Source of the DNA: a virus
Taxonomy: Duplodnaviria; Caudoviricetes
Reading direction: 5' to 3' (one strand)
IMG/VR virus record: IMGVR_UViG_3300042445_000915
Coordinates: 1-49,667 of that record
Length of the DNA: 49,667 nt
Both the position numbers and the translations under genes were made by a program. The notes under the pieces were generated by a model that was not told the DNA's origin, did no database searches, and saw only the letters and a list, made by a program, of their open reading frames with translations. Below, piece after piece: positions 1 through 49,667 of this stretch (its first letter is position 1; each line of letters begins with the position of its first letter).

Positions 1-45
1 TACCTTACCTTCGAATAGGTTTGTTTCTATTAAGAGTGATTTCAT
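1..45 (-). CDS. 5' fragment of probable prohead protease (T4 gp21-like); runs off the window
   Basis: Manual translation MKSLLIETNLFEGKV from ATG at 45. Resembles the N-termini of T4-like prohead proteases and lies downstream of the portal and head genes. Only 15 codons are visible. Confidence 0.45.
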   Translation of the reverse strand, partial: MKSLLIETNLFEGKV

Positions 46-54
46 TTTATATTC

Positions 55-726
55 TTATTTTTTAGATTCCATTTTGCTTCTAATCTTATTAGCAATAGTA
101 CCTAATTGAGTTTTATCAATACCTAAACTATCAACAACTTGTGCTACTAATTGTAATTTTTGAACATTACTAAGTTTAGCATCTTTTATTTTATCAATAG
201 CTTGAGATAATTTCATTTTAATTGTCGATGGAATTGTAGCGGTTGGTAATTCAGTAGATATAGATTCTTTTTTTGAAGCTCTTAAATCTGCTAAATCATC
301 TGCTTCAATGTCACCATCTTTATCAACATCCAATTCTTTTTGCCCACCAACTAATGCTTCGTTCTTTTCACCCTTACCATTCCAAGCAGAATCAATTTTA
401 TTAAAGAATGCTTTCTTTTCATCATCATTCATATCATTGATACCTTTACCTGCTTTATCTAAAGCCTTTTGAAAGAATGCCTGATATTCAGATTCTTCAG
501 TCATTACTTCCTTAACTAATTCTTTTAGTCTTTCTTTAGTGATTTTCATACTTTCTTTTTTATTTGGTAGACCTTTATGTGATGTAGATGCGTAATCCTT
601 TGCATCTTTATCAGTCATACTATCAGCTGCTTTCTCAACTTCTTTAGATGGTGCTTCCATGTCTCCTTTTTGTACTGCATGAACCATACCCATAAATTTT
701 TGTTGTGCTTTAGATACTGCTGGCAT
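55..726 (-). CDS. Head-associated modular protein (DUF3008-like N-terminus, EF-hand-like DxDxDG module)
   Basis: ORF 223 aa; MPAVSKAQQKFMGMVHAVQKG start; LDVDKDGDIEADDL motif; located between portal and putative protease. Confidence 0.6.
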   Translation of the reverse strand: MPAVSKAQQKFMGMVHAVQKGDMEAPSKEVEKAADSMTDKDAKDYASTSHKGLPNKKESMKITKERLKELVKEVMTEESEYQAFFQKALDKAGKGINDMNDDEKKAFFNKIDSAWNGKGEKNEALVGGQKELDVDKDGDIEADDLADLRASKKESISTELPTATIPSTIKMKLSQAIDKIKDAKLSNVQKLQLVAQVVDSLGIDKTQLGTIANKIRSKMESKK

Positions 727-727
727 A

Positions 728-1417
728 TTATAAAGTTCTAATTTTTTCTGAAAGATTCATTAATCTCTCTTTTATTTTATGTAAACTTTTGTGCGTTCTT
801 TTATAGTAATCATCTTTCGTAACACCATTCTCAGTCTTTAACTTTGAATACCAATTAACGAATTTTTCAACTTCACCTAATTGTTGTTTAATAGATGTTA
901 TACCTTTACCTATTTTAGCTTTTGCAGAACCATCTTCTTTTTTTAATGCTACCCAACGATTTTCATTTAAGCTAGCCTCATCATCATCTTTTGCCAATAC
1001 CATACCACTCTTATCTGCAATTTCACCAGAATCACTGCAATCAGTTGCAGTTGGTTTAATTTCTAATGGTTTTTTAGAATTAGCAGGAACATCGTTCTTC
1101 AACCAATCCTTTTCTTCACCAACAACAGTTGCTCCAGATAATTTAGCTAATTTAGCGTTTTTACCAGCAATTTCGGATGGTTTTGAAAATGGTGCACCAG
1201 CACTACTTGTTATTCCTTCTTCTAAATCATCAACAACTTCACCACCAGTTACACTAGCTAATCTTTTATTTTTCTTTGCAGTTTGACCAGGTTTAGAAAA
1301 TGCATTAGGAGTATCATATCCAGCTACATTGCCAGTTACAGACATTTCCTCCAATTCTTTTTCAGATTGGATTTCTTTAACTATACCTCTAATTATTTCT
1401 TTTAATCTATTTGACAT
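728..1417 (-). CDS. Hypothetical head/prohead-core-associated protein with internal duplication
   Basis: ORF 229 aa; two related segments (TPNAFSKPGQTAKKNKRLASVTGGEVV / GAPFSKPSEIAGKNAKLAKLSGATVV); C-terminal coiled coil. Confidence 0.55.
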   Translation of the reverse strand: MSNRLKEIIRGIVKEIQSEKELEEMSVTGNVAGYDTPNAFSKPGQTAKKNKRLASVTGGEVVDDLEEGITSSAGAPFSKPSEIAGKNAKLAKLSGATVVGEEKDWLKNDVPANSKKPLEIKPTATDCSDSGEIADKSGMVLAKDDDEASLNENRWVALKKEDGSAKAKIGKGITSIKQQLGEVEKFVNWYSKLKTENGVTKDDYYKRTHKSLHKIKERLMNLSEKIRTL

Positions 1418-2285
1418 TTACCTTTGATTTTAATTCTTTAATTAATTCATAAGAAAGCATTATAGATGAAACGTTATTATCAGTTACAGTTTTACCAATT
1501 TTCATTTTTTCTAAAACAGAAATAGTTTCTGACAATTTAATTGTAGTTACTTTATCTGATATTTTAGATTTAATTGTTTTTAATTCTTTCACAATTTGTG
1601 GAAGTTCTACTGCTAAATAATCTTTAAATTTAGTTGTATTAGACATGTTATTAATATACTCTTTTAACAAGCCTTTTTGTTTTTCATCTAAATTTGTGTA
1701 TTTTTTATTGAAAGTTTCAACAAGAATCTTATAGGTTAATAATCTTAGGTCTTTATCTTGCTGTTTATAGGTTTCTATTAATTTAGAATCTTCAGTTTTG
1801 TTAGTTTTTACTAAAGGGGGTCTTGAAATTATATTTTCAATAAGAGTTACTTTAGAATTGAATATATCCTTAATATCGTAGTTTTCAGAATTTTTAGATT
1901 CAAATACTTTATATATTGAAGCTAATACTTTATAGTTAGTTATAGGAGAAGATAGAAATTGTTCTAATTCAAATTTCTCATTAATTTTCTTAATAAGATT
2001 ATACTTTTCTTTTACAAGTTTACCTTCGTTTAATTTAGAATGTGCTTGTGATACAGTATCTACAAACATTTCAGCTTTACTTTCAGAATTATATTTTTCT
2101 TTTAATAGTAAATCATAAAGACGTAATTCTTTATTTAATTCAGTACCAGAAGCAAAAAATTCTTTTACAATATTTTTTGCATTTTCTGTCTTATCACCAT
2201 TAAGTACTTCTAATGTTATCTGTCTTACTAAAAGCTCAAATAACACTCCAGTATTCTTAACCTTAGAATGTTTTATTTTTTTCAT
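1407..2285 (-). CDS. Hypothetical helical protein in head module
   Basis: ORF 292 aa directly downstream of portal; overlaps next gene by 11 nt. Confidence 0.6.
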   Translation of the reverse strand: MKKIKHSKVKNTGVLFELLVRQITLEVLNGDKTENAKNIVKEFFASGTELNKELRLYDLLLKEKYNSESKAEMFVDTVSQAHSKLNEGKLVKEKYNLIKKINEKFELEQFLSSPITNYKVLASIYKVFESKNSENYDIKDIFNSKVTLIENIISRPPLVKTNKTEDSKLIETYKQQDKDLRLLTYKILVETFNKKYTNLDEKQKGLLKEYINNMSNTTKFKDYLAVELPQIVKELKTIKSKISDKVTTIKLSETISVLEKMKIGKTVTDNNVSSIMLSYELIKELKSKVNVK

Positions 2286-2326
2286 TTATTTCCCTATATT
2301 TAACCTAATGTCTATAAACTAACACA

Positions 2327-2335
2327 TATAAATAT
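2327..2335 (-). promoter_or_regulatory. Putative late promoter motif ATATTTATA
   Basis: Recurrent intergenic motif, 41 nt upstream of ATG at 2285. Confidence 0.55.
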
Positions 2336-2352
2336 AAACTTTTTAATGTTTA

Positions 2353-4131
2353 TTAAAATTTGGTGTCATCTAACAGGTTATTTTCATCTAAAAGGTCAGA
2401 TTTTTCCGTTTTTTCACTTAAAATCTTCTTTTTTGCTGAAATTCCGTTAATATATTCACGTGCCAATTTTTTACTTGATTCGATTGAACGAGTTTCTCTT
2501 TTACGTTCTTTCTCATTTTCTTTATTTCCCAATGGGTCTCTACCATATGGATGTTTATCTTTACCATAAGTATTACCTTCTTTTGGTCTACCACCTTTAT
2601 TATCAACAATCTCCTGCTTCATTTTTTCAATCTCCTCCTCTACATTTTGTTGTTCAGGTGGATTTGCTGGGTCTTGTCCTTGCTGTTCAATTGAATTGTA
2701 TCTGAAACGGTCTTTAAGGTCTAATATCATCTTAGCTCTTTCAGTATCCATCTCATCCTCACTTATACCAAATATATTATGATATACCCAATCAGTAGAT
2801 AACATATTCATTCCTTTGATATCCGTTGCTAATCTCACTTTCTCACTCCATAAGTTTACTTTCTCTTGCTCATATATTGTAGATGAATTAGTTAAAGTAA
2901 GTTGGAAGTTTGTCATTTCTGCATCATCAATACCTTGTCCAGCTAAGTGAACGATTGCTATTTTATATAATTCACTAACGATTGTTCTTTGAATTCTTTC
3001 GATAGTTCTAGCAAAACGAACATCTTCTGCAGCTAATGTAGCCTTACCATTAACATTCTCATCATAAGATAAGTAAGCCTTTGGAACTTTTAATGCGGCA
3101 AATAATTTAGCTTTTAAATAATCAATATCTTCAACTGCTGCATAATCTAAACCAGCTAAGTTTTCAATTGATGTACCACTATCTCCACCTCTAACAGGTA
3201 AGAAAAAGTCTTCAGTAAGATTCTGAATATTATATTTTAAGTTGTAGTCACCACTATTTTTATCAACAAACGGAGTTTTCTTCATTTTGTTGATAATTTT
3301 TTGCATATAGTTATCAACCTCTTGTGGATTAATATTACCAATATCAATTTTGAACACTCTTTTTTCAGGAGCTCTCATAATACGATGGATTAACATCGCA
3401 TCTTCCATAAGTGATAATTGCTTCCAAACTCTACGACCATTTTCAATCATAGCTTTACCATATGGTAGAAAGTTTGTATCTGAAAGTAAACGGAAGTGAG
3501 CCATTTCATAGTTCTCATATTCCTTCTTACCAAATCTATCTAATTCAACTTTAAACTTAACATAGTTTTGATTAGCTGGGTCAGTACCCTCTAATCTTTC
3601 AGTATTATATACTGAATATGGAGTTACATTTATAATACCTTTACCTTCTGCTATTTCTAATGCTAAAAAGAAATCACCATATTTTACCAAGTTTCTTACC
3701 CAAGGCCATAAATTGAATTCTATATTAACTACATCATAAAATAAGTTATGAAGTATTGCACTTACATTCTCATTTGATGATTTAATTTGTAATACATCAC
3801 CATATTCATTTTTTGTAGTAGATTCATCAGCGTATATATCCAATGCTGATGCTATAATTGGGTCATTATCCATAGCATCATAATCTCTAAAAAGTTCTCT
3901 ACGAACTTGATGATATGCCATTGATTGTGCACCCTGATTAGTCTCATAATAAGACCTTTGTAACTTTGTATATCTATCTCTAAGATTTACGAAGTTTGTA
4001 TTCATTTGGCGGTCATCAGTATCAACAACCTTACGTTTACCATCTTTATCAACAGTTACGATAGCTTGGGTTGAGAATAACTTCTTTAACCTACCAAAAA
4101 AACTTCTATCATCTAATTCTTGTTCTGCCAT
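2353..4131 (-). CDS. Portal protein (T4 gp20-like)
   Basis: 592 aa; gp20-family motifs LMEDAMLIHRIMRAPEKRVFKIDIGN, EDFFLPVRGG, LFAALKVPK, EDVRFARTIERIQ; adjacent to terminase. Confidence 0.95.
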   Translation of the reverse strand: MAEQELDDRSFFGRLKKLFSTQAIVTVDKDGKRKVVDTDDRQMNTNFVNLRDRYTKLQRSYYETNQGAQSMAYHQVRRELFRDYDAMDNDPIIASALDIYADESTTKNEYGDVLQIKSSNENVSAILHNLFYDVVNIEFNLWPWVRNLVKYGDFFLALEIAEGKGIINVTPYSVYNTERLEGTDPANQNYVKFKVELDRFGKKEYENYEMAHFRLLSDTNFLPYGKAMIENGRRVWKQLSLMEDAMLIHRIMRAPEKRVFKIDIGNINPQEVDNYMQKIINKMKKTPFVDKNSGDYNLKYNIQNLTEDFFLPVRGGDSGTSIENLAGLDYAAVEDIDYLKAKLFAALKVPKAYLSYDENVNGKATLAAEDVRFARTIERIQRTIVSELYKIAIVHLAGQGIDDAEMTNFQLTLTNSSTIYEQEKVNLWSEKVRLATDIKGMNMLSTDWVYHNIFGISEDEMDTERAKMILDLKDRFRYNSIEQQGQDPANPPEQQNVEEEIEKMKQEIVDNKGGRPKEGNTYGKDKHPYGRDPLGNKENEKERKRETRSIESSKKLAREYINGISAKKKILSEKTEKSDLLDENNLLDDTKF

Positions 4132-4176
4132 AATTTATTATTAATTTCTACAAAATCCTATTTTGACATTATATAA

Positions 4177-4185
4177 CATAAATAT
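4177..4185 (-). promoter_or_regulatory. Putative late promoter motif variant ATATTTATG
   Basis: 45 nt upstream of portal ATG. Confidence 0.45.
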
Positions 4186-4202
4186 CGTAAAATATCAAAA
4201 CA

Positions 4203-5798
4203 CTACAACCATTCGGATAAATCTTCAAATCCATCGCCAACTCTCATTTTCCAAGGGTTATCATCTCTACCACTTCCACCACCATAAATACCATTATAAG
4301 TATTTGATGTAATACCACCAACCGCACTTTTAGTTAAATCAATACCTTCTTGTCTTAATCTAAGTGCGGTATCTCTAACCCATAATCCTATTGAAAATGC
4401 CATTGTCAAATCATCATTATAACCTTTCATAGCCTCTGCTCTACCATTCATATAGATAAATGTGAATAACTCATCTATTAAACGAGAAGAACGAACTATA
4501 ACTGATTTCTCTCTGAAGTAATCGGTTAATTTAGATATGATTAAAGGTCTAGTCTTAGAAGTAGTTGAAAATCCAGCTACCAATCCTCTTTCTTCTGACC
4601 TGTATTTATTTGTCATTTGATGTTGGATATCAATATACTTTAAATCCTTACTCATATAAAATAAGTTTTTATATCCTCTATCAATTACTTGCTGAATTGT
4701 TGCCCAACCAATATTAGCGTTCTCCACAACAAGCAAAGCATCATTGTATTCGGTTGAAAGTGCTACTAAGAAATTTCCAAAATCCTTTGTATCAACTTTA
4801 CCTTTATATTCCGCAACTTGAGTTGCGTTTACAATATCAATTACATGGCAGGTAGAGTAATCCCCACCATCACCTCTGGCCACATCAGCCACAACCATAT
4901 AAGATTTATTATAATCAGCATGTTCCCATTTCCAAAGGTTTCCATCAAATCCACCTTTCTCAATTGGGTCCTGAATGTATGTTTCTTTATAGAACATTAG
5001 GGTTTCGGGTTCAATTACAGTTTCACCAGAACTTACAAAATCACAATCACACTCTTGCGCTGCTTTCTTTAATCCCAATAATTCCTCTTGCTGGTCTCTC
5101 CATTTTTGGTCTCTCTCAGGATGTACTGTCCAATGCAATCTGATTGTATTAAATGGATTTCTACTTTCTTCAGCTCCTAACCAAGTTTGGTGAAACCAAT
5201 TACCCACACCATTTGGAGTAGAAAGGGCAATACAACTACCACCCGTTGAAAGTGTTGATTGAGCTGCCACCCAAATCTCATCAATATCATCAATGAAAGC
5301 GGCCTCATCAAATATTAGAAGTGATAATGCTTCAGAACGTCCTGCATCAGGAGAACTAGCAATAGCCTTAATTTGAGAACCATTATTTAAACGAAGGGAA
5401 AGTTTGTTATCTTCCATAGACCCGTTCTTAAGCCAACTAGGAAGTAATTCATGCATCACTCTAACCTTTGTTACTAAGTTCTTTGCAACATCTTGTTTTG
5501 TTGCAATAACCAATACGTTAAAATCACCATTGAATATCATTTTCCAAAGTGCATATCCAGCCGATAGGGTTGAAATACCAGTTTGACGTGATTTTAGAAC
5601 TATATTAAATCTATTACTTGCGAATTGTGTTAGAGTCTTTTCCTGAAATGGAAATAGGTGAAATGGTATCTTACCTCTCACCGGATGCTGAATCATACAA
5701 TACTTTTTCATAAAGTGTATTGGGTCAGTAGCACACTTTTTGTATTCTTCTGCAATAATCTCTTTTAGAGATTTTTTTTGTGTTATACCAGTACTCAT
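4203..5798 (-). CDS. terL: Terminase large subunit (T4 gp17-like)
   Basis: 531 aa; Walker A-like KSRQTGIST, Walker B LLIFDEAAF, coupling motif STPNG, RNase H-type nuclease ADVARG...DYS and NDDLTMA. Confidence 0.96.
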   Translation of the reverse strand: MSTGITQKKSLKEIIAEEYKKCATDPIHFMKKYCMIQHPVRGKIPFHLFPFQEKTLTQFASNRFNIVLKSRQTGISTLSAGYALWKMIFNGDFNVLVIATKQDVAKNLVTKVRVMHELLPSWLKNGSMEDNKLSLRLNNGSQIKAIASSPDAGRSEALSLLIFDEAAFIDDIDEIWVAAQSTLSTGGSCIALSTPNGVGNWFHQTWLGAEESRNPFNTIRLHWTVHPERDQKWRDQQEELLGLKKAAQECDCDFVSSGETVIEPETLMFYKETYIQDPIEKGGFDGNLWKWEHADYNKSYMVVADVARGDGGDYSTCHVIDIVNATQVAEYKGKVDTKDFGNFLVALSTEYNDALLVVENANIGWATIQQVIDRGYKNLFYMSKDLKYIDIQHQMTNKYRSEERGLVAGFSTTSKTRPLIISKLTDYFREKSVIVRSSRLIDELFTFIYMNGRAEAMKGYNDDLTMAFSIGLWVRDTALRLRQEGIDLTKSAVGGITSNTYNGIYGGGSGRDDNPWKMRVGDGFEDLSEWL

Positions 5799-5799
5799 A

Positions 5800-6483
5800 C
5801 TAATCGTTAAGTGGTCTTACTAAATCGTAATTTTTATCTTTTAATTTATCGTAAGCCTCATTTCTTAGTTTTGTAGCCTGTTCAATCTCACCTTCAAATT
5901 TAACAATCTCCAAAAGGATTTCTGCTTTAAGTTCTTCAACATCTCTCTCCATACTCCAAGTTTCAATCTTGCCATCTTCTTGAACTACTTCATATGTTTG
6001 TTTAGCATCTTTGTATGCTTGTTTAAATTGAGCCACTACATCGTTACCATATGCAATCATATTAGAAAATATTTTATAATCTTCATAGGCTTCCCACAAT
6101 CCATCATATTTTATTTGGGCTTCTCTTAATGTAAGACAATGTAAACAATATCCAGTTTTAGATATTAACTTTTTATCAACTCTACCTATTTTGATTGTTT
6201 TACACTTATCCGATTTACAAGTGTTTAACTTATCTAAGTAAGCTCTTGTTTCGGCCATTATATCACCCAATTCTGATGTTTGTACTTTACCTGCTTCTAA
6301 TTGCTCCCAAGACTTACCATCTTCATCAGTCCATTTTTCACCAACTTTACGTTTTATAATTTCTTTATCTGCTCCAGAAAATGAAATAAATGATTCTTTT
6401 TCATATTCAGCACCATGCATTACCATATCTACCAACTTTCTACGCGTTGGGTGCATAAACTTTTTATTGAATTCCTTTGCCAT
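5800..6483 (-). CDS. Hypothetical protein with putative Zn-binding cysteines, immediately upstream of terL
   Basis: 227 aa; CKSDKC...GYCLHC; helical C-terminus; ends 1 nt before terL start. Confidence 0.6.
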   Translation of the reverse strand: MAKEFNKKFMHPTRRKLVDMVMHGAEYEKESFISFSGADKEIIKRKVGEKWTDEDGKSWEQLEAGKVQTSELGDIMAETRAYLDKLNTCKSDKCKTIKIGRVDKKLISKTGYCLHCLTLREAQIKYDGLWEAYEDYKIFSNMIAYGNDVVAQFKQAYKDAKQTYEVVQEDGKIETWSMERDVEELKAEILLEIVKFEGEIEQATKLRNEAYDKLKDKNYDLVRPLND

Positions 6484-6506
6484 ATTACTTACGATATATT
6501 TGTATA

Positions 6507-6515
6507 TATAAGTAT
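6507..6515 (-). promoter_or_regulatory. Putative late promoter motif variant ATACTTATA
   Basis: 23 nt upstream of ATG at 6483. Confidence 0.5.
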
Positions 6516-6534
6516 ATCAAAATTCAGAAAACGA

Positions 6535-9444
6535 TTATTTATCGAAAAATATTCCTAAAATTTGATTTAGGGGTGCGAATGCACCTGTTAATTTGTAAGT
6601 GTTACCACCATAGACAAATACAATACCTTCATTTGGTACAATTTTTTCAAATCCACCAAGTGCATTTAAGCGAGATAATTCTAATTTTAATTTTTCAATT
6701 TTCTTAGGGTCTCCACTTGCTTTTACTTGAGATATAGTTGATTGTAAACGAGCTACCATTTGTCTTTTAGCACTATCAGGGTTTGCTGTAAGAACCGAGT
6801 CCATAAAGGATAATACATCCGCACCAACTCCTAAAAATATCTCCTCAAATCTCATTAGGTTTTGCTTTCCTATTTTTTGTTGGTCCTGCTTATCAGTTTG
6901 GTCAGCCCAAGCTCTTATCTTGTCATCAGTTATTGTTGCTATACGGAAACTCTTGTCACCAAAAGCCCATCTCTTAACTAATCCTATTTTTTGTTGATAA
7001 TCTAATTTCTTAGCTTTCTTTTCTACAAAGTCAGTCCACCAAGCTTGGTGATAATCAGCAACACCATCCGAATCATGTAATGCAAATTCAGATTGTAATT
7101 TAGAAATCATTCCTAAATACTTCCCTTGCAATTTAGAAAGGTGTTCTGATTTAGGAAGTTTGCTTATTGGAGGTCCTTGTATTGTGTACTTAGATTGAAC
7201 ATGTGCATTTACTTGCTTAATCATACCACCTAATATAGATGCCGCTTGTTGGTTCTCACCTACAATAGTACCATCGATATCATAATCAAATGTACCATGA
7301 AATACCAATAGGGGTTGATTGTAAGGGATTACATTTACAGAGGTTGGATATATTACTTCCAAATTCATAAACGAACTACCATCCTTAAATATCTTCTTAC
7401 GTTGAGATTCTGATAGGGCTGCAATTGCTTTAGATAAATCTTGCATAGCGAAGTTATAAGCATCGGTTAATCCACCTCTACCAGCAAACTTATCTGCTAC
7501 TTGTCCTATTGTCATAGCACCAGCCCCTTTGTTCTTTAGGTGTGATTTGTTACGAGCCGCAACCAATCTCCCATTTACCCAACTAACTGCCAATGCCTGT
7601 CCATCAGTCTTCTCTCTTGCTAATTCTAAATCACCATTAAGTGCTCTTACCACAATTTGTTTTAAATCACCAAATGTAAGATTCATTTCAATATCAAACG
7701 GATGATTCATATGTCCATAAGCCCCACCTTCTAATAATAATGATTCGTTTACTGATTCTTTCTTTAATGAATCTATTTGTTTTTTAAGTTTGTCTATCTC
7801 AGCTCTAACTTTCATTTGTGCCGGAGACATTGGCATCATCTTAAAAGCCTTATTATATAATACTACAAGTTCTTTCTCTAAATCTTTTAATCCTTCGTTT
7901 GTTGGATTTTCTATTTTAGCTAACTTATCGTAATACTTAGGGTCTTCAAATAAATGGTCTAATGCTATTTCTTTTGCAATCTCTCTATCGGTTGTATGTT
8001 CCATTTCAACTGATATTCCTTTTTTAAATTGAGCTACCATAATATCAACACTAACACCATGCTTCTCCGCAATATCGTTTAGTGTCAATCCTTTTGCCAA
8101 ACCACCAGGAATATTATCTTCATCAATTTCTTCATAACCACTCATTCCTTTGTTGTTAAGTTTCTTACTAACCTTCTTAACATCATCAGCTTTTGGTGCT
8201 CCATTAATATATCCACCCGGCAAACTTAAACCTACACCAGCTCCACCACCAAGTCCCATCTCATCTAATATAGAATCAAAATCGGAAACTATTTCTTTAA
8301 TATCTTCTTTTGAAATTATTGTATTTTTTTGATTATCAGGCAATTCCCAAAATCTTTTAGGTTTTTCGTTAGGATTTTCTCTATATGCATCCTGCCAGTC
8401 TTCTACCTTAAATGGGTCATCGGCTGGGTTTAATGTACTTTGTGTTACATTTTTAAGTTTATAATATGCTTTTCTGAATTGAGTTTCTGTATCTTTTGAT
8501 TTTCCCCTACCTCTCATAGCGTCTGCTTTAGGAGTATCCATTTGAGTATATCCACCTTGCTTATACCAACCTTCAGGCTTAGCTTTATTCAATATTCTAG
8601 GTTGTCCATCTGCTACAAATGATGTATCAGGCTCATCTTGTCCTCTAAACCCACCATTGGATGCAGTTTCTTTTAAGTTTTCTTTTTTAGGTATTCTGAA
8701 TGTTACTGCCTTTTTACCATTAATTGTTGGCATTCCCCATTCATCTTCACCTATTGATTTAACAACTACTTTTTTGTTTTTAAATTTACCCATTAACAAA
8801 GTATCACCAACTTTTACGTTTAGTTTAATTTCTTCATTAATACATTCTTTTAATCCCTTTAACTTAAGAGTAATTAATTTGAATATTTGAGAATCAAATT
8901 TAGGATAAGCTTTTGTGAAGTTTTTCTTTCTATCATCTGAACTACCAGCACTTAACCAATAACGAACATCAGTACCACTAATAGGATTTGATTGTGCCGG
9001 CGAAGCGTACACATATCCTTTATCTAAATATCCTTGCTCTACCTTACCTTTATATGGAGTGAAGTATTTACCGCTTAAACGATTTTGGTCCTTCTCACCT
9101 ACTACAACTATTAAACCAGTTGTATCAGAATCATACTTATTTAGTATTTCTTCCGGCGCATATGGATTTTTAATATTAACGATTTTAGATGATGGTATTC
9201 CAAACATCTGCATCATTATTGCTTTTTTTTCCTTAAAATTAAATGGAGATTTTTTTGAATCGGTAACATTAGAAGTTCCGATATATACACTATCCTTACC
9301 GAATTTGCGTACTAAGTTTTCATAGGTTGCGTAGTGTCCCTTATGAAATGGTTGAAAGCGGCCCGAATAGACAACAACTACTTTGTCCATTTGAGCCGCT
9401 TCTCCCAATATTGTTTCTACTAAAAACTTTTCTAATCCTTTCAT
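6535..9444 (-). CDS. Multi-module protein: N-terminal HxGH nucleotidyltransferase (NMNAT/cytidylyltransferase-like), DUF5661-like module, C-terminal ATP-dependent ligase-like (DUF6267-like) domain
   Basis: 969 aa; GRFQPFHKGH, SPFNFKEK, ISGTDVR (NadM-like); IPGGLA...VEMEHT...IALDHLFEDPKYYDKL; ligase-type motifs EKTDG, NLEVI, VFHG, NEGIVF, YKLTG. Confidence 0.75.
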   Translation of the reverse strand: MKGLEKFLVETILGEAAQMDKVVVVYSGRFQPFHKGHYATYENLVRKFGKDSVYIGTSNVTDSKKSPFNFKEKKAIMMQMFGIPSSKIVNIKNPYAPEEILNKYDSDTTGLIVVVGEKDQNRLSGKYFTPYKGKVEQGYLDKGYVYASPAQSNPISGTDVRYWLSAGSSDDRKKNFTKAYPKFDSQIFKLITLKLKGLKECINEEIKLNVKVGDTLLMGKFKNKKVVVKSIGEDEWGMPTINGKKAVTFRIPKKENLKETASNGGFRGQDEPDTSFVADGQPRILNKAKPEGWYKQGGYTQMDTPKADAMRGRGKSKDTETQFRKAYYKLKNVTQSTLNPADDPFKVEDWQDAYRENPNEKPKRFWELPDNQKNTIISKEDIKEIVSDFDSILDEMGLGGGAGVGLSLPGGYINGAPKADDVKKVSKKLNNKGMSGYEEIDEDNIPGGLAKGLTLNDIAEKHGVSVDIMVAQFKKGISVEMEHTTDREIAKEIALDHLFEDPKYYDKLAKIENPTNEGLKDLEKELVVLYNKAFKMMPMSPAQMKVRAEIDKLKKQIDSLKKESVNESLLLEGGAYGHMNHPFDIEMNLTFGDLKQIVVRALNGDLELAREKTDGQALAVSWVNGRLVAARNKSHLKNKGAGAMTIGQVADKFAGRGGLTDAYNFAMQDLSKAIAALSESQRKKIFKDGSSFMNLEVIYPTSVNVIPYNQPLLVFHGTFDYDIDGTIVGENQQAASILGGMIKQVNAHVQSKYTIQGPPISKLPKSEHLSKLQGKYLGMISKLQSEFALHDSDGVADYHQAWWTDFVEKKAKKLDYQQKIGLVKRWAFGDKSFRIATITDDKIRAWADQTDKQDQQKIGKQNLMRFEEIFLGVGADVLSFMDSVLTANPDSAKRQMVARLQSTISQVKASGDPKKIEKLKLELSRLNALGGFEKIVPNEGIVFVYGGNTYKLTGAFAPLNQILGIFFDK

Positions 9445-9448
9445 ATCA

Positions 9449-9457
9449 TATAAATAT
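9449..9457 (-). promoter_or_regulatory. Putative late promoter motif ATATTTATA
   Basis: Only 4 nt upstream of ATG at 9444. Confidence 0.45.
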
Positions 9458-9478
9458 TGAGGATTAATCTTTTAGAAA

Positions 9479-9859
9479 TTATTTAGCTTTATTTGCTTGT
9501 TGTTCAGCTAATTGCTTTTCAGCTAATTGTTTTCTACTTAATGCACCCGGTTGATATTGAATTGTACCATCTTGTATGTTAATTCTACCTTGAGGATATT
9601 TTTCATCCAATTCATCTGCTACTTCTTTTAACTCAGCATTAACTGATTTAAATTGGGCCTCAGCTTCTTCTAAAAGAGAATCCAATCTCACTAATTCTTC
9701 TTGTAATTCTTTTTTTCTAATGTAGATATTACCAAAATCAGAAATGATTGTATTTGATTTTTGATTTAAGTCTGTAATTGTTTTTAGAACGTTTTCATCT
9801 AATTTTACAATTTCAATCTCAATAGATTGTTTTTGCGGAATGTTATCCAATGCTGCCAT
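9479..9859 (-). CDS. Small coiled-coil protein, paralog of 13289-13573
   Basis: 126 aa; shares KYPxGx(I/L)xxxxG C-terminal motif and helical pattern with 13289-13573. Confidence 0.65.
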   Translation of the reverse strand: MAALDNIPQKQSIEIEIVKLDENVLKTITDLNQKSNTIISDFGNIYIRKKELQEELVRLDSLLEEAEAQFKSVNAELKEVADELDEKYPQGRINIQDGTIQYQPGALSRKQLAEKQLAEQQANKAK

Positions 9860-9884
9860 AATTTTGTTTTTTATTGTTTATATA

Positions 9885-9893
9885 TATAAGTAT
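9885..9893 (-). promoter_or_regulatory. Putative late promoter motif variant ATACTTATA
   Basis: 25 nt upstream of ATG at 9859. Confidence 0.5.
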
Positions 9894-9908
9894 ATTGTTT
9901 TTTTGTTT

Positions 9909-11057
9909 TTATAAAAATTTTTCCAATTCTTTTATTACCATATCCGAAGTTATTGATTTTGTACACTCGAATTGTCTTTCCGTACCTTTATGGTCAGGGC
10001 ACCAATTCCAATCACCAGCATCCAACTTAAGCCTATTAAAGCACCCTTCACATTTACCTTTAGGTGCTGCAATTCTAATACAATCTTGCATTTCGGCCCA
10101 ATCATATGAGAATCCACTAATCAGTACAGTAGGAACATTTAAACTCCAACTTAACCAACTTAACCCACTACCAATACCAATGAATGCTTTTGATTTTAAC
10201 ATTTCCATCATAACTACTTCAATAGGTCCTTTTGGTTGATGAATAATTCCTTTTGGTAATTTATTTCCCATATAATCATCTCCCTCTTTAGAAAGTAATC
10301 TTACCGTATATCCTTTATTATTTAACCAATCTACCACATCCTGCCATCCGGTTGGATTATTCCAAAACTTAGATTGTGCTGTTCCAAATACACCAATACA
10401 TACTTGTTTAAGATTTGGGTCTATTTTTGTTTTAATATCTTTTATTTTTGGTTTTACTTCTTTGTATTCCAATCCCAAAATATCAGAACACATTTTTTGC
10501 AATGTAACTGTTTTTGGGTCTATTGGATTTCTCATTTGGTTTACATTGTTATCTTCATTATAAAATAATCCAATACTGTACATTGCGTATAAATCGGAAA
10601 CATTTGTGCCAGGACTAACAAATTCAAGTTGCGGATATTTGTCTATAAACATATCATTCATAAATGTAGATACAATTACCTTACAATTATGTTTTTTTCT
10701 AAACTCATCTGCATATGGAAACCAAGACAATGAATCACCCAAAGCGCTTGAATCTAATGCGATATAAATTCTTTTATCTTTTGCATTATATAAATGTTGA
10801 TGCCACATTTTTCCGTTTTCATATATGTTAATTTTCCAATTAACAAAATATTCAACACTACATTTACACCAACAATTATTACCAACAGTAGTTGAGTAAA
10901 CAATTCTACCAGTATTATTATCTATAAATTCAACTTTGTATTCAGCAACTTTACCTCCTTTGATTTCTACAAAAGGTCCTCTAACAAAATGTATCACTAC
11001 TTTGTTCTCAACATTTACAATTGGATTTATATTCTTTTTTAAATTATCGTATATCAT
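9909..11057 (-). CDS. Aah/TibC-like (autotransporter strand-loop-strand O-heptosyltransferase family, GT9-related) glycosyltransferase
   Basis: ALGDSLSWFPY, TAQSKFWNNPTGW, FIGIGSGLSWLSW, PTVLISGFS, and four-Cys iron-finger-like CEGC...WCP...FECTKSIT. Start moved from the TTG at 11066 to the ATG at 11057, which forms an ATGA overlap with the upstream stop. Confidence 0.85.
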   Translation of the reverse strand: MIYDNLKKNINPIVNVENKVVIHFVRGPFVEIKGGKVAEYKVEFIDNNTGRIVYSTTVGNNCWCKCSVEYFVNWKINIYENGKMWHQHLYNAKDKRIYIALDSSALGDSLSWFPYADEFRKKHNCKVIVSTFMNDMFIDKYPQLEFVSPGTNVSDLYAMYSIGLFYNEDNNVNQMRNPIDPKTVTLQKMCSDILGLEYKEVKPKIKDIKTKIDPNLKQVCIGVFGTAQSKFWNNPTGWQDVVDWLNNKGYTVRLLSKEGDDYMGNKLPKGIIHQPKGPIEVVMMEMLKSKAFIGIGSGLSWLSWSLNVPTVLISGFSYDWAEMQDCIRIAAPKGKCEGCFNRLKLDAGDWNWCPDHKGTERQFECTKSITSDMVIKELEKFL

Positions 11058-13234
11058 GTATTCCAAGTTTTAACTGTTAAATCCAATAGAGAATATCCTT
11101 CGGCCTGTTTACTATACATTTTATTTGTTGTATAACGAGGTCTTGGATGATTATAGAAAACGTGATTAAACCAAAGGTCACCAACATCCCATCCACAATC
11201 TTGTATTCTATCTAACCACCATTGCTTCTCTCTATTTGGAATTAAATAACAATGTGCCAAATCCTGATTAAATGCTGTTTTTGAAAATAATTCATCTATT
11301 TTTGTTTTTTCTCTTGATGGATTATCTGCAAATGAAATGAATGGTACATTATCTCTTTCTGAAATAAAACAAGCTCTATGTACAATTTCTACAAATTCTT
11401 CTAATCCAGTATAGATAAACGCATCTGCTTCAAATATTAAAGTGTAATCAAAGTTTTCAGTATCCATAGTTTCCAATGCTCCCCTATGTGCTAAATAACA
11501 TCCATAGTGTCTACCAGTCATCCAACCCAAACCAGCACCAGGATATAATTCACCAGGCTTATTATCTTTACTTATATGCTCCGGTCTTCTACAATTTTCA
11601 GCAGGTGCGAATCCCTCATATACTTTATTAACAATTGGTTGATATACAATTCCGTATTTTTCCAATTGCTTAAGAGATTGAATAGATACCATCTCTCTCA
11701 TATCATCTGGTCTAGTCAATAAATGCTTTATTTGAATACGAGGTTTTTGCTTTCTCCAATTTCTAAATCCAATTGTACATTGGTCATAAAAGAATTCATT
11801 AACTGCTTGAGTAACACCGGGAAAGAAACTTCCACCATAATCATCACCACTAATAGTTCCACCAGGTTTTACTTTGTTATACCAAAAATGAATATCATCT
11901 TTCACATCTTCATAACTATGCCCAGCATCTAACATTATATAATCAATACTACCATTACTAAATTGGTTAGCTGCGTTATGTGATGTATCTTTTATTATTT
12001 CAAATGAACCATAGTTTTCTGAAAGTACTGTATTATCTATGAATTCATAAAATATATCTCCGTTAAATGCTCCAACTATATTTTGGTGCAATTCCTCATT
12101 ATCAGTTCCCTTAAACGTATCTACCGTTATAAACTTAATATCTTTTTTAGATTCTTTTATTTTTGTTGCTAAATAATTTGTTGATTTACCAAACCATGTA
12201 CCAACTTCTACAAATGTATCACCATCCTTTGCTTCATTAACAAATTCATTATATAATTCATCATATGCAAACCAACCAGGAATTTCATTGAACTCGGGGT
12301 TAAGTGTATCTAATATAACTTTCTTTGTTGCTTTTAAATCTTCATTAATATATGTTACTAACGGGTTATTATCATAGGTATCTAAATAAGTGTGGAGTTT
12401 TCTGAATATTGATGGTAGTTTATAACTTAATGCTTCCTTAATTGAAAGTGGATTTAATTCCAACTTTGAACTAAAATAAAACATATCACTTGCTGCATAA
12501 AATTTATCTACATCATCACGCTCTCCCCATATCACACAATTGTATGGTTTGTGTTTCATCAATGGTGCCCAATAATCTTCAAAGTTTCCAGCTTGATTTC
12601 CTACAAAGTGAAATTTAATTTTATATTTTTCCAATTGAGTTGCTAATGCAAATATTTCACCTTGGTTCTTACCTGGTGCAAATAATCCAACATTAAGAAT
12701 ATGTTTCCAATCTGATTCAAATCCTAATTCTTTTTGTGCAGCTTCTTTATCAAATTTATATTCTTCGATTGGATATTCCCATAACATAGTTTCAACTCCA
12801 GTATCAATGAATCTTTGTCTACTCCATTCAGATACTAAAATGTATCTATCTGGGTGGTAAACTATTTCCGATGGATTTGTATATGAACCATGCGTAGATG
12901 CTATAATAAAATAATTTCTATCTTTTGTAAAAATCTGGTCTAATATAAATGGAGCTAAATCAAATTGTGGTATTTCCTGAAAATGTATAATATCGGGTTT
13001 AAATTCACTTATTATATTAAGTATTTCTGATTTATCATCTCCCAATGTATGAACCTCTACTAATGATTTTATTCTATTTTTTTGAACCACAAAAGCATGT
13101 CCTCCGCTGTTGTTTATCTCAACAACTTGGATATCAAAATTTTTAATAAAATGTTTTACCTGTTTATATAGGTATTGTGGTTGTCCTCCCGTAGATAAGT
13201 GAGGCGCAACATAAAGTAACTTCTTTTTAGACAT
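11054..13234 (-). CDS. Trifunctional glycosyltransferase: GT-B (GT4-like) + class I SAM methyltransferase (Methyltransf_24-like) + GT-A (GT25-like)
   Basis: 726 aa; PHLSTGGQPQY...NVGLFAPGKNQ...ELNPLSIKEALSY; VEVGTWFGKS...LDAGHSYEDV...KPGGTISGDDY; HYGCYLAH...LIFEADA. Confidence 0.85.
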   Translation of the reverse strand: MSKKKLLYVAPHLSTGGQPQYLYKQVKHFIKNFDIQVVEINNSGGHAFVVQKNRIKSLVEVHTLGDDKSEILNIISEFKPDIIHFQEIPQFDLAPFILDQIFTKDRNYFIIASTHGSYTNPSEIVYHPDRYILVSEWSRQRFIDTGVETMLWEYPIEEYKFDKEAAQKELGFESDWKHILNVGLFAPGKNQGEIFALATQLEKYKIKFHFVGNQAGNFEDYWAPLMKHKPYNCVIWGERDDVDKFYAASDMFYFSSKLELNPLSIKEALSYKLPSIFRKLHTYLDTYDNNPLVTYINEDLKATKKVILDTLNPEFNEIPGWFAYDELYNEFVNEAKDGDTFVEVGTWFGKSTNYLATKIKESKKDIKFITVDTFKGTDNEELHQNIVGAFNGDIFYEFIDNTVLSENYGSFEIIKDTSHNAANQFSNGSIDYIMLDAGHSYEDVKDDIHFWYNKVKPGGTISGDDYGGSFFPGVTQAVNEFFYDQCTIGFRNWRKQKPRIQIKHLLTRPDDMREMVSIQSLKQLEKYGIVYQPIVNKVYEGFAPAENCRRPEHISKDNKPGELYPGAGLGWMTGRHYGCYLAHRGALETMDTENFDYTLIFEADAFIYTGLEEFVEIVHRACFISERDNVPFISFADNPSREKTKIDELFSKTAFNQDLAHCYLIPNREKQWWLDRIQDCGWDVGDLWFNHVFYNHPRPRYTTNKMYSKQAEGYSLLDLTVKTWNT

Positions 13235-13250
13235 ATTTTATTAATTGTAA

Positions 13251-13282
13251 CAAAGATACAAAATAATTCTCAAACTACCAAA
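13251..13282 (-). promoter_or_regulatory. Bacteroidota primary-sigma promoter (-33 TTTG / -7 TAnnTTTG)
   Basis: Minus strand reads TTTG-gtagtttgagaattattttg(20 nt)-TATCTTTG, 16 nt upstream of the glycosyltransferase ATG. Confidence 0.75.
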
Positions 13283-13288
13283 TTTATT

Positions 13289-13573
13289 TTATTCTGCAGA
13301 TTCGTATATTACTATACCTTCATTTAAATCAAGTTCTCCCATTGGATATTTCTTTTCCAAATCCCTAATTGCAGTTGTAAATTTACTATCATTTAACTCA
13401 AACTCAAGTTCCATAGATTTTTGTTCTTCCATAAGTTTAGTCATTTCAATTTTAAAATTTTTTAATTTTAAGTGAGATTGTCCAATACCAATAATCAATT
13501 CGTTTGCTTTAGTTTGCATACCTCTTAGGTCATCTATTAACTCTTGCGATAATTTTTCTGTTTTTTGTGCCAT
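13289..13573 (-). CDS. Small coiled-coil protein, paralog of 9479-9859
   Basis: 94 aa; DLEKKYPMGELDLNEGIVIY versus ELDEKYPQGRINIQDGTIQY. Confidence 0.65.
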   Translation of the reverse strand: MAQKTEKLSQELIDDLRGMQTKANELIIGIGQSHLKLKNFKIEMTKLMEEQKSMELEFELNDSKFTTAIRDLEKKYPMGELDLNEGIVIYESAE

Positions 13574-13589
13574 AACGTTAGTGTTTATA

Positions 13590-13598
13590 TATAAGTAT
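13590..13598 (-). promoter_or_regulatory. Putative late promoter motif variant ATACTTATA
   Basis: 16 nt upstream of ATG at 13573. Confidence 0.5.
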
Positions 13599-13603
13599 AT
13601 ATA

Positions 13604-13873
13604 TTATGAATTTTTACGAAACGGACTAGTTCCCAATATATCTTCAGGCCACAACCCAATCAATTCCTCTCTTGTGGTTATTCCATCAATACTAATATCC
13701 GTTAGGTTTCTTAATATTTCTTTTTTTGCAACTATCTCAGATTGTAATGTTGTATTACCCGTTTCTAATGCTTTCATATATTGAACATCCAAATCACTGA
13801 ATAATTTTGCTCTTTTTATTCTAATTTTGGATTTTAATATTTCCAATGCTTTACTTGTATCGTATGTAAACAT
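13604..13873 (-). CDS. Tail fibre assembly chaperone-like protein
   Basis: KIRIKRAKLFSDLDVQYMKALE...IVAKKEILRNLT...LWPEDILG resembles Tfa-type chaperones that follow fibres. Start placed at MFTYD (13873), which removes the 34-nt overlap of the longer ORF call. Confidence 0.6.
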   Translation of the reverse strand: MFTYDTSKALEILKSKIRIKRAKLFSDLDVQYMKALETGNTTLQSEIVAKKEILRNLTDISIDGITTREELIGLWPEDILGTSPFRKNS

Positions 13874-13887
13874 AATATAATTATTTT

Positions 13888-14205
13888 TTATAATGAACCA
13901 CTTGCTTTCATTTCTATCCACTCAGCATGAGATATATCAAATGTTGCTGGATATATAACAGCACTATTTTGTAAATTATATGAACCCGAGCCCCAACCAT
14001 CTGGATTTGAAAAATCAAATGTGTAACAATCAAATTCGTTATGATAATTAAATGGTAATTGACTTGATGATAATATTACATATGCACTTCCAACTGGAAT
14101 ATCTCTTTTACAAATCCATTCCAAATCATACATTAGATTGGGTATTAACCAGCAACCAATAGTTGGGTCATCTTTACTTTGATAAATAACTACTGTTTCT
14201 TCCAT
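13888..14205 (-). CDS. Tail fibre-associated small protein (probable assembly partner)
   Basis: 105 aa; VIYQ...LIP...ICKRDIPVGSAYVIL...FDFSNPDGWG pattern typical of small genes following phage fibres. Confidence 0.55.
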   Translation of the reverse strand: MEETVVIYQSKDDPTIGCWLIPNLMYDLEWICKRDIPVGSAYVILSSSQLPFNYHNEFDCYTFDFSNPDGWGSGSYNLQNSAVIYPATFDISHAEWIEMKASGSL

Positions 14206-14221
14206 AATTTTATTTTTTAAA

Positions 14222-17200
14222 TTACATTACTACTATTACACCAATTTCATCCATATTAAATAATCCATCGGTATTATTATCTTGAGTTCTAAAGTTTATA
14301 TAAGTACTGTTTCCAGCAAATTTTCCAAAAGTAAATGTACATTCAACAGGATTTGCTATATCTCTAGTTCCTGTAAAAAATACAGATGGTGTAATAGTAG
14401 AAAGCGAAGCACCATCTGATGTTGTTAATGCAAAATTTAAATTGTATGCACCTTGCGACCCTGCTGAAGCTAAAGATGTAACAACTCCGCCTAAAGATTG
14501 TAGAGTTGGTATCGATGGAGCTCCAGTTTGGGATACATTACTAGCCCATCTTGCATATCCTTTAACCATAGGATAACCACCAACATTATAACCCAATGAA
14601 GTACCAGTATCTTTATGATAATGTTTATCGGTAGATAATCCGCCCTCAACATATGTGTATATTCCAATTGTATCAGGATTAGTAGCGTGTTTTAAATATC
14701 TACCAGCACCAGCTGCCGTTTGGAAACCACCACCATTAACAATAGTACCAGCCGATACCGCTTCAACAACCAATCTACCAGTATCGCCGTTTTCTTCGTA
14801 AACCACACCAGCAGAGGAATTTTCATAATAAGGAGCTCCATCGGTATCATCAGCAATTACTGTATAGGAAACAAGTAATTTTACTCTATATCTAGTACTT
14901 GCTGTTAAAGTTGCACTAACAGTATATGTTTTTGGGTCTATTAAAAGGTCTGTGTTTTGTTGTGCATAATAACTTCTAAATCCACCATATGAACCACCAT
15001 AACCTTCTTCATACATTTGTCCATATGCCGATGCATAATCCGATGTACCATATGCTACAATATCATTTGTTGCATCCGGTGTTAATACTAAACTTACACT
15101 AAGAGATGCATATGCATTTCCGGCAGCTTCTGCTATGCCTGAATAATATGCACTTGATGGATTCCATGTATATCTTATATTGTGTTGTCCTCCATTAGCT
15201 GATGATATAAATGAGCCCAATTCATGAAAAACTCCCGTATAAAAGAAATCATTATCTCCATTAATACTAGTCTCACTAACAACAGTTGCTGAGGTTGGTG
15301 TTATAACCAATGGAGTGGTAGTTCCTCCGGTTGGGGAACCTGGTGTACCAGAAGTTGCCTGAACACCGGCTGGATTTGGTAATGTTAATGCCGTATTTGC
15401 TGTAAATCTAACTGCTCCATCCGAATCCAATACTTGAATTTGTTCCTGTGCTGCATCTAATTTAATTCTACTATTTGCCGTAATAAAGAACGCTTGTGCG
15501 TTTAGTGTCCACGCACCAAATGTTGCTTGAGATGAATTAAGTACTCCTTTAAAATATGCAGTTCCATCATTTTTAGTTGCAAATCCAGGAGATGTAATCG
15601 TACCATCTGCTAAATTAAGAAATGTACCAGTATCTGAAAAGTTTCCAGCTTCAATTGATGCCGAATAGTTTGTTGAAAGTATTAAATTTGTTGCAACCAT
15701 ATTAGTTACAATAGAACCAGCTCCAATATATGTTACAGCGTTACCACTATTAATAGAATTAATTGCAGCCATTGCTCCCAACGAACTACTAAATACATTA
15801 AGTGCGGTTGTTGCATTTGAACCTGCTGTACTAATTGCATTTGCTTGTGCAGCATTTGCTTTAGATTGTGCACCACTTGTTGTTTCAGCATCTCCACCAG
15901 TTACGGTAATAGAACCTTTGATTTCCAAATCAGTTCCCGTCCATCGCATAAACCTACTATTATCTCCATTAACTAAAGAAAATCTAGGTTTAAATGTACT
16001 TGCGCTTGTACCATCATCGTATATACCCAACCAAATTCCACTATTACCATATCCAATTGTACTATATTGTCCAACTGCCATATACGGGTCTTCTCTACCA
16101 CCGGCTAATACAATGTTTGCAAATGCACTACCACTATTGTTACCAACGTTGATTGTATTTTTTACAAATGATTCATCAAATATTGCAATCTTAGCTGCAA
16201 CAAAGAATTCTTGTTGTCCCAAAAATTGCCACCATGCATTATCACTACCAGCCGTTGGGGCTCTTGAACCAACTAAAGTACCTGATTTATTATATGTTTG
16301 TGGCCCACTACCACTAATCGCTGCATAATATGTTGTTGGATTAGTTCCGTATATTACTGCATCTCTACGAAAATTTCTAGTCTCAACCGAACCACTATAA
16401 TTTGTTAAACTATTCCACTCACCTCTCATTACAATACCAGGTCCAGTAGAACCTTCAAATTGTACAGACAATGATTGTGTTTTATAAAGAGTTTGCCTTC
16501 CTTCGCATTCTATTTGATAAACAATTTCACCATTTGGATTTGTATTTGGGTCTACCCAACCAACTATGTTTGGCATTTGTGCGGGCACTCCAGTAACGTA
16601 ACTTGCAGCTAACCAACTATTTGCTAATGTTATATGAGATGATTTTGAATATATAGAAACTCTACATTGATTTTGATATCCAGTAACACCATATGCATCT
16701 CGTTGTGGGTTTGTAAAACCAGCAGGTTTGTTTGTTAATTCAGTACCACCTCTATAAACTCTAATATCAGTACCAGTATTTGATAATGTAAATTGCCCAG
16801 ATACTTTATAAACTGCTGATGAATTTTCATTTGTTAATTTAATATCGTATGGTGCTGGTGGTTCGAATTGTACAGATATTGATTGTGTTACAAATTGAAC
16901 TTGTCTATTATTTTCAAAATCAATTTTATATACAATTTGTCCACTTTTATTTATTGCAGGTGCGTACCATGCAGCTATATCTCCAATTGAAGCTGGATTG
17001 CTTGTTGGGAATTTATTAGATGATTGTGTAACAAAAGAAGATGTAAAAAATATTGATGCTGATGAAAATCCTAAATTACCAATATAATTTCCTAAGAAAT
17101 CATAAACATCATTAGATGCATTATATGTTGGTGTACTAACATTTGATAATTGCTCCGTACCTTTAAATGTAGTTATCTTCATACCACTACCACTAAAAGA

Positions 17201-20200
17201 TGTATTCCACAAATCAGCAGTAATTGTTGTACTTTCATTTGATGCTACTAACTTATATGCATCTGCTCCAGCTTTTATACCAGCGATTGTTAGAGAATTT
17301 TCTGCTCTAATTGGTGCTGTTGGTGATGAATTACCATCTCTAATTCTTACAGTCCAAGTTGCATTTTCACCAGGTCCAGTTGCATCACCACCACCTATTT
17401 CTTGAGTTGCAAATTTTGAATTAGGGGAATCTTCGCCAACAATACCACTATAATCAGTATCATCTTTATAAAATTGAAACCAAACTGCTCCGGTTGTATT
17501 TGTTGCAGTTGCCGTTAAAATAATAGGGTCTAGTGGTGAAGATACAACTCCATCTTTATTAAAGTTTACAGTATCAAAGGATGCTTTTAAATTTACACTT
17601 CTAGCATTTGCCGGAGCTACATTCTTTGTAAAAGTTTGAGTTCTTTGAATTACAGAAGATGTATATTCGTGACCAGGTCCCAAAGCGTAAGGATATGCAA
17701 CAATATTATATTGTGCACTAGCAGAAACAAATGGATAATCAAATCTTTGGAATGATACAGTTGCAGTATTAAATGATGAACTAGCTACCGAACCCGTTCT
17801 AATATTTGATACTATTACAGACCCTCCATTTTGTATTCTAAATGTTCCAGGTGCGGTTGATTGAGTTGTAAATCTTAAAAAATCATCCCCATCTTTTACC
17901 TGTATAGTTGTACTAGCAGCTGTATATTCTGAAACATACCCAACCTCATCAGCTTTTAAATTTGGTGCGTTTGGTGTTATAATTACTTGAATTGGGGGTG
18001 CTCCTTCTAATATTTTTGTATAATTAACAACAACACTTGCCGTATAAATTGATGAAGTAAAATATGGATGTATAATCAACGGATATGTAATACTTCCACT
18101 CAATTGCCTTAAATCCGAAGATGCACTTACTATCAATGAAGATGTATATGCCGTTCCGTTTGAAGAAGTAAATTGTACATTACCAGCCTTAACATTACTC
18201 TCAACAATAGAAGCCGTTGCTATATAAAATTGCCCATGTGATGAAAACTTATTTTCACCGGCACTACCACTAAAAGAAAGATATCTAGAACCTTGCTTTA
18301 ATTTAATATCAGTAATTGATGGTTTATAATCTCCAACGATACCTCTTGAATTTGCTCCCAATGTAATTGATGATGGAACTACTTCAAATATAATTGTTTC
18401 ATCGCCGGGTGCACCATCAGGCGTAATTGTAAATGATTGGTCTACAGATACCGATGCCGAAGTCCAAGGTTCAGTATAAGTAAAGCTAACCAATAATTGT
18501 TTACTTTGAGATAGTGGTGAACTCAATCTATATGTAGATGCATCTGCTCTAGATGGAATTATTTTTCCGTTTTCATCATATGCAGCAACAGTTATATCTT
18601 CCGCACAACTAAATGTAGTGTAGTGCATCCAATATTCAGGAACCCAATCCTTATTTATTGACATCGATGGATATACTTCAAATGAACAACTTATAGGTGC
18701 TTCAAACGTACCTCTACGATAGAATGATGCCGTTGCAGATGAGTATGTTGGTCTAAATTTGGTTTCAGTTCTTGGATTTATAGAAAATTGATTTGTATCA
18801 AATAATACAAGTCCAGTATCTAAACCATCTTGAATATCAGTAAGAGTTAATGTTGTTAAAATAGAACCAGATGGGTTTGTTGAGCCCGTTGGTATCATAT
18901 ACAATGTCAACTGTCCATTTATAGAATCTCTATTGAATATTGCATTATAATTTACTTCACCTGAACCAGTTATGCCGGGCTGAATACTTCTTACGAATTG
19001 AGATGCACTTGCAGCTTCTAAAGTCACATAAGTAGACCCAGATTGCACGTACAACATAGTATTTGAACGTCCTTTAGGTAACCCACTTTGCAATAGAACT
19101 TCATTCACACCATCAATACGAATAGCCTGAACTTCCAATGAAGATGATGGATGTGAGTTTCTAATAATAGTTCCATCATAAGGTCTAATTTCATAATTAA
19201 CACCACCCTTACCATCTATAACTCTAGTAATAACAATTGAATCTTCAACACCCTCACACTCTACTGTATATTCAATAAATTGTACTACTAATTCTTCTAA
19301 TGCTTCATCTCTTGAACCTGTAAAGTTTTGTACAGTTAAAATAACGTTATTATTTTTACCATCGTTATCAATTAGATAACCAGGGAATTGTCCGCCTAAA
19401 TAACCCGGAGTTACTATTGGAGCATACATCGATGATGATAATTCCGTACCAAAGAAATCAAATGAGCGTGATGTGAATGTATAAGAACCAGTTAAATAAT
19501 TTTTCTTAATATCAACATTAATAACAGTTGGTGGAACTGGATTACCATTACCAGAACCAGAATCAAATTGGAAATATAATGATGATGGAATTAATTCAAT
19601 ACTTTTATTAATTACATTCAAGTTACCACCATCAAATGTTTTGGTTTCACTAACAACTACTGGAATGTAGTTATTGTTTATATCATAGAATTGAAATAAA
19701 AATTCAAATGTTTCTCTTGGTAAAGTTCTTGGTACAGGTTGTATGAATGTAATTTCATCCGGTGAGAATGAACTTTCTTGTGAAGCTCTTAAACTAACAT
19801 CTGAAATATGCCAACCCATTCCTTTAACATCAAAGTATAATTTAGCATCGGATAATCCATCTGCTTTAAAATTAATTGTTTTTGATGTTTTTTGTAATAA
19901 AGAATTATCAGAATATATTTTTATAATTTCTTGAGATGCTGCTACTTTTGTTGTAGTTCCACCAAATGTAGATTGTTTAGAACCACTTATGTAAACGGAA
20001 ATATAATTTGTTGGATTTAAATTTTGTAATAGTCTAGTATTAAAATTTAAAGTATATTCTGCATTTTCTGTTATTGCTATTGACTTAGTTGTAAAATATC
20101 TATAAGGTCCTCCATTGGCATCTAACTTTACGGAATTAAATAAAAAGTTTTGATTAAATTCAGTTGTTAAATTATTTGAAGATGTTACCCAATAATTTTT

Positions 20201-21262
20201 AAAATTTCTATTATCAAATAATCCATAAAATTCCTGATTCTTTGTTGTTGATTCTAAATCAACCAATAATTCATTTGATTCTAATTGTATTTCTTGAATG
20301 AACTGAAAATCTGCTAAATCGGATTGAGATTTTCTAAATACTTTTACTCTAGCAACATCACCAACAAATGTTGTTAAATCTGATATAGTTATTTTTGCAA
20401 AAGAACCAGTCAATGCTGTTTTTAAATTATCAACACCTTCGGTATAATTAAATGATGCAGTATATCCCTGCCCTATAAAATCAGTAACAATTCCGTTTAC
20501 AGTATATGGGGTAGATATTGTTAAATTTCTATCATTTACTAAGTTATCAGCCAATAAAGTAACTCCTAAATCGGTAAATTGAATATTAGTACCAATAACA
20601 GAACCAGTCCAAAAAGTATCATCTGTTGTTGTTAGTAGATATGAAGTTGGTAATGTATAATTAGTTAATGTTTCACCCTCTCTAGGAGATTGTGCAGTTC
20701 CATCCGCAATACCTTTTTGAATTTTTTCAGTTACAATATTATTAAATATTGGTTTTACTATTTCATTTATAGATACTTCAGGTCTACGATAAAATCTAAC
20801 TTTATCTTCGTTACTTAATAATCTATTGATTTGAAATGTTCTTTCCCATTTTAAATTATAAATTCCTTTCCATTCATCCGGTACATCTTGTGTATTACCA
20901 TTTGCATCTATATATGTTTTTGCCTCACCTAATATAGTAATTTTACCCAATCCAATTGGCGTATCTTCATAGATATATGCAGCAACAACTTTAGATAACC
21001 CCTCATAATATTCTGGGATACCATTACCAGGTTCCCAATATACTGGATTACCCTCTACATCTAATATTTCAACTTTAAGTTCAGTAGATTCTTTTAAATA
21101 CTGAGAACCTTCTATAAGAAATCCGTTCTTACCACCAGTAAATGTATCTTTAAATTCAGTTATTCTAAAATAATCCGAATTTGGATTTGTATCATTTAAA
21201 AATGTTCCGTAATTGGTAAGCGGAGTTGTTAGATTTTCTGCAAATTTTTTTATTACTGCCAT
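14222..21262 (-). CDS. Giant tail fibre / receptor-binding structural protein
   Basis: 2346 aa; Ser/Thr/Gly-rich beta-type composition; repeated Ig-like units (YKLVASNESTTITAD, YDIKLTNENSSAVYK); GPGIVMRGEW...RRDAVIY segment; short Ala-rich coil; followed by chaperone-like genes. Confidence 0.75.
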   Translation of the reverse strand: MAVIKKFAENLTTPLTNYGTFLNDTNPNSDYFRITEFKDTFTGGKNGFLIEGSQYLKESTELKVEILDVEGNPVYWEPGNGIPEYYEGLSKVVAAYIYEDTPIGLGKITILGEAKTYIDANGNTQDVPDEWKGIYNLKWERTFQINRLLSNEDKVRFYRRPEVSINEIVKPIFNNIVTEKIQKGIADGTAQSPREGETLTNYTLPTSYLLTTTDDTFWTGSVIGTNIQFTDLGVTLLADNLVNDRNLTISTPYTVNGIVTDFIGQGYTASFNYTEGVDNLKTALTGSFAKITISDLTTFVGDVARVKVFRKSQSDLADFQFIQEIQLESNELLVDLESTTKNQEFYGLFDNRNFKNYWVTSSNNLTTEFNQNFLFNSVKLDANGGPYRYFTTKSIAITENAEYTLNFNTRLLQNLNPTNYISVYISGSKQSTFGGTTTKVAASQEIIKIYSDNSLLQKTSKTINFKADGLSDAKLYFDVKGMGWHISDVSLRASQESSFSPDEITFIQPVPRTLPRETFEFLFQFYDINNNYIPVVVSETKTFDGGNLNVINKSIELIPSSLYFQFDSGSGNGNPVPPTVINVDIKKNYLTGSYTFTSRSFDFFGTELSSSMYAPIVTPGYLGGQFPGYLIDNDGKNNNVILTVQNFTGSRDEALEELVVQFIEYTVECEGVEDSIVITRVIDGKGGVNYEIRPYDGTIIRNSHPSSSLEVQAIRIDGVNEVLLQSGLPKGRSNTMLYVQSGSTYVTLEAASASQFVRSIQPGITGSGEVNYNAIFNRDSINGQLTLYMIPTGSTNPSGSILTTLTLTDIQDGLDTGLVLFDTNQFSINPRTETKFRPTYSSATASFYRRGTFEAPISCSFEVYPSMSINKDWVPEYWMHYTTFSCAEDITVAAYDENGKIIPSRADASTYRLSSPLSQSKQLLVSFTYTEPWTSASVSVDQSFTITPDGAPGDETIIFEVVPSSITLGANSRGIVGDYKPSITDIKLKQGSRYLSFSGSAGENKFSSHGQFYIATASIVESNVKAGNVQFTSSNGTAYTSSLIVSASSDLRQLSGSITYPLIIHPYFTSSIYTASVVVNYTKILEGAPPIQVIITPNAPNLKADEVGYVSEYTAASTTIQVKDGDDFLRFTTQSTAPGTFRIQNGGSVIVSNIRTGSVASSSFNTATVSFQRFDYPFVSASAQYNIVAYPYALGPGHEYTSSVIQRTQTFTKNVAPANARSVNLKASFDTVNFNKDGVVSSPLDPIILTATATNTTGAVWFQFYKDDTDYSGIVGEDSPNSKFATQEIGGGDATGPGENATWTVRIRDGNSSPTAPIRAENSLTIAGIKAGADAYKLVASNESTTITADLWNTSFSGSGMKITTFKGTEQLSNVSTPTYNASNDVYDFLGNYIGNLGFSSASIFFTSSFVTQSSNKFPTSNPASIGDIAAWYAPAINKSGQIVYKIDFENNRQVQFVTQSISVQFEPPAPYDIKLTNENSSAVYKVSGQFTLSNTGTDIRVYRGGTELTNKPAGFTNPQRDAYGVTGYQNQCRVSIYSKSSHITLANSWLAASYVTGVPAQMPNIVGWVDPNTNPNGEIVYQIECEGRQTLYKTQSLSVQFEGSTGPGIVMRGEWNSLTNYSGSVETRNFRRDAVIYGTNPTTYYAAISGSGPQTYNKSGTLVGSRAPTAGSDNAWWQFLGQQEFFVAAKIAIFDESFVKNTINVGNNSGSAFANIVLAGGREDPYMAVGQYSTIGYGNSGIWLGIYDDGTSASTFKPRFSLVNGDNSRFMRWTGTDLEIKGSITVTGGDAETTSGAQSKANAAQANAISTAGSNATTALNVFSSSLGAMAAINSINSGNAVTYIGAGSIVTNMVATNLILSTNYSASIEAGNFSDTGTFLNLADGTITSPGFATKNDGTAYFKGVLNSSQATFGAWTLNAQAFFITANSRIKLDAAQEQIQVLDSDGAVRFTANTALTLPNPAGVQATSGTPGSPTGGTTTPLVITPTSATVVSETSINGDNDFFYTGVFHELGSFISSANGGQHNIRYTWNPSSAYYSGIAEAAGNAYASLSVSLVLTPDATNDIVAYGTSDYASAYGQMYEEGYGGSYGGFRSYYAQQNTDLLIDPKTYTVSATLTASTRYRVKLLVSYTVIADDTDGAPYYENSSAGVVYEENGDTGRLVVEAVSAGTIVNGGGFQTAAGAGRYLKHATNPDTIGIYTYVEGGLSTDKHYHKDTGTSLGYNVGGYPMVKGYARWASNVSQTGAPSIPTLQSLGGVVTSLASAGSQGAYNLNFALTTSDGASLSTITPSVFFTGTRDIANPVECTFTFGKFAGNSTYINFRTQDNNTDGLFNMDEIGVIVVM

Positions 21263-21282
21263 TTAGTTATTCTATTATATTA

Positions 21283-21291
21283 AATAAATAT
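21283..21291 (-). promoter_or_regulatory. Putative late promoter motif variant ATATTTATT
   Basis: 20 nt upstream of fibre ATG (21262). Confidence 0.5.
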
Positions 21292-21312
21292 TCGTAAAAA
21301 ATAATTACTTTA

Positions 21313-21321
21313 ATATTTATA
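21313..21321 (+). promoter_or_regulatory. Same motif ATATTTATA on the plus strand, upstream of the plus-strand RHH gene
   Basis: 31 nt upstream of ATG at 21353; divergent from the 21283 copy. Confidence 0.5.
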
Positions 21322-21329
21322 TTAGAAAA

Positions 21330-21348
21330 CTAAAGAAATCTAAAGAAA
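21330..21348 (+). repeat. Tandem direct repeat CTAAAGAAA x2 (10-bp period); candidate operator
   Basis: CTAAAGAAA at 21330-21338 and 21340-21348, between the promoter motif and the RHH start. Confidence 0.5.
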
Positions 21349-21352
21349 CGTT

Positions 21353-21526
21353 ATGAAGAAGTACGCAATGATACAAATAGATGCTCAAATACATCAAGCA
21401 TTAAAGGAATTTTGTAAAGAGAAAGGGTATAAGATAAATGGATTGGTAGAAACCCTTATAAAAGAAAAGGTGCAGTCTTTGAACAAGACCACACCTAAAA
21501 ATGTATTACCAGTGGTTAAAAGTTAA
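21353..21526 (+). CDS. Small ribbon-helix-helix (CopG/Arc/MetJ-like) DNA-binding protein; absent from the supplied ORF track
   Basis: Manual translation, 57 aa: MKKYAMIQIDAQIHQALKEFCKEKGYKINGLVETLIKEKVQSLNKTTPKNVLPVVKS. Shows a beta-strand/helix/G-turn/helix pattern, fills the intergenic gap and has its own promoter motif. Confidence 0.7.
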   Translation: MKKYAMIQIDAQIHQALKEFCKEKGYKINGLVETLIKEKVQSLNKTTPKNVLPVVKS

Positions 21527-24500
21527 TCTTACTAAAACCATCTATTTTTTTAATTTCAATAAGTCCATCTACGATATCTCTCATTTGTTCTAAGTGAGAA
21601 ATTACCCAAATAAAATCAAATTGAGTTTTAAGATATTGCATCATCATAAAGAGCGATGATAGGTTATCTGCATCCAATGTTCCAAACCCTTCATCGATTA
21701 CTAAGAAGTTAGGTCTAGGTAGGTTGCATATGTTAATTAGAGCCACTCTAATCGCTAATCCCGATATGAACTTCTCCATACCACTACACATCTCTAAAGC
21801 CCATTCCTGGTCTTCGTAAACGATTTTAGCGTTAATGTTTTTTCCATCAGTATCCATTGATATTGAAAAATCTACTACTTGTCCTAATATGTTGTTCACT
21901 TCGTTCTCAATTGCTGGAAGTGCCTTAGATATTAGTTCGTATGGTACACCGTCTTTCTTAACTGCATCTAAGTAGAATGTGTATAATTGGTTTTTACTTT
22001 CCAATTCTTTTACTTCTTCCATTTTAGCTATCATATTATCAATGTAGGTTTTTGTTGCACCTACCTCTGACATTAATTTCAACATAAGTTTGTTTACATC
22101 TGATATTTGCTTTTCAACACCTTGCTTTAATCTACGAACATTTTGTATTTGAATATCTAATGCCTGATTCTTTGTAATTGTTTCTACATTATCATTATAT
22201 CGTTTAATATCTGCATTTACAGTTTCGTTTTGAGTTTGTAATAATTCAATTTTAGAATCTGCAGTTCTAATATCACCTTCCAATCTTTCTGTAACATTAA
22301 TTAATCTTTTGTATTCATCGGTATATTCCTTCCATTGTTTGAATTGTTCTTCTACACCTTCCCAAGAATCTAAAGTTTGTTGAATACCCGTACATTGTAT
22401 AGTTGCATTTTTAACAAACCCTTCCAATTCAGGTAATGCTTCTTTTGCTCTCATTGCATCTTTAACAAATTCATTATCGCAACAAAACTTACAATTTGGG
22501 TCATATTCATGCTTATCCAAATGATTAATCTTTTCTTTAGCAGAATCTAATTGTGACTTTACTATTGAATAAGTTTTTTCTGCTTCAATTAAAGCTTTTT
22601 GTTCTCTTTGGTAATTTGAATATACAACTTCTATGCCAATTCCATTTATGGTAACTTTAGAATCAACCATTTCTTTAGCTTCCCTAACCAATTCCTTAGC
22701 TTCGGTATGTTTTTGTATCTTATCGAATTTAGTATCTCCCCAAGTAGTTAATTCACCATCAATCTTTTTAACTTTACGATTTAGTTCATCGATATCTAAA
22801 TTACCTTGAATTGGAATGATTTGTTGAGATAGTGTTACAATTTGTTCTTCTAAATCAGCTTTACGAGTTTCTAATTCTAATTTTTCCGAATCCAAATTAT
22901 CATACTCCTCTCTCTTTGAATTCAAGTCGTTTTCTTTTTGGGCTAATTCCGAAGTGAAGTCGGTCTTTCTGAAATTTCTGATAAGTGCATTCACATCTTT
23001 GATATCATTGGTAGCAGTATCATACAGCTTATCAAATATATCCAAGCCCATAAACTGAGCCATCAAGTCTTTCCTTTCGGATTGTGATTTATCAATGAAT
23101 AGTGCGTTATTGGCTTGTAGTGAAAGTGCCGTCATAATGAAATCCTCATATCTTCCTACATAGGTTTCAATGACTTGGTTTGTATCCCTACGTTCCGTTC
23201 CGTTAAGTGATTCCCTACCACTATCTCCCTCTCTCCAAAAGTCCACATCCACTTTTACGTTCTTTCCCTTATTGATTGTTCTACCCTCTCTACGAATACC
23301 ATAGATAACTCCATCAACGGAGAATTCTAATTGGCAATGGAAATCTTGCTTTCTATTATTCATAATAGCAGATGCTTTATATGCTCTACTACACTTATCA
23401 AAAAGGCAGAATGAGATTGCATCAAATAGGGATGATTTGCCCTGTGCATTTGGTGCGAATAATCCCATCAGTCCGTTTATCTTATCGAAGTTGATTACGT
23501 TCCTCTCTCCGTATGAGAACATATTACTGAAATCAAACTTAATTGGTTTCCAGCTTATGTTTCTTTGTAGTTCTGATGGTTGTATTCTACTATTAATGTC
23601 ACGATTTATTTTCTCTATTCCAGCTAAGTCCTCCTTTGTCACAAATGGCATCATACGTTCAATATACTCACCTATTAAAGAGTTTTGATGGTTTATATCA
23701 GCCACACTATCTACTTCAAGCCTTGCTTCTCTATCGTTGGTTTTCTTCTTATTGAATGTATCCGTTCTAATGATTGTAAAATCCTCCACACCATACTTTG
23801 CCGTAATATCAGCCATCATTCTCTTAGTATCTGCGGTATCCGTATTAGTTACCCTCACTCTTAAACGAGGATACAACGGCATATCAGTTACATCCGGTAC
23901 AATACCACCATCAACATCCAAAGTGTAGTATCCGTAATCGTTTTGGATATCAACTTCCTCATAGGTCATTGTATCTAAATCCCAAACTAAGAATCCGTGC
24001 TTGTCTAATGTCTCACCGAAGTTTTGTTGTACCAAAGAACCAGCATATACCACCTTACATCCGCTTGGTGATATCATCTCTTGTCTTTTATGAATATCTC
24101 CCAACAGGGCTAAATCATATCCATCAAATATATCAGTTGTGAAGTGTCTACTACTAACCACATACCCTACATCGGTTGTAGAGTTATCAACAGGTCCGTG
24201 AAATAGTGCAATCTTTTTATTTCCGAATAATGTATTAGCTTTAGGCCAATTATCTTTGTTATCAAATATACTGAATACTGCAAAATCAACATCTCCGATT
24301 CCGTAAACTTGCGTATCTTTTAAATAAGTTAGGTTTGGTAACTTCAATGCATCAACGATTGGAGTAAGTACATCCATTCTATCCGAATTATTCATATTAC
24401 AATCGTGATTACCAGCGATTACAATTGTAGGACATAGTTTGTTACATTCCGTAAATAACCAGCTAATCTCACTTACCAATTCAGGACTCATTTCTAATTT

Positions 24501-24659
24501 AGCATGAGCGATATCACCAGCTAAGTAGATAATGGAATCTTCCGTTCCTCTTTTTTGTATTTCCTCAAACATTGAGTAAAATACTTGTCTAAACTCTTTG
24601 TGTCTTTTGATATTACGAATGTGTATATCCGCAATGTGATAAATTCTCTTTAACCTCAT
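21516..24659 (-). CDS. Fused Mre11/SbcD nuclease - Rad50/SbcC ATPase (T4 gp47+gp46 equivalent)
   Basis: 1047 aa; phosphoesterase motifs ADIH, AGD, AGNHD, FHG, GDIH; Walker A PNAQGKSS; coiled coil with central CKFC hook; signature CSGMEK; Walker B/D-loop VIDEGFGTLD; H-loop ISH. Confidence 0.92.
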   Translation of the reverse strand: MRLKRIYHIADIHIRNIKRHKEFRQVFYSMFEEIQKRGTEDSIIYLAGDIAHAKLEMSPELVSEISWLFTECNKLCPTIVIAGNHDCNMNNSDRMDVLTPIVDALKLPNLTYLKDTQVYGIGDVDFAVFSIFDNKDNWPKANTLFGNKKIALFHGPVDNSTTDVGYVVSSRHFTTDIFDGYDLALLGDIHKRQEMISPSGCKVVYAGSLVQQNFGETLDKHGFLVWDLDTMTYEEVDIQNDYGYYTLDVDGGIVPDVTDMPLYPRLRVRVTNTDTADTKRMMADITAKYGVEDFTIIRTDTFNKKKTNDREARLEVDSVADINHQNSLIGEYIERMMPFVTKEDLAGIEKINRDINSRIQPSELQRNISWKPIKFDFSNMFSYGERNVINFDKINGLMGLFAPNAQGKSSLFDAISFCLFDKCSRAYKASAIMNNRKQDFHCQLEFSVDGVIYGIRREGRTINKGKNVKVDVDFWREGDSGRESLNGTERRDTNQVIETYVGRYEDFIMTALSLQANNALFIDKSQSERKDLMAQFMGLDIFDKLYDTATNDIKDVNALIRNFRKTDFTSELAQKENDLNSKREEYDNLDSEKLELETRKADLEEQIVTLSQQIIPIQGNLDIDELNRKVKKIDGELTTWGDTKFDKIQKHTEAKELVREAKEMVDSKVTINGIGIEVVYSNYQREQKALIEAEKTYSIVKSQLDSAKEKINHLDKHEYDPNCKFCCDNEFVKDAMRAKEALPELEGFVKNATIQCTGIQQTLDSWEGVEEQFKQWKEYTDEYKRLINVTERLEGDIRTADSKIELLQTQNETVNADIKRYNDNVETITKNQALDIQIQNVRRLKQGVEKQISDVNKLMLKLMSEVGATKTYIDNMIAKMEEVKELESKNQLYTFYLDAVKKDGVPYELISKALPAIENEVNNILGQVVDFSISMDTDGKNINAKIVYEDQEWALEMCSGMEKFISGLAIRVALINICNLPRPNFLVIDEGFGTLDADNLSSLFMMMQYLKTQFDFIWVISHLEQMRDIVDGLIEIKKIDGFSKINF

Positions 24660-25594
24660 ATATTATTTAGTTTGGATAGAACTAAGTCATCCCATCCAGT
24701 TTGTTTTGCTCCCTTTAGGAGTTCGTTTACTTTTTTAAATCCCATTTCACCAGCATCCTTATCAGTTGGTATAATGTTACGAACTTTAATTCCGTTCTTT
24801 AAAAAGTAATCAGTATGTTTAGTTGAATCTGCAATAGCATCTGAATCTAACATAATAGTTACTTCTTTAACTCCTTTCTCTATAATCTTATTCTTTAATT
24901 TATTCAATAAGAACTTTCCAAGCAAAGGAATACAATTTCTTTTAATTGAAAATGAATCGAATACACCCTCACACAAAGTAATAGGCTCGTTCCAATTGAT
25001 TTGATTATCAAACACAATTACATCTCTATTAACGGGCGGATTCTTATACTTCATTCGTTCTTCTTTGTAATATGAACGAGCTACGAAATAATTCAAATCA
25101 CCATTCTCATCGTAGGATGGAACAATAACTCTACCAAAGTATAATCCTTCCGAACAATACCCAATATTGTATTTAACGATATCAGCTTGTGTAATGCCTC
25201 TTTCTTTTAAGTAATTAATTGCTTGATTGTATTCAGGGTTGAATCCTTTTGGTTTGAAGTGCAATTGTTTGAATTCTGATGGTAGTTGTAACTTAGCTAC
25301 ATACTCATCCTTTTCAACTAAGGTATAATCATCTTCACCATAGATATCTTTCAATCTATTAAGGTCTCTTATATCCACATTGAGTTTGCGAAGGAGTGAT
25401 TGGATACTTCTACCCTTAGAATCACACACCCAACAATGCCATCTTTGTGTATCTAAATTTACTTGAAGTTTCTTTTTGTGGTGATTACAAAATGGACAAT
25501 GATGTGCCTGTTCATTTCCCTTAAGAGATGAACCTACACCCAATGCGGTGTCCAAAATGTTAATGACCGTTAGTTTGTTCTTCCCAGATAGCAT
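24656..25594 (-). CDS. DNA primase (DnaG/T4 gp61-like)
   Basis: 312 aa; Zn finger CPFC...HCWVC; YLKERGI; KYKNP; TOPRIM CEGVFD and LDSD; ATGA overlap with downstream gene. Confidence 0.9.
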   Translation of the reverse strand: MLSGKNKLTVINILDTALGVGSSLKGNEQAHHCPFCNHHKKKLQVNLDTQRWHCWVCDSKGRSIQSLLRKLNVDIRDLNRLKDIYGEDDYTLVEKDEYVAKLQLPSEFKQLHFKPKGFNPEYNQAINYLKERGITQADIVKYNIGYCSEGLYFGRVIVPSYDENGDLNYFVARSYYKEERMKYKNPPVNRDVIVFDNQINWNEPITLCEGVFDSFSIKRNCIPLLGKFLLNKLKNKIIEKGVKEVTIMLDSDAIADSTKHTDYFLKNGIKVRNIIPTDKDAGEMGFKKVNELLKGAKQTGWDDLVLSKLNNI

Positions 25595-25612
25595 TAATTA
25601 GATATTATATCA

Positions 25613-25644
25613 CAAATATACGAAAAATTTGGGATATAACCAAA
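25613..25644 (-). promoter_or_regulatory. Bacteroidota primary-sigma promoter (-33 TTTG / -7 TAnnTTTG)
   Basis: Minus strand reads TTTG-gttatatcccaaatttttcg(20 nt)-TATATTTG, 18 nt upstream of primase ATG. Confidence 0.75.
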
Positions 25645-25845
25645 TTAATGGTTGGAATTCTTTACATCGTAAAGGAAATCAGCTAAAAACTGCATTTTTG
25701 CTGCAATTGGTGCTTTTGGTTGGTTTGCTTCCAACATTCCTTTAAGGTCTATCAAAGATGCAGCTGCTATTTGTAGTGCATCATCTTTTGCGTTTAAATA
25801 AGCTTCGGAGATTCCGTACTTCTTTGCAATTTCAGGTATTGTCAT
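25645..25845 (-). CDS. Small hypothetical protein with HTH-like N-terminus
   Basis: 66 aa; MTIPEIAKKYGISEAYL. Confidence 0.5.
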   Translation of the reverse strand: MTIPEIAKKYGISEAYLNAKDDALQIAAASLIDLKGMLEANQPKAPIAAKMQFLADFLYDVKNSNH

Positions 25846-25849
25846 AACT

Positions 25850-26260
25850 TTAGTTTATAATATCCCTACGGAAGAATTTTCCCATAAGGTTTTCGTTTAT
25901 TGCTTGGTCATTGGCAAGTACATCGTAATGAAACTGCCATTTAATTTCGTAATATGATAAGGATTTCTTTGAAAAGCAAAACTGAATGATTTCTCTTTCA
26001 AAATCACCAGCTCTACCCTCTTTTACTTCGGATTTAATCCATTCGTTTGATGAATAGTATTTCTCCCAATCGGAAGCACTTCTAACAACTCTCTTTCTAG
26101 TCTTGCCCTTAAGGGGCTTCAATCTTCGAACTTGATTTAGGGACTTCTTCCCTATATAAAATCTACCAGTTGGTATGTGTATCATTTTATAGACAAACCC
26201 AACTGCACCTTCCGGTGTACTTTCCTCCGTAACTATATTTCCATTAAATTTCCAACTCAT
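25850..26260 (-). CDS. Stand-alone GIY-YIG-family nuclease domain protein
   Basis: 136 aa; GFVYKMIHIPTGRFYIGKK, YYSSN, FEREII, YYE...Q, NENL. Confidence 0.75.
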   Translation of the reverse strand: MSWKFNGNIVTEESTPEGAVGFVYKMIHIPTGRFYIGKKSLNQVRRLKPLKGKTRKRVVRSASDWEKYYSSNEWIKSEVKEGRAGDFEREIIQFCFSKKSLSYYEIKWQFHYDVLANDQAINENLMGKFFRRDIIN

Positions 26261-26263
26261 TGA

Positions 26264-26455
26264 TTACTTTTTCGCCATATCTGAATACTTTTTTGAAGTA
26301 TTCACTGCACCCTTCCTAGCTTTAGCAAGTCTAGTTTCATCTTTTGATAAATCTCTACCACCATCTGCATTTATAGGGGTTTTATCACCACCTTTAATGT
26401 TTGCAGCGCCTGTTTTAGGTCCAGTAGTTCCGTATAATTCTAATATTTTTGACAT
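26264..26455 (-). CDS. Small basic hypothetical protein
   Basis: 63 aa; fills the gap and is preceded by the recurrent promoter motif. Confidence 0.55.
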   Translation of the reverse strand: MSKILELYGTTGPKTGAANIKGGDKTPINADGGRDLSKDETRLAKARKGAVNTSKKYSDMAKK

Positions 26456-26476
26456 CTTATATTGTGTTTATGTAAG

Positions 26477-26485
26477 TATAAATAT
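26477..26485 (-). promoter_or_regulatory. Putative late promoter motif ATATTTATA
   Basis: 21 nt upstream of ATG at 26455. Confidence 0.55.
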
Positions 26486-26489
26486 AACG

Positions 26490-27437
26490 TTATGTATCGA
26501 AACGTATGATAAAGTTTATTGGATAGTTTGGTTCTGATTTAATTGGTTGTGGTAATTTTGCTACTGCAAGCATATTTAATTCATTATCATATAATCCAAT
26601 TGTTGTAATATAAGGTGCTAAATAAGAACCTGTCGGGTCTATCGAACCACTATATTCAAAATCATCAAAACTACCAAATTTATTAGAATCTAATTTAGAA
26701 ACATATGGATATTTTGCATTTCTAACATATTGTACACCACGTTCTGTTATTGTTTGTGTTACTAAATCATTTGGTTTTGCTCTAACAACATTAGGTCTAT
26801 TTACTAATTGTGTATATTTTCTACCACCATCTTCATATATTGCCGATGGGTTTTGTGAAAAATTAAATTCACTTTCTAATACTGAAATGAATATCTCATT
26901 TTCAAATAGTGTTTTGGTAGAGCGAAAATTTAAAGTAAATTGAGATAATACAGAACCACTAACTATATCTTTTGTAATTACTACAAGTCCTCTATCATAA
27001 AATATATTACCTTTAATGTTACTTCCAGAATCTATAAGATTTGAAAACCCATCATCAGTATATGTTCTACCCAATTGTTCATCTTCCAATCTAACAGTAC
27101 CTATCTTAATACCCTCACCATAATATATTTGTGGTATTGATATTACTGCAATATCATCTTCTATCAATCTTTCATCCTTAGATGCATATGAATGTCTTTT
27201 ACCAACTTCCGTTAATAATGAAGATGTTTCTGGATTTAGGTAAAATTGAGATTTAATTGATTGATATACTAACTTTTTTACAAATCCGTGACTTTGTGAA
27301 TCGGAATCAACATCAATAAGTGTATTAGCTCCGTTTTCACCGAAAACTGGGTAAACATCATTTTCATCTAATGTCCATTCTTTGTAAACTTTTAAAGGTC
27401 TAACAATGATATCAGATTTTGGAATTTCTTTAAGCAT
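26490..27437 (-). CDS. Tail/baseplate structural protein with collar/fibre-attachment-like C-terminus
   Basis: 315 aa; YITTIGLYDNELNMLAVAKLPQPIK; paralogous C-terminus with 27519-28733. Confidence 0.65.
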   Translation of the reverse strand: MLKEIPKSDIIVRPLKVYKEWTLDENDVYPVFGENGANTLIDVDSDSQSHGFVKKLVYQSIKSQFYLNPETSSLLTEVGKRHSYASKDERLIEDDIAVISIPQIYYGEGIKIGTVRLEDEQLGRTYTDDGFSNLIDSGSNIKGNIFYDRGLVVITKDIVSGSVLSQFTLNFRSTKTLFENEIFISVLESEFNFSQNPSAIYEDGGRKYTQLVNRPNVVRAKPNDLVTQTITERGVQYVRNAKYPYVSKLDSNKFGSFDDFEYSGSIDPTGSYLAPYITTIGLYDNELNMLAVAKLPQPIKSEPNYPINFIIRFDT

Positions 27438-27454
27438 CTAATCTTTTGATTTTA

Positions 27455-27463
27455 TATAAATAT
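27455..27463 (-). promoter_or_regulatory. Putative late promoter motif ATATTTATA
   Basis: 17 nt upstream of ATG at 27437, just downstream of a terminator. Confidence 0.55.
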
Positions 27464-27471
27464 TCCACAAA

Positions 27472-27500
27472 TGAAAAACCCCCAATTAAGGGGGCTTTCA
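27472..27500 (-). terminator. Intrinsic terminator
   Basis: Minus strand GAAAGCCCCC-TTAATT-GGGGGTTTTTC hairpin with T-tract, just after the stop of 27519-28733. Confidence 0.8.
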
Positions 27501-27518
27501 TATTATATTAATTTTTAA

Positions 27519-28733
27519 TTAGAATGATAATTTCACTTTAATCAAAACTTCCTTATCAAATGATTTAACAATTGGTTGAGAAGTTTTAGCTACTGCAATC
27601 AATTCATTTGCATCATTCAATAAACCTACAGTTGTAATAAATGTTTGTGGGTCAGTTTCAAATGTTGGTTCAGTAAAGAATCCGTTTGCATCAATGTAAG
27701 TAGGATTATTTGAATAGTTAAATTGTCTATTTGTTGCTCTTACAAAGAAATGCTGAGTAGAAATGTTTTCAGTTCTACGAGCTTCAAAATCTTTACCATT
27801 TTTAATTGCGTAATACAATCTCTTATGGTTTTCCATATCAGCTGCTGTTGAATCAGATGGTATTAAAGAACCTACCGTTTGATATGCTTCATTCCAAACA
27901 TTACCAACAGTTGTTCCAACTGCTTTAGCATTAAGGATAATAATACCTCTATCAGGATAGAATTCACCATATCCCTCACCAGTACCTGAGTCTGTAGTTG
28001 CTGTTATAGTTGCTTCAGCTTGAGTTCCTAAATTTAATGAACCTCTAACTACTTTAAATACATTACCGCTTAATCCGTAAGAATCACCGAACTTCTTACC
28101 ACTATTATCAATAAATGTAAATAAACCATTAGAACCAGAAAGTGATAATGACCAGTTACCAGCATCCATCTTTTCTCTATATCTTGCTCTAGCCACATTA
28201 ATAATATAAATACCATTTGCATCAGTTGCTACGGTAGATGCGTTATCAAATTGGAATTTGGTATCGGTTGGGTCTAACAACATTGATTTATACTGAGCGT
28301 ATGTTGCTTTTGTAGGTAACAATGCGTTATCATCAGTTGCTAAATTAACAGAGCCACTACCATCAACATGTCCATACGCAATTGCAAATTGAACTTCTTC
28401 AGTTTCACTTGTCAAAGGATTTTGGTCAAACACATTGTAGTAGTATTTACCACTTTGTGCAGTTGTTTGGGATGATGCAGTAAAGAATACGTTTAATGAA
28501 CCAGAGTCATTAGCCCATAATCCAGTTGTTACGATTTCTACTTTAGCGTTTACCTTATCAAATTCACCAAATCTTTTATAAATACCAGTTATAGTTTCAC
28601 CTACAGTTGATATTTGTTGCCCAGCAGGTAATGCTGAGTTTAAAAGGGTTACGATTTGATTGGTATCAATTGTACCAGTATTAGCTAAAGCTGCTATTTG
28701 GCTGGTTATCGATGGTGTGTTTATTAATGCCAT
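27519..28733 (-). CDS. Tail/baseplate structural protein
   Basis: 404 aa; YGEFYPDRGIIILN, FNYSNNPTY, FITTVGLLNDANELIAVAKTSQPIVK. Confidence 0.65.
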   Translation of the reverse strand: MALINTPSITSQIAALANTGTIDTNQIVTLLNSALPAGQQISTVGETITGIYKRFGEFDKVNAKVEIVTTGLWANDSGSLNVFFTASSQTTAQSGKYYYNVFDQNPLTSETEEVQFAIAYGHVDGSGSVNLATDDNALLPTKATYAQYKSMLLDPTDTKFQFDNASTVATDANGIYIINVARARYREKMDAGNWSLSLSGSNGLFTFIDNSGKKFGDSYGLSGNVFKVVRGSLNLGTQAEATITATTDSGTGEGYGEFYPDRGIIILNAKAVGTTVGNVWNEAYQTVGSLIPSDSTAADMENHKRLYYAIKNGKDFEARRTENISTQHFFVRATNRQFNYSNNPTYIDANGFFTEPTFETDPQTFITTVGLLNDANELIAVAKTSQPIVKSFDKEVLIKVKLSF

Positions 28734-28752
28734 TTTATATTTCTATTTTACT

Positions 28753-29379
28753 TTATGCGTTTGCTTTATAAGTTACGATTACAGGAATAGTTTGAGAACC
28801 TCCAGTTTCGTTTCCGTAAACAGTGATTGTAGTTGATACATCCACAGTTAAGTTTGGATTTGGAGTAAATCTAAATTCTAAACCAGTAACTACTTGTGCC
28901 GTTGTTGTTACTTCTTCACCTAAGAATAATGTAGTTCCAGTTCCAGCTGCTCCTCTACTTACAGTTATTGTACCAGCTCTTTGGTCTGCTAACAACATTG
29001 TGTATCCAGCATTTGTATTTCCAGAAGGTGAAGTTGTTGGTAATAATCCCACAGCTCCTTCACTTTGGTTTACACTAATTGAAGGTACACCTAATCTTAT
29101 AGTTGGGATTTGAGTTGTTCCTTTTGGAAGGGTAACTAACTTATATCTCAATACTTGAGTTTCATCAGGAGATGCTTCCGTAATAGGAATTGCTCTAATT
29201 GCTGAATCATAATAAGCCGAACCCTTTGGGTGTGCAGGCTCATATAATGTGTAATCAATCTCGTCATCACCTAAAGCGAACTTTGTAATGTTCAATGATT
29301 GACCGGATGCTAACTTTTGTCTACCTTTTTTGGTAAGAATCGCATCTACTGTAATTTCGGTGTTATCTAAATATGCCAT
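28753..29379 (-). CDS. Structural protein with tail-collar-fibre-like (DUF3751-like) N-terminus
   Basis: 208 aa; AILTKKGRQKLASGQSLNITKFALGDDE. Confidence 0.6.
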   Translation of the reverse strand: MAYLDNTEITVDAILTKKGRQKLASGQSLNITKFALGDDEIDYTLYEPAHPKGSAYYDSAIRAIPITEASPDETQVLRYKLVTLPKGTTQIPTIRLGVPSISVNQSEGAVGLLPTTSPSGNTNAGYTMLLADQRAGTITVSRGAAGTGTTLFLGEEVTTTAQVVTGLEFRFTPNPNLTVDVSTTITVYGNETGGSQTIPVIVTYKANA

Positions 29380-29408
29380 TTGATATTGTTTTTTAATCTA
29401 TTTCTTAA

Positions 29409-29417
29409 AATAAATAT
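29409..29417 (-). promoter_or_regulatory. Putative late promoter motif variant ATATTTATT
   Basis: 29 nt upstream of ATG at 29379. Confidence 0.5.
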
Positions 29418-29439
29418 AACTATTTAATATTTTCAATTA

Positions 29440-32400
29440 TTAATCCACTTCCAATATTGGTTCTCCACTACCTCTACCAGTCTTAGCCACTCTAAGAATA
29501 TTAGGATTAGTAGTAAATGTTTCAACAGCGCCCAGTCCATCAGGTGTTGTTAATGGTGTTTGTTGAGACCCCATAAAATAAGAACGTTTTAAACCTTCGG
29601 ATAAATTACTTACAAATTTATAGTGAGTTGGTAAATATCCATTCAACGCCTGTACTTCCACTACTCCGTTTCCTAAAGAAACACTTCCACTCCAAGCCAT
29701 ACTACTAACTTTGTACTTATATTTTGTAGTAGGTACTTTAACATATCTAACTCTTTCACCAGGAAATATTAATGAGCGAGTTGTTGGATATCCGGCTATT
29801 TGCGTATTAATTTTTTGTGTATATTGTTCTTTTACAATAAATACACTCTCTCTACTTCCAGTGTGGTTTCCAAATACATCATCATAATAATAAGTTTTAG
29901 AAACACCCTGCTTTGCGTACAATCCATATCCTCTATTAGCCAATGAATTTTTATCCATTCCAATTTCCGTAAATGTAAACGAATCAGCCTCTCCAGATAA
30001 ACTACTACCAGTAGGTACTTGAATTGCTACAGAATACATAGGTGCACTTGCTTCTAATGTTTGATTAGCTGCTATTATGCTTGTTTCGTAATTAGGATTA
30101 GATGTTTCAAATGTAGTTTCTTCTAAATCAATAATACCATTATTATTACTAAAAATAGTATCAAGTGTAGCTACATTTTGAATATCCAAATGTGCATCTT
30201 TTGGTATAGATTCGGAATCAACATATATATCATCTTGCGTATTGATTGATGTTGCGAAATCATTTCTTAAAGATTCTGGTTTATTCCAACGAGTCTTACT
30301 TCTTTCTAAATAATGCGGTTCAATTAATAATCCTTTTGATATATTTGTTCTAGCAGGTGCTAATTCTGCTAATACTTCAAATAAAGATTTATCAATATAT
30401 TTAACTAATCTAATATATTCGTAGATATCTCTGTTATCCAATCTTTCAAAATAATATCCTCTTAAAATATCTAATTGTCTATATGAATCTTTATATTCAT
30501 CGGATGGGTCACCAATATAGTTATCAATATTAAAATCACCAAATGCTTTTAAGATATCCATATTCAACTCCTTAATTGGAGAGAAGAATAATCCTAAACG
30601 ATTTGAATCAACAGGAGCTCTATCGAATGATTTTTTAGTTGCTCTTTGTTTATATGACAAATCCGTTGTTAATGTTTGTGTTTCAAAACGAATCTTATTA
30701 GAAACGTTAAATCCTAAAGATGGAACATTTGCAGTTACAGTTCTATCATATGGAGTGTATTGATATGGATACGCCGAAGCTGAATACATATTACTTGCCG
30801 ATGCAAATGGCTCTCCATAGTTATCACTAATAGCTACGTTTTTAATTCCTATATTTTCAGTTATAGTTCTATCTTTTGGATATTCAAAATCCAAACGGAA
30901 CATTAAATCTTTTGTAGATGAATCATAGTCATTACCATTGATTGCATCAGGAAATAAAGTATGATTTTCAAATTTACTTCTTTGTAATGGAACTGTCCAC
31001 AATCTGAATTCATCCACATTACCATCATATCCATTTCCACCAATTTGTAAATAAGAACCAGTTTCCCATTGAGTATCAACAGTAGCAATAGACATACTAA
31101 CGGAAGTTATTATTCTATCGCCATTTGATGTTGCTAACCAAATTTCAAACCAAGATGATGAATCCGGATTATTATGTCTATTGATTGCAACGTTTGAATA
31201 ATATTCTGTTGATATTGGAAAATCTAAACTTCCAACTTTATAATCGGGCCCATATGCATATGGTTCGTAGTTGATATAAGATATGTAATACGAAGATGGT
31301 GTACTAATACTTTCAGAAAAATAAGTACTTGTTGATTCATCACCACCAAAGTTTAGTTCTAATCTACCAAATGAACCAGTTGTTTGAACTAAATCCAAAC
31401 TCCATTCACTTCCAGATACTAAAGAGTATTTTGGAGATGGAATTTCTGAAGGTAATATTCTGAATTCTATTGAGTTTGGATAATCTCCAGTAGAACCAAC
31501 AACATGCCAAGGTACTTTTACATTAGAACTTCCGTTACTATTCAAATCACCATTTAAGTAAATTGCTGCCGTTCTATCATCAAATGTAAACTTACTAACT
31601 CCACCTGCGGTTGGGTCTTGCGGCCCACCAAATTCCATTATAGTCAACATAGATTGTGGAACACCATAACAAGCCATAATAGCTTTCATAGCTCTAGCAG
31701 TACCCTTATGTTTTAATAGGTAAGGTAAGTTATTTAAAATCCTTCTCCAAACCTCATCATTGGCATCTGCCAAAGACATTGAATATTTTTGGAATCCATC
31801 TTTATATTGTCCAAATGCATATTCCCATAAGAATGGAGAATTAAATGCTTTTTTAGGATTCCAACCAAATGATTGTAACAAATTTGAAACTAATTTGTTA
31901 CTGAATCCCCTAACTTGCTTATGTTCTAAATTTTTTGTTTTAGATAAATTTGTTATATAAGCCCACACAATATCAAAGTGTTGGCCTATCATATCTAAGA
32001 ATATTAAAAAATCATTATTATTATAATCTTCTCTGATAAATTCAGGTATATTATTTACTAAATAGTCTGGATTGTATTTATCATACTCTGCTGCCAAATC
32101 AATTAAAGAGCCGTACCAAGCAGTAACAATATTATTGTTAGTTGGTCTTAATATATAAGTACTAAGGCCGGTTATTGGATGTACATATATTTCTTTTGGA
32201 TATGCTAAATCATTAGTAGATTTATATAAGAATGTTTCAAATCCATCCAGGCTTCTAATAAGACCATTAATAGTTTCTAATATTTTTTTAGCCTCATCAG
32301 CTCTAGCTACAGTTGTAAATTGAGCTCTTTCCCATTGAATTTCAAAAATACCATCTTCGGTAATTGTTTGATATCCATCTTGAGTTAATATACCACCCTC

Positions 32401-34647
32401 ACCTTCGGAATATTCAGGATTATATGTTGTTGTTAATCCTTCATATTTTAATTTATAATTTTCTAATAAATTTACTTTATAAAAAAAGTTATTTACTCTT
32501 TCTTCTGCTGAGCCAAAGTGTGAAAAATTATCAAACATATAAGTTGAACCACTCGCATATTCAATATTTAATATCGTAGTATCTATACCACTTCCTTCCA
32601 AATATCTATTTATTAAATCAGTAGATGTTTGAGAACCACTAGCTATTAAATCATCAAATACTTGATATGCAACACCATTACTTTGTTCTAATGTAAAATT
32701 AGGTCCTTTTAGTGGTGGACAATATGATTCATCAAATCCGTTGATTGTTATAGTCTCTACTATTGGATTTGATTGTACTTTAGAAATCCAAACTTGTTGA
32801 TTTGGTTGTATTGATGTTGGTAATGGTTCGTATAATTTTAAAATTAATGAATTATCACTACCAACCCAAGTTGTTACTACTTTATTATCACCATTACCTA
32901 AGTGCAATAAATGTGTAAGATATTTTGAAGATTCATCATCAAAGATTTTATCATCAAATTGAGATATGAACCCATCTGCTATTCTAGATATTGCCGTATC
33001 TCTTGGTATTGTTATGTCACCTTTATCTAATTGTATTGTGATAAATTCTTCCTTACCAATTACAACTTCTTTACCTTGCTCATTATACGGTACTAATTTT
33101 AATACCATACTCACCAAATCCTCACTTTGAGATGTTTGAGTACCATCTAAACTTAATAATTGTAAAAAGTTTAAACTAACTTCACCACTTGCAGTTGCTT
33201 TAATAAAAGTACTACTACCTACTTTATATATTTTTACATAATCAGTATTAACCGATTCATAACTTATAATAAAATCTACATTAGCACCAATATAATCAGG
33301 ACCTTTAATTAAAGACGGGTATTGTATATTTCTAATATCAGGAACACCAACATAAACAGCATCTACAACATTTATTGAAAATTCAATTGGCTCTCCATCA
33401 GTTCCGTTTATACCAAATAATCTAGATGTTCCTGCTGATTTTGGTGTTAATATAACTTTATAATTTCCAATTTTTGTGAATACCTTTGCCGGTATTAATA
33501 TTACAGCTCTATCACTATCACCTAAGTTATTAAAATTATAAATAATACTATTAATTCTTAATTCAATAGATGTTGTATTTGTATTTTTTAATATGCCAAT
33601 TGGAACATCTGCTTTTGAATTTATATTATATTCTCGCTTTTCATTATCAATTAATGATATTATTGGGGTGTTTACATTAACTGTTTCAAATGCTTCCGTA
33701 GATACAGATGCCCCAAATTTAGAACCATCTAATGTTAATTTTGTAGAAATACTTTCGGTATCAGATGTTGCTGATAATGTCTTTGTTTCAAATTCTTCTG
33801 ATTGAATTTGTATAGTTGTTATTCTATACGAATTGATATTAGCTGTTTGTATCGTAACAAAACTACCAGCTGCAGCTACTATATTATTTATTCCTGATTT
33901 TAAACTAATTCTTTCTGTTATACCATTTCCATCACTTATTACAGCTATTGCAGAATCATCACTTCCATCCAAAGATATAGTTGTAGATTGAACTACAATT
34001 GTATCTTCAATAGGCGTTACATTATTAGTTTCTAATGTAAAAGAAATGTTTTTAATGTTTCCACCATTATCATCATATAGTTGCTCAAATTCACCACTAA
34101 AATATCTTATATTAAGTTTATAGTATGGAGTATTGGAATATATTGGTTGAGTTGTATCAATAGAAGGAATACTATTAAACATAGCCAATCCACTAACACC
34201 AAAATTTCCACCCATTCCACCAAATATAGATGATGCAGGGTTAATATTGAAATCTATATTTAAATTATACTCAGGATTTGGTACTAATGTTACTACATAT
34301 CTTTCAGATGATTTGTATCCACTTTTTTCAATAGTGATTACCCTATCACCACCACCCAATATATCTGATAAATTAATGTTTACAGTATTTGGTGTAGTTT
34401 TAAATGTATTTTCACCATTTACTAAAATAGATGCATTTGATATATTTGATGAAACGCTTACTACATATGTATCATTAGATAGAGGTGTTCCTGGCGTATT
34501 GGTAAGTACAACAGAACTTCCACCACCAGTTGATATAGCACCGCCGCCTCCTCCACCTCCATTAAATATTTCTTGTGAAATACTTTCATTAAAGGAATTG
34601 TTAGAACCTAGTCCACTATCAAATAATATTTCGTCTATTGCTTTCAT
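29440..34647 (-). CDS. Large baseplate wedge protein (P2 gpI/T4 gp7-like core) with PEGA-like and LamG-like domains
   Basis: 1735 aa; FLDMIGQHFD...LLQSFGW...RILNNLPYLLKHKGT core; SNISNASILVNG...ITIEKSGY (PEGA-like); LQIGG...GNVDEFRLW (LamG-like). Confidence 0.7.
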   Translation of the reverse strand: MKAIDEILFDSGLGSNNSFNESISQEIFNGGGGGGGAISTGGGSSVVLTNTPGTPLSNDTYVVSVSSNISNASILVNGENTFKTTPNTVNINLSDILGGGDRVITIEKSGYKSSERYVVTLVPNPEYNLNIDFNINPASSIFGGMGGNFGVSGLAMFNSIPSIDTTQPIYSNTPYYKLNIRYFSGEFEQLYDDNGGNIKNISFTLETNNVTPIEDTIVVQSTTISLDGSDDSAIAVISDGNGITERISLKSGINNIVAAAGSFVTIQTANINSYRITTIQIQSEEFETKTLSATSDTESISTKLTLDGSKFGASVSTEAFETVNVNTPIISLIDNEKREYNINSKADVPIGILKNTNTTSIELRINSIIYNFNNLGDSDRAVILIPAKVFTKIGNYKVILTPKSAGTSRLFGINGTDGEPIEFSINVVDAVYVGVPDIRNIQYPSLIKGPDYIGANVDFIISYESVNTDYVKIYKVGSSTFIKATASGEVSLNFLQLLSLDGTQTSQSEDLVSMVLKLVPYNEQGKEVVIGKEEFITIQLDKGDITIPRDTAISRIADGFISQFDDKIFDDESSKYLTHLLHLGNGDNKVVTTWVGSDNSLILKLYEPLPTSIQPNQQVWISKVQSNPIVETITINGFDESYCPPLKGPNFTLEQSNGVAYQVFDDLIASGSQTSTDLINRYLEGSGIDTTILNIEYASGSTYMFDNFSHFGSAEERVNNFFYKVNLLENYKLKYEGLTTTYNPEYSEGEGGILTQDGYQTITEDGIFEIQWERAQFTTVARADEAKKILETINGLIRSLDGFETFLYKSTNDLAYPKEIYVHPITGLSTYILRPTNNNIVTAWYGSLIDLAAEYDKYNPDYLVNNIPEFIREDYNNNDFLIFLDMIGQHFDIVWAYITNLSKTKNLEHKQVRGFSNKLVSNLLQSFGWNPKKAFNSPFLWEYAFGQYKDGFQKYSMSLADANDEVWRRILNNLPYLLKHKGTARAMKAIMACYGVPQSMLTIMEFGGPQDPTAGGVSKFTFDDRTAAIYLNGDLNSNGSSNVKVPWHVVGSTGDYPNSIEFRILPSEIPSPKYSLVSGSEWSLDLVQTTGSFGRLELNFGGDESTSTYFSESISTPSSYYISYINYEPYAYGPDYKVGSLDFPISTEYYSNVAINRHNNPDSSSWFEIWLATSNGDRIITSVSMSIATVDTQWETGSYLQIGGNGYDGNVDEFRLWTVPLQRSKFENHTLFPDAINGNDYDSSTKDLMFRLDFEYPKDRTITENIGIKNVAISDNYGEPFASASNMYSASAYPYQYTPYDRTVTANVPSLGFNVSNKIRFETQTLTTDLSYKQRATKKSFDRAPVDSNRLGLFFSPIKELNMDILKAFGDFNIDNYIGDPSDEYKDSYRQLDILRGYYFERLDNRDIYEYIRLVKYIDKSLFEVLAELAPARTNISKGLLIEPHYLERSKTRWNKPESLRNDFATSINTQDDIYVDSESIPKDAHLDIQNVATLDTIFSNNNGIIDLEETTFETSNPNYETSIIAANQTLEASAPMYSVAIQVPTGSSLSGEADSFTFTEIGMDKNSLANRGYGLYAKQGVSKTYYYDDVFGNHTGSRESVFIVKEQYTQKINTQIAGYPTTRSLIFPGERVRYVKVPTTKYKYKVSSMAWSGSVSLGNGVVEVQALNGYLPTHYKFVSNLSEGLKRSYFMGSQQTPLTTPDGLGAVETFTTNPNILRVAKTGRGSGEPILEVD

Positions 34648-34661
34648 TTATTAATTTTATA

Positions 34662-35876
34662 TTATTGAAATTGGATTCGTTCTCTACCCATACCACCATC
34701 TGTCAAATTCTGTCTATCCAATGTATCGTATTCTCGGTAGATGCTACCACCGCCGCCTCCACCGCCTCCGCCATATGATGGTGGTGTGTATGGTGGTTCT
34801 TCTACTGGTGCAACTATTATTACGTCTGGTTCTGGCAATTCTTTTTTAATTTTTTTCTCCAATTCTAATTCTACATCCGTTTGAATTAATTTCCTAACTA
34901 CTGCTACTTTTAGTATTGGAGATGCAGTATCTACCACAGTTTCTGATTCTAATTTTTGTAATACATTACCAACTTCATCAAATGATGCATCTATTTTTGT
35001 ATCAAATGTAGCTTTATTAGTAATGTCTTGTTTAGGTAAGTTATAATTAACAGATGATACTAAAAGTTTTTTGCATATTTCAATTATCTCTTTTCTAGAT
35101 AATGCTATTTTTTGTGCAGCTCCATTTGGTTTACCATAATTAATATCATTAAAATCAGATATTTTTCCAGTAAATTCATATATTGCCGATTCTAAAAATT
35201 TTGTATGAATTAAAGTTAAAAAGTTTTCAAAGCTTTTTATTTTAAATTCTCCAATCATTTTATTCACCCAAGCTTCACTATATTTTTGTTTCATAAAAGT
35301 ACCAATAACAGTTGGTGTTATTTTTTCTATAAAATTAAATGCCGAATTTATTGTATCATCTCTAAATTCTTGTCCGCTTAAAAATAATCCAAATCGTTCT
35401 TCCAATTCTTTATTTATACCAGTTTTACTTTTTATTGGGAACAATCTTACTTCTGTTCTTGATGGGGATATTTCAGAAATCCATAATTTATCATCATCAT
35501 TTTCACTACCTACTCTTTTATTAAGTAGTGTAATTTGTGTTTTAAATATACCATTGTTATATCCCGCTTCTCGTAATAATCTTTCAACATCAATAAAATA
35601 TTCGTTTGGTAATTTATATTTTTGAAATATAGTACCTTCTGCTATCATAAAATAATCTGATATACTTTGGTTTGTCAATGGAATATATCTAACTAATTTA
35701 CCATCTCTTTGTGGTAATTGATTATCGTTTACATCATAAACAACAAATTCAATAGCATCAGAATTACTTAATCCAAAAAAAGATTGAAAATTACCTTGCT
35801 CAAATATTTTTCTATCATTTGAGTTTATTCGATATCCTTTATTATCTAGTATTTCTTTAAATGTTTTTATTGCCAT
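34662..35876 (-). CDS. Baseplate-region structural protein (hypothetical)
   Basis: 404 aa; LWISEISPSRTEVRL; Pro/Gly-rich tail; located in baseplate operon. Confidence 0.6.
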   Translation of the reverse strand: MAIKTFKEILDNKGYRINSNDRKIFEQGNFQSFFGLSNSDAIEFVVYDVNDNQLPQRDGKLVRYIPLTNQSISDYFMIAEGTIFQKYKLPNEYFIDVERLLREAGYNNGIFKTQITLLNKRVGSENDDDKLWISEISPSRTEVRLFPIKSKTGINKELEERFGLFLSGQEFRDDTINSAFNFIEKITPTVIGTFMKQKYSEAWVNKMIGEFKIKSFENFLTLIHTKFLESAIYEFTGKISDFNDINYGKPNGAAQKIALSRKEIIEICKKLLVSSVNYNLPKQDITNKATFDTKIDASFDEVGNVLQKLESETVVDTASPILKVAVVRKLIQTDVELELEKKIKKELPEPDVIIVAPVEEPPYTPPSYGGGGGGGGGSIYREYDTLDRQNLTDGGMGRERIQFQ

Positions 35877-35889
35877 TATATTATATTAT

Positions 35890-36990
35890 TTATCCGTGAT
35901 GGTATAATCTCATTTTAAATTCTTTGTTTTCCGTCTTACCTTCGGATGTTACTGATACGGTCATAGTATAATCATATACTGTTGCTTTTGAACGAGAAAA
36001 TAAACTACTTCCATGTGAACCTGGTATCGTTCCTAAAAATGTAGATGGTTTACTCATATCAAATTTCTTTGTATCGCCTCCTTTAACTTTTACAGGAAGC
36101 GTGAATCCAAAATCAAAAGGAGATTTTGTCATTTTACCGCCACTAAATTTAACATCAACTTCAATTTCTTTACCACCTGCCAATGCAGATGATGCAATTA
36201 CTTCAAATGAACTTCTAAATGTATTTGGGAATGGCCCTCCACTCTTTGCAAATTTACCAGCACTTGCAGTTGAACCATATCCTCCACCATAATCCATAGC
36301 TATCATTATACCTTCAACAGGAGACTTTGTTGGGTCACCACCACCATCAAATAATATACTTGCCAATTGACCCGTTGAAACCGCTCCAGCTGCTAATGCC
36401 TGTTCTTTTGCAGATACAGCCTCTCTCAATGCACTTAACTCCTGCTCCAATGATTGATTTCTAGCAAATAAAGAAACTCTTTGAATTGCTTCTAATGTTC
36501 CTTTTTGCATTGAATTTTGTAATTCAGTAATTGTACTACTAACTTTAGATGTTAATTGTCCGGCTTGATTTTGAGAAGATGCTACATTTAAATCTTTTAA
36601 ATCCAATTGTACTTTTAAACTTTCAGATACAATTTCAACATCTTGAACTTTTGCTCTTAGTGTAAAAACTTCAGTAGTTAATTCTTCCACCTGTGCGGTT
36701 AAGTCAATTACCGATTGTGTTACCTGATTATATATTGGTCTTGGTATTCTATCATCTACTGGCGGTGGTGCCACAGGTAATAATTCAAATATTACCGTAT
36801 CAATTGATTTTACTAATTCGGATTGATTATATTTTGGTTTTACTAATCTAGCAGATATAACACCATCTGAATTACTTGTTTGCTCAAATGCGTGAATACC
36901 AAAATCATTTTTAGTTTTAATAGCAGACGAACCACTAACTAAAAGTTCACTTATCAATGCTTCATTTTGCAATCCAGTTTTCTGAGCCAT
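35890..36990 (-). CDS. Baseplate-region protein with long coiled coil and beta-rich C-terminus
   Basis: 366 aa; heptad-rich central region. Confidence 0.55.
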   Translation of the reverse strand: MAQKTGLQNEALISELLVSGSSAIKTKNDFGIHAFEQTSNSDGVISARLVKPKYNQSELVKSIDTVIFELLPVAPPPVDDRIPRPIYNQVTQSVIDLTAQVEELTTEVFTLRAKVQDVEIVSESLKVQLDLKDLNVASSQNQAGQLTSKVSSTITELQNSMQKGTLEAIQRVSLFARNQSLEQELSALREAVSAKEQALAAGAVSTGQLASILFDGGGDPTKSPVEGIMIAMDYGGGYGSTASAGKFAKSGGPFPNTFRSSFEVIASSALAGGKEIEVDVKFSGGKMTKSPFDFGFTLPVKVKGGDTKKFDMSKPSTFLGTIPGSHGSSLFSRSKATVYDYTMTVSVTSEGKTENKEFKMRLYHHG

Positions 36991-36991
36991 C

Positions 36992-38062
36992 TTAATTTTT
37001 TACAATACTAAATGTTATATCTTCATCAAAATATTGAACGTTTCCATTCATATCAATTTTAAATTCTATTTTATAAGTTCTACCAGCCTCCCAATTAGAA
37101 AGATTTAAATTTATATAATTACCAGTTTCATCACAACTAATTTTAGAGTAATCAGAAAACGGAATAATAATATCATCCGATGCAACATCTTTAATTTGAT
37201 AATATGATGATGTTGGTAAATAATGAGATGTACTATATGAAAACTGATTTGTGAAAGTTTTAATAGGATATAATTCTCTAGCAAATATTCTTATCTTTGG
37301 ATTAGTTCCAAGCTTAACTTCTGCTTTTAAATTAGTAACTCCTACTTTTATATCTTCCGAAGTTAAAGCAATTAAAGAACCAGTTACATATGATTGGTCA
37401 TCCCAACCTATTCTAATCTTTGGTTGGTATATTGTATTTGTTTCTTTACTAAATACTTTTATAGAGCCATAGTCTTGTGTATCAACTTCTTTAGCAATTG
37501 CATGTCTTAATATAATACCATCATTTGGAATAGAACCACTCATCCAACTTCTTAATAAAGATTTAACATCCATATTAATATCAGCTGTTTCATAATTAAA
37601 TCCTTGCGATGCTTCATATGCAGTCCACCAAGTTCCACCAACTCCATTGTTTACACTAGCCGTTGTACCTGCGTTAAAATTATTTTGAAGCCAATCTAAT
37701 TTAGAATCTCCCTCTCTATAATTCCAAGTTACACCAGTTGTTGATATATTATCAAAACGAGTACCCTTACCCATCTCCCAAGCACCAGAAACCGCATTAG
37801 CATAAATTGTATATTCTAATGGAACTTCTTCACTCTTTGTTTCTTTCAAAACAAGAGTTGCTTCGTTCATTTTTAATGTAGTATTTGATAAAGATGCAGA
37901 TAAGTATCCTACTTCAAATTTTAATAAAGCATGAGCTATATCTTTTATGTTACCATAATATAGTTTGCTTATTTCTAATATCTCATCCAAACCAGTATTT
38001 TGATTTGGTTGTTGGAGATATACCGTTGCATCTTTTGATGCTGTTATAAAATAGTATGCCAT
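36992..38062 (-). CDS. Structural protein with DNRLRE/CBM96-like beta-sandwich
   Basis: 356 aa; ASKDATVY...NTGLDEILE...ALLKF...ATLVL...DVKSLLRSW...NDGIIL...FSKE...PKIRI. Confidence 0.6.
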   Translation of the reverse strand: MAYYFITASKDATVYLQQPNQNTGLDEILEISKLYYGNIKDIAHALLKFEVGYLSASLSNTTLKMNEATLVLKETKSEEVPLEYTIYANAVSGAWEMGKGTRFDNISTTGVTWNYREGDSKLDWLQNNFNAGTTASVNNGVGGTWWTAYEASQGFNYETADINMDVKSLLRSWMSGSIPNDGIILRHAIAKEVDTQDYGSIKVFSKETNTIYQPKIRIGWDDQSYVTGSLIALTSEDIKVGVTNLKAEVKLGTNPKIRIFARELYPIKTFTNQFSYSTSHYLPTSSYYQIKDVASDDIIIPFSDYSKISCDETGNYINLNLSNWEAGRTYKIEFKIDMNGNVQYFDEDITFSIVKN

Positions 38063-40098
38063 TATCTTACTCTACCTTTAATATCTGCATCAGGAAACTT
38101 AATTTCAAAAACGGATGGGTCTAAAGATGGATAAACTATCTTATCTTTAGTAGCCGCATTTATATTATATGAATTTGGTGAATATTCTCCACCGCATTTA
38201 TTTGTTATTTTCATTGAAGGTACTGATTGTACACCTTCTATATTTGCTAATAGTAATTCAACTTCATTTAAATTTATTGTCTGATTAAATTGCCAATTAT
38301 TAACATCAAAATATTGTTTTAATTCTATTATTGCTTTTGTAAGTGTTTCATTTTTATTATAATTTGGATAAACTATAATTTCAAATTCCAACCCTATATT
38401 AATAACAAACCCATCATTTATATTAATACCATCAGTAAGCATTCTATATTCATTGAAGTATGTTTTAAGATTTTCTTTTACTGCTCTATTCAAATTTGTA
38501 ATATGTCCGTTTACATCATAACCTAACAAATACAAGTTAATTGCAAATGGATTATTTTTTTCATTTTCATTTGATGTTTTACCAATTAAAAATTTAGTAA
38601 TTTCACTTTGAACACTAGATAACGTTGGTTCTTCCGAGTCTGGCTTATTAACAAAACTCATAACTAAATCCGTAAATTCTTGCAAATGATTTGGAGATGC
38701 TAATATTGATGATGGTGAATTGTTATCTAATGTACCATCTGCAACCGCAAATGCTTTTGCAACAGAACCAAATTTAGTTGGCATTGATAAAGCTCTTATC
38801 TGATAATCTTTTGCAGTTACTGCTCTGTTTTGTGCTCCAAAATTTGCTAATGCATTTTGTCTAATTTCTTCAATAGTTTCTGGGCCTCTACCACCTACCG
38901 CTGGAACTTCATTATCAACTGCTAATGAATTTTTTGCTGAATTATATATAACTCTCTCAGCTGCGTTAAATAATGCTGTATTTTCTTCGAACTCTACTGA
39001 ATTTATTTTAGTGAGTTCACCAGTCGGTACATTTGAATTAACTCCCCCACCCGTATAATAACTTACAGTTATTGTTGTGTTTGCTGGTGATGTTCCGTAT
39101 GTTTTTGTTTTTAAGAAATTAGTTGGGTCAAATGATTCCTCTAATCTACTAATTGAATTCGGCAATCCTAATCCAACATTTTTAAGATTTGGAATTAATT
39201 GCTCATCAGATGCGGTTGGGTCACCAGCTCCAAATTGAATAGTTGTTGTACTATCTTCATTTATTTTAACAGTAAATCTTTTTGGAGTTTTTATTGTTTT
39301 TAAAATGTATGGAACTGTTGATTTAAATTGGTATAAATCCGGGTCATTTGATTCTACATTTGGATAATCTAAAAATATCATTTCCTGTGCTAGATATGGT
39401 ACTTCATAGTATTTGTTTCCATTACTATCTCTTACATCATATATTTGAATAACATTTGTTTCATCTAAATTTATAATTTGAAATGATTCATAGTTACCAA
39501 AATCAATTTCTTTTAATTGTCTTTCTGCTGATATTACTTGAACATATTTTTTTATTAAATAGAATGTAGCTTCTCCAGTGTTTATATCTCTTTCATATAT
39601 TACAATTTCTCTATCCGTTTCATTTGAAAAATCAACAACGTCAGTTGTTATAAATTGAACATTATTTTTAGATGAAGCTACAGTCATACCTTCCTTAATA
39701 CGAAGATAAAATCTAGCATCAGGTTCGTTATTTACACCAGTTCCAATTGATGGTACTAATTGATAAACAGATAATGTTGATATCGCAGGAGATGTTACTT
39801 TTGGTTTATATCCTAAAAATTGAGATAATGCTATCACACTTTGAATATCTTCAGCGTATGGCATTAACGATTCTTTTAAAGTATCATCTGTGTAATATGA
39901 TAAAACATCTCCAATATAAGATGCCATTTCTATAAACATCATACCAGGAGATGACTCATTAAAATCAGAATACGTTTTTGGAAAATAAGTTTTACTAAAT
40001 TCAATTAGATTCTCTCTAAAGCTTGCAAAATCTTTATTAAGGTATTTTATATCCTTTCCCTTATTCTTAAAGTTTTTATTTATTGTGTTTATAGCCAT
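38062..40098 (-). CDS. Baseplate wedge subunit (T4 gp6 / baseplate J-like)
   Basis: 678 aa; YLNKDFASFR...SDFNESSPGMMFIEMASYIGDVLSYY; GGRGPETIEEIRQNA...AQNRAVTAKDY; IEGVQSV. Confidence 0.9.
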   Translation of the reverse strand: MAINTINKNFKNKGKDIKYLNKDFASFRENLIEFSKTYFPKTYSDFNESSPGMMFIEMASYIGDVLSYYTDDTLKESLMPYAEDIQSVIALSQFLGYKPKVTSPAISTLSVYQLVPSIGTGVNNEPDARFYLRIKEGMTVASSKNNVQFITTDVVDFSNETDREIVIYERDINTGEATFYLIKKYVQVISAERQLKEIDFGNYESFQIINLDETNVIQIYDVRDSNGNKYYEVPYLAQEMIFLDYPNVESNDPDLYQFKSTVPYILKTIKTPKRFTVKINEDSTTTIQFGAGDPTASDEQLIPNLKNVGLGLPNSISRLEESFDPTNFLKTKTYGTSPANTTITVSYYTGGGVNSNVPTGELTKINSVEFEENTALFNAAERVIYNSAKNSLAVDNEVPAVGGRGPETIEEIRQNALANFGAQNRAVTAKDYQIRALSMPTKFGSVAKAFAVADGTLDNNSPSSILASPNHLQEFTDLVMSFVNKPDSEEPTLSSVQSEITKFLIGKTSNENEKNNPFAINLYLLGYDVNGHITNLNRAVKENLKTYFNEYRMLTDGININDGFVINIGLEFEIIVYPNYNKNETLTKAIIELKQYFDVNNWQFNQTINLNEVELLLANIEGVQSVPSMKITNKCGGEYSPNSYNINAATKDKIVYPSLDPSVFEIKFPDADIKGRVR

Positions 40099-40101
40099 TT
40101 T

Positions 40102-40530
40102 TTATACTTGTGCATTAAATGTTACAGTTTCCAAATTTGCAGTATCACCTACTCTAAAAGAAATAGAAACTTCTACGCTATTTGAATTTTTTAATTCGTT
40201 TGATTGGTTTATATCAATATTCTCAACAGTTATATATGGTAACCACAAAGCCATAGTATCAATTATTGTATTTTCCATTTTATCAGCAAATTCCTCATCA
40301 TTTATTTCAAATAAAAGTTCTTGCAATCCACTTCCAAATTCAGGTTGCATTATCCTTTCATATTTTTTAGTAAGTAATAAATTCTTTATATTAGACCTAG
40401 CTTGGTCTATTGTTTTAAAACTTTGATTAAATGCTGTATTACCTATTTGAATTGGCAAAGTGATACCAATAGCGTATTCTTCATACTCTTTTGTATCAAT
40501 CATCATTTTTTTACCAAGTACAATAGCCAT
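40102..40530 (-). CDS. Baseplate wedge / sheath initiator (T4 gp25 / gpW-like)
   Basis: 142 aa; SNIKNLLLTKKYERIMQPEFGSGLQELLFE...WLPYITV. Confidence 0.9.
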   Translation of the reverse strand: MAIVLGKKMMIDTKEYEEYAIGITLPIQIGNTAFNQSFKTIDQARSNIKNLLLTKKYERIMQPEFGSGLQELLFEINDEEFADKMENTIIDTMALWLPYITVENIDINQSNELKNSNSVEVSISFRVGDTANLETVTFNAQV

Positions 40531-41036
40531 TATTTCTTTTTAAATCTTTTTACAAGTTCTGAATAATCTCTATTTAGCGCTTTATCTATTTCAGCTACTC
40601 CAGTGTTTACACCCAATCCAGTTGGTTGAGGTCCTTTAGCCATTTCACCATACCCCATTTTCTCAGCTAATGCAGTTTTACCTACAATTGAACCCATATC
40701 ACCTTGTCCAAAGTTCATTGTTCTAAACCCACTATCTCCTTGCGGAATACCACCTCTTGTTTCATTAAGAATTTGGTTAATCATTGGATTTTTACTGTAT
40801 TGCTTTGTTGGTGCTGTTTGTTTAGTTTGCACTACTTCTTCAATTTGTTCATCATCTAACATAGCCTTAGCCATTGATAATCCAGTATTTTTAGGTTTTA
40901 CAGCAGTTTGTTTACCTTCTGCTATAAGTTTTTTCATTTCAGCCTTCACTGTTTCCTTAATTAATGCTGGAAGTTGTTCTTTTAATTCCTCTTTAATAAG
41001 GATTTGTATGGCCTTTAATAGTTTATCAGTATCCAT
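40530..41036 (-). CDS. Hypothetical protein
   Basis: 168 aa; coupled to the gp25-like gene; helical N-terminus IKEELKE. Confidence 0.55.
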   Translation of the reverse strand: MDTDKLLKAIQILIKEELKEQLPALIKETVKAEMKKLIAEGKQTAVKPKNTGLSMAKAMLDDEQIEEVVQTKQTAPTKQYSKNPMINQILNETRGGIPQGDSGFRTMNFGQGDMGSIVGKTALAEKMGYGEMAKGPQPTGLGVNTGVAEIDKALNRDYSELVKRFKKK

Positions 41037-41056
41037 ATTATCTCATTTGTTATGTT

Positions 41057-41065
41057 TATAAATAT
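41057..41065 (-). promoter_or_regulatory. Putative late promoter motif ATATTTATA
   Basis: 20 nt upstream of ATG at 41036. Confidence 0.55.
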
Positions 41066-41086
41066 TTGAATTGATTATTTTAAGAA

Positions 41087-42049
41087 TTAAGTCCAAAGAG
41101 TTGGGTCTTTTTGTAATTCTGTCCAATATTTTGTGAATTTTCGTATTCTATCATCCAATCCGTTATATCCACCATTTATTTTTTTGGTAACTACTTTAAT
41201 ACTTGTTGTGGTATCATCCACACATCTTTTACCTAATTTATTGCTTTTCCAAAACATACATGCTGTATCTGCATAATATTCGGATGCAACAATGTTTGGG
41301 TTACCTTCAAAATCAGCCCCAGCAACAGGTCCAAACTTTCTATAATTTGCTCTACCAGTTAGTTGTATGTATCCTCTACCCTTATATCTAACACCATCTC
41401 CTGTTTGAGTATTTCCCAAATCTGCTCTACCTTCATAAGCCTTTCCAGATGCAAGTTCTTGCTTATATATAAATCCACCCGATTCATGGTCACATTGTGC
41501 TAAGAAATGAGCCCTTTCTAAATTAGTAGTAGCAATTCCATATTTTTTCATTGCTATAACTAATTCATATGGTACTTTTACTTTAGTTTTATAATTTGGT
41601 TCAGGCTCAATACCACGTTTTGGTTTATCTTCTTCAGATAATTCTGGGTCTGGTTCACTTTCCGCATCTTGTATAAATTCCAATTCTGTTTGTTCTATTT
41701 GTTCAAATGTCGGTGGTTCTGATTCTTGTGGTACTTCAAATGCCACAACCGTTGCTTCATTTATATCAGCTCCTTCTAATGTAGCATTATCGGATGCCAA
41801 TAATTGAGCATCATTCATTTCTATCGCAGTTGTATCAACTTCTTCTATTGGAGCTACACTACTGCCCGGCTTTGCAGGTGTTACCGTATATCCTGTCCAC
41901 AAAATAATACCTGGTCCAGGAGTTTGTAATGGTGGATATAACGATACAGTATTAATCACACCACCTATTGTTGATAGATGTGAAGTTGCATAATTAATAA
42001 AATCATCTATTATTAAGCTTGTATTATTATTTGGAGATATTATTGACAT
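41087..42049 (-). CDS. GH19 (chitinase/lysozyme-like) peptidoglycan hydrolase with structural N-terminus and acidic linker
   Basis: 320 aa; AHFLAQCDHESGGF, YEGRADLGNTQTGDGVRYKGRGYIQLTGRANY, INGGYNGLDDR. Confidence 0.9.
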   Translation of the reverse strand: MSIISPNNNTSLIIDDFINYATSHLSTIGGVINTVSLYPPLQTPGPGIILWTGYTVTPAKPGSSVAPIEEVDTTAIEMNDAQLLASDNATLEGADINEATVVAFEVPQESEPPTFEQIEQTELEFIQDAESEPDPELSEEDKPKRGIEPEPNYKTKVKVPYELVIAMKKYGIATTNLERAHFLAQCDHESGGFIYKQELASGKAYEGRADLGNTQTGDGVRYKGRGYIQLTGRANYRKFGPVAGADFEGNPNIVASEYYADTACMFWKSNKLGKRCVDDTTTSIKVVTKKINGGYNGLDDRIRKFTKYWTELQKDPTLWT

Positions 42050-42055
42050 ATTATA

Positions 42056-43204
42056 TTATTCACTTGGGAGTACATATCCAACTATTGTTTTTTTGTTAGG
42101 AGTTTTTCTAAATACACCAACTCCGTTTCTATTAAATCCACCACCAGAAGTGTTCCCTTCAATTGTTGTGATAATACCATTTTCAATTTTTTCAACAATG
42201 CCAATATGATGTGCATCTGTAGATGAACCATATAAAATAGCAGCCCCTACTACCGGAGTTGTACTGAATAACTTATTTTTCTTTCCCCAATTCATCCAAA
42301 CATCACAAGATGCACTTCCAGGTTTTGGATATTTTGCACCAGCTGCTTTATACCATGTAGTAACTGCAGCTGCACACCAATAAGCTGGTCCGTTTATTCC
42401 TGTGTTTTTTAGCATTTCCAAAACTCTAGCTCCAGAGTTTTCAGGTTTATTTGGTGGTAACGGATTTTCAAGTGTACCGATATCCTTCTTAGCAAATTTT
42501 ACTATTTTTAAACCTATATTTAATAATTCTTCTTTATTTGGTTCTGTATTTGATTCATATGCGATTTCTTCTTCTACTACACCCTCATCATACGGTGCTG
42601 AAACGTTTTCTCCCGTTTCTAATCTAAATTCTTGAAATTCTATTTGCTCCTCAACCGCTTCTAGTTTAAATTCAGCTTCTTCTGATGGATTTTCTTGTAT
42701 TTCTTCTTGTAGTAATTCTTTCTCTTGTTTTGCAGCTTCTAAATCTTCTTTAGCTCCAATAATTTCTTCTTCTGACATTATTTGAGAAGCTTCTATTGCG
42801 GATGGTGTTGAAATTGTTAGTGGTGGTTGCCAAACACCAACATTATTTACTAAATTAGAAACTATTGAAACATTTATAGTTGAACCGGGTGCTGGTATTG
42901 TTGGTATTGGAAATTCATTTAAAATTGCACCACCCCAATATGCCAAAACTCCATTACCCATTTCCCCAACTAAATCATATGGGCCTGTTGATGATTGTCC
43001 TTTCAATAAAGCTGCTTTAAATATTTGAGTCATACCCTCAACATTACCTTGCTTAACTGCAATTCTATTTACACTATCACCTCCACGTTTAACTGCTCCA
43101 TCATATTCTATTGCCCACACTTTTGCAATAGTATCTATATCCTGAATTGCTTCTGGATTATTTGCATATCTCAAAATATTATCTTTAAATATTTGCCAAG
43201 ACAT
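42056..43204 (-). CDS. CHAP (NlpC/P60-fold) amidase/peptidase with structural N-terminus and acidic linker
   Basis: 382 aa; AYWCAAAVTTW, HHIGIVE, TTIEGNT. Confidence 0.85.
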   Translation of the reverse strand: MSWQIFKDNILRYANNPEAIQDIDTIAKVWAIEYDGAVKRGGDSVNRIAVKQGNVEGMTQIFKAALLKGQSSTGPYDLVGEMGNGVLAYWGGAILNEFPIPTIPAPGSTINVSIVSNLVNNVGVWQPPLTISTPSAIEASQIMSEEEIIGAKEDLEAAKQEKELLQEEIQENPSEEAEFKLEAVEEQIEFQEFRLETGENVSAPYDEGVVEEEIAYESNTEPNKEELLNIGLKIVKFAKKDIGTLENPLPPNKPENSGARVLEMLKNTGINGPAYWCAAAVTTWYKAAGAKYPKPGSASCDVWMNWGKKNKLFSTTPVVGAAILYGSSTDAHHIGIVEKIENGIITTIEGNTSGGGFNRNGVGVFRKTPNKKTIVGYVLPSE

Positions 43205-43205
43205 A

Positions 43206-44459
43206 TTAAGCTGTTTGATTTAATTTACTTAACACATTATCCAATTTAGATTGTATTGATGCAAATGTTGCTCTATTAACAGGACCTATTGCGGATGGGC
43301 CTGATGGTGTTAAATATTGTTGGTCTAATATTGCTTGAAGTAATTCGTTTAATAATTCTACTAATTTTTTACCTTTAACCATTGCTTCCAAATCCTCACT
43401 ACCCAAAAATATACTACCTTTACCACTTACAATATTAACATCTCTATCAGCAGTTACAATATTAATATCATCACCAACACTAATATCCATTCCCAATTTA
43501 GTATCAATAGAAACTGCGCCATCAGATACTATTCCAAAATTCTTTTTAGAATATATTAATGTTTCTGCATTCTTTGATGAAAGAATTATTCTACCAGAAC
43601 TCAATAACATTTGGTCTCCTATTAATTTTGGTAAATCGCCAAATGAATCAGGTTGTGTTTTGAAATCAGATTTTCCTTTATCATCAACAGTACCCGGAAT
43701 AAATCCAGATTGATGTTGTCCAGATGTCATAGCTATAATACTACCATCACGATTTATATCTTCTTCAATACTAACACCTCTTTCTTTTTTATTATTTTCA
43801 GAAGATTCTACATTTCTAATTATAAGCGTTGGTGCATATGCTGGTTTTGGATTTCCATTTGCATCTTGCCCACCATTTAAATTATTATAAGCTGAAAATC
43901 GTATGGATTGTCCAAATCTACTTTCTATTAAAGTATCACCCTCATATAATTTTAATTTATGTACTCCTGTTTGTGGTTGATAATAAGTTCCAAAAGAACC
44001 AGCAGCTTTTGATTCATCTTGATTAGTACCTACAATTTTAGTTTGTGCGGTAGATTGATAATTATTTACTGTTTGTTTTTCATCCTTTTCAGGAGAGAAG
44101 TTTTTTGCATTTGAATTTATAAATGCACTTTCGGTAGGATTATCATCCGTACCAATTCTTCTGTAATAAAAATTACCTTGCTCACCTTCATAAATTTCAA
44201 CTTGTTCATTTAATATCGGTAAACTTTTAAAATTTTTATCAAATGGATTTGCCTTTGGTAATTGTTGTGCCGGTATTGATAAATCACTACTTTGTCTATA
44301 TCGTATCTGTCCGATAGATTGAGAACCTAATTTATCTGCTTTAGCAAGAGAATCATTTTCATCAAGTATTATATGAGCAACAAAACCTACTTTTTTACTT
44401 AAATCTTGCTTTTGTACATCTACATTATTATTTGCTGATATTCTGCTTAACCTATCCAT
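43206..44459 (-). CDS. Baseplate hub/central spike (gp5/VgrG-like) without an internal lysozyme
   Basis: 417 aa; LPILNEQVEI OB-type end; YEGDTLIESRFGQSIRF; beta-helix-like repeats; C-terminal LTPSGPS. Confidence 0.65.
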   Translation of the reverse strand: MDRLSRISANNNVDVQKQDLSKKVGFVAHIILDENDSLAKADKLGSQSIGQIRYRQSSDLSIPAQQLPKANPFDKNFKSLPILNEQVEIYEGEQGNFYYRRIGTDDNPTESAFINSNAKNFSPEKDEKQTVNNYQSTAQTKIVGTNQDESKAAGSFGTYYQPQTGVHKLKLYEGDTLIESRFGQSIRFSAYNNLNGGQDANGNPKPAYAPTLIIRNVESSENNKKERGVSIEEDINRDGSIIAMTSGQHQSGFIPGTVDDKGKSDFKTQPDSFGDLPKLIGDQMLLSSGRIILSSKNAETLIYSKKNFGIVSDGAVSIDTKLGMDISVGDDINIVTADRDVNIVSGKGSIFLGSEDLEAMVKGKKLVELLNELLQAILDQQYLTPSGPSAIGPVNRATFASIQSKLDNVLSKLNQTA

Positions 44460-44460
44460 A

Positions 44461-44853
44461 TTATTTCATTTTCTTTTTTAGTTCTTCCATTTCAAATTCC
44501 AAATCATCAACTCTTTCAACTTCTTCCTTAGTATTTTCTAAATCTCTAAGTAATTGTTCTTTCTCAAATGGTGATAGGAATCCTTCTTGCCCTTCAGTCT
44601 TTTTATCAGCTGCTACAATCTTTGTAGCGATAGCTGCTAACTTAACCAAATGGTCATCATTTCTAATTGAACTATCTATTAGTGAATTGATTAATGGTCC
44701 TAAGTTACCCATATCGCTTGGACTTCTAACCATATTTTTTAAATCATTGATTAAATCGCTGATTCTTGCTTTCTTATGTACTTGGTTGTTGTATATATCC
44801 TGAAACAATCCATTTAGGGATTTGCCGGGAAATAATTCGAAATCGTTTGACAT
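44461..44853 (-). CDS. Hypothetical helical protein
   Basis: 130 aa; preceded by recurrent promoter motif. Confidence 0.55.
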   Translation of the reverse strand: MSNDFELFPGKSLNGLFQDIYNNQVHKKARISDLINDLKNMVRSPSDMGNLGPLINSLIDSSIRNDDHLVKLAAIATKIVAADKKTEGQEGFLSPFEKEQLLRDLENTKEEVERVDDLEFEMEELKKKMK

Positions 44854-44879
44854 ATTAATATATTTACATTTTGTATGTA

Positions 44880-44888
44880 TATAAATAT
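44880..44888 (-). promoter_or_regulatory. Putative late promoter motif ATATTTATA
   Basis: 26 nt upstream of ATG at 44853. Confidence 0.55.
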
Positions 44889-44909
44889 GATTCTATTAAA
44901 ATGTTGAAA

Positions 44910-45725
44910 TTAAACTGGGATTACTTCAATTGTAATCTTAGGTTGATATCCTTCAGGTAGTTGTCTATTGATACCTTTGAATTCGTTTACTTTGTTCTTA
45001 AAGTATGTTATTTGTAAAACCTTATCAGTTAGGTTCATTACAGTTTGAGATGATGTAGACATCTCTTTTGTATCTCTTTTCATATTCAATTGAGGTTTAG
45101 TTGGAAAGTATTCCTTTCTCATAGCTTGTGCTATTACTTTCCAATCTTCAACTTTATCAACTGATTTTTCAGCTGATATCTTTCTCAATTTTGAACTTAG
45201 ATATTTTTCACCATGTGTGTATCCAGCATCGGTGAACATATGTCCGTGATTTGTACGAACAACAGGTGATTCGGAGTTTTGAAGTTTAACATCCGGCTTA
45301 TGCTTCGATGTAGTTTCAATACTAACCATATGTTTTGGAGATGATACGAATGTATGACCTTTTAAAGACATCCCACTCTTGCCCTTATATGATAGTGTAG
45401 CTCGTACCGCATCCATTAGAGTAGGTTGCTTAATAATGTTTCTCATCTTATCCCCATCAGGTCCTGGCTTTCCAGCTTTCTTTACAAGCTTAGCTTCAGC
45501 TTCATCATGTCCAACTAATAGTGCTGCGTTTACAACACCGATTCCATTTTCGTTTAAACCTTCACTCCAATCAGTTATTAAATCGTGCAGATATGCAACT
45601 TCTACACCATCGATAATAGTGTGTACAATTTCTAAAGATGGATTATAAGCTCTATCTCTATTCTTAGCTAGGATAAATTTATCTTTTATCTCTTTAGATA
45701 CAATGATACACTCTGAAAGTTTCAT
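44910..45725 (-). CDS. Ntn-hydrolase (peptidase C45/C59, NRDE-like) with nucleophile Cys at position 6
   Basis: 271 aa; C6-IIVS...LAKNRD, EGLNENGIGVV, VRTNH. Confidence 0.75.
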   Translation of the reverse strand: MKLSECIIVSKEIKDKFILAKNRDRAYNPSLEIVHTIIDGVEVAYLHDLITDWSEGLNENGIGVVNAALLVGHDEAEAKLVKKAGKPGPDGDKMRNIIKQPTLMDAVRATLSYKGKSGMSLKGHTFVSSPKHMVSIETTSKHKPDVKLQNSESPVVRTNHGHMFTDAGYTHGEKYLSSKLRKISAEKSVDKVEDWKVIAQAMRKEYFPTKPQLNMKRDTKEMSTSSQTVMNLTDKVLQITYFKNKVNEFKGINRQLPEGYQPKITIEVIPV

Positions 45726-46073
45726 TTAATTAATATAGCAGTTAAGTTCGTATTCGTTTTGCCCACCATACATACTTCTAACAAGAGAACCATCTTTATC
45801 TCTTTTAAAAGTTCCCATATTATAGACTTGAATATGTAACAACTTTTTTTGTGGTTTTCCGTTTTTAGTTAATTCAATTGAAAATCTATTTGTTTTACCA
45901 GCAGATGGTTTTCTAGGGCCCATTCCTATTTTATTAAAAGAATCTTCATCATCAACTTCATATCCTTTTTTCTCCGCATATGCTTTAGCCGTAGCTATTG
46001 CTGCTGAGTATGTTTTATGGTATACTTGATAATCTACTTTTGCTTCTTTTAATATTTTCTTAAGACTTATCAT
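45726..46073 (-). CDS. Putative internal head protein with capsid-targeting-like leader
   Basis: 115 aa; N-terminus MISLKKILKE. Confidence 0.55.
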   Translation of the reverse strand: MISLKKILKEAKVDYQVYHKTYSAAIATAKAYAEKKGYEVDDEDSFNKIGMGPRKPSAGKTNRFSIELTKNGKPQKKLLHIQVYNMGTFKRDKDGSLVRSMYGGQNEYELNCYIN

Positions 46074-46074
46074 A

Positions 46075-46347
46075 TTAAAATCCTATTGAAATTACATCAC
46101 CATCCGCTTCAACCCAACGAATCTTTAATGCTAATAATTTTTTAAGAGTATCAGCTCCAAAACGATAACCAGTTCCAAAATTACCTCTTGCTGGAATATC
46201 TACAACCATTCCGTGAATACCAGAAAAAATTTGAGAATGGTCTGCACCAATTACTCTTTGAAATGCCACAACCTGTTTTTGTTGAATAGGTTTTAATTCT
46301 TTGAATTTTACTTCAGATGCTTCGTTTAGTTGAGTAAGCTTTATCAT
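46075..46347 (-). CDS. Putative internal head protein with capsid-targeting-like leader
   Basis: 90 aa; N-terminus MIKLTQLNE. Confidence 0.5.
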   Translation of the reverse strand: MIKLTQLNEASEVKFKELKPIQQKQVVAFQRVIGADHSQIFSGIHGMVVDIPARGNFGTGYRFGADTLKKLLALKIRWVEADGDVISIGF

Positions 46348-46348
46348 A

Positions 46349-46999
46349 TTATTTTTTTACTTTAATTTTCCAATATGTACCAAATCCAACATAAGGTGAG
46401 AACGAACCATTAGTTCCATCAACAGTTCTATTGTTTACACCAATGTTTAAGTTATAGATTTTATCTTTTTTAGTTTTAAGAATTAAACCAGCTCCAACTG
46501 CAGAAACATAATCTTCTTTGTTAAATCCAGCATTCAAACCATAATATAATTGAGTTTTTGCAGGCTCTTTAACAATCATAGTTTCTTTGATAGTTCTTTG
46601 TTTAACACTTGCGTTAAAAGTTCTACCTAAGATTTTGTTTTGTGAGATTGTATCTAATACCGATACCGTTCCTAATGAATCAGGTAAAACTAGTGTATCT
46701 TTGTATAATACTTTTGAGTAATAATCTTTTAATAATGCAGCCGTATCAATTACCGCTGGGATGATTACTTCTTTCTCAACAATTGTTTCATGATAGATAT
46801 CTTCACCTTTCTTAGTTATCACCTTAGTCTTTACAATATCAACCGTATCTATTTCGTGCTTAATTACTTCATATTTTTTACCCTCAATACGGATAGTTCT
46901 TCCACCTGGCATCACTCCACCTGGATTAAACCATTGTAAAAGAATGTAAATAACCAATGCTGCTATGGCAATGTTTTTGAAATTAACAAATTTTTTCAT
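46349..46999 (-). CDS. Envelope protein: N-terminal TM helix, beta-rich stalk, C-terminal amphipathic beta-strands (spanin-like candidate)
   Basis: 216 aa; IAIAALVIYILLQWF; LYYGLNAGF...SPYVGFGTYWKI. Confidence 0.6.
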   Translation of the reverse strand: MKKFVNFKNIAIAALVIYILLQWFNPGGVMPGGRTIRIEGKKYEVIKHEIDTVDIVKTKVITKKGEDIYHETIVEKEVIIPAVIDTAALLKDYYSKVLYKDTLVLPDSLGTVSVLDTISQNKILGRTFNASVKQRTIKETMIVKEPAKTQLYYGLNAGFNKEDYVSAVGAGLILKTKKDKIYNLNIGVNNRTVDGTNGSFSPYVGFGTYWKIKVKK

Positions 47000-47017
47000 A
47001 ATATATTATTTTATGTG

Positions 47018-47026
47018 TATAAATAT
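47018..47026 (-). promoter_or_regulatory. Putative late promoter motif ATATTTATA
   Basis: 18 nt upstream of ATG at 46999. Confidence 0.55.
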
Positions 47027-47035
47027 TGATTTATT

Positions 47036-48559
47036 CTAAAATATCATTTTTGACCCAATTTGGAAGTTATGTAGTAAATTAAAGTTAGGTTCAAAGGTCA
47101 TTGCACCTCTATATGATGTAGATAATCCAAATCTTTTACTAATTTTATAATCATATCCCAAACCTATAATTGCACCAGGTGTTCTACTTACCGAACTATT
47201 TCCAGTCATTGTATTCCAAGCTATTGGCGATTGCATTACGAATACCTGTGGAGTTAGTGTAACTTTTCTACTATATTGATAAGGTTTCATCCAAAATCCA
47301 ACTGCGGATGCACTTAAAGATACATCATAACCACCCTCACCCATTTTAGGCATCATTAAGGTAATTACACCCACATTATAACCAAATGTTCCGTATTTAG
47401 GATGTGGTTTGATATAGGTATATCCATTAAGGTTCATTAGAGTTCCTTTAAGATATGCAAATGTAGTTCCGTATGAATGTATTGCATTTAGTTTACCTTC
47501 ATCAAAATCCATCTTAGTAACCCCAGCACTCAATGCAAATTGGTTTAGGGTACTCCAAATAAGTGCGGTAGCTGAATATGATTTATCTCCCATTAACGAT
47601 GATTTAGATACACCAAAACTCATCATTACAGCATATCTACCTTCCATATCCTCCGTTCCAGCCAAATCAGATGCTAACATCATTGGGTTTGCTACTGCTT
47701 TCTTCTTTTCCTCTTTTTTCTTTTCTTCCTTCTTCTCCTCTTTCTTTTCTTCTTTAGATTCTTCCTTCTTCTCCTCTTTTTTCTCCTCTGACTTTGATTC
47801 CTCTTTCTTTTCTTCTTTGCTTTCCGATTTCGTTTCTTCTTTCTTTTCTTCAGTCTTACTTTCCGATTTACTCTCCGATTTTGATTCAGATTTCGTTTCA
47901 GTTTTAGTCTCCGTTTTAGTTTCAGTCTTTGTTTCCGTAGATGAAGATGAACCACTACCAGAACTGCTTCCAGAACCTCCAGAACTACTGCTTCCTGATG
48001 AGGAAGCCGGTGGTGGGGTAGAACTACTGCTTGATGTTGGTGGAGGGGCTGATGCCGTTGGTGGAGGTGGAATTGCTGCACTTGCTGCTCCACTTGCTGC
48101 TGCACTTGCTGATGATGATGCCGATGAACTAGCTGATTTTGCTGCTGCATCTGCTGCTGCTTTTGCTGCTGCATCGGCGGCGGCTTTTGCTGCTGCATCA
48201 GCTGCTGCTTGTGCGGCCGCTTGTGCTGCGGCAGCTGCTGCTTGTGCGGCCGCTTGTGCTACTGCGTTTGTTACCGTTTGTTGAACAACCTGATTAGTTG
48301 GACATCCCATTGTTGAGTATGCCGTATATGTTGCAGTTATCCAAAGTTGAACTGCACCTGCCATTACCTCTTGTGGAGAAAATACTCTAACCTGATTATA
48401 AAATGATACCGTTGCAAATCCGTTTACCATTGTGGTAGTTGCAACCTTAATCTCACCGGTACATTTATCTTTATAAGTTTGGGTATAGGTTTGTCCTATC
48501 GCTTCCGTAACGAATAAAGATATAACAATTATCATTAAACCGAATACCCATTTTTTCAT
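47036..48559 (-). CDS. Secreted protein with low-complexity stalk and C-terminal outer-membrane beta-barrel (autotransporter-like architecture)
   Basis: 507 aa; Sec signal MKKWVFGLMIIVISLFVTEAIG-Q; Ala-, Ser/Pro-, TETK- and EEKK-rich tracts; alternating beta-strands ending HNFQIGSKMIF. Confidence 0.7.
   Translation of the reverse strand: MKKWVFGLMIIVISLFVTEAIGQTYTQTYKDKCTGEIKVATTTMVNGFATVSFYNQVRVFSPQEVMAGAVQLWITATYTAYSTMGCPTNQVVQQTVTNAVAQAAAQAAAAAAQAAAQAAADAAAKAAADAAAKAAADAAAKSASSSASSSASAAASGAASAAIPPPPTASAPPPTSSSSSTPPPASSSGSSSSGGSGSSSGSGSSSSTETKTETKTETKTETKSESKSESKSESKTEEKKEETKSESKEEKKEESKSEEKKEEKKEESKEEKKEEKKEEKKKEEKKKAVANPMMLASDLAGTEDMEGRYAVMMSFGVSKSSLMGDKSYSATALIWSTLNQFALSAGVTKMDFDEGKLNAIHSYGTTFAYLKGTLMNLNGYTYIKPHPKYGTFGYNVGVITLMMPKMGEGGYDVSLSASAVGFWMKPYQYSRKVTLTPQVFVMQSPIAWNTMTGNSSVSRTPGAIIGLGYDYKISKRFGLSTSYRGAMTFEPNFNLLHNFQIGSKMIF
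47700..48260 (-). repeat. Coding low-complexity tandem repeats (AAAQ/AAAD/AAAK, poly-S/P, TETK, SESK, EEKK)
   Basis: Visible gctgctgc, tttcagtc/ttagt and ttcttc arrays inside 47036-48559. Confidence 0.85.
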
Positions 48560-48560
48560 T

Positions 48561-49409
48561 TTAGAAATTCATACCCAATCCAAAAGTACTGCTTCTGATT
48601 ATTGGGTCATAATCATACTTTATTGTTAGATTTTTGAAATCATGTAACGCTCCAACTTTAACAGTTGTAAATCTATCTCTATATTTTGGGAAAGTAATAT
48701 ATCCAATATCATCCTTACCTCTCCACTTCACATCTTCTGTCACACTACCAATCATCATATGGATACCGGTTCTTTTGATTCTCTTACCAATACCAACATA
48801 AAAGTTACTTTGTTTTACCAAATCACTTACCATTGGAAAATCGACTTGAGTTATATTACCATACTGAAAAAATGTTGAATTATCTCTTTCAAATGTTGTA
48901 TTATATTCAGCTATAAAATATGCTTTGTTTCCCATTGTAAAGAAACCACCAATCTGATTACCGCCTGTTTTTTGAATACCAAAACTGATAACAGGTTTCT
49001 TACCTTTGATGGTATCCATTTTTCCATTATCATAAACATACACTCTTGCAGGCTGTCTATAACCCCAATCGTTTAAGTAAAAGCCAGGGTTCCAATAATT
49101 CCAACCAAATGCAGGTGCTCCCCACATATCCCATCTATTCCATCCCCATCTAAAATTATTCATTAACCATGGGTCTCTTACAATTATGTTTGAACCCGGT
49201 CTTGTTCTTATAGGTCTATCATATCCTCTTGATGGTGGTTGATTTCTCCAATTACTAACATCGTTTCTTTGTGGAGCCGATGGTTGTACTCTAGGAGTTT
49301 CTACTCTTTGTTGAGGTTGTGATTGTTGAGGAGGGGTTGTTCTCCAATTACTAACTTGTGAGAAAGCTAGTGTTGGGATAAATGCTAATAGAAATAATAA
49401 GTTTTTCAT
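48561..49409 (-). CDS. Secreted outer-membrane beta-barrel protein with Q/P- and W/G-rich N-terminal region
   Basis: 282 aa; signal MKNLLFLLAFIPTLAFS-Q; VSNWR repeated twice; C-terminal strand STFGLGMNF (terminal Phe, beta-signal-like). Confidence 0.7.
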   Translation of the reverse strand: MKNLLFLLAFIPTLAFSQVSNWRTTPPQQSQPQQRVETPRVQPSAPQRNDVSNWRNQPPSRGYDRPIRTRPGSNIIVRDPWLMNNFRWGWNRWDMWGAPAFGWNYWNPGFYLNDWGYRQPARVYVYDNGKMDTIKGKKPVISFGIQKTGGNQIGGFFTMGNKAYFIAEYNTTFERDNSTFFQYGNITQVDFPMVSDLVKQSNFYVGIGKRIKRTGIHMMIGSVTEDVKWRGKDDIGYITFPKYRDRFTTVKVGALHDFKNLTIKYDYDPIIRSSTFGLGMNF

Positions 49410-49429
49410 AGGTATATTATTTAGTTACC

Positions 49430-49438
49430 TATAAATAT
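49430..49438 (-). promoter_or_regulatory. Putative late promoter motif ATATTTATA
   Basis: 20 nt upstream of ATG at 49409, directly abutting a terminator T-tract. Confidence 0.55.
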
Positions 49439-49466
49439 AAAAAAAGGGAGAATAAATCTCCCTTTC
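49439..49466 (-). terminator. Intrinsic terminator
   Basis: Minus strand GAAAGGGAGA-TTTAT-TCTCCCTTTTTTT, right after the stop at 49470. Confidence 0.85.
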
Positions 49467-49469
49467 GTT

Positions 49470-49667
49470 TTAATTTCCTTTTGATGGGAATCTAGTCCAC
49501 CCATTCACCCATATTGGTTTATCTAATTCAGGTATTACAACATCTATTTCTTTATTACTCTTACTTAATGCCAAAGTTTTAAGTTGGTCATTTGTTAGGA
49601 TTGTGGTTGCTCTACTGATAAAGTTTAGCGTAGGGTTAAATGTTCCTACTGAATTGTTTTCAAATAC
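49470..49667 (-). CDS. 3' end of an upstream gene (partial)
   Basis: Open frame from window edge: VFENNSVGTFNPTLNFISRATTILTNDQLKTLALSKSNKEIDVVIPELDKPIWVNGWTRFPSKGN*, followed by a terminator. Confidence 0.6.
   Translation of the reverse strand, partial: VFENNSVGTFNPTLNFISRATTILTNDQLKTLALSKSNKEIDVVIPELDKPIWVNGWTRFPSKGN

Follow-up and report, generated by a model that had tools for sequence, protein, structure and literature searches.

A phage TibC-like glycosyltransferase cassette and its candidate substrates, proline-free Gly-Thr-Ser collagen-like fibre proteins

Enzymes of the Aah/TibC family O-heptosylate serines in beta-strand-loop-strand motifs of the autotransporter adhesins AIDA-I and TibA, and the substrates of the characterised members are proteins. 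Virion glycosylation, to our knowledge, is documented for few phages. TibC modifies Ser, according to the available text of PMC4358343, and its natural acceptors are beta-helix loops. Among phages, virion glycosylation is described for two that infect mycobacteria, Che8 and Rita (Freeman et al. 2023, as cited in the available part of PMC11256854). Genes labelled tibC occur in bS21-encoding freshwater myoviruses (PMC9723584, 2022), a report whose main text, as available, does not contain 'heptos', 'glycosyl' or 'collagen' and proposes no function for tibC.

The two-gene cassette and its predicted chemistry

The window analysed here is a 49,667-nt stretch of viral DNA, from a T4-like lake phage whose host is likely one of the Bacteroidota. 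Two genes on its minus strand encode a three-domain enzyme of 726 aa (11054..13234) and a TibC/Aah-like glycosyltransferase of 382 aa (9909..11057). The ATG of the latter, at 11057, shares two bases with the TGA that ends the former (ATGA, 11057-11054), as reported in the sequence-only reading, and we infer that the two genes are translationally coupled; the ORF listing also holds an alternative start for the 382-aa gene, a TTG at 11066, giving a longer product. No membrane segment was found in either enzyme. The multidomain glycosyltransferase gene accompanies the TibC-like gene in 78 of 80 related loci, the other two beginning less than 200 nt from the TibC-like gene; the arrangement is far beyond chance.

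Family membership of the 382-aa protein, checked with the TIGR04414 profile, is supported by a score of 285.9 bits (cut-off 200; model positions 10-373 of 374 covered), and comparison with TibC (PDB 4RAP) gave E=1.9e-56. D108 corresponds to the TibC catalytic base Asp110, and T226, K230 and W301 to the sugar-binding Thr226, Lys230 and Trp305, all conserved in 81/81 aligned rows. The four-Cys iron-finger-like pattern pointed out earlier (C336, C339, C353 and C365; 9963..10052, minus strand), predicted to bind iron, is equally invariant (81/81 rows, 57 of them distinct). In the sequence alignment Y262, M263 and F363 fall near TibC F265, V266 and F368, with a candidate beta-hairpin thumb three residues shorter, and G296 replaces P300. 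The adenine-reading Arg286, which TibC requires, is Val282 in all 81 rows, an observation that speaks against the reading favoured below; some other phage homologues keep Arg at this position. The neighbours of the TibC-like gene are phage fibre, glycosyltransferase and packaging genes, and no autotransporter substrate gene adjoins it. Judged by its residues the enzyme probably works in the manner of a bacterial autotransporter heptosyltransferase (BAHT), yet it is not classed as a BAHT, because the adjacent autotransporter substrate has no counterpart here.

The 726-aa protein begins with a GT4 domain of GT-B fold (about residues 1-315; 12290..13234, minus strand), recognised by PF00534 (34.8 bits against a cut-off of 26.4, E=1.5e-8) and by fold search (PimA, Z 16.9, rmsd 3.9, 270 aligned). 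It is followed by a predicted SAM O-methyltransferase domain (about residues 316-492; 11759..12289, minus strand), which passes the Pfam cut-off for Methyltransf_24 (PF13578, E=1.8e-18) and resembles TylF weakly. In the fold search this domain matched 8c9v (Z 15.1, rmsd 3.5, 166 aligned), and the O-methyltransferases MeT1 (Z 14.8) and SpnH (Z 13.9) interleaved with the tRNA methyltransferase TrmR (Z 14.7); a PDB sequence search with it returned no match. The domain is missing from the 548-551-aa forms of two relatives (L052 and L065). The remaining part (about residues 495-726; 11057..11752, minus strand) is GT25-like, with a FEAD (ExD) motif invariant across the alignment. PF01755 stays below its Pfam cut-off (17.1 against 24 bits, E=0.005) and the fold search barely covered the domain; the ESM Atlas supports the assignment, with a score of 0.96 and 21 of 30 matches in GT25 clusters. 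The three glycosyltransferase domains and the methyltransferase proposed for the cassette were supported by domain searches, GT4 and Methyltransf_24 above their cut-offs and GT25 weakly in Pfam.

Heptose-synthesis genes are absent from the window, as noted before, and neither HldA nor HldC was found in the about 122 kb of virus sequence covered. Among 78 informative loci of relatives, 40 have an HldC-like gene beside the TibC-like gene, and 19 of these have an HldA-like gene too. They are inserted immediately before the gene which, in the window, encodes a 126-aa protein after the cassette (9479..9859, preceded by a putative late motif at 9885-9893; minus strand). All HldC-like and HldA-like genes tested score below the equivalog cut-offs, no alignment column distinguishes enzymes with an HldC-like neighbour from those without one, and the two sets are intermixed on a quick tree, not run to completion. 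From these sequences, heptose as the donor is uncertain. A 969-aa nucleotidyltransferase was considered as HldC and rejected: its nucleotidyltransferase domain is matched by NMN adenylyltransferases rather than by RfaE domain II, and the Flavobacterium phage immuto carries a similarly annotated gene at the same position without the cassette. A GTDB scan gave three bacterial loci with a TibC-like match (31-33%), uninformative on the host; two of them adjoin heptose-pathway-like genes, as judged by eye, and none of the three holds collagen repeats.

Gly-Thr-Ser proteins of the same virus

The window is 100% identical to contig G001 across 21,057 nt, and G001 is 99.95% identical to G004 across 4,052 nt; these overlapping contigs belong to one virus. 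No identical contig extends the genome past window position 49667; about 122 kb are covered. Three proline-free (Gly-Thr-Ser)n proteins, of 1260, 3369 and 2455 aa, are encoded 17-52 kb from the cassette, the last with Peptidase_S74 at its C-terminal end. Counting runs of at least 6, the three contain 538 G-X-Y triplets in all, none with Pro and 403 with Ser at Y.

The reading we favour, and hold to be reasonably probable from sequence comparison, is that the two-gene unit O-glycosylates serines of these collagen-like fibre proteins. The TibC-like enzyme would add the first sugar to Ser, from a host-made nucleotide sugar, ADP-heptose or not; the GT4 and GT25 domains would lengthen the glycan, and the optional methyltransferase would cap it. 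A dense glycan could stabilise or solubilise the proline-free triple helix, and could also shield the fibre or tune adhesion. A wider version is offered more tentatively: in a widespread freshwater phage group, the proline-free triple helix may depend on dense O-glycosylation by a repurposed TibC made early from a host-type promoter, whose Val/Gly pocket takes a non-heptose or non-ADP sugar, with the fusion protein extending and methyl-capping the glycan.

In order to evaluate co-occurrence, viral records of at least 80 kb were chosen by a GTS DNA pattern alone. TIGR04414 was found in 15 of 23 such records available (of 27 selected), against none of 11 in that size class picked by G-P-x (proline) collagen (Fisher p=3.5e-4, shared record excluded; overstated, because the genomes are related), and in none of 57 such collagen records of any size. 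The co-occurrence may be partly due to shared ancestry. All eight TibC-negative records were retained in the count, including doubtful ones: the match in G020 is a false one to Gly-Thr-Thr, G006, probably truncated, misses the 969-aa neighbour gene as well, and completeness is 17-42% for G005, G010, G014 and G016. The other two, G027 (linear, CheckV 100%) and G023 (70%), are counter-examples with large GTS fibres, as is LR756504 in the opposite sense, where a TibC-like gene (34%) occurs without GTS. A GTS gene lies at most 8 kb from the TibC-like gene in 10 of the 15 records, often on the opposite strand, and similarly close in the Microcystis phage Mel-JY01. Four TibC-less capsid relatives (the flavobacterial immuto, LR756508, RM378 and LR756511) each have no G[ST][ST] match. 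Co-occurrence and synteny with fibre genes had been named as a check on the sequence-only reading: the order of fibre and cassette is kept in nearly all related loci that extend to the fibre, and TIGR04414 tends to occur with the GTS repeat.

Further observations run against the Gly-Thr-Ser reading. The cassette of this lineage adjoins no GTS gene, and collagen-like repeats differ from the beta-strand-loop-strand acceptor of Aah/TibC.

Promoter classes and alternative targets

Directly 5' of the cassette (13251..13282, minus strand) lies a Bacteroidota sigma-A-type promoter motif (TTTG ... TAnnTTTG), present in 41 of 44 distinct cassette upstream sequences of relatives and in 3 of 534 background tiles; a sigma-70 promoter scan stayed at chance level (73 vs 77). 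The same host-type motif precedes primase-SbcCD (25613..25644, minus strand; internal comparison) and a DNA polymerase-like gene. The motif before fibre genes is another one, putatively late. From the motif class we infer that host sigma-A transcribes the cassette early or in the middle of infection and, since the promoter classes differ, soluble enzymes would be ready before late fibre synthesis. One RNA library contains a relative's contig of 4,853 nt that spans both genes; this was not counted as expression, DNA carry-over being possible because only contigs are given and 36-kb records occur in the same run. A point against the favoured reading is that two tibC genes in published bS21 phages show transcription of 0 wherever a sample has a value (PMC9723584, Table S8, as available).

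An early-type promoter is equally compatible with host- or DNA-directed jobs. Enzymes acting early on the host would modify a glycan or glycoprotein on the Bacteroidota surface (superinfection exclusion) or glycosylate host defence proteins. Such a role would fit the promoter common to the replication genes and the common presence of GT4, GT25 and O-methyltransferase in surface-glycan loci, and cyanophage clusters that combine glycosyltransferases, PfkB kinases and HIGH nucleotidyltransferases have been interpreted as O-antigen modifiers (available text of PMC7824862). We regard it as unlikely: it leaves unexplained the association with GTS fibres and the fixed cassette position within the virion block, the enzymes have no membrane anchor, no flippase-like neighbour was seen, and characterised TibC/AAH enzymes act on proteins.

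Slightly less likely still is glycosylation of Ser/Thr-rich beta-loops, either in the adjacent 2346-aa fibre (14222..21262, minus strand) or in further virion proteins that are not collagen-like. Pfam and PHROG searches of this ORF gave no match, and the ESM Atlas gave weak tail-tip leads for its tip (0.80-0.82). The earlier description as a tail fibre with chaperones upstream of the cassette is upheld through homologues, which share a conserved N-terminal anchor (about 1790 aa), a variable tip, and either an S74 end or a separate chaperone. Among 43 distinct relatives, the window fibre included, the C-terminus is S74 in 20, gp53-like in 3 and neither in 20; S74-type end and separate chaperone are mutually exclusive (31, 9, 3). 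Two small genes lie behind the fibre (13604..14205, minus strand). The second (phrog_20196; 13604-13873/13921, minus strand) is likely a stand-alone fibre chaperone, because it is limited to loci whose fibre lacks the S74-type end. A conserved 94-aa protein, paralogue of the 126-aa protein, is encoded next, 5' of the cassette (13289..13573, with a putative late motif at 13590-13598; minus strand).

The order of fibre, small genes and cassette, conserved in nearly all related loci reaching the fibre, favours this target, as do the beta-helix loops naturally modified by TibC (PMC4358343, available text) and the short G-x-x runs of at least 5 found in 20 of the 43 relatives. The window fibre itself has no Gly-Thr-Ser repeat or collagen-like run, no SGG, no match to an author-defined TibA-like pattern and no G[ST]SG, against 35, 235 and 111 G[ST]SG motifs in the three GTS proteins. 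LR756508 has the fibre's N-terminal domain without the cassette, and in other lineages GTS genes adjoin the cassette instead. The proposed linkage of the cassette to this fibre is not supported: a separate promoter motif serves the cassette, of a class unlike that of the fibre (putative late motif at 21283-21291, minus strand). By its sequence the 2346-aa fibre is probably not the main substrate. Of the suggestion that tail proteins are glycosylated, virion-protein glycosylation is supported as the most likely job of the cassette on these comparisons, and the implied adjacent target is not. Glycosylation of phage DNA (base hypermodification) is very improbable: viral glycosyltransferases are known to act on DNA (10.1101/2023.12.21.572611, in part), the promoter is of replication class and T4 alpha-glucosyltransferase is among the GT-B fold matches (Z 14.4), but it ranks under PimA-type enzymes, the 80 loci are flanked by structural or packaging genes, among which no hydroxymethylase or TET-like gene was noticed (with about 122 kb of this genome covered), and the enzyme retains the N-terminal barrel and iron finger specific to TibC.

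Comparison with known systems

The bS21-encoding freshwater Bacteroidetes myoviruses resemble this virus in the tibC labels of several genomes and in their predicted hosts (PMC9723584, Table S6, as available). The closest cultured capsid relatives, Mel-JY01 (PP395634, 51%) and immuto 2-6A (MW353175, 49%), have their genes in a similar order along the stretch that starts with the nucleotidyltransferase and reaches terminase, portal and capsid; in Mel-JY01, TibC is fused into a 1226-aa protein adjoining a GTS ORF, whereas immuto 2-6A has neither TibC nor GTS. Burkholderia Bucl3 and related proteins share the proline-free GTS/GSS repeats, and that genus has BAHT members too; these are bacterial surface proteins, and the available text of PMC4565658 does not mention glycosylation. 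Che8 and Rita likewise encode a multi-glycosyltransferase set proposed to coat virion proteins; in these actinophages the major capsid protein is reported as the target (PMC11256854, available part), whereas here a TibC-family enzyme likely targets fibres.

A literature search, mostly outside subscription papers and bioRxiv supplements, gave no paper linking TibC-family phage enzymes to GTS collagen-like fibres. New here are the class of promoter before the cassette, candidate substrate genes lying far from it, and a lineage without donor genes in the sequence covered. If the favoured reading is true, virion glycosylation would extend to abundant lake phages, with a second acceptor type for the TibC family; the wider version, if true, would make this a complete phage-encoded protein O-glycan pathway with a new class of acceptor. 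It might also answer how proline-free collagen repeats fold stably, and a soluble two-gene kit densely glycosylating (GTS)n tags could serve glyco-engineering.

The TibC-TibA and AAH-AIDA-I systems (BAHT; TIGR04414; PDB 4RAP/4RB4) share with this cassette the profile, the catalytic Asp, the Thr/Lys phosphate contacts, the Trp, the four-Cys iron finger and a soluble enzyme (PMC4358343, available text). In contrast to them, the enzyme here is phage-borne, without an autotransporter partner and with R286 and P300 replaced by Val and Gly; it is coupled to a GT4-MTase-GT25 enzyme, and its candidate acceptor is a collagen-like repeat.

The glycosyltransferase cassette and its donor sugar

The cassette lies on the minus strand as two genes overlapping by a shared ATGA, as the sequence-only reading had described: a 726-aa three-domain fusion (11054-13234) and a TibC-like gene encoding 382 aa (9909-11057). 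The 382-aa product scores 285.9 on the Aah/TibC profile TIGR04414 (cut-off 200), which bears out its proposed assignment, and aligns with the TibC structure 4RAP at E=1.9e-56. By sequence it is a member of this family, which is a common one: a single search gave 2,691 proteins with E<=0.001. The TibC positions named in PMC4358343 were compared over 81 aligned rows (57 distinct): D110, T226, K230 and W305, together with the four Cys of the previously noted iron-finger-like pattern, are conserved in all 81, and R286 is replaced by Val and P300 by Gly throughout. TibC-like genes of two Lachnospiraceae MAGs (L106, L107) keep Arg286 and face gmhB-, hldE- and hldD-looking genes; an autotransporter was not seen at either locus.

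For the domains previously assigned to the fusion, GT4 and Methyltransf_24 exceed the cut-off; GT25 is weak in the profile search and is supported by the ESM Atlas. In a fold comparison that scarcely covered the third domain, the AlphaFold model (pLDDT 72.4) matched O-methyltransferases and GT-B enzymes of the PimA type. The methyltransferase is optional, since relatives of 548-551 aa lack it. Neither cassette protein has a membrane segment.

In the best 80 of 172 viral loci (71-100% identity), the order fibre, 94-aa gene, GT fusion, TibC-like gene, 126-aa gene, 969-aa gene, terminase, portal is kept. Paralogous small proteins (13289-13573; 9479-9859), each preceded by a putative late motif, bracket the cassette in nearly all relatives. 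The 969-aa protein (6535-9444), which joins an NMN-adenylyltransferase-like N-terminus, DUF5661 and an uncharacterised C-terminal region, ranges from about 780 to 1200 aa among relatives, invariably between cassette and terminase.

Among the 78 loci reaching the 126-aa gene, HldC-like and HldA-like genes follow the TibC-like gene in 19, an HldC-like gene only in 21 and neither in 38; the six tested matched RfaE domains best, all below cut-off. Neither gene occurs in the window, in agreement with the earlier remark on heptose synthesis. No HldC-like match was found in G001 or G004, overlapping contigs of the same virus, nor was any noticed in a further 10 kb; HldC is also absent from three near-complete TibC-positive records (G015, G024, G025), and in another (G008) it lies 37 kb from the TibC-like gene. 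The donor would therefore often be supplied by the host. ADP-heptose synthesis is not known to be common in Bacteroidota. The chances that the donor is a heptose are roughly even: the Hld-like genes of relatives favour it, and the changed donor pocket casts doubt on it.

Candidate substrates

The adjacent 2346-aa protein (14222-21262, minus) gave zero matches in the profile libraries searched. Its homologues have about 1790 N-terminal residues in common and a variable tip; their C-termini (43 distinct) carry Peptidase_S74 in 20 cases and a gp53-like domain in 3, and an S74-type end and a small downstream gene are mutually exclusive (31 end only, 9 gene only, 3 neither). Calling it a giant tail fibre with a chaperone is thus reasonable. 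Intein/HINT-like domains are inserted in the tips of two homologues (L050, L058). The sequence-only reading took tail proteins as target and so implied this fibre, but it has no G-x-x run, and the likely substrate is a set of collagen-like Gly-Thr-Ser (GTS) proteins elsewhere in the virus; that the cassette acts on the neighbouring fibre or other virion proteins is improbable.

The window matches G001 at 100% identity over 21,057 nt, and G001 in turn matches G004 at 99.95% over 4,052 nt. These contigs encode three (Gly-Thr-Ser)n proteins of 1260, 3369 and 2455 aa, about 17, 39 and 52 kb from the cassette; the first gene is near the major capsid gene and the last protein has an S74 end. Together they hold 538 triplets, with no proline and with Ser at Y in 403, and similar proteins occur in a relative (G002). 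Immediately ahead of the 3369-aa fibre operon, a 4606-aa protein without collagen repeats is encoded (L103:532-14352; G004:8531-22351), its G002 counterpart having 3058 aa. In the cultured phage Mel-JY01 (PP395634), the plus strand upstream of the TibC fusion stays open for 1016 codons or more and would encode 202 GTS triplets (L081:2-3052); GenBank places two minus-strand hypothetical proteins there.

TIGR04414 exceeded its cut-off in 15 of 23 viral contigs examined, out of all 27 of at least 80 kb with the GTS DNA pattern (4/64 parts scanned). Controls came from 138 loci with the G-P-x collagen pattern (1/64 parts scanned), 72 of which were taken (14 contigs of at least 60 kb among the first 80, plus all 58 others); none of the 57 records examined was positive (11 of at least 80 kb; one common to the test set). 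These statistics are inflated by relatedness of the genomes. Ten of the 15 positive contigs, as a raw count, have a GTS gene no more than 8 kb away. Only four INPHARED records match the enzyme; of three searched for GTS, Mel-JY01 and LR756501 have it and LR756504 has none. Neither enzyme nor GTS was found in four capsid relatives. Two records (G027, G023) have GTS fibres and no TIGR04414 match, which counts against GTS as substrate. An unrelated phage record (G020) contains (Gly-Thr-Thr)20 within a 602-aa protein (L469:9870-11678).

Promoter motifs and host

The 54-nt gap ahead of the GT fusion contains the sigma-A-type motif TTTG-N20-TATCTTTG (13282-13251, minus), whose upstream TTTG we take to be part of the Flavobacterium sigma-A promoter. 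TAnnTTTG is described as the -7 box of that sigma factor in PMC9723704. The motif occurs in 41 of 44 distinct cassette relatives versus 3 of 534 window tiles; it also precedes primase-SbcCD, and a gene that by eye resembles a DNA polymerase has a looser version of it upstream. In front of structural genes, the neighbouring fibre and the GTS fibre operons among them, stands instead ATA[CT]TTAT[AT], a putative late promoter found in 12 of 18 window gaps listed and 0 of 44 cassette upstreams. This difference suggests that the cassette is a separate, probably earlier unit within the late block. Consistent with this, the cassette and fibre genes are convergent in other lineages.

The window holds the minus-strand block in which a T4-like phage groups its virion and packaging genes, with portal, terminase, baseplate, endolysins, primase and SbcCD; at least 0.82 of its words are present in 19 lake-water DNA runs (2 of 19 possibly the source). 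A variant of the sigma-A-type motif stands ahead of a tmRNA that the same virus encodes (L105:15971-16352, G004 end). Another such variant precedes a gene for an N6/N4 DNA methyltransferase with an I-TevI-like DNA-binding tail (L085:4416-5738), which lies between prohead protease and scaffold-like genes. The sigma-A-type motif and the relative immuto (Flavobacterium phage immuto 2-6A, MW353175) point to a Bacteroidota host, at odds with the recorded Microcystis host of Mel-JY01. Mel-JY01 resembles immuto in capsid and gene order and encodes ribosomal protein S21; its host entry may be worth re-checking.

Proposed mechanism and known systems

The reading we favour, with some confidence, is that the cassette glycosylates the GTS tracts, each step being inferred. 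The enzymes would be made before the fibres; the TibC-like protein would prime Ser of nascent tracts, GT4 and GT25 would lengthen the glycan and the methyltransferase would cap it, and the glycan could prop up a triple helix that has no proline. Glycosylation directed at the host is unlikely, if slightly less so than the neighbouring-fibre target. Glycosylation of DNA is very improbable.

Virion glycosylation is known in mycobacteriophages, as described in PMC11256854. In PMC9723584, tibC labels are attached to freshwater phages (Table S6) and go undiscussed in the main text, and transcription is zero for two tibC genes (Table S8). The literature search found no paper tying TibC-like enzymes to phage fibres. 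The phage enzyme would work like a bacterial autotransporter heptosyltransferase, but it lacks two features of that group, Arg286 and a partner autotransporter.
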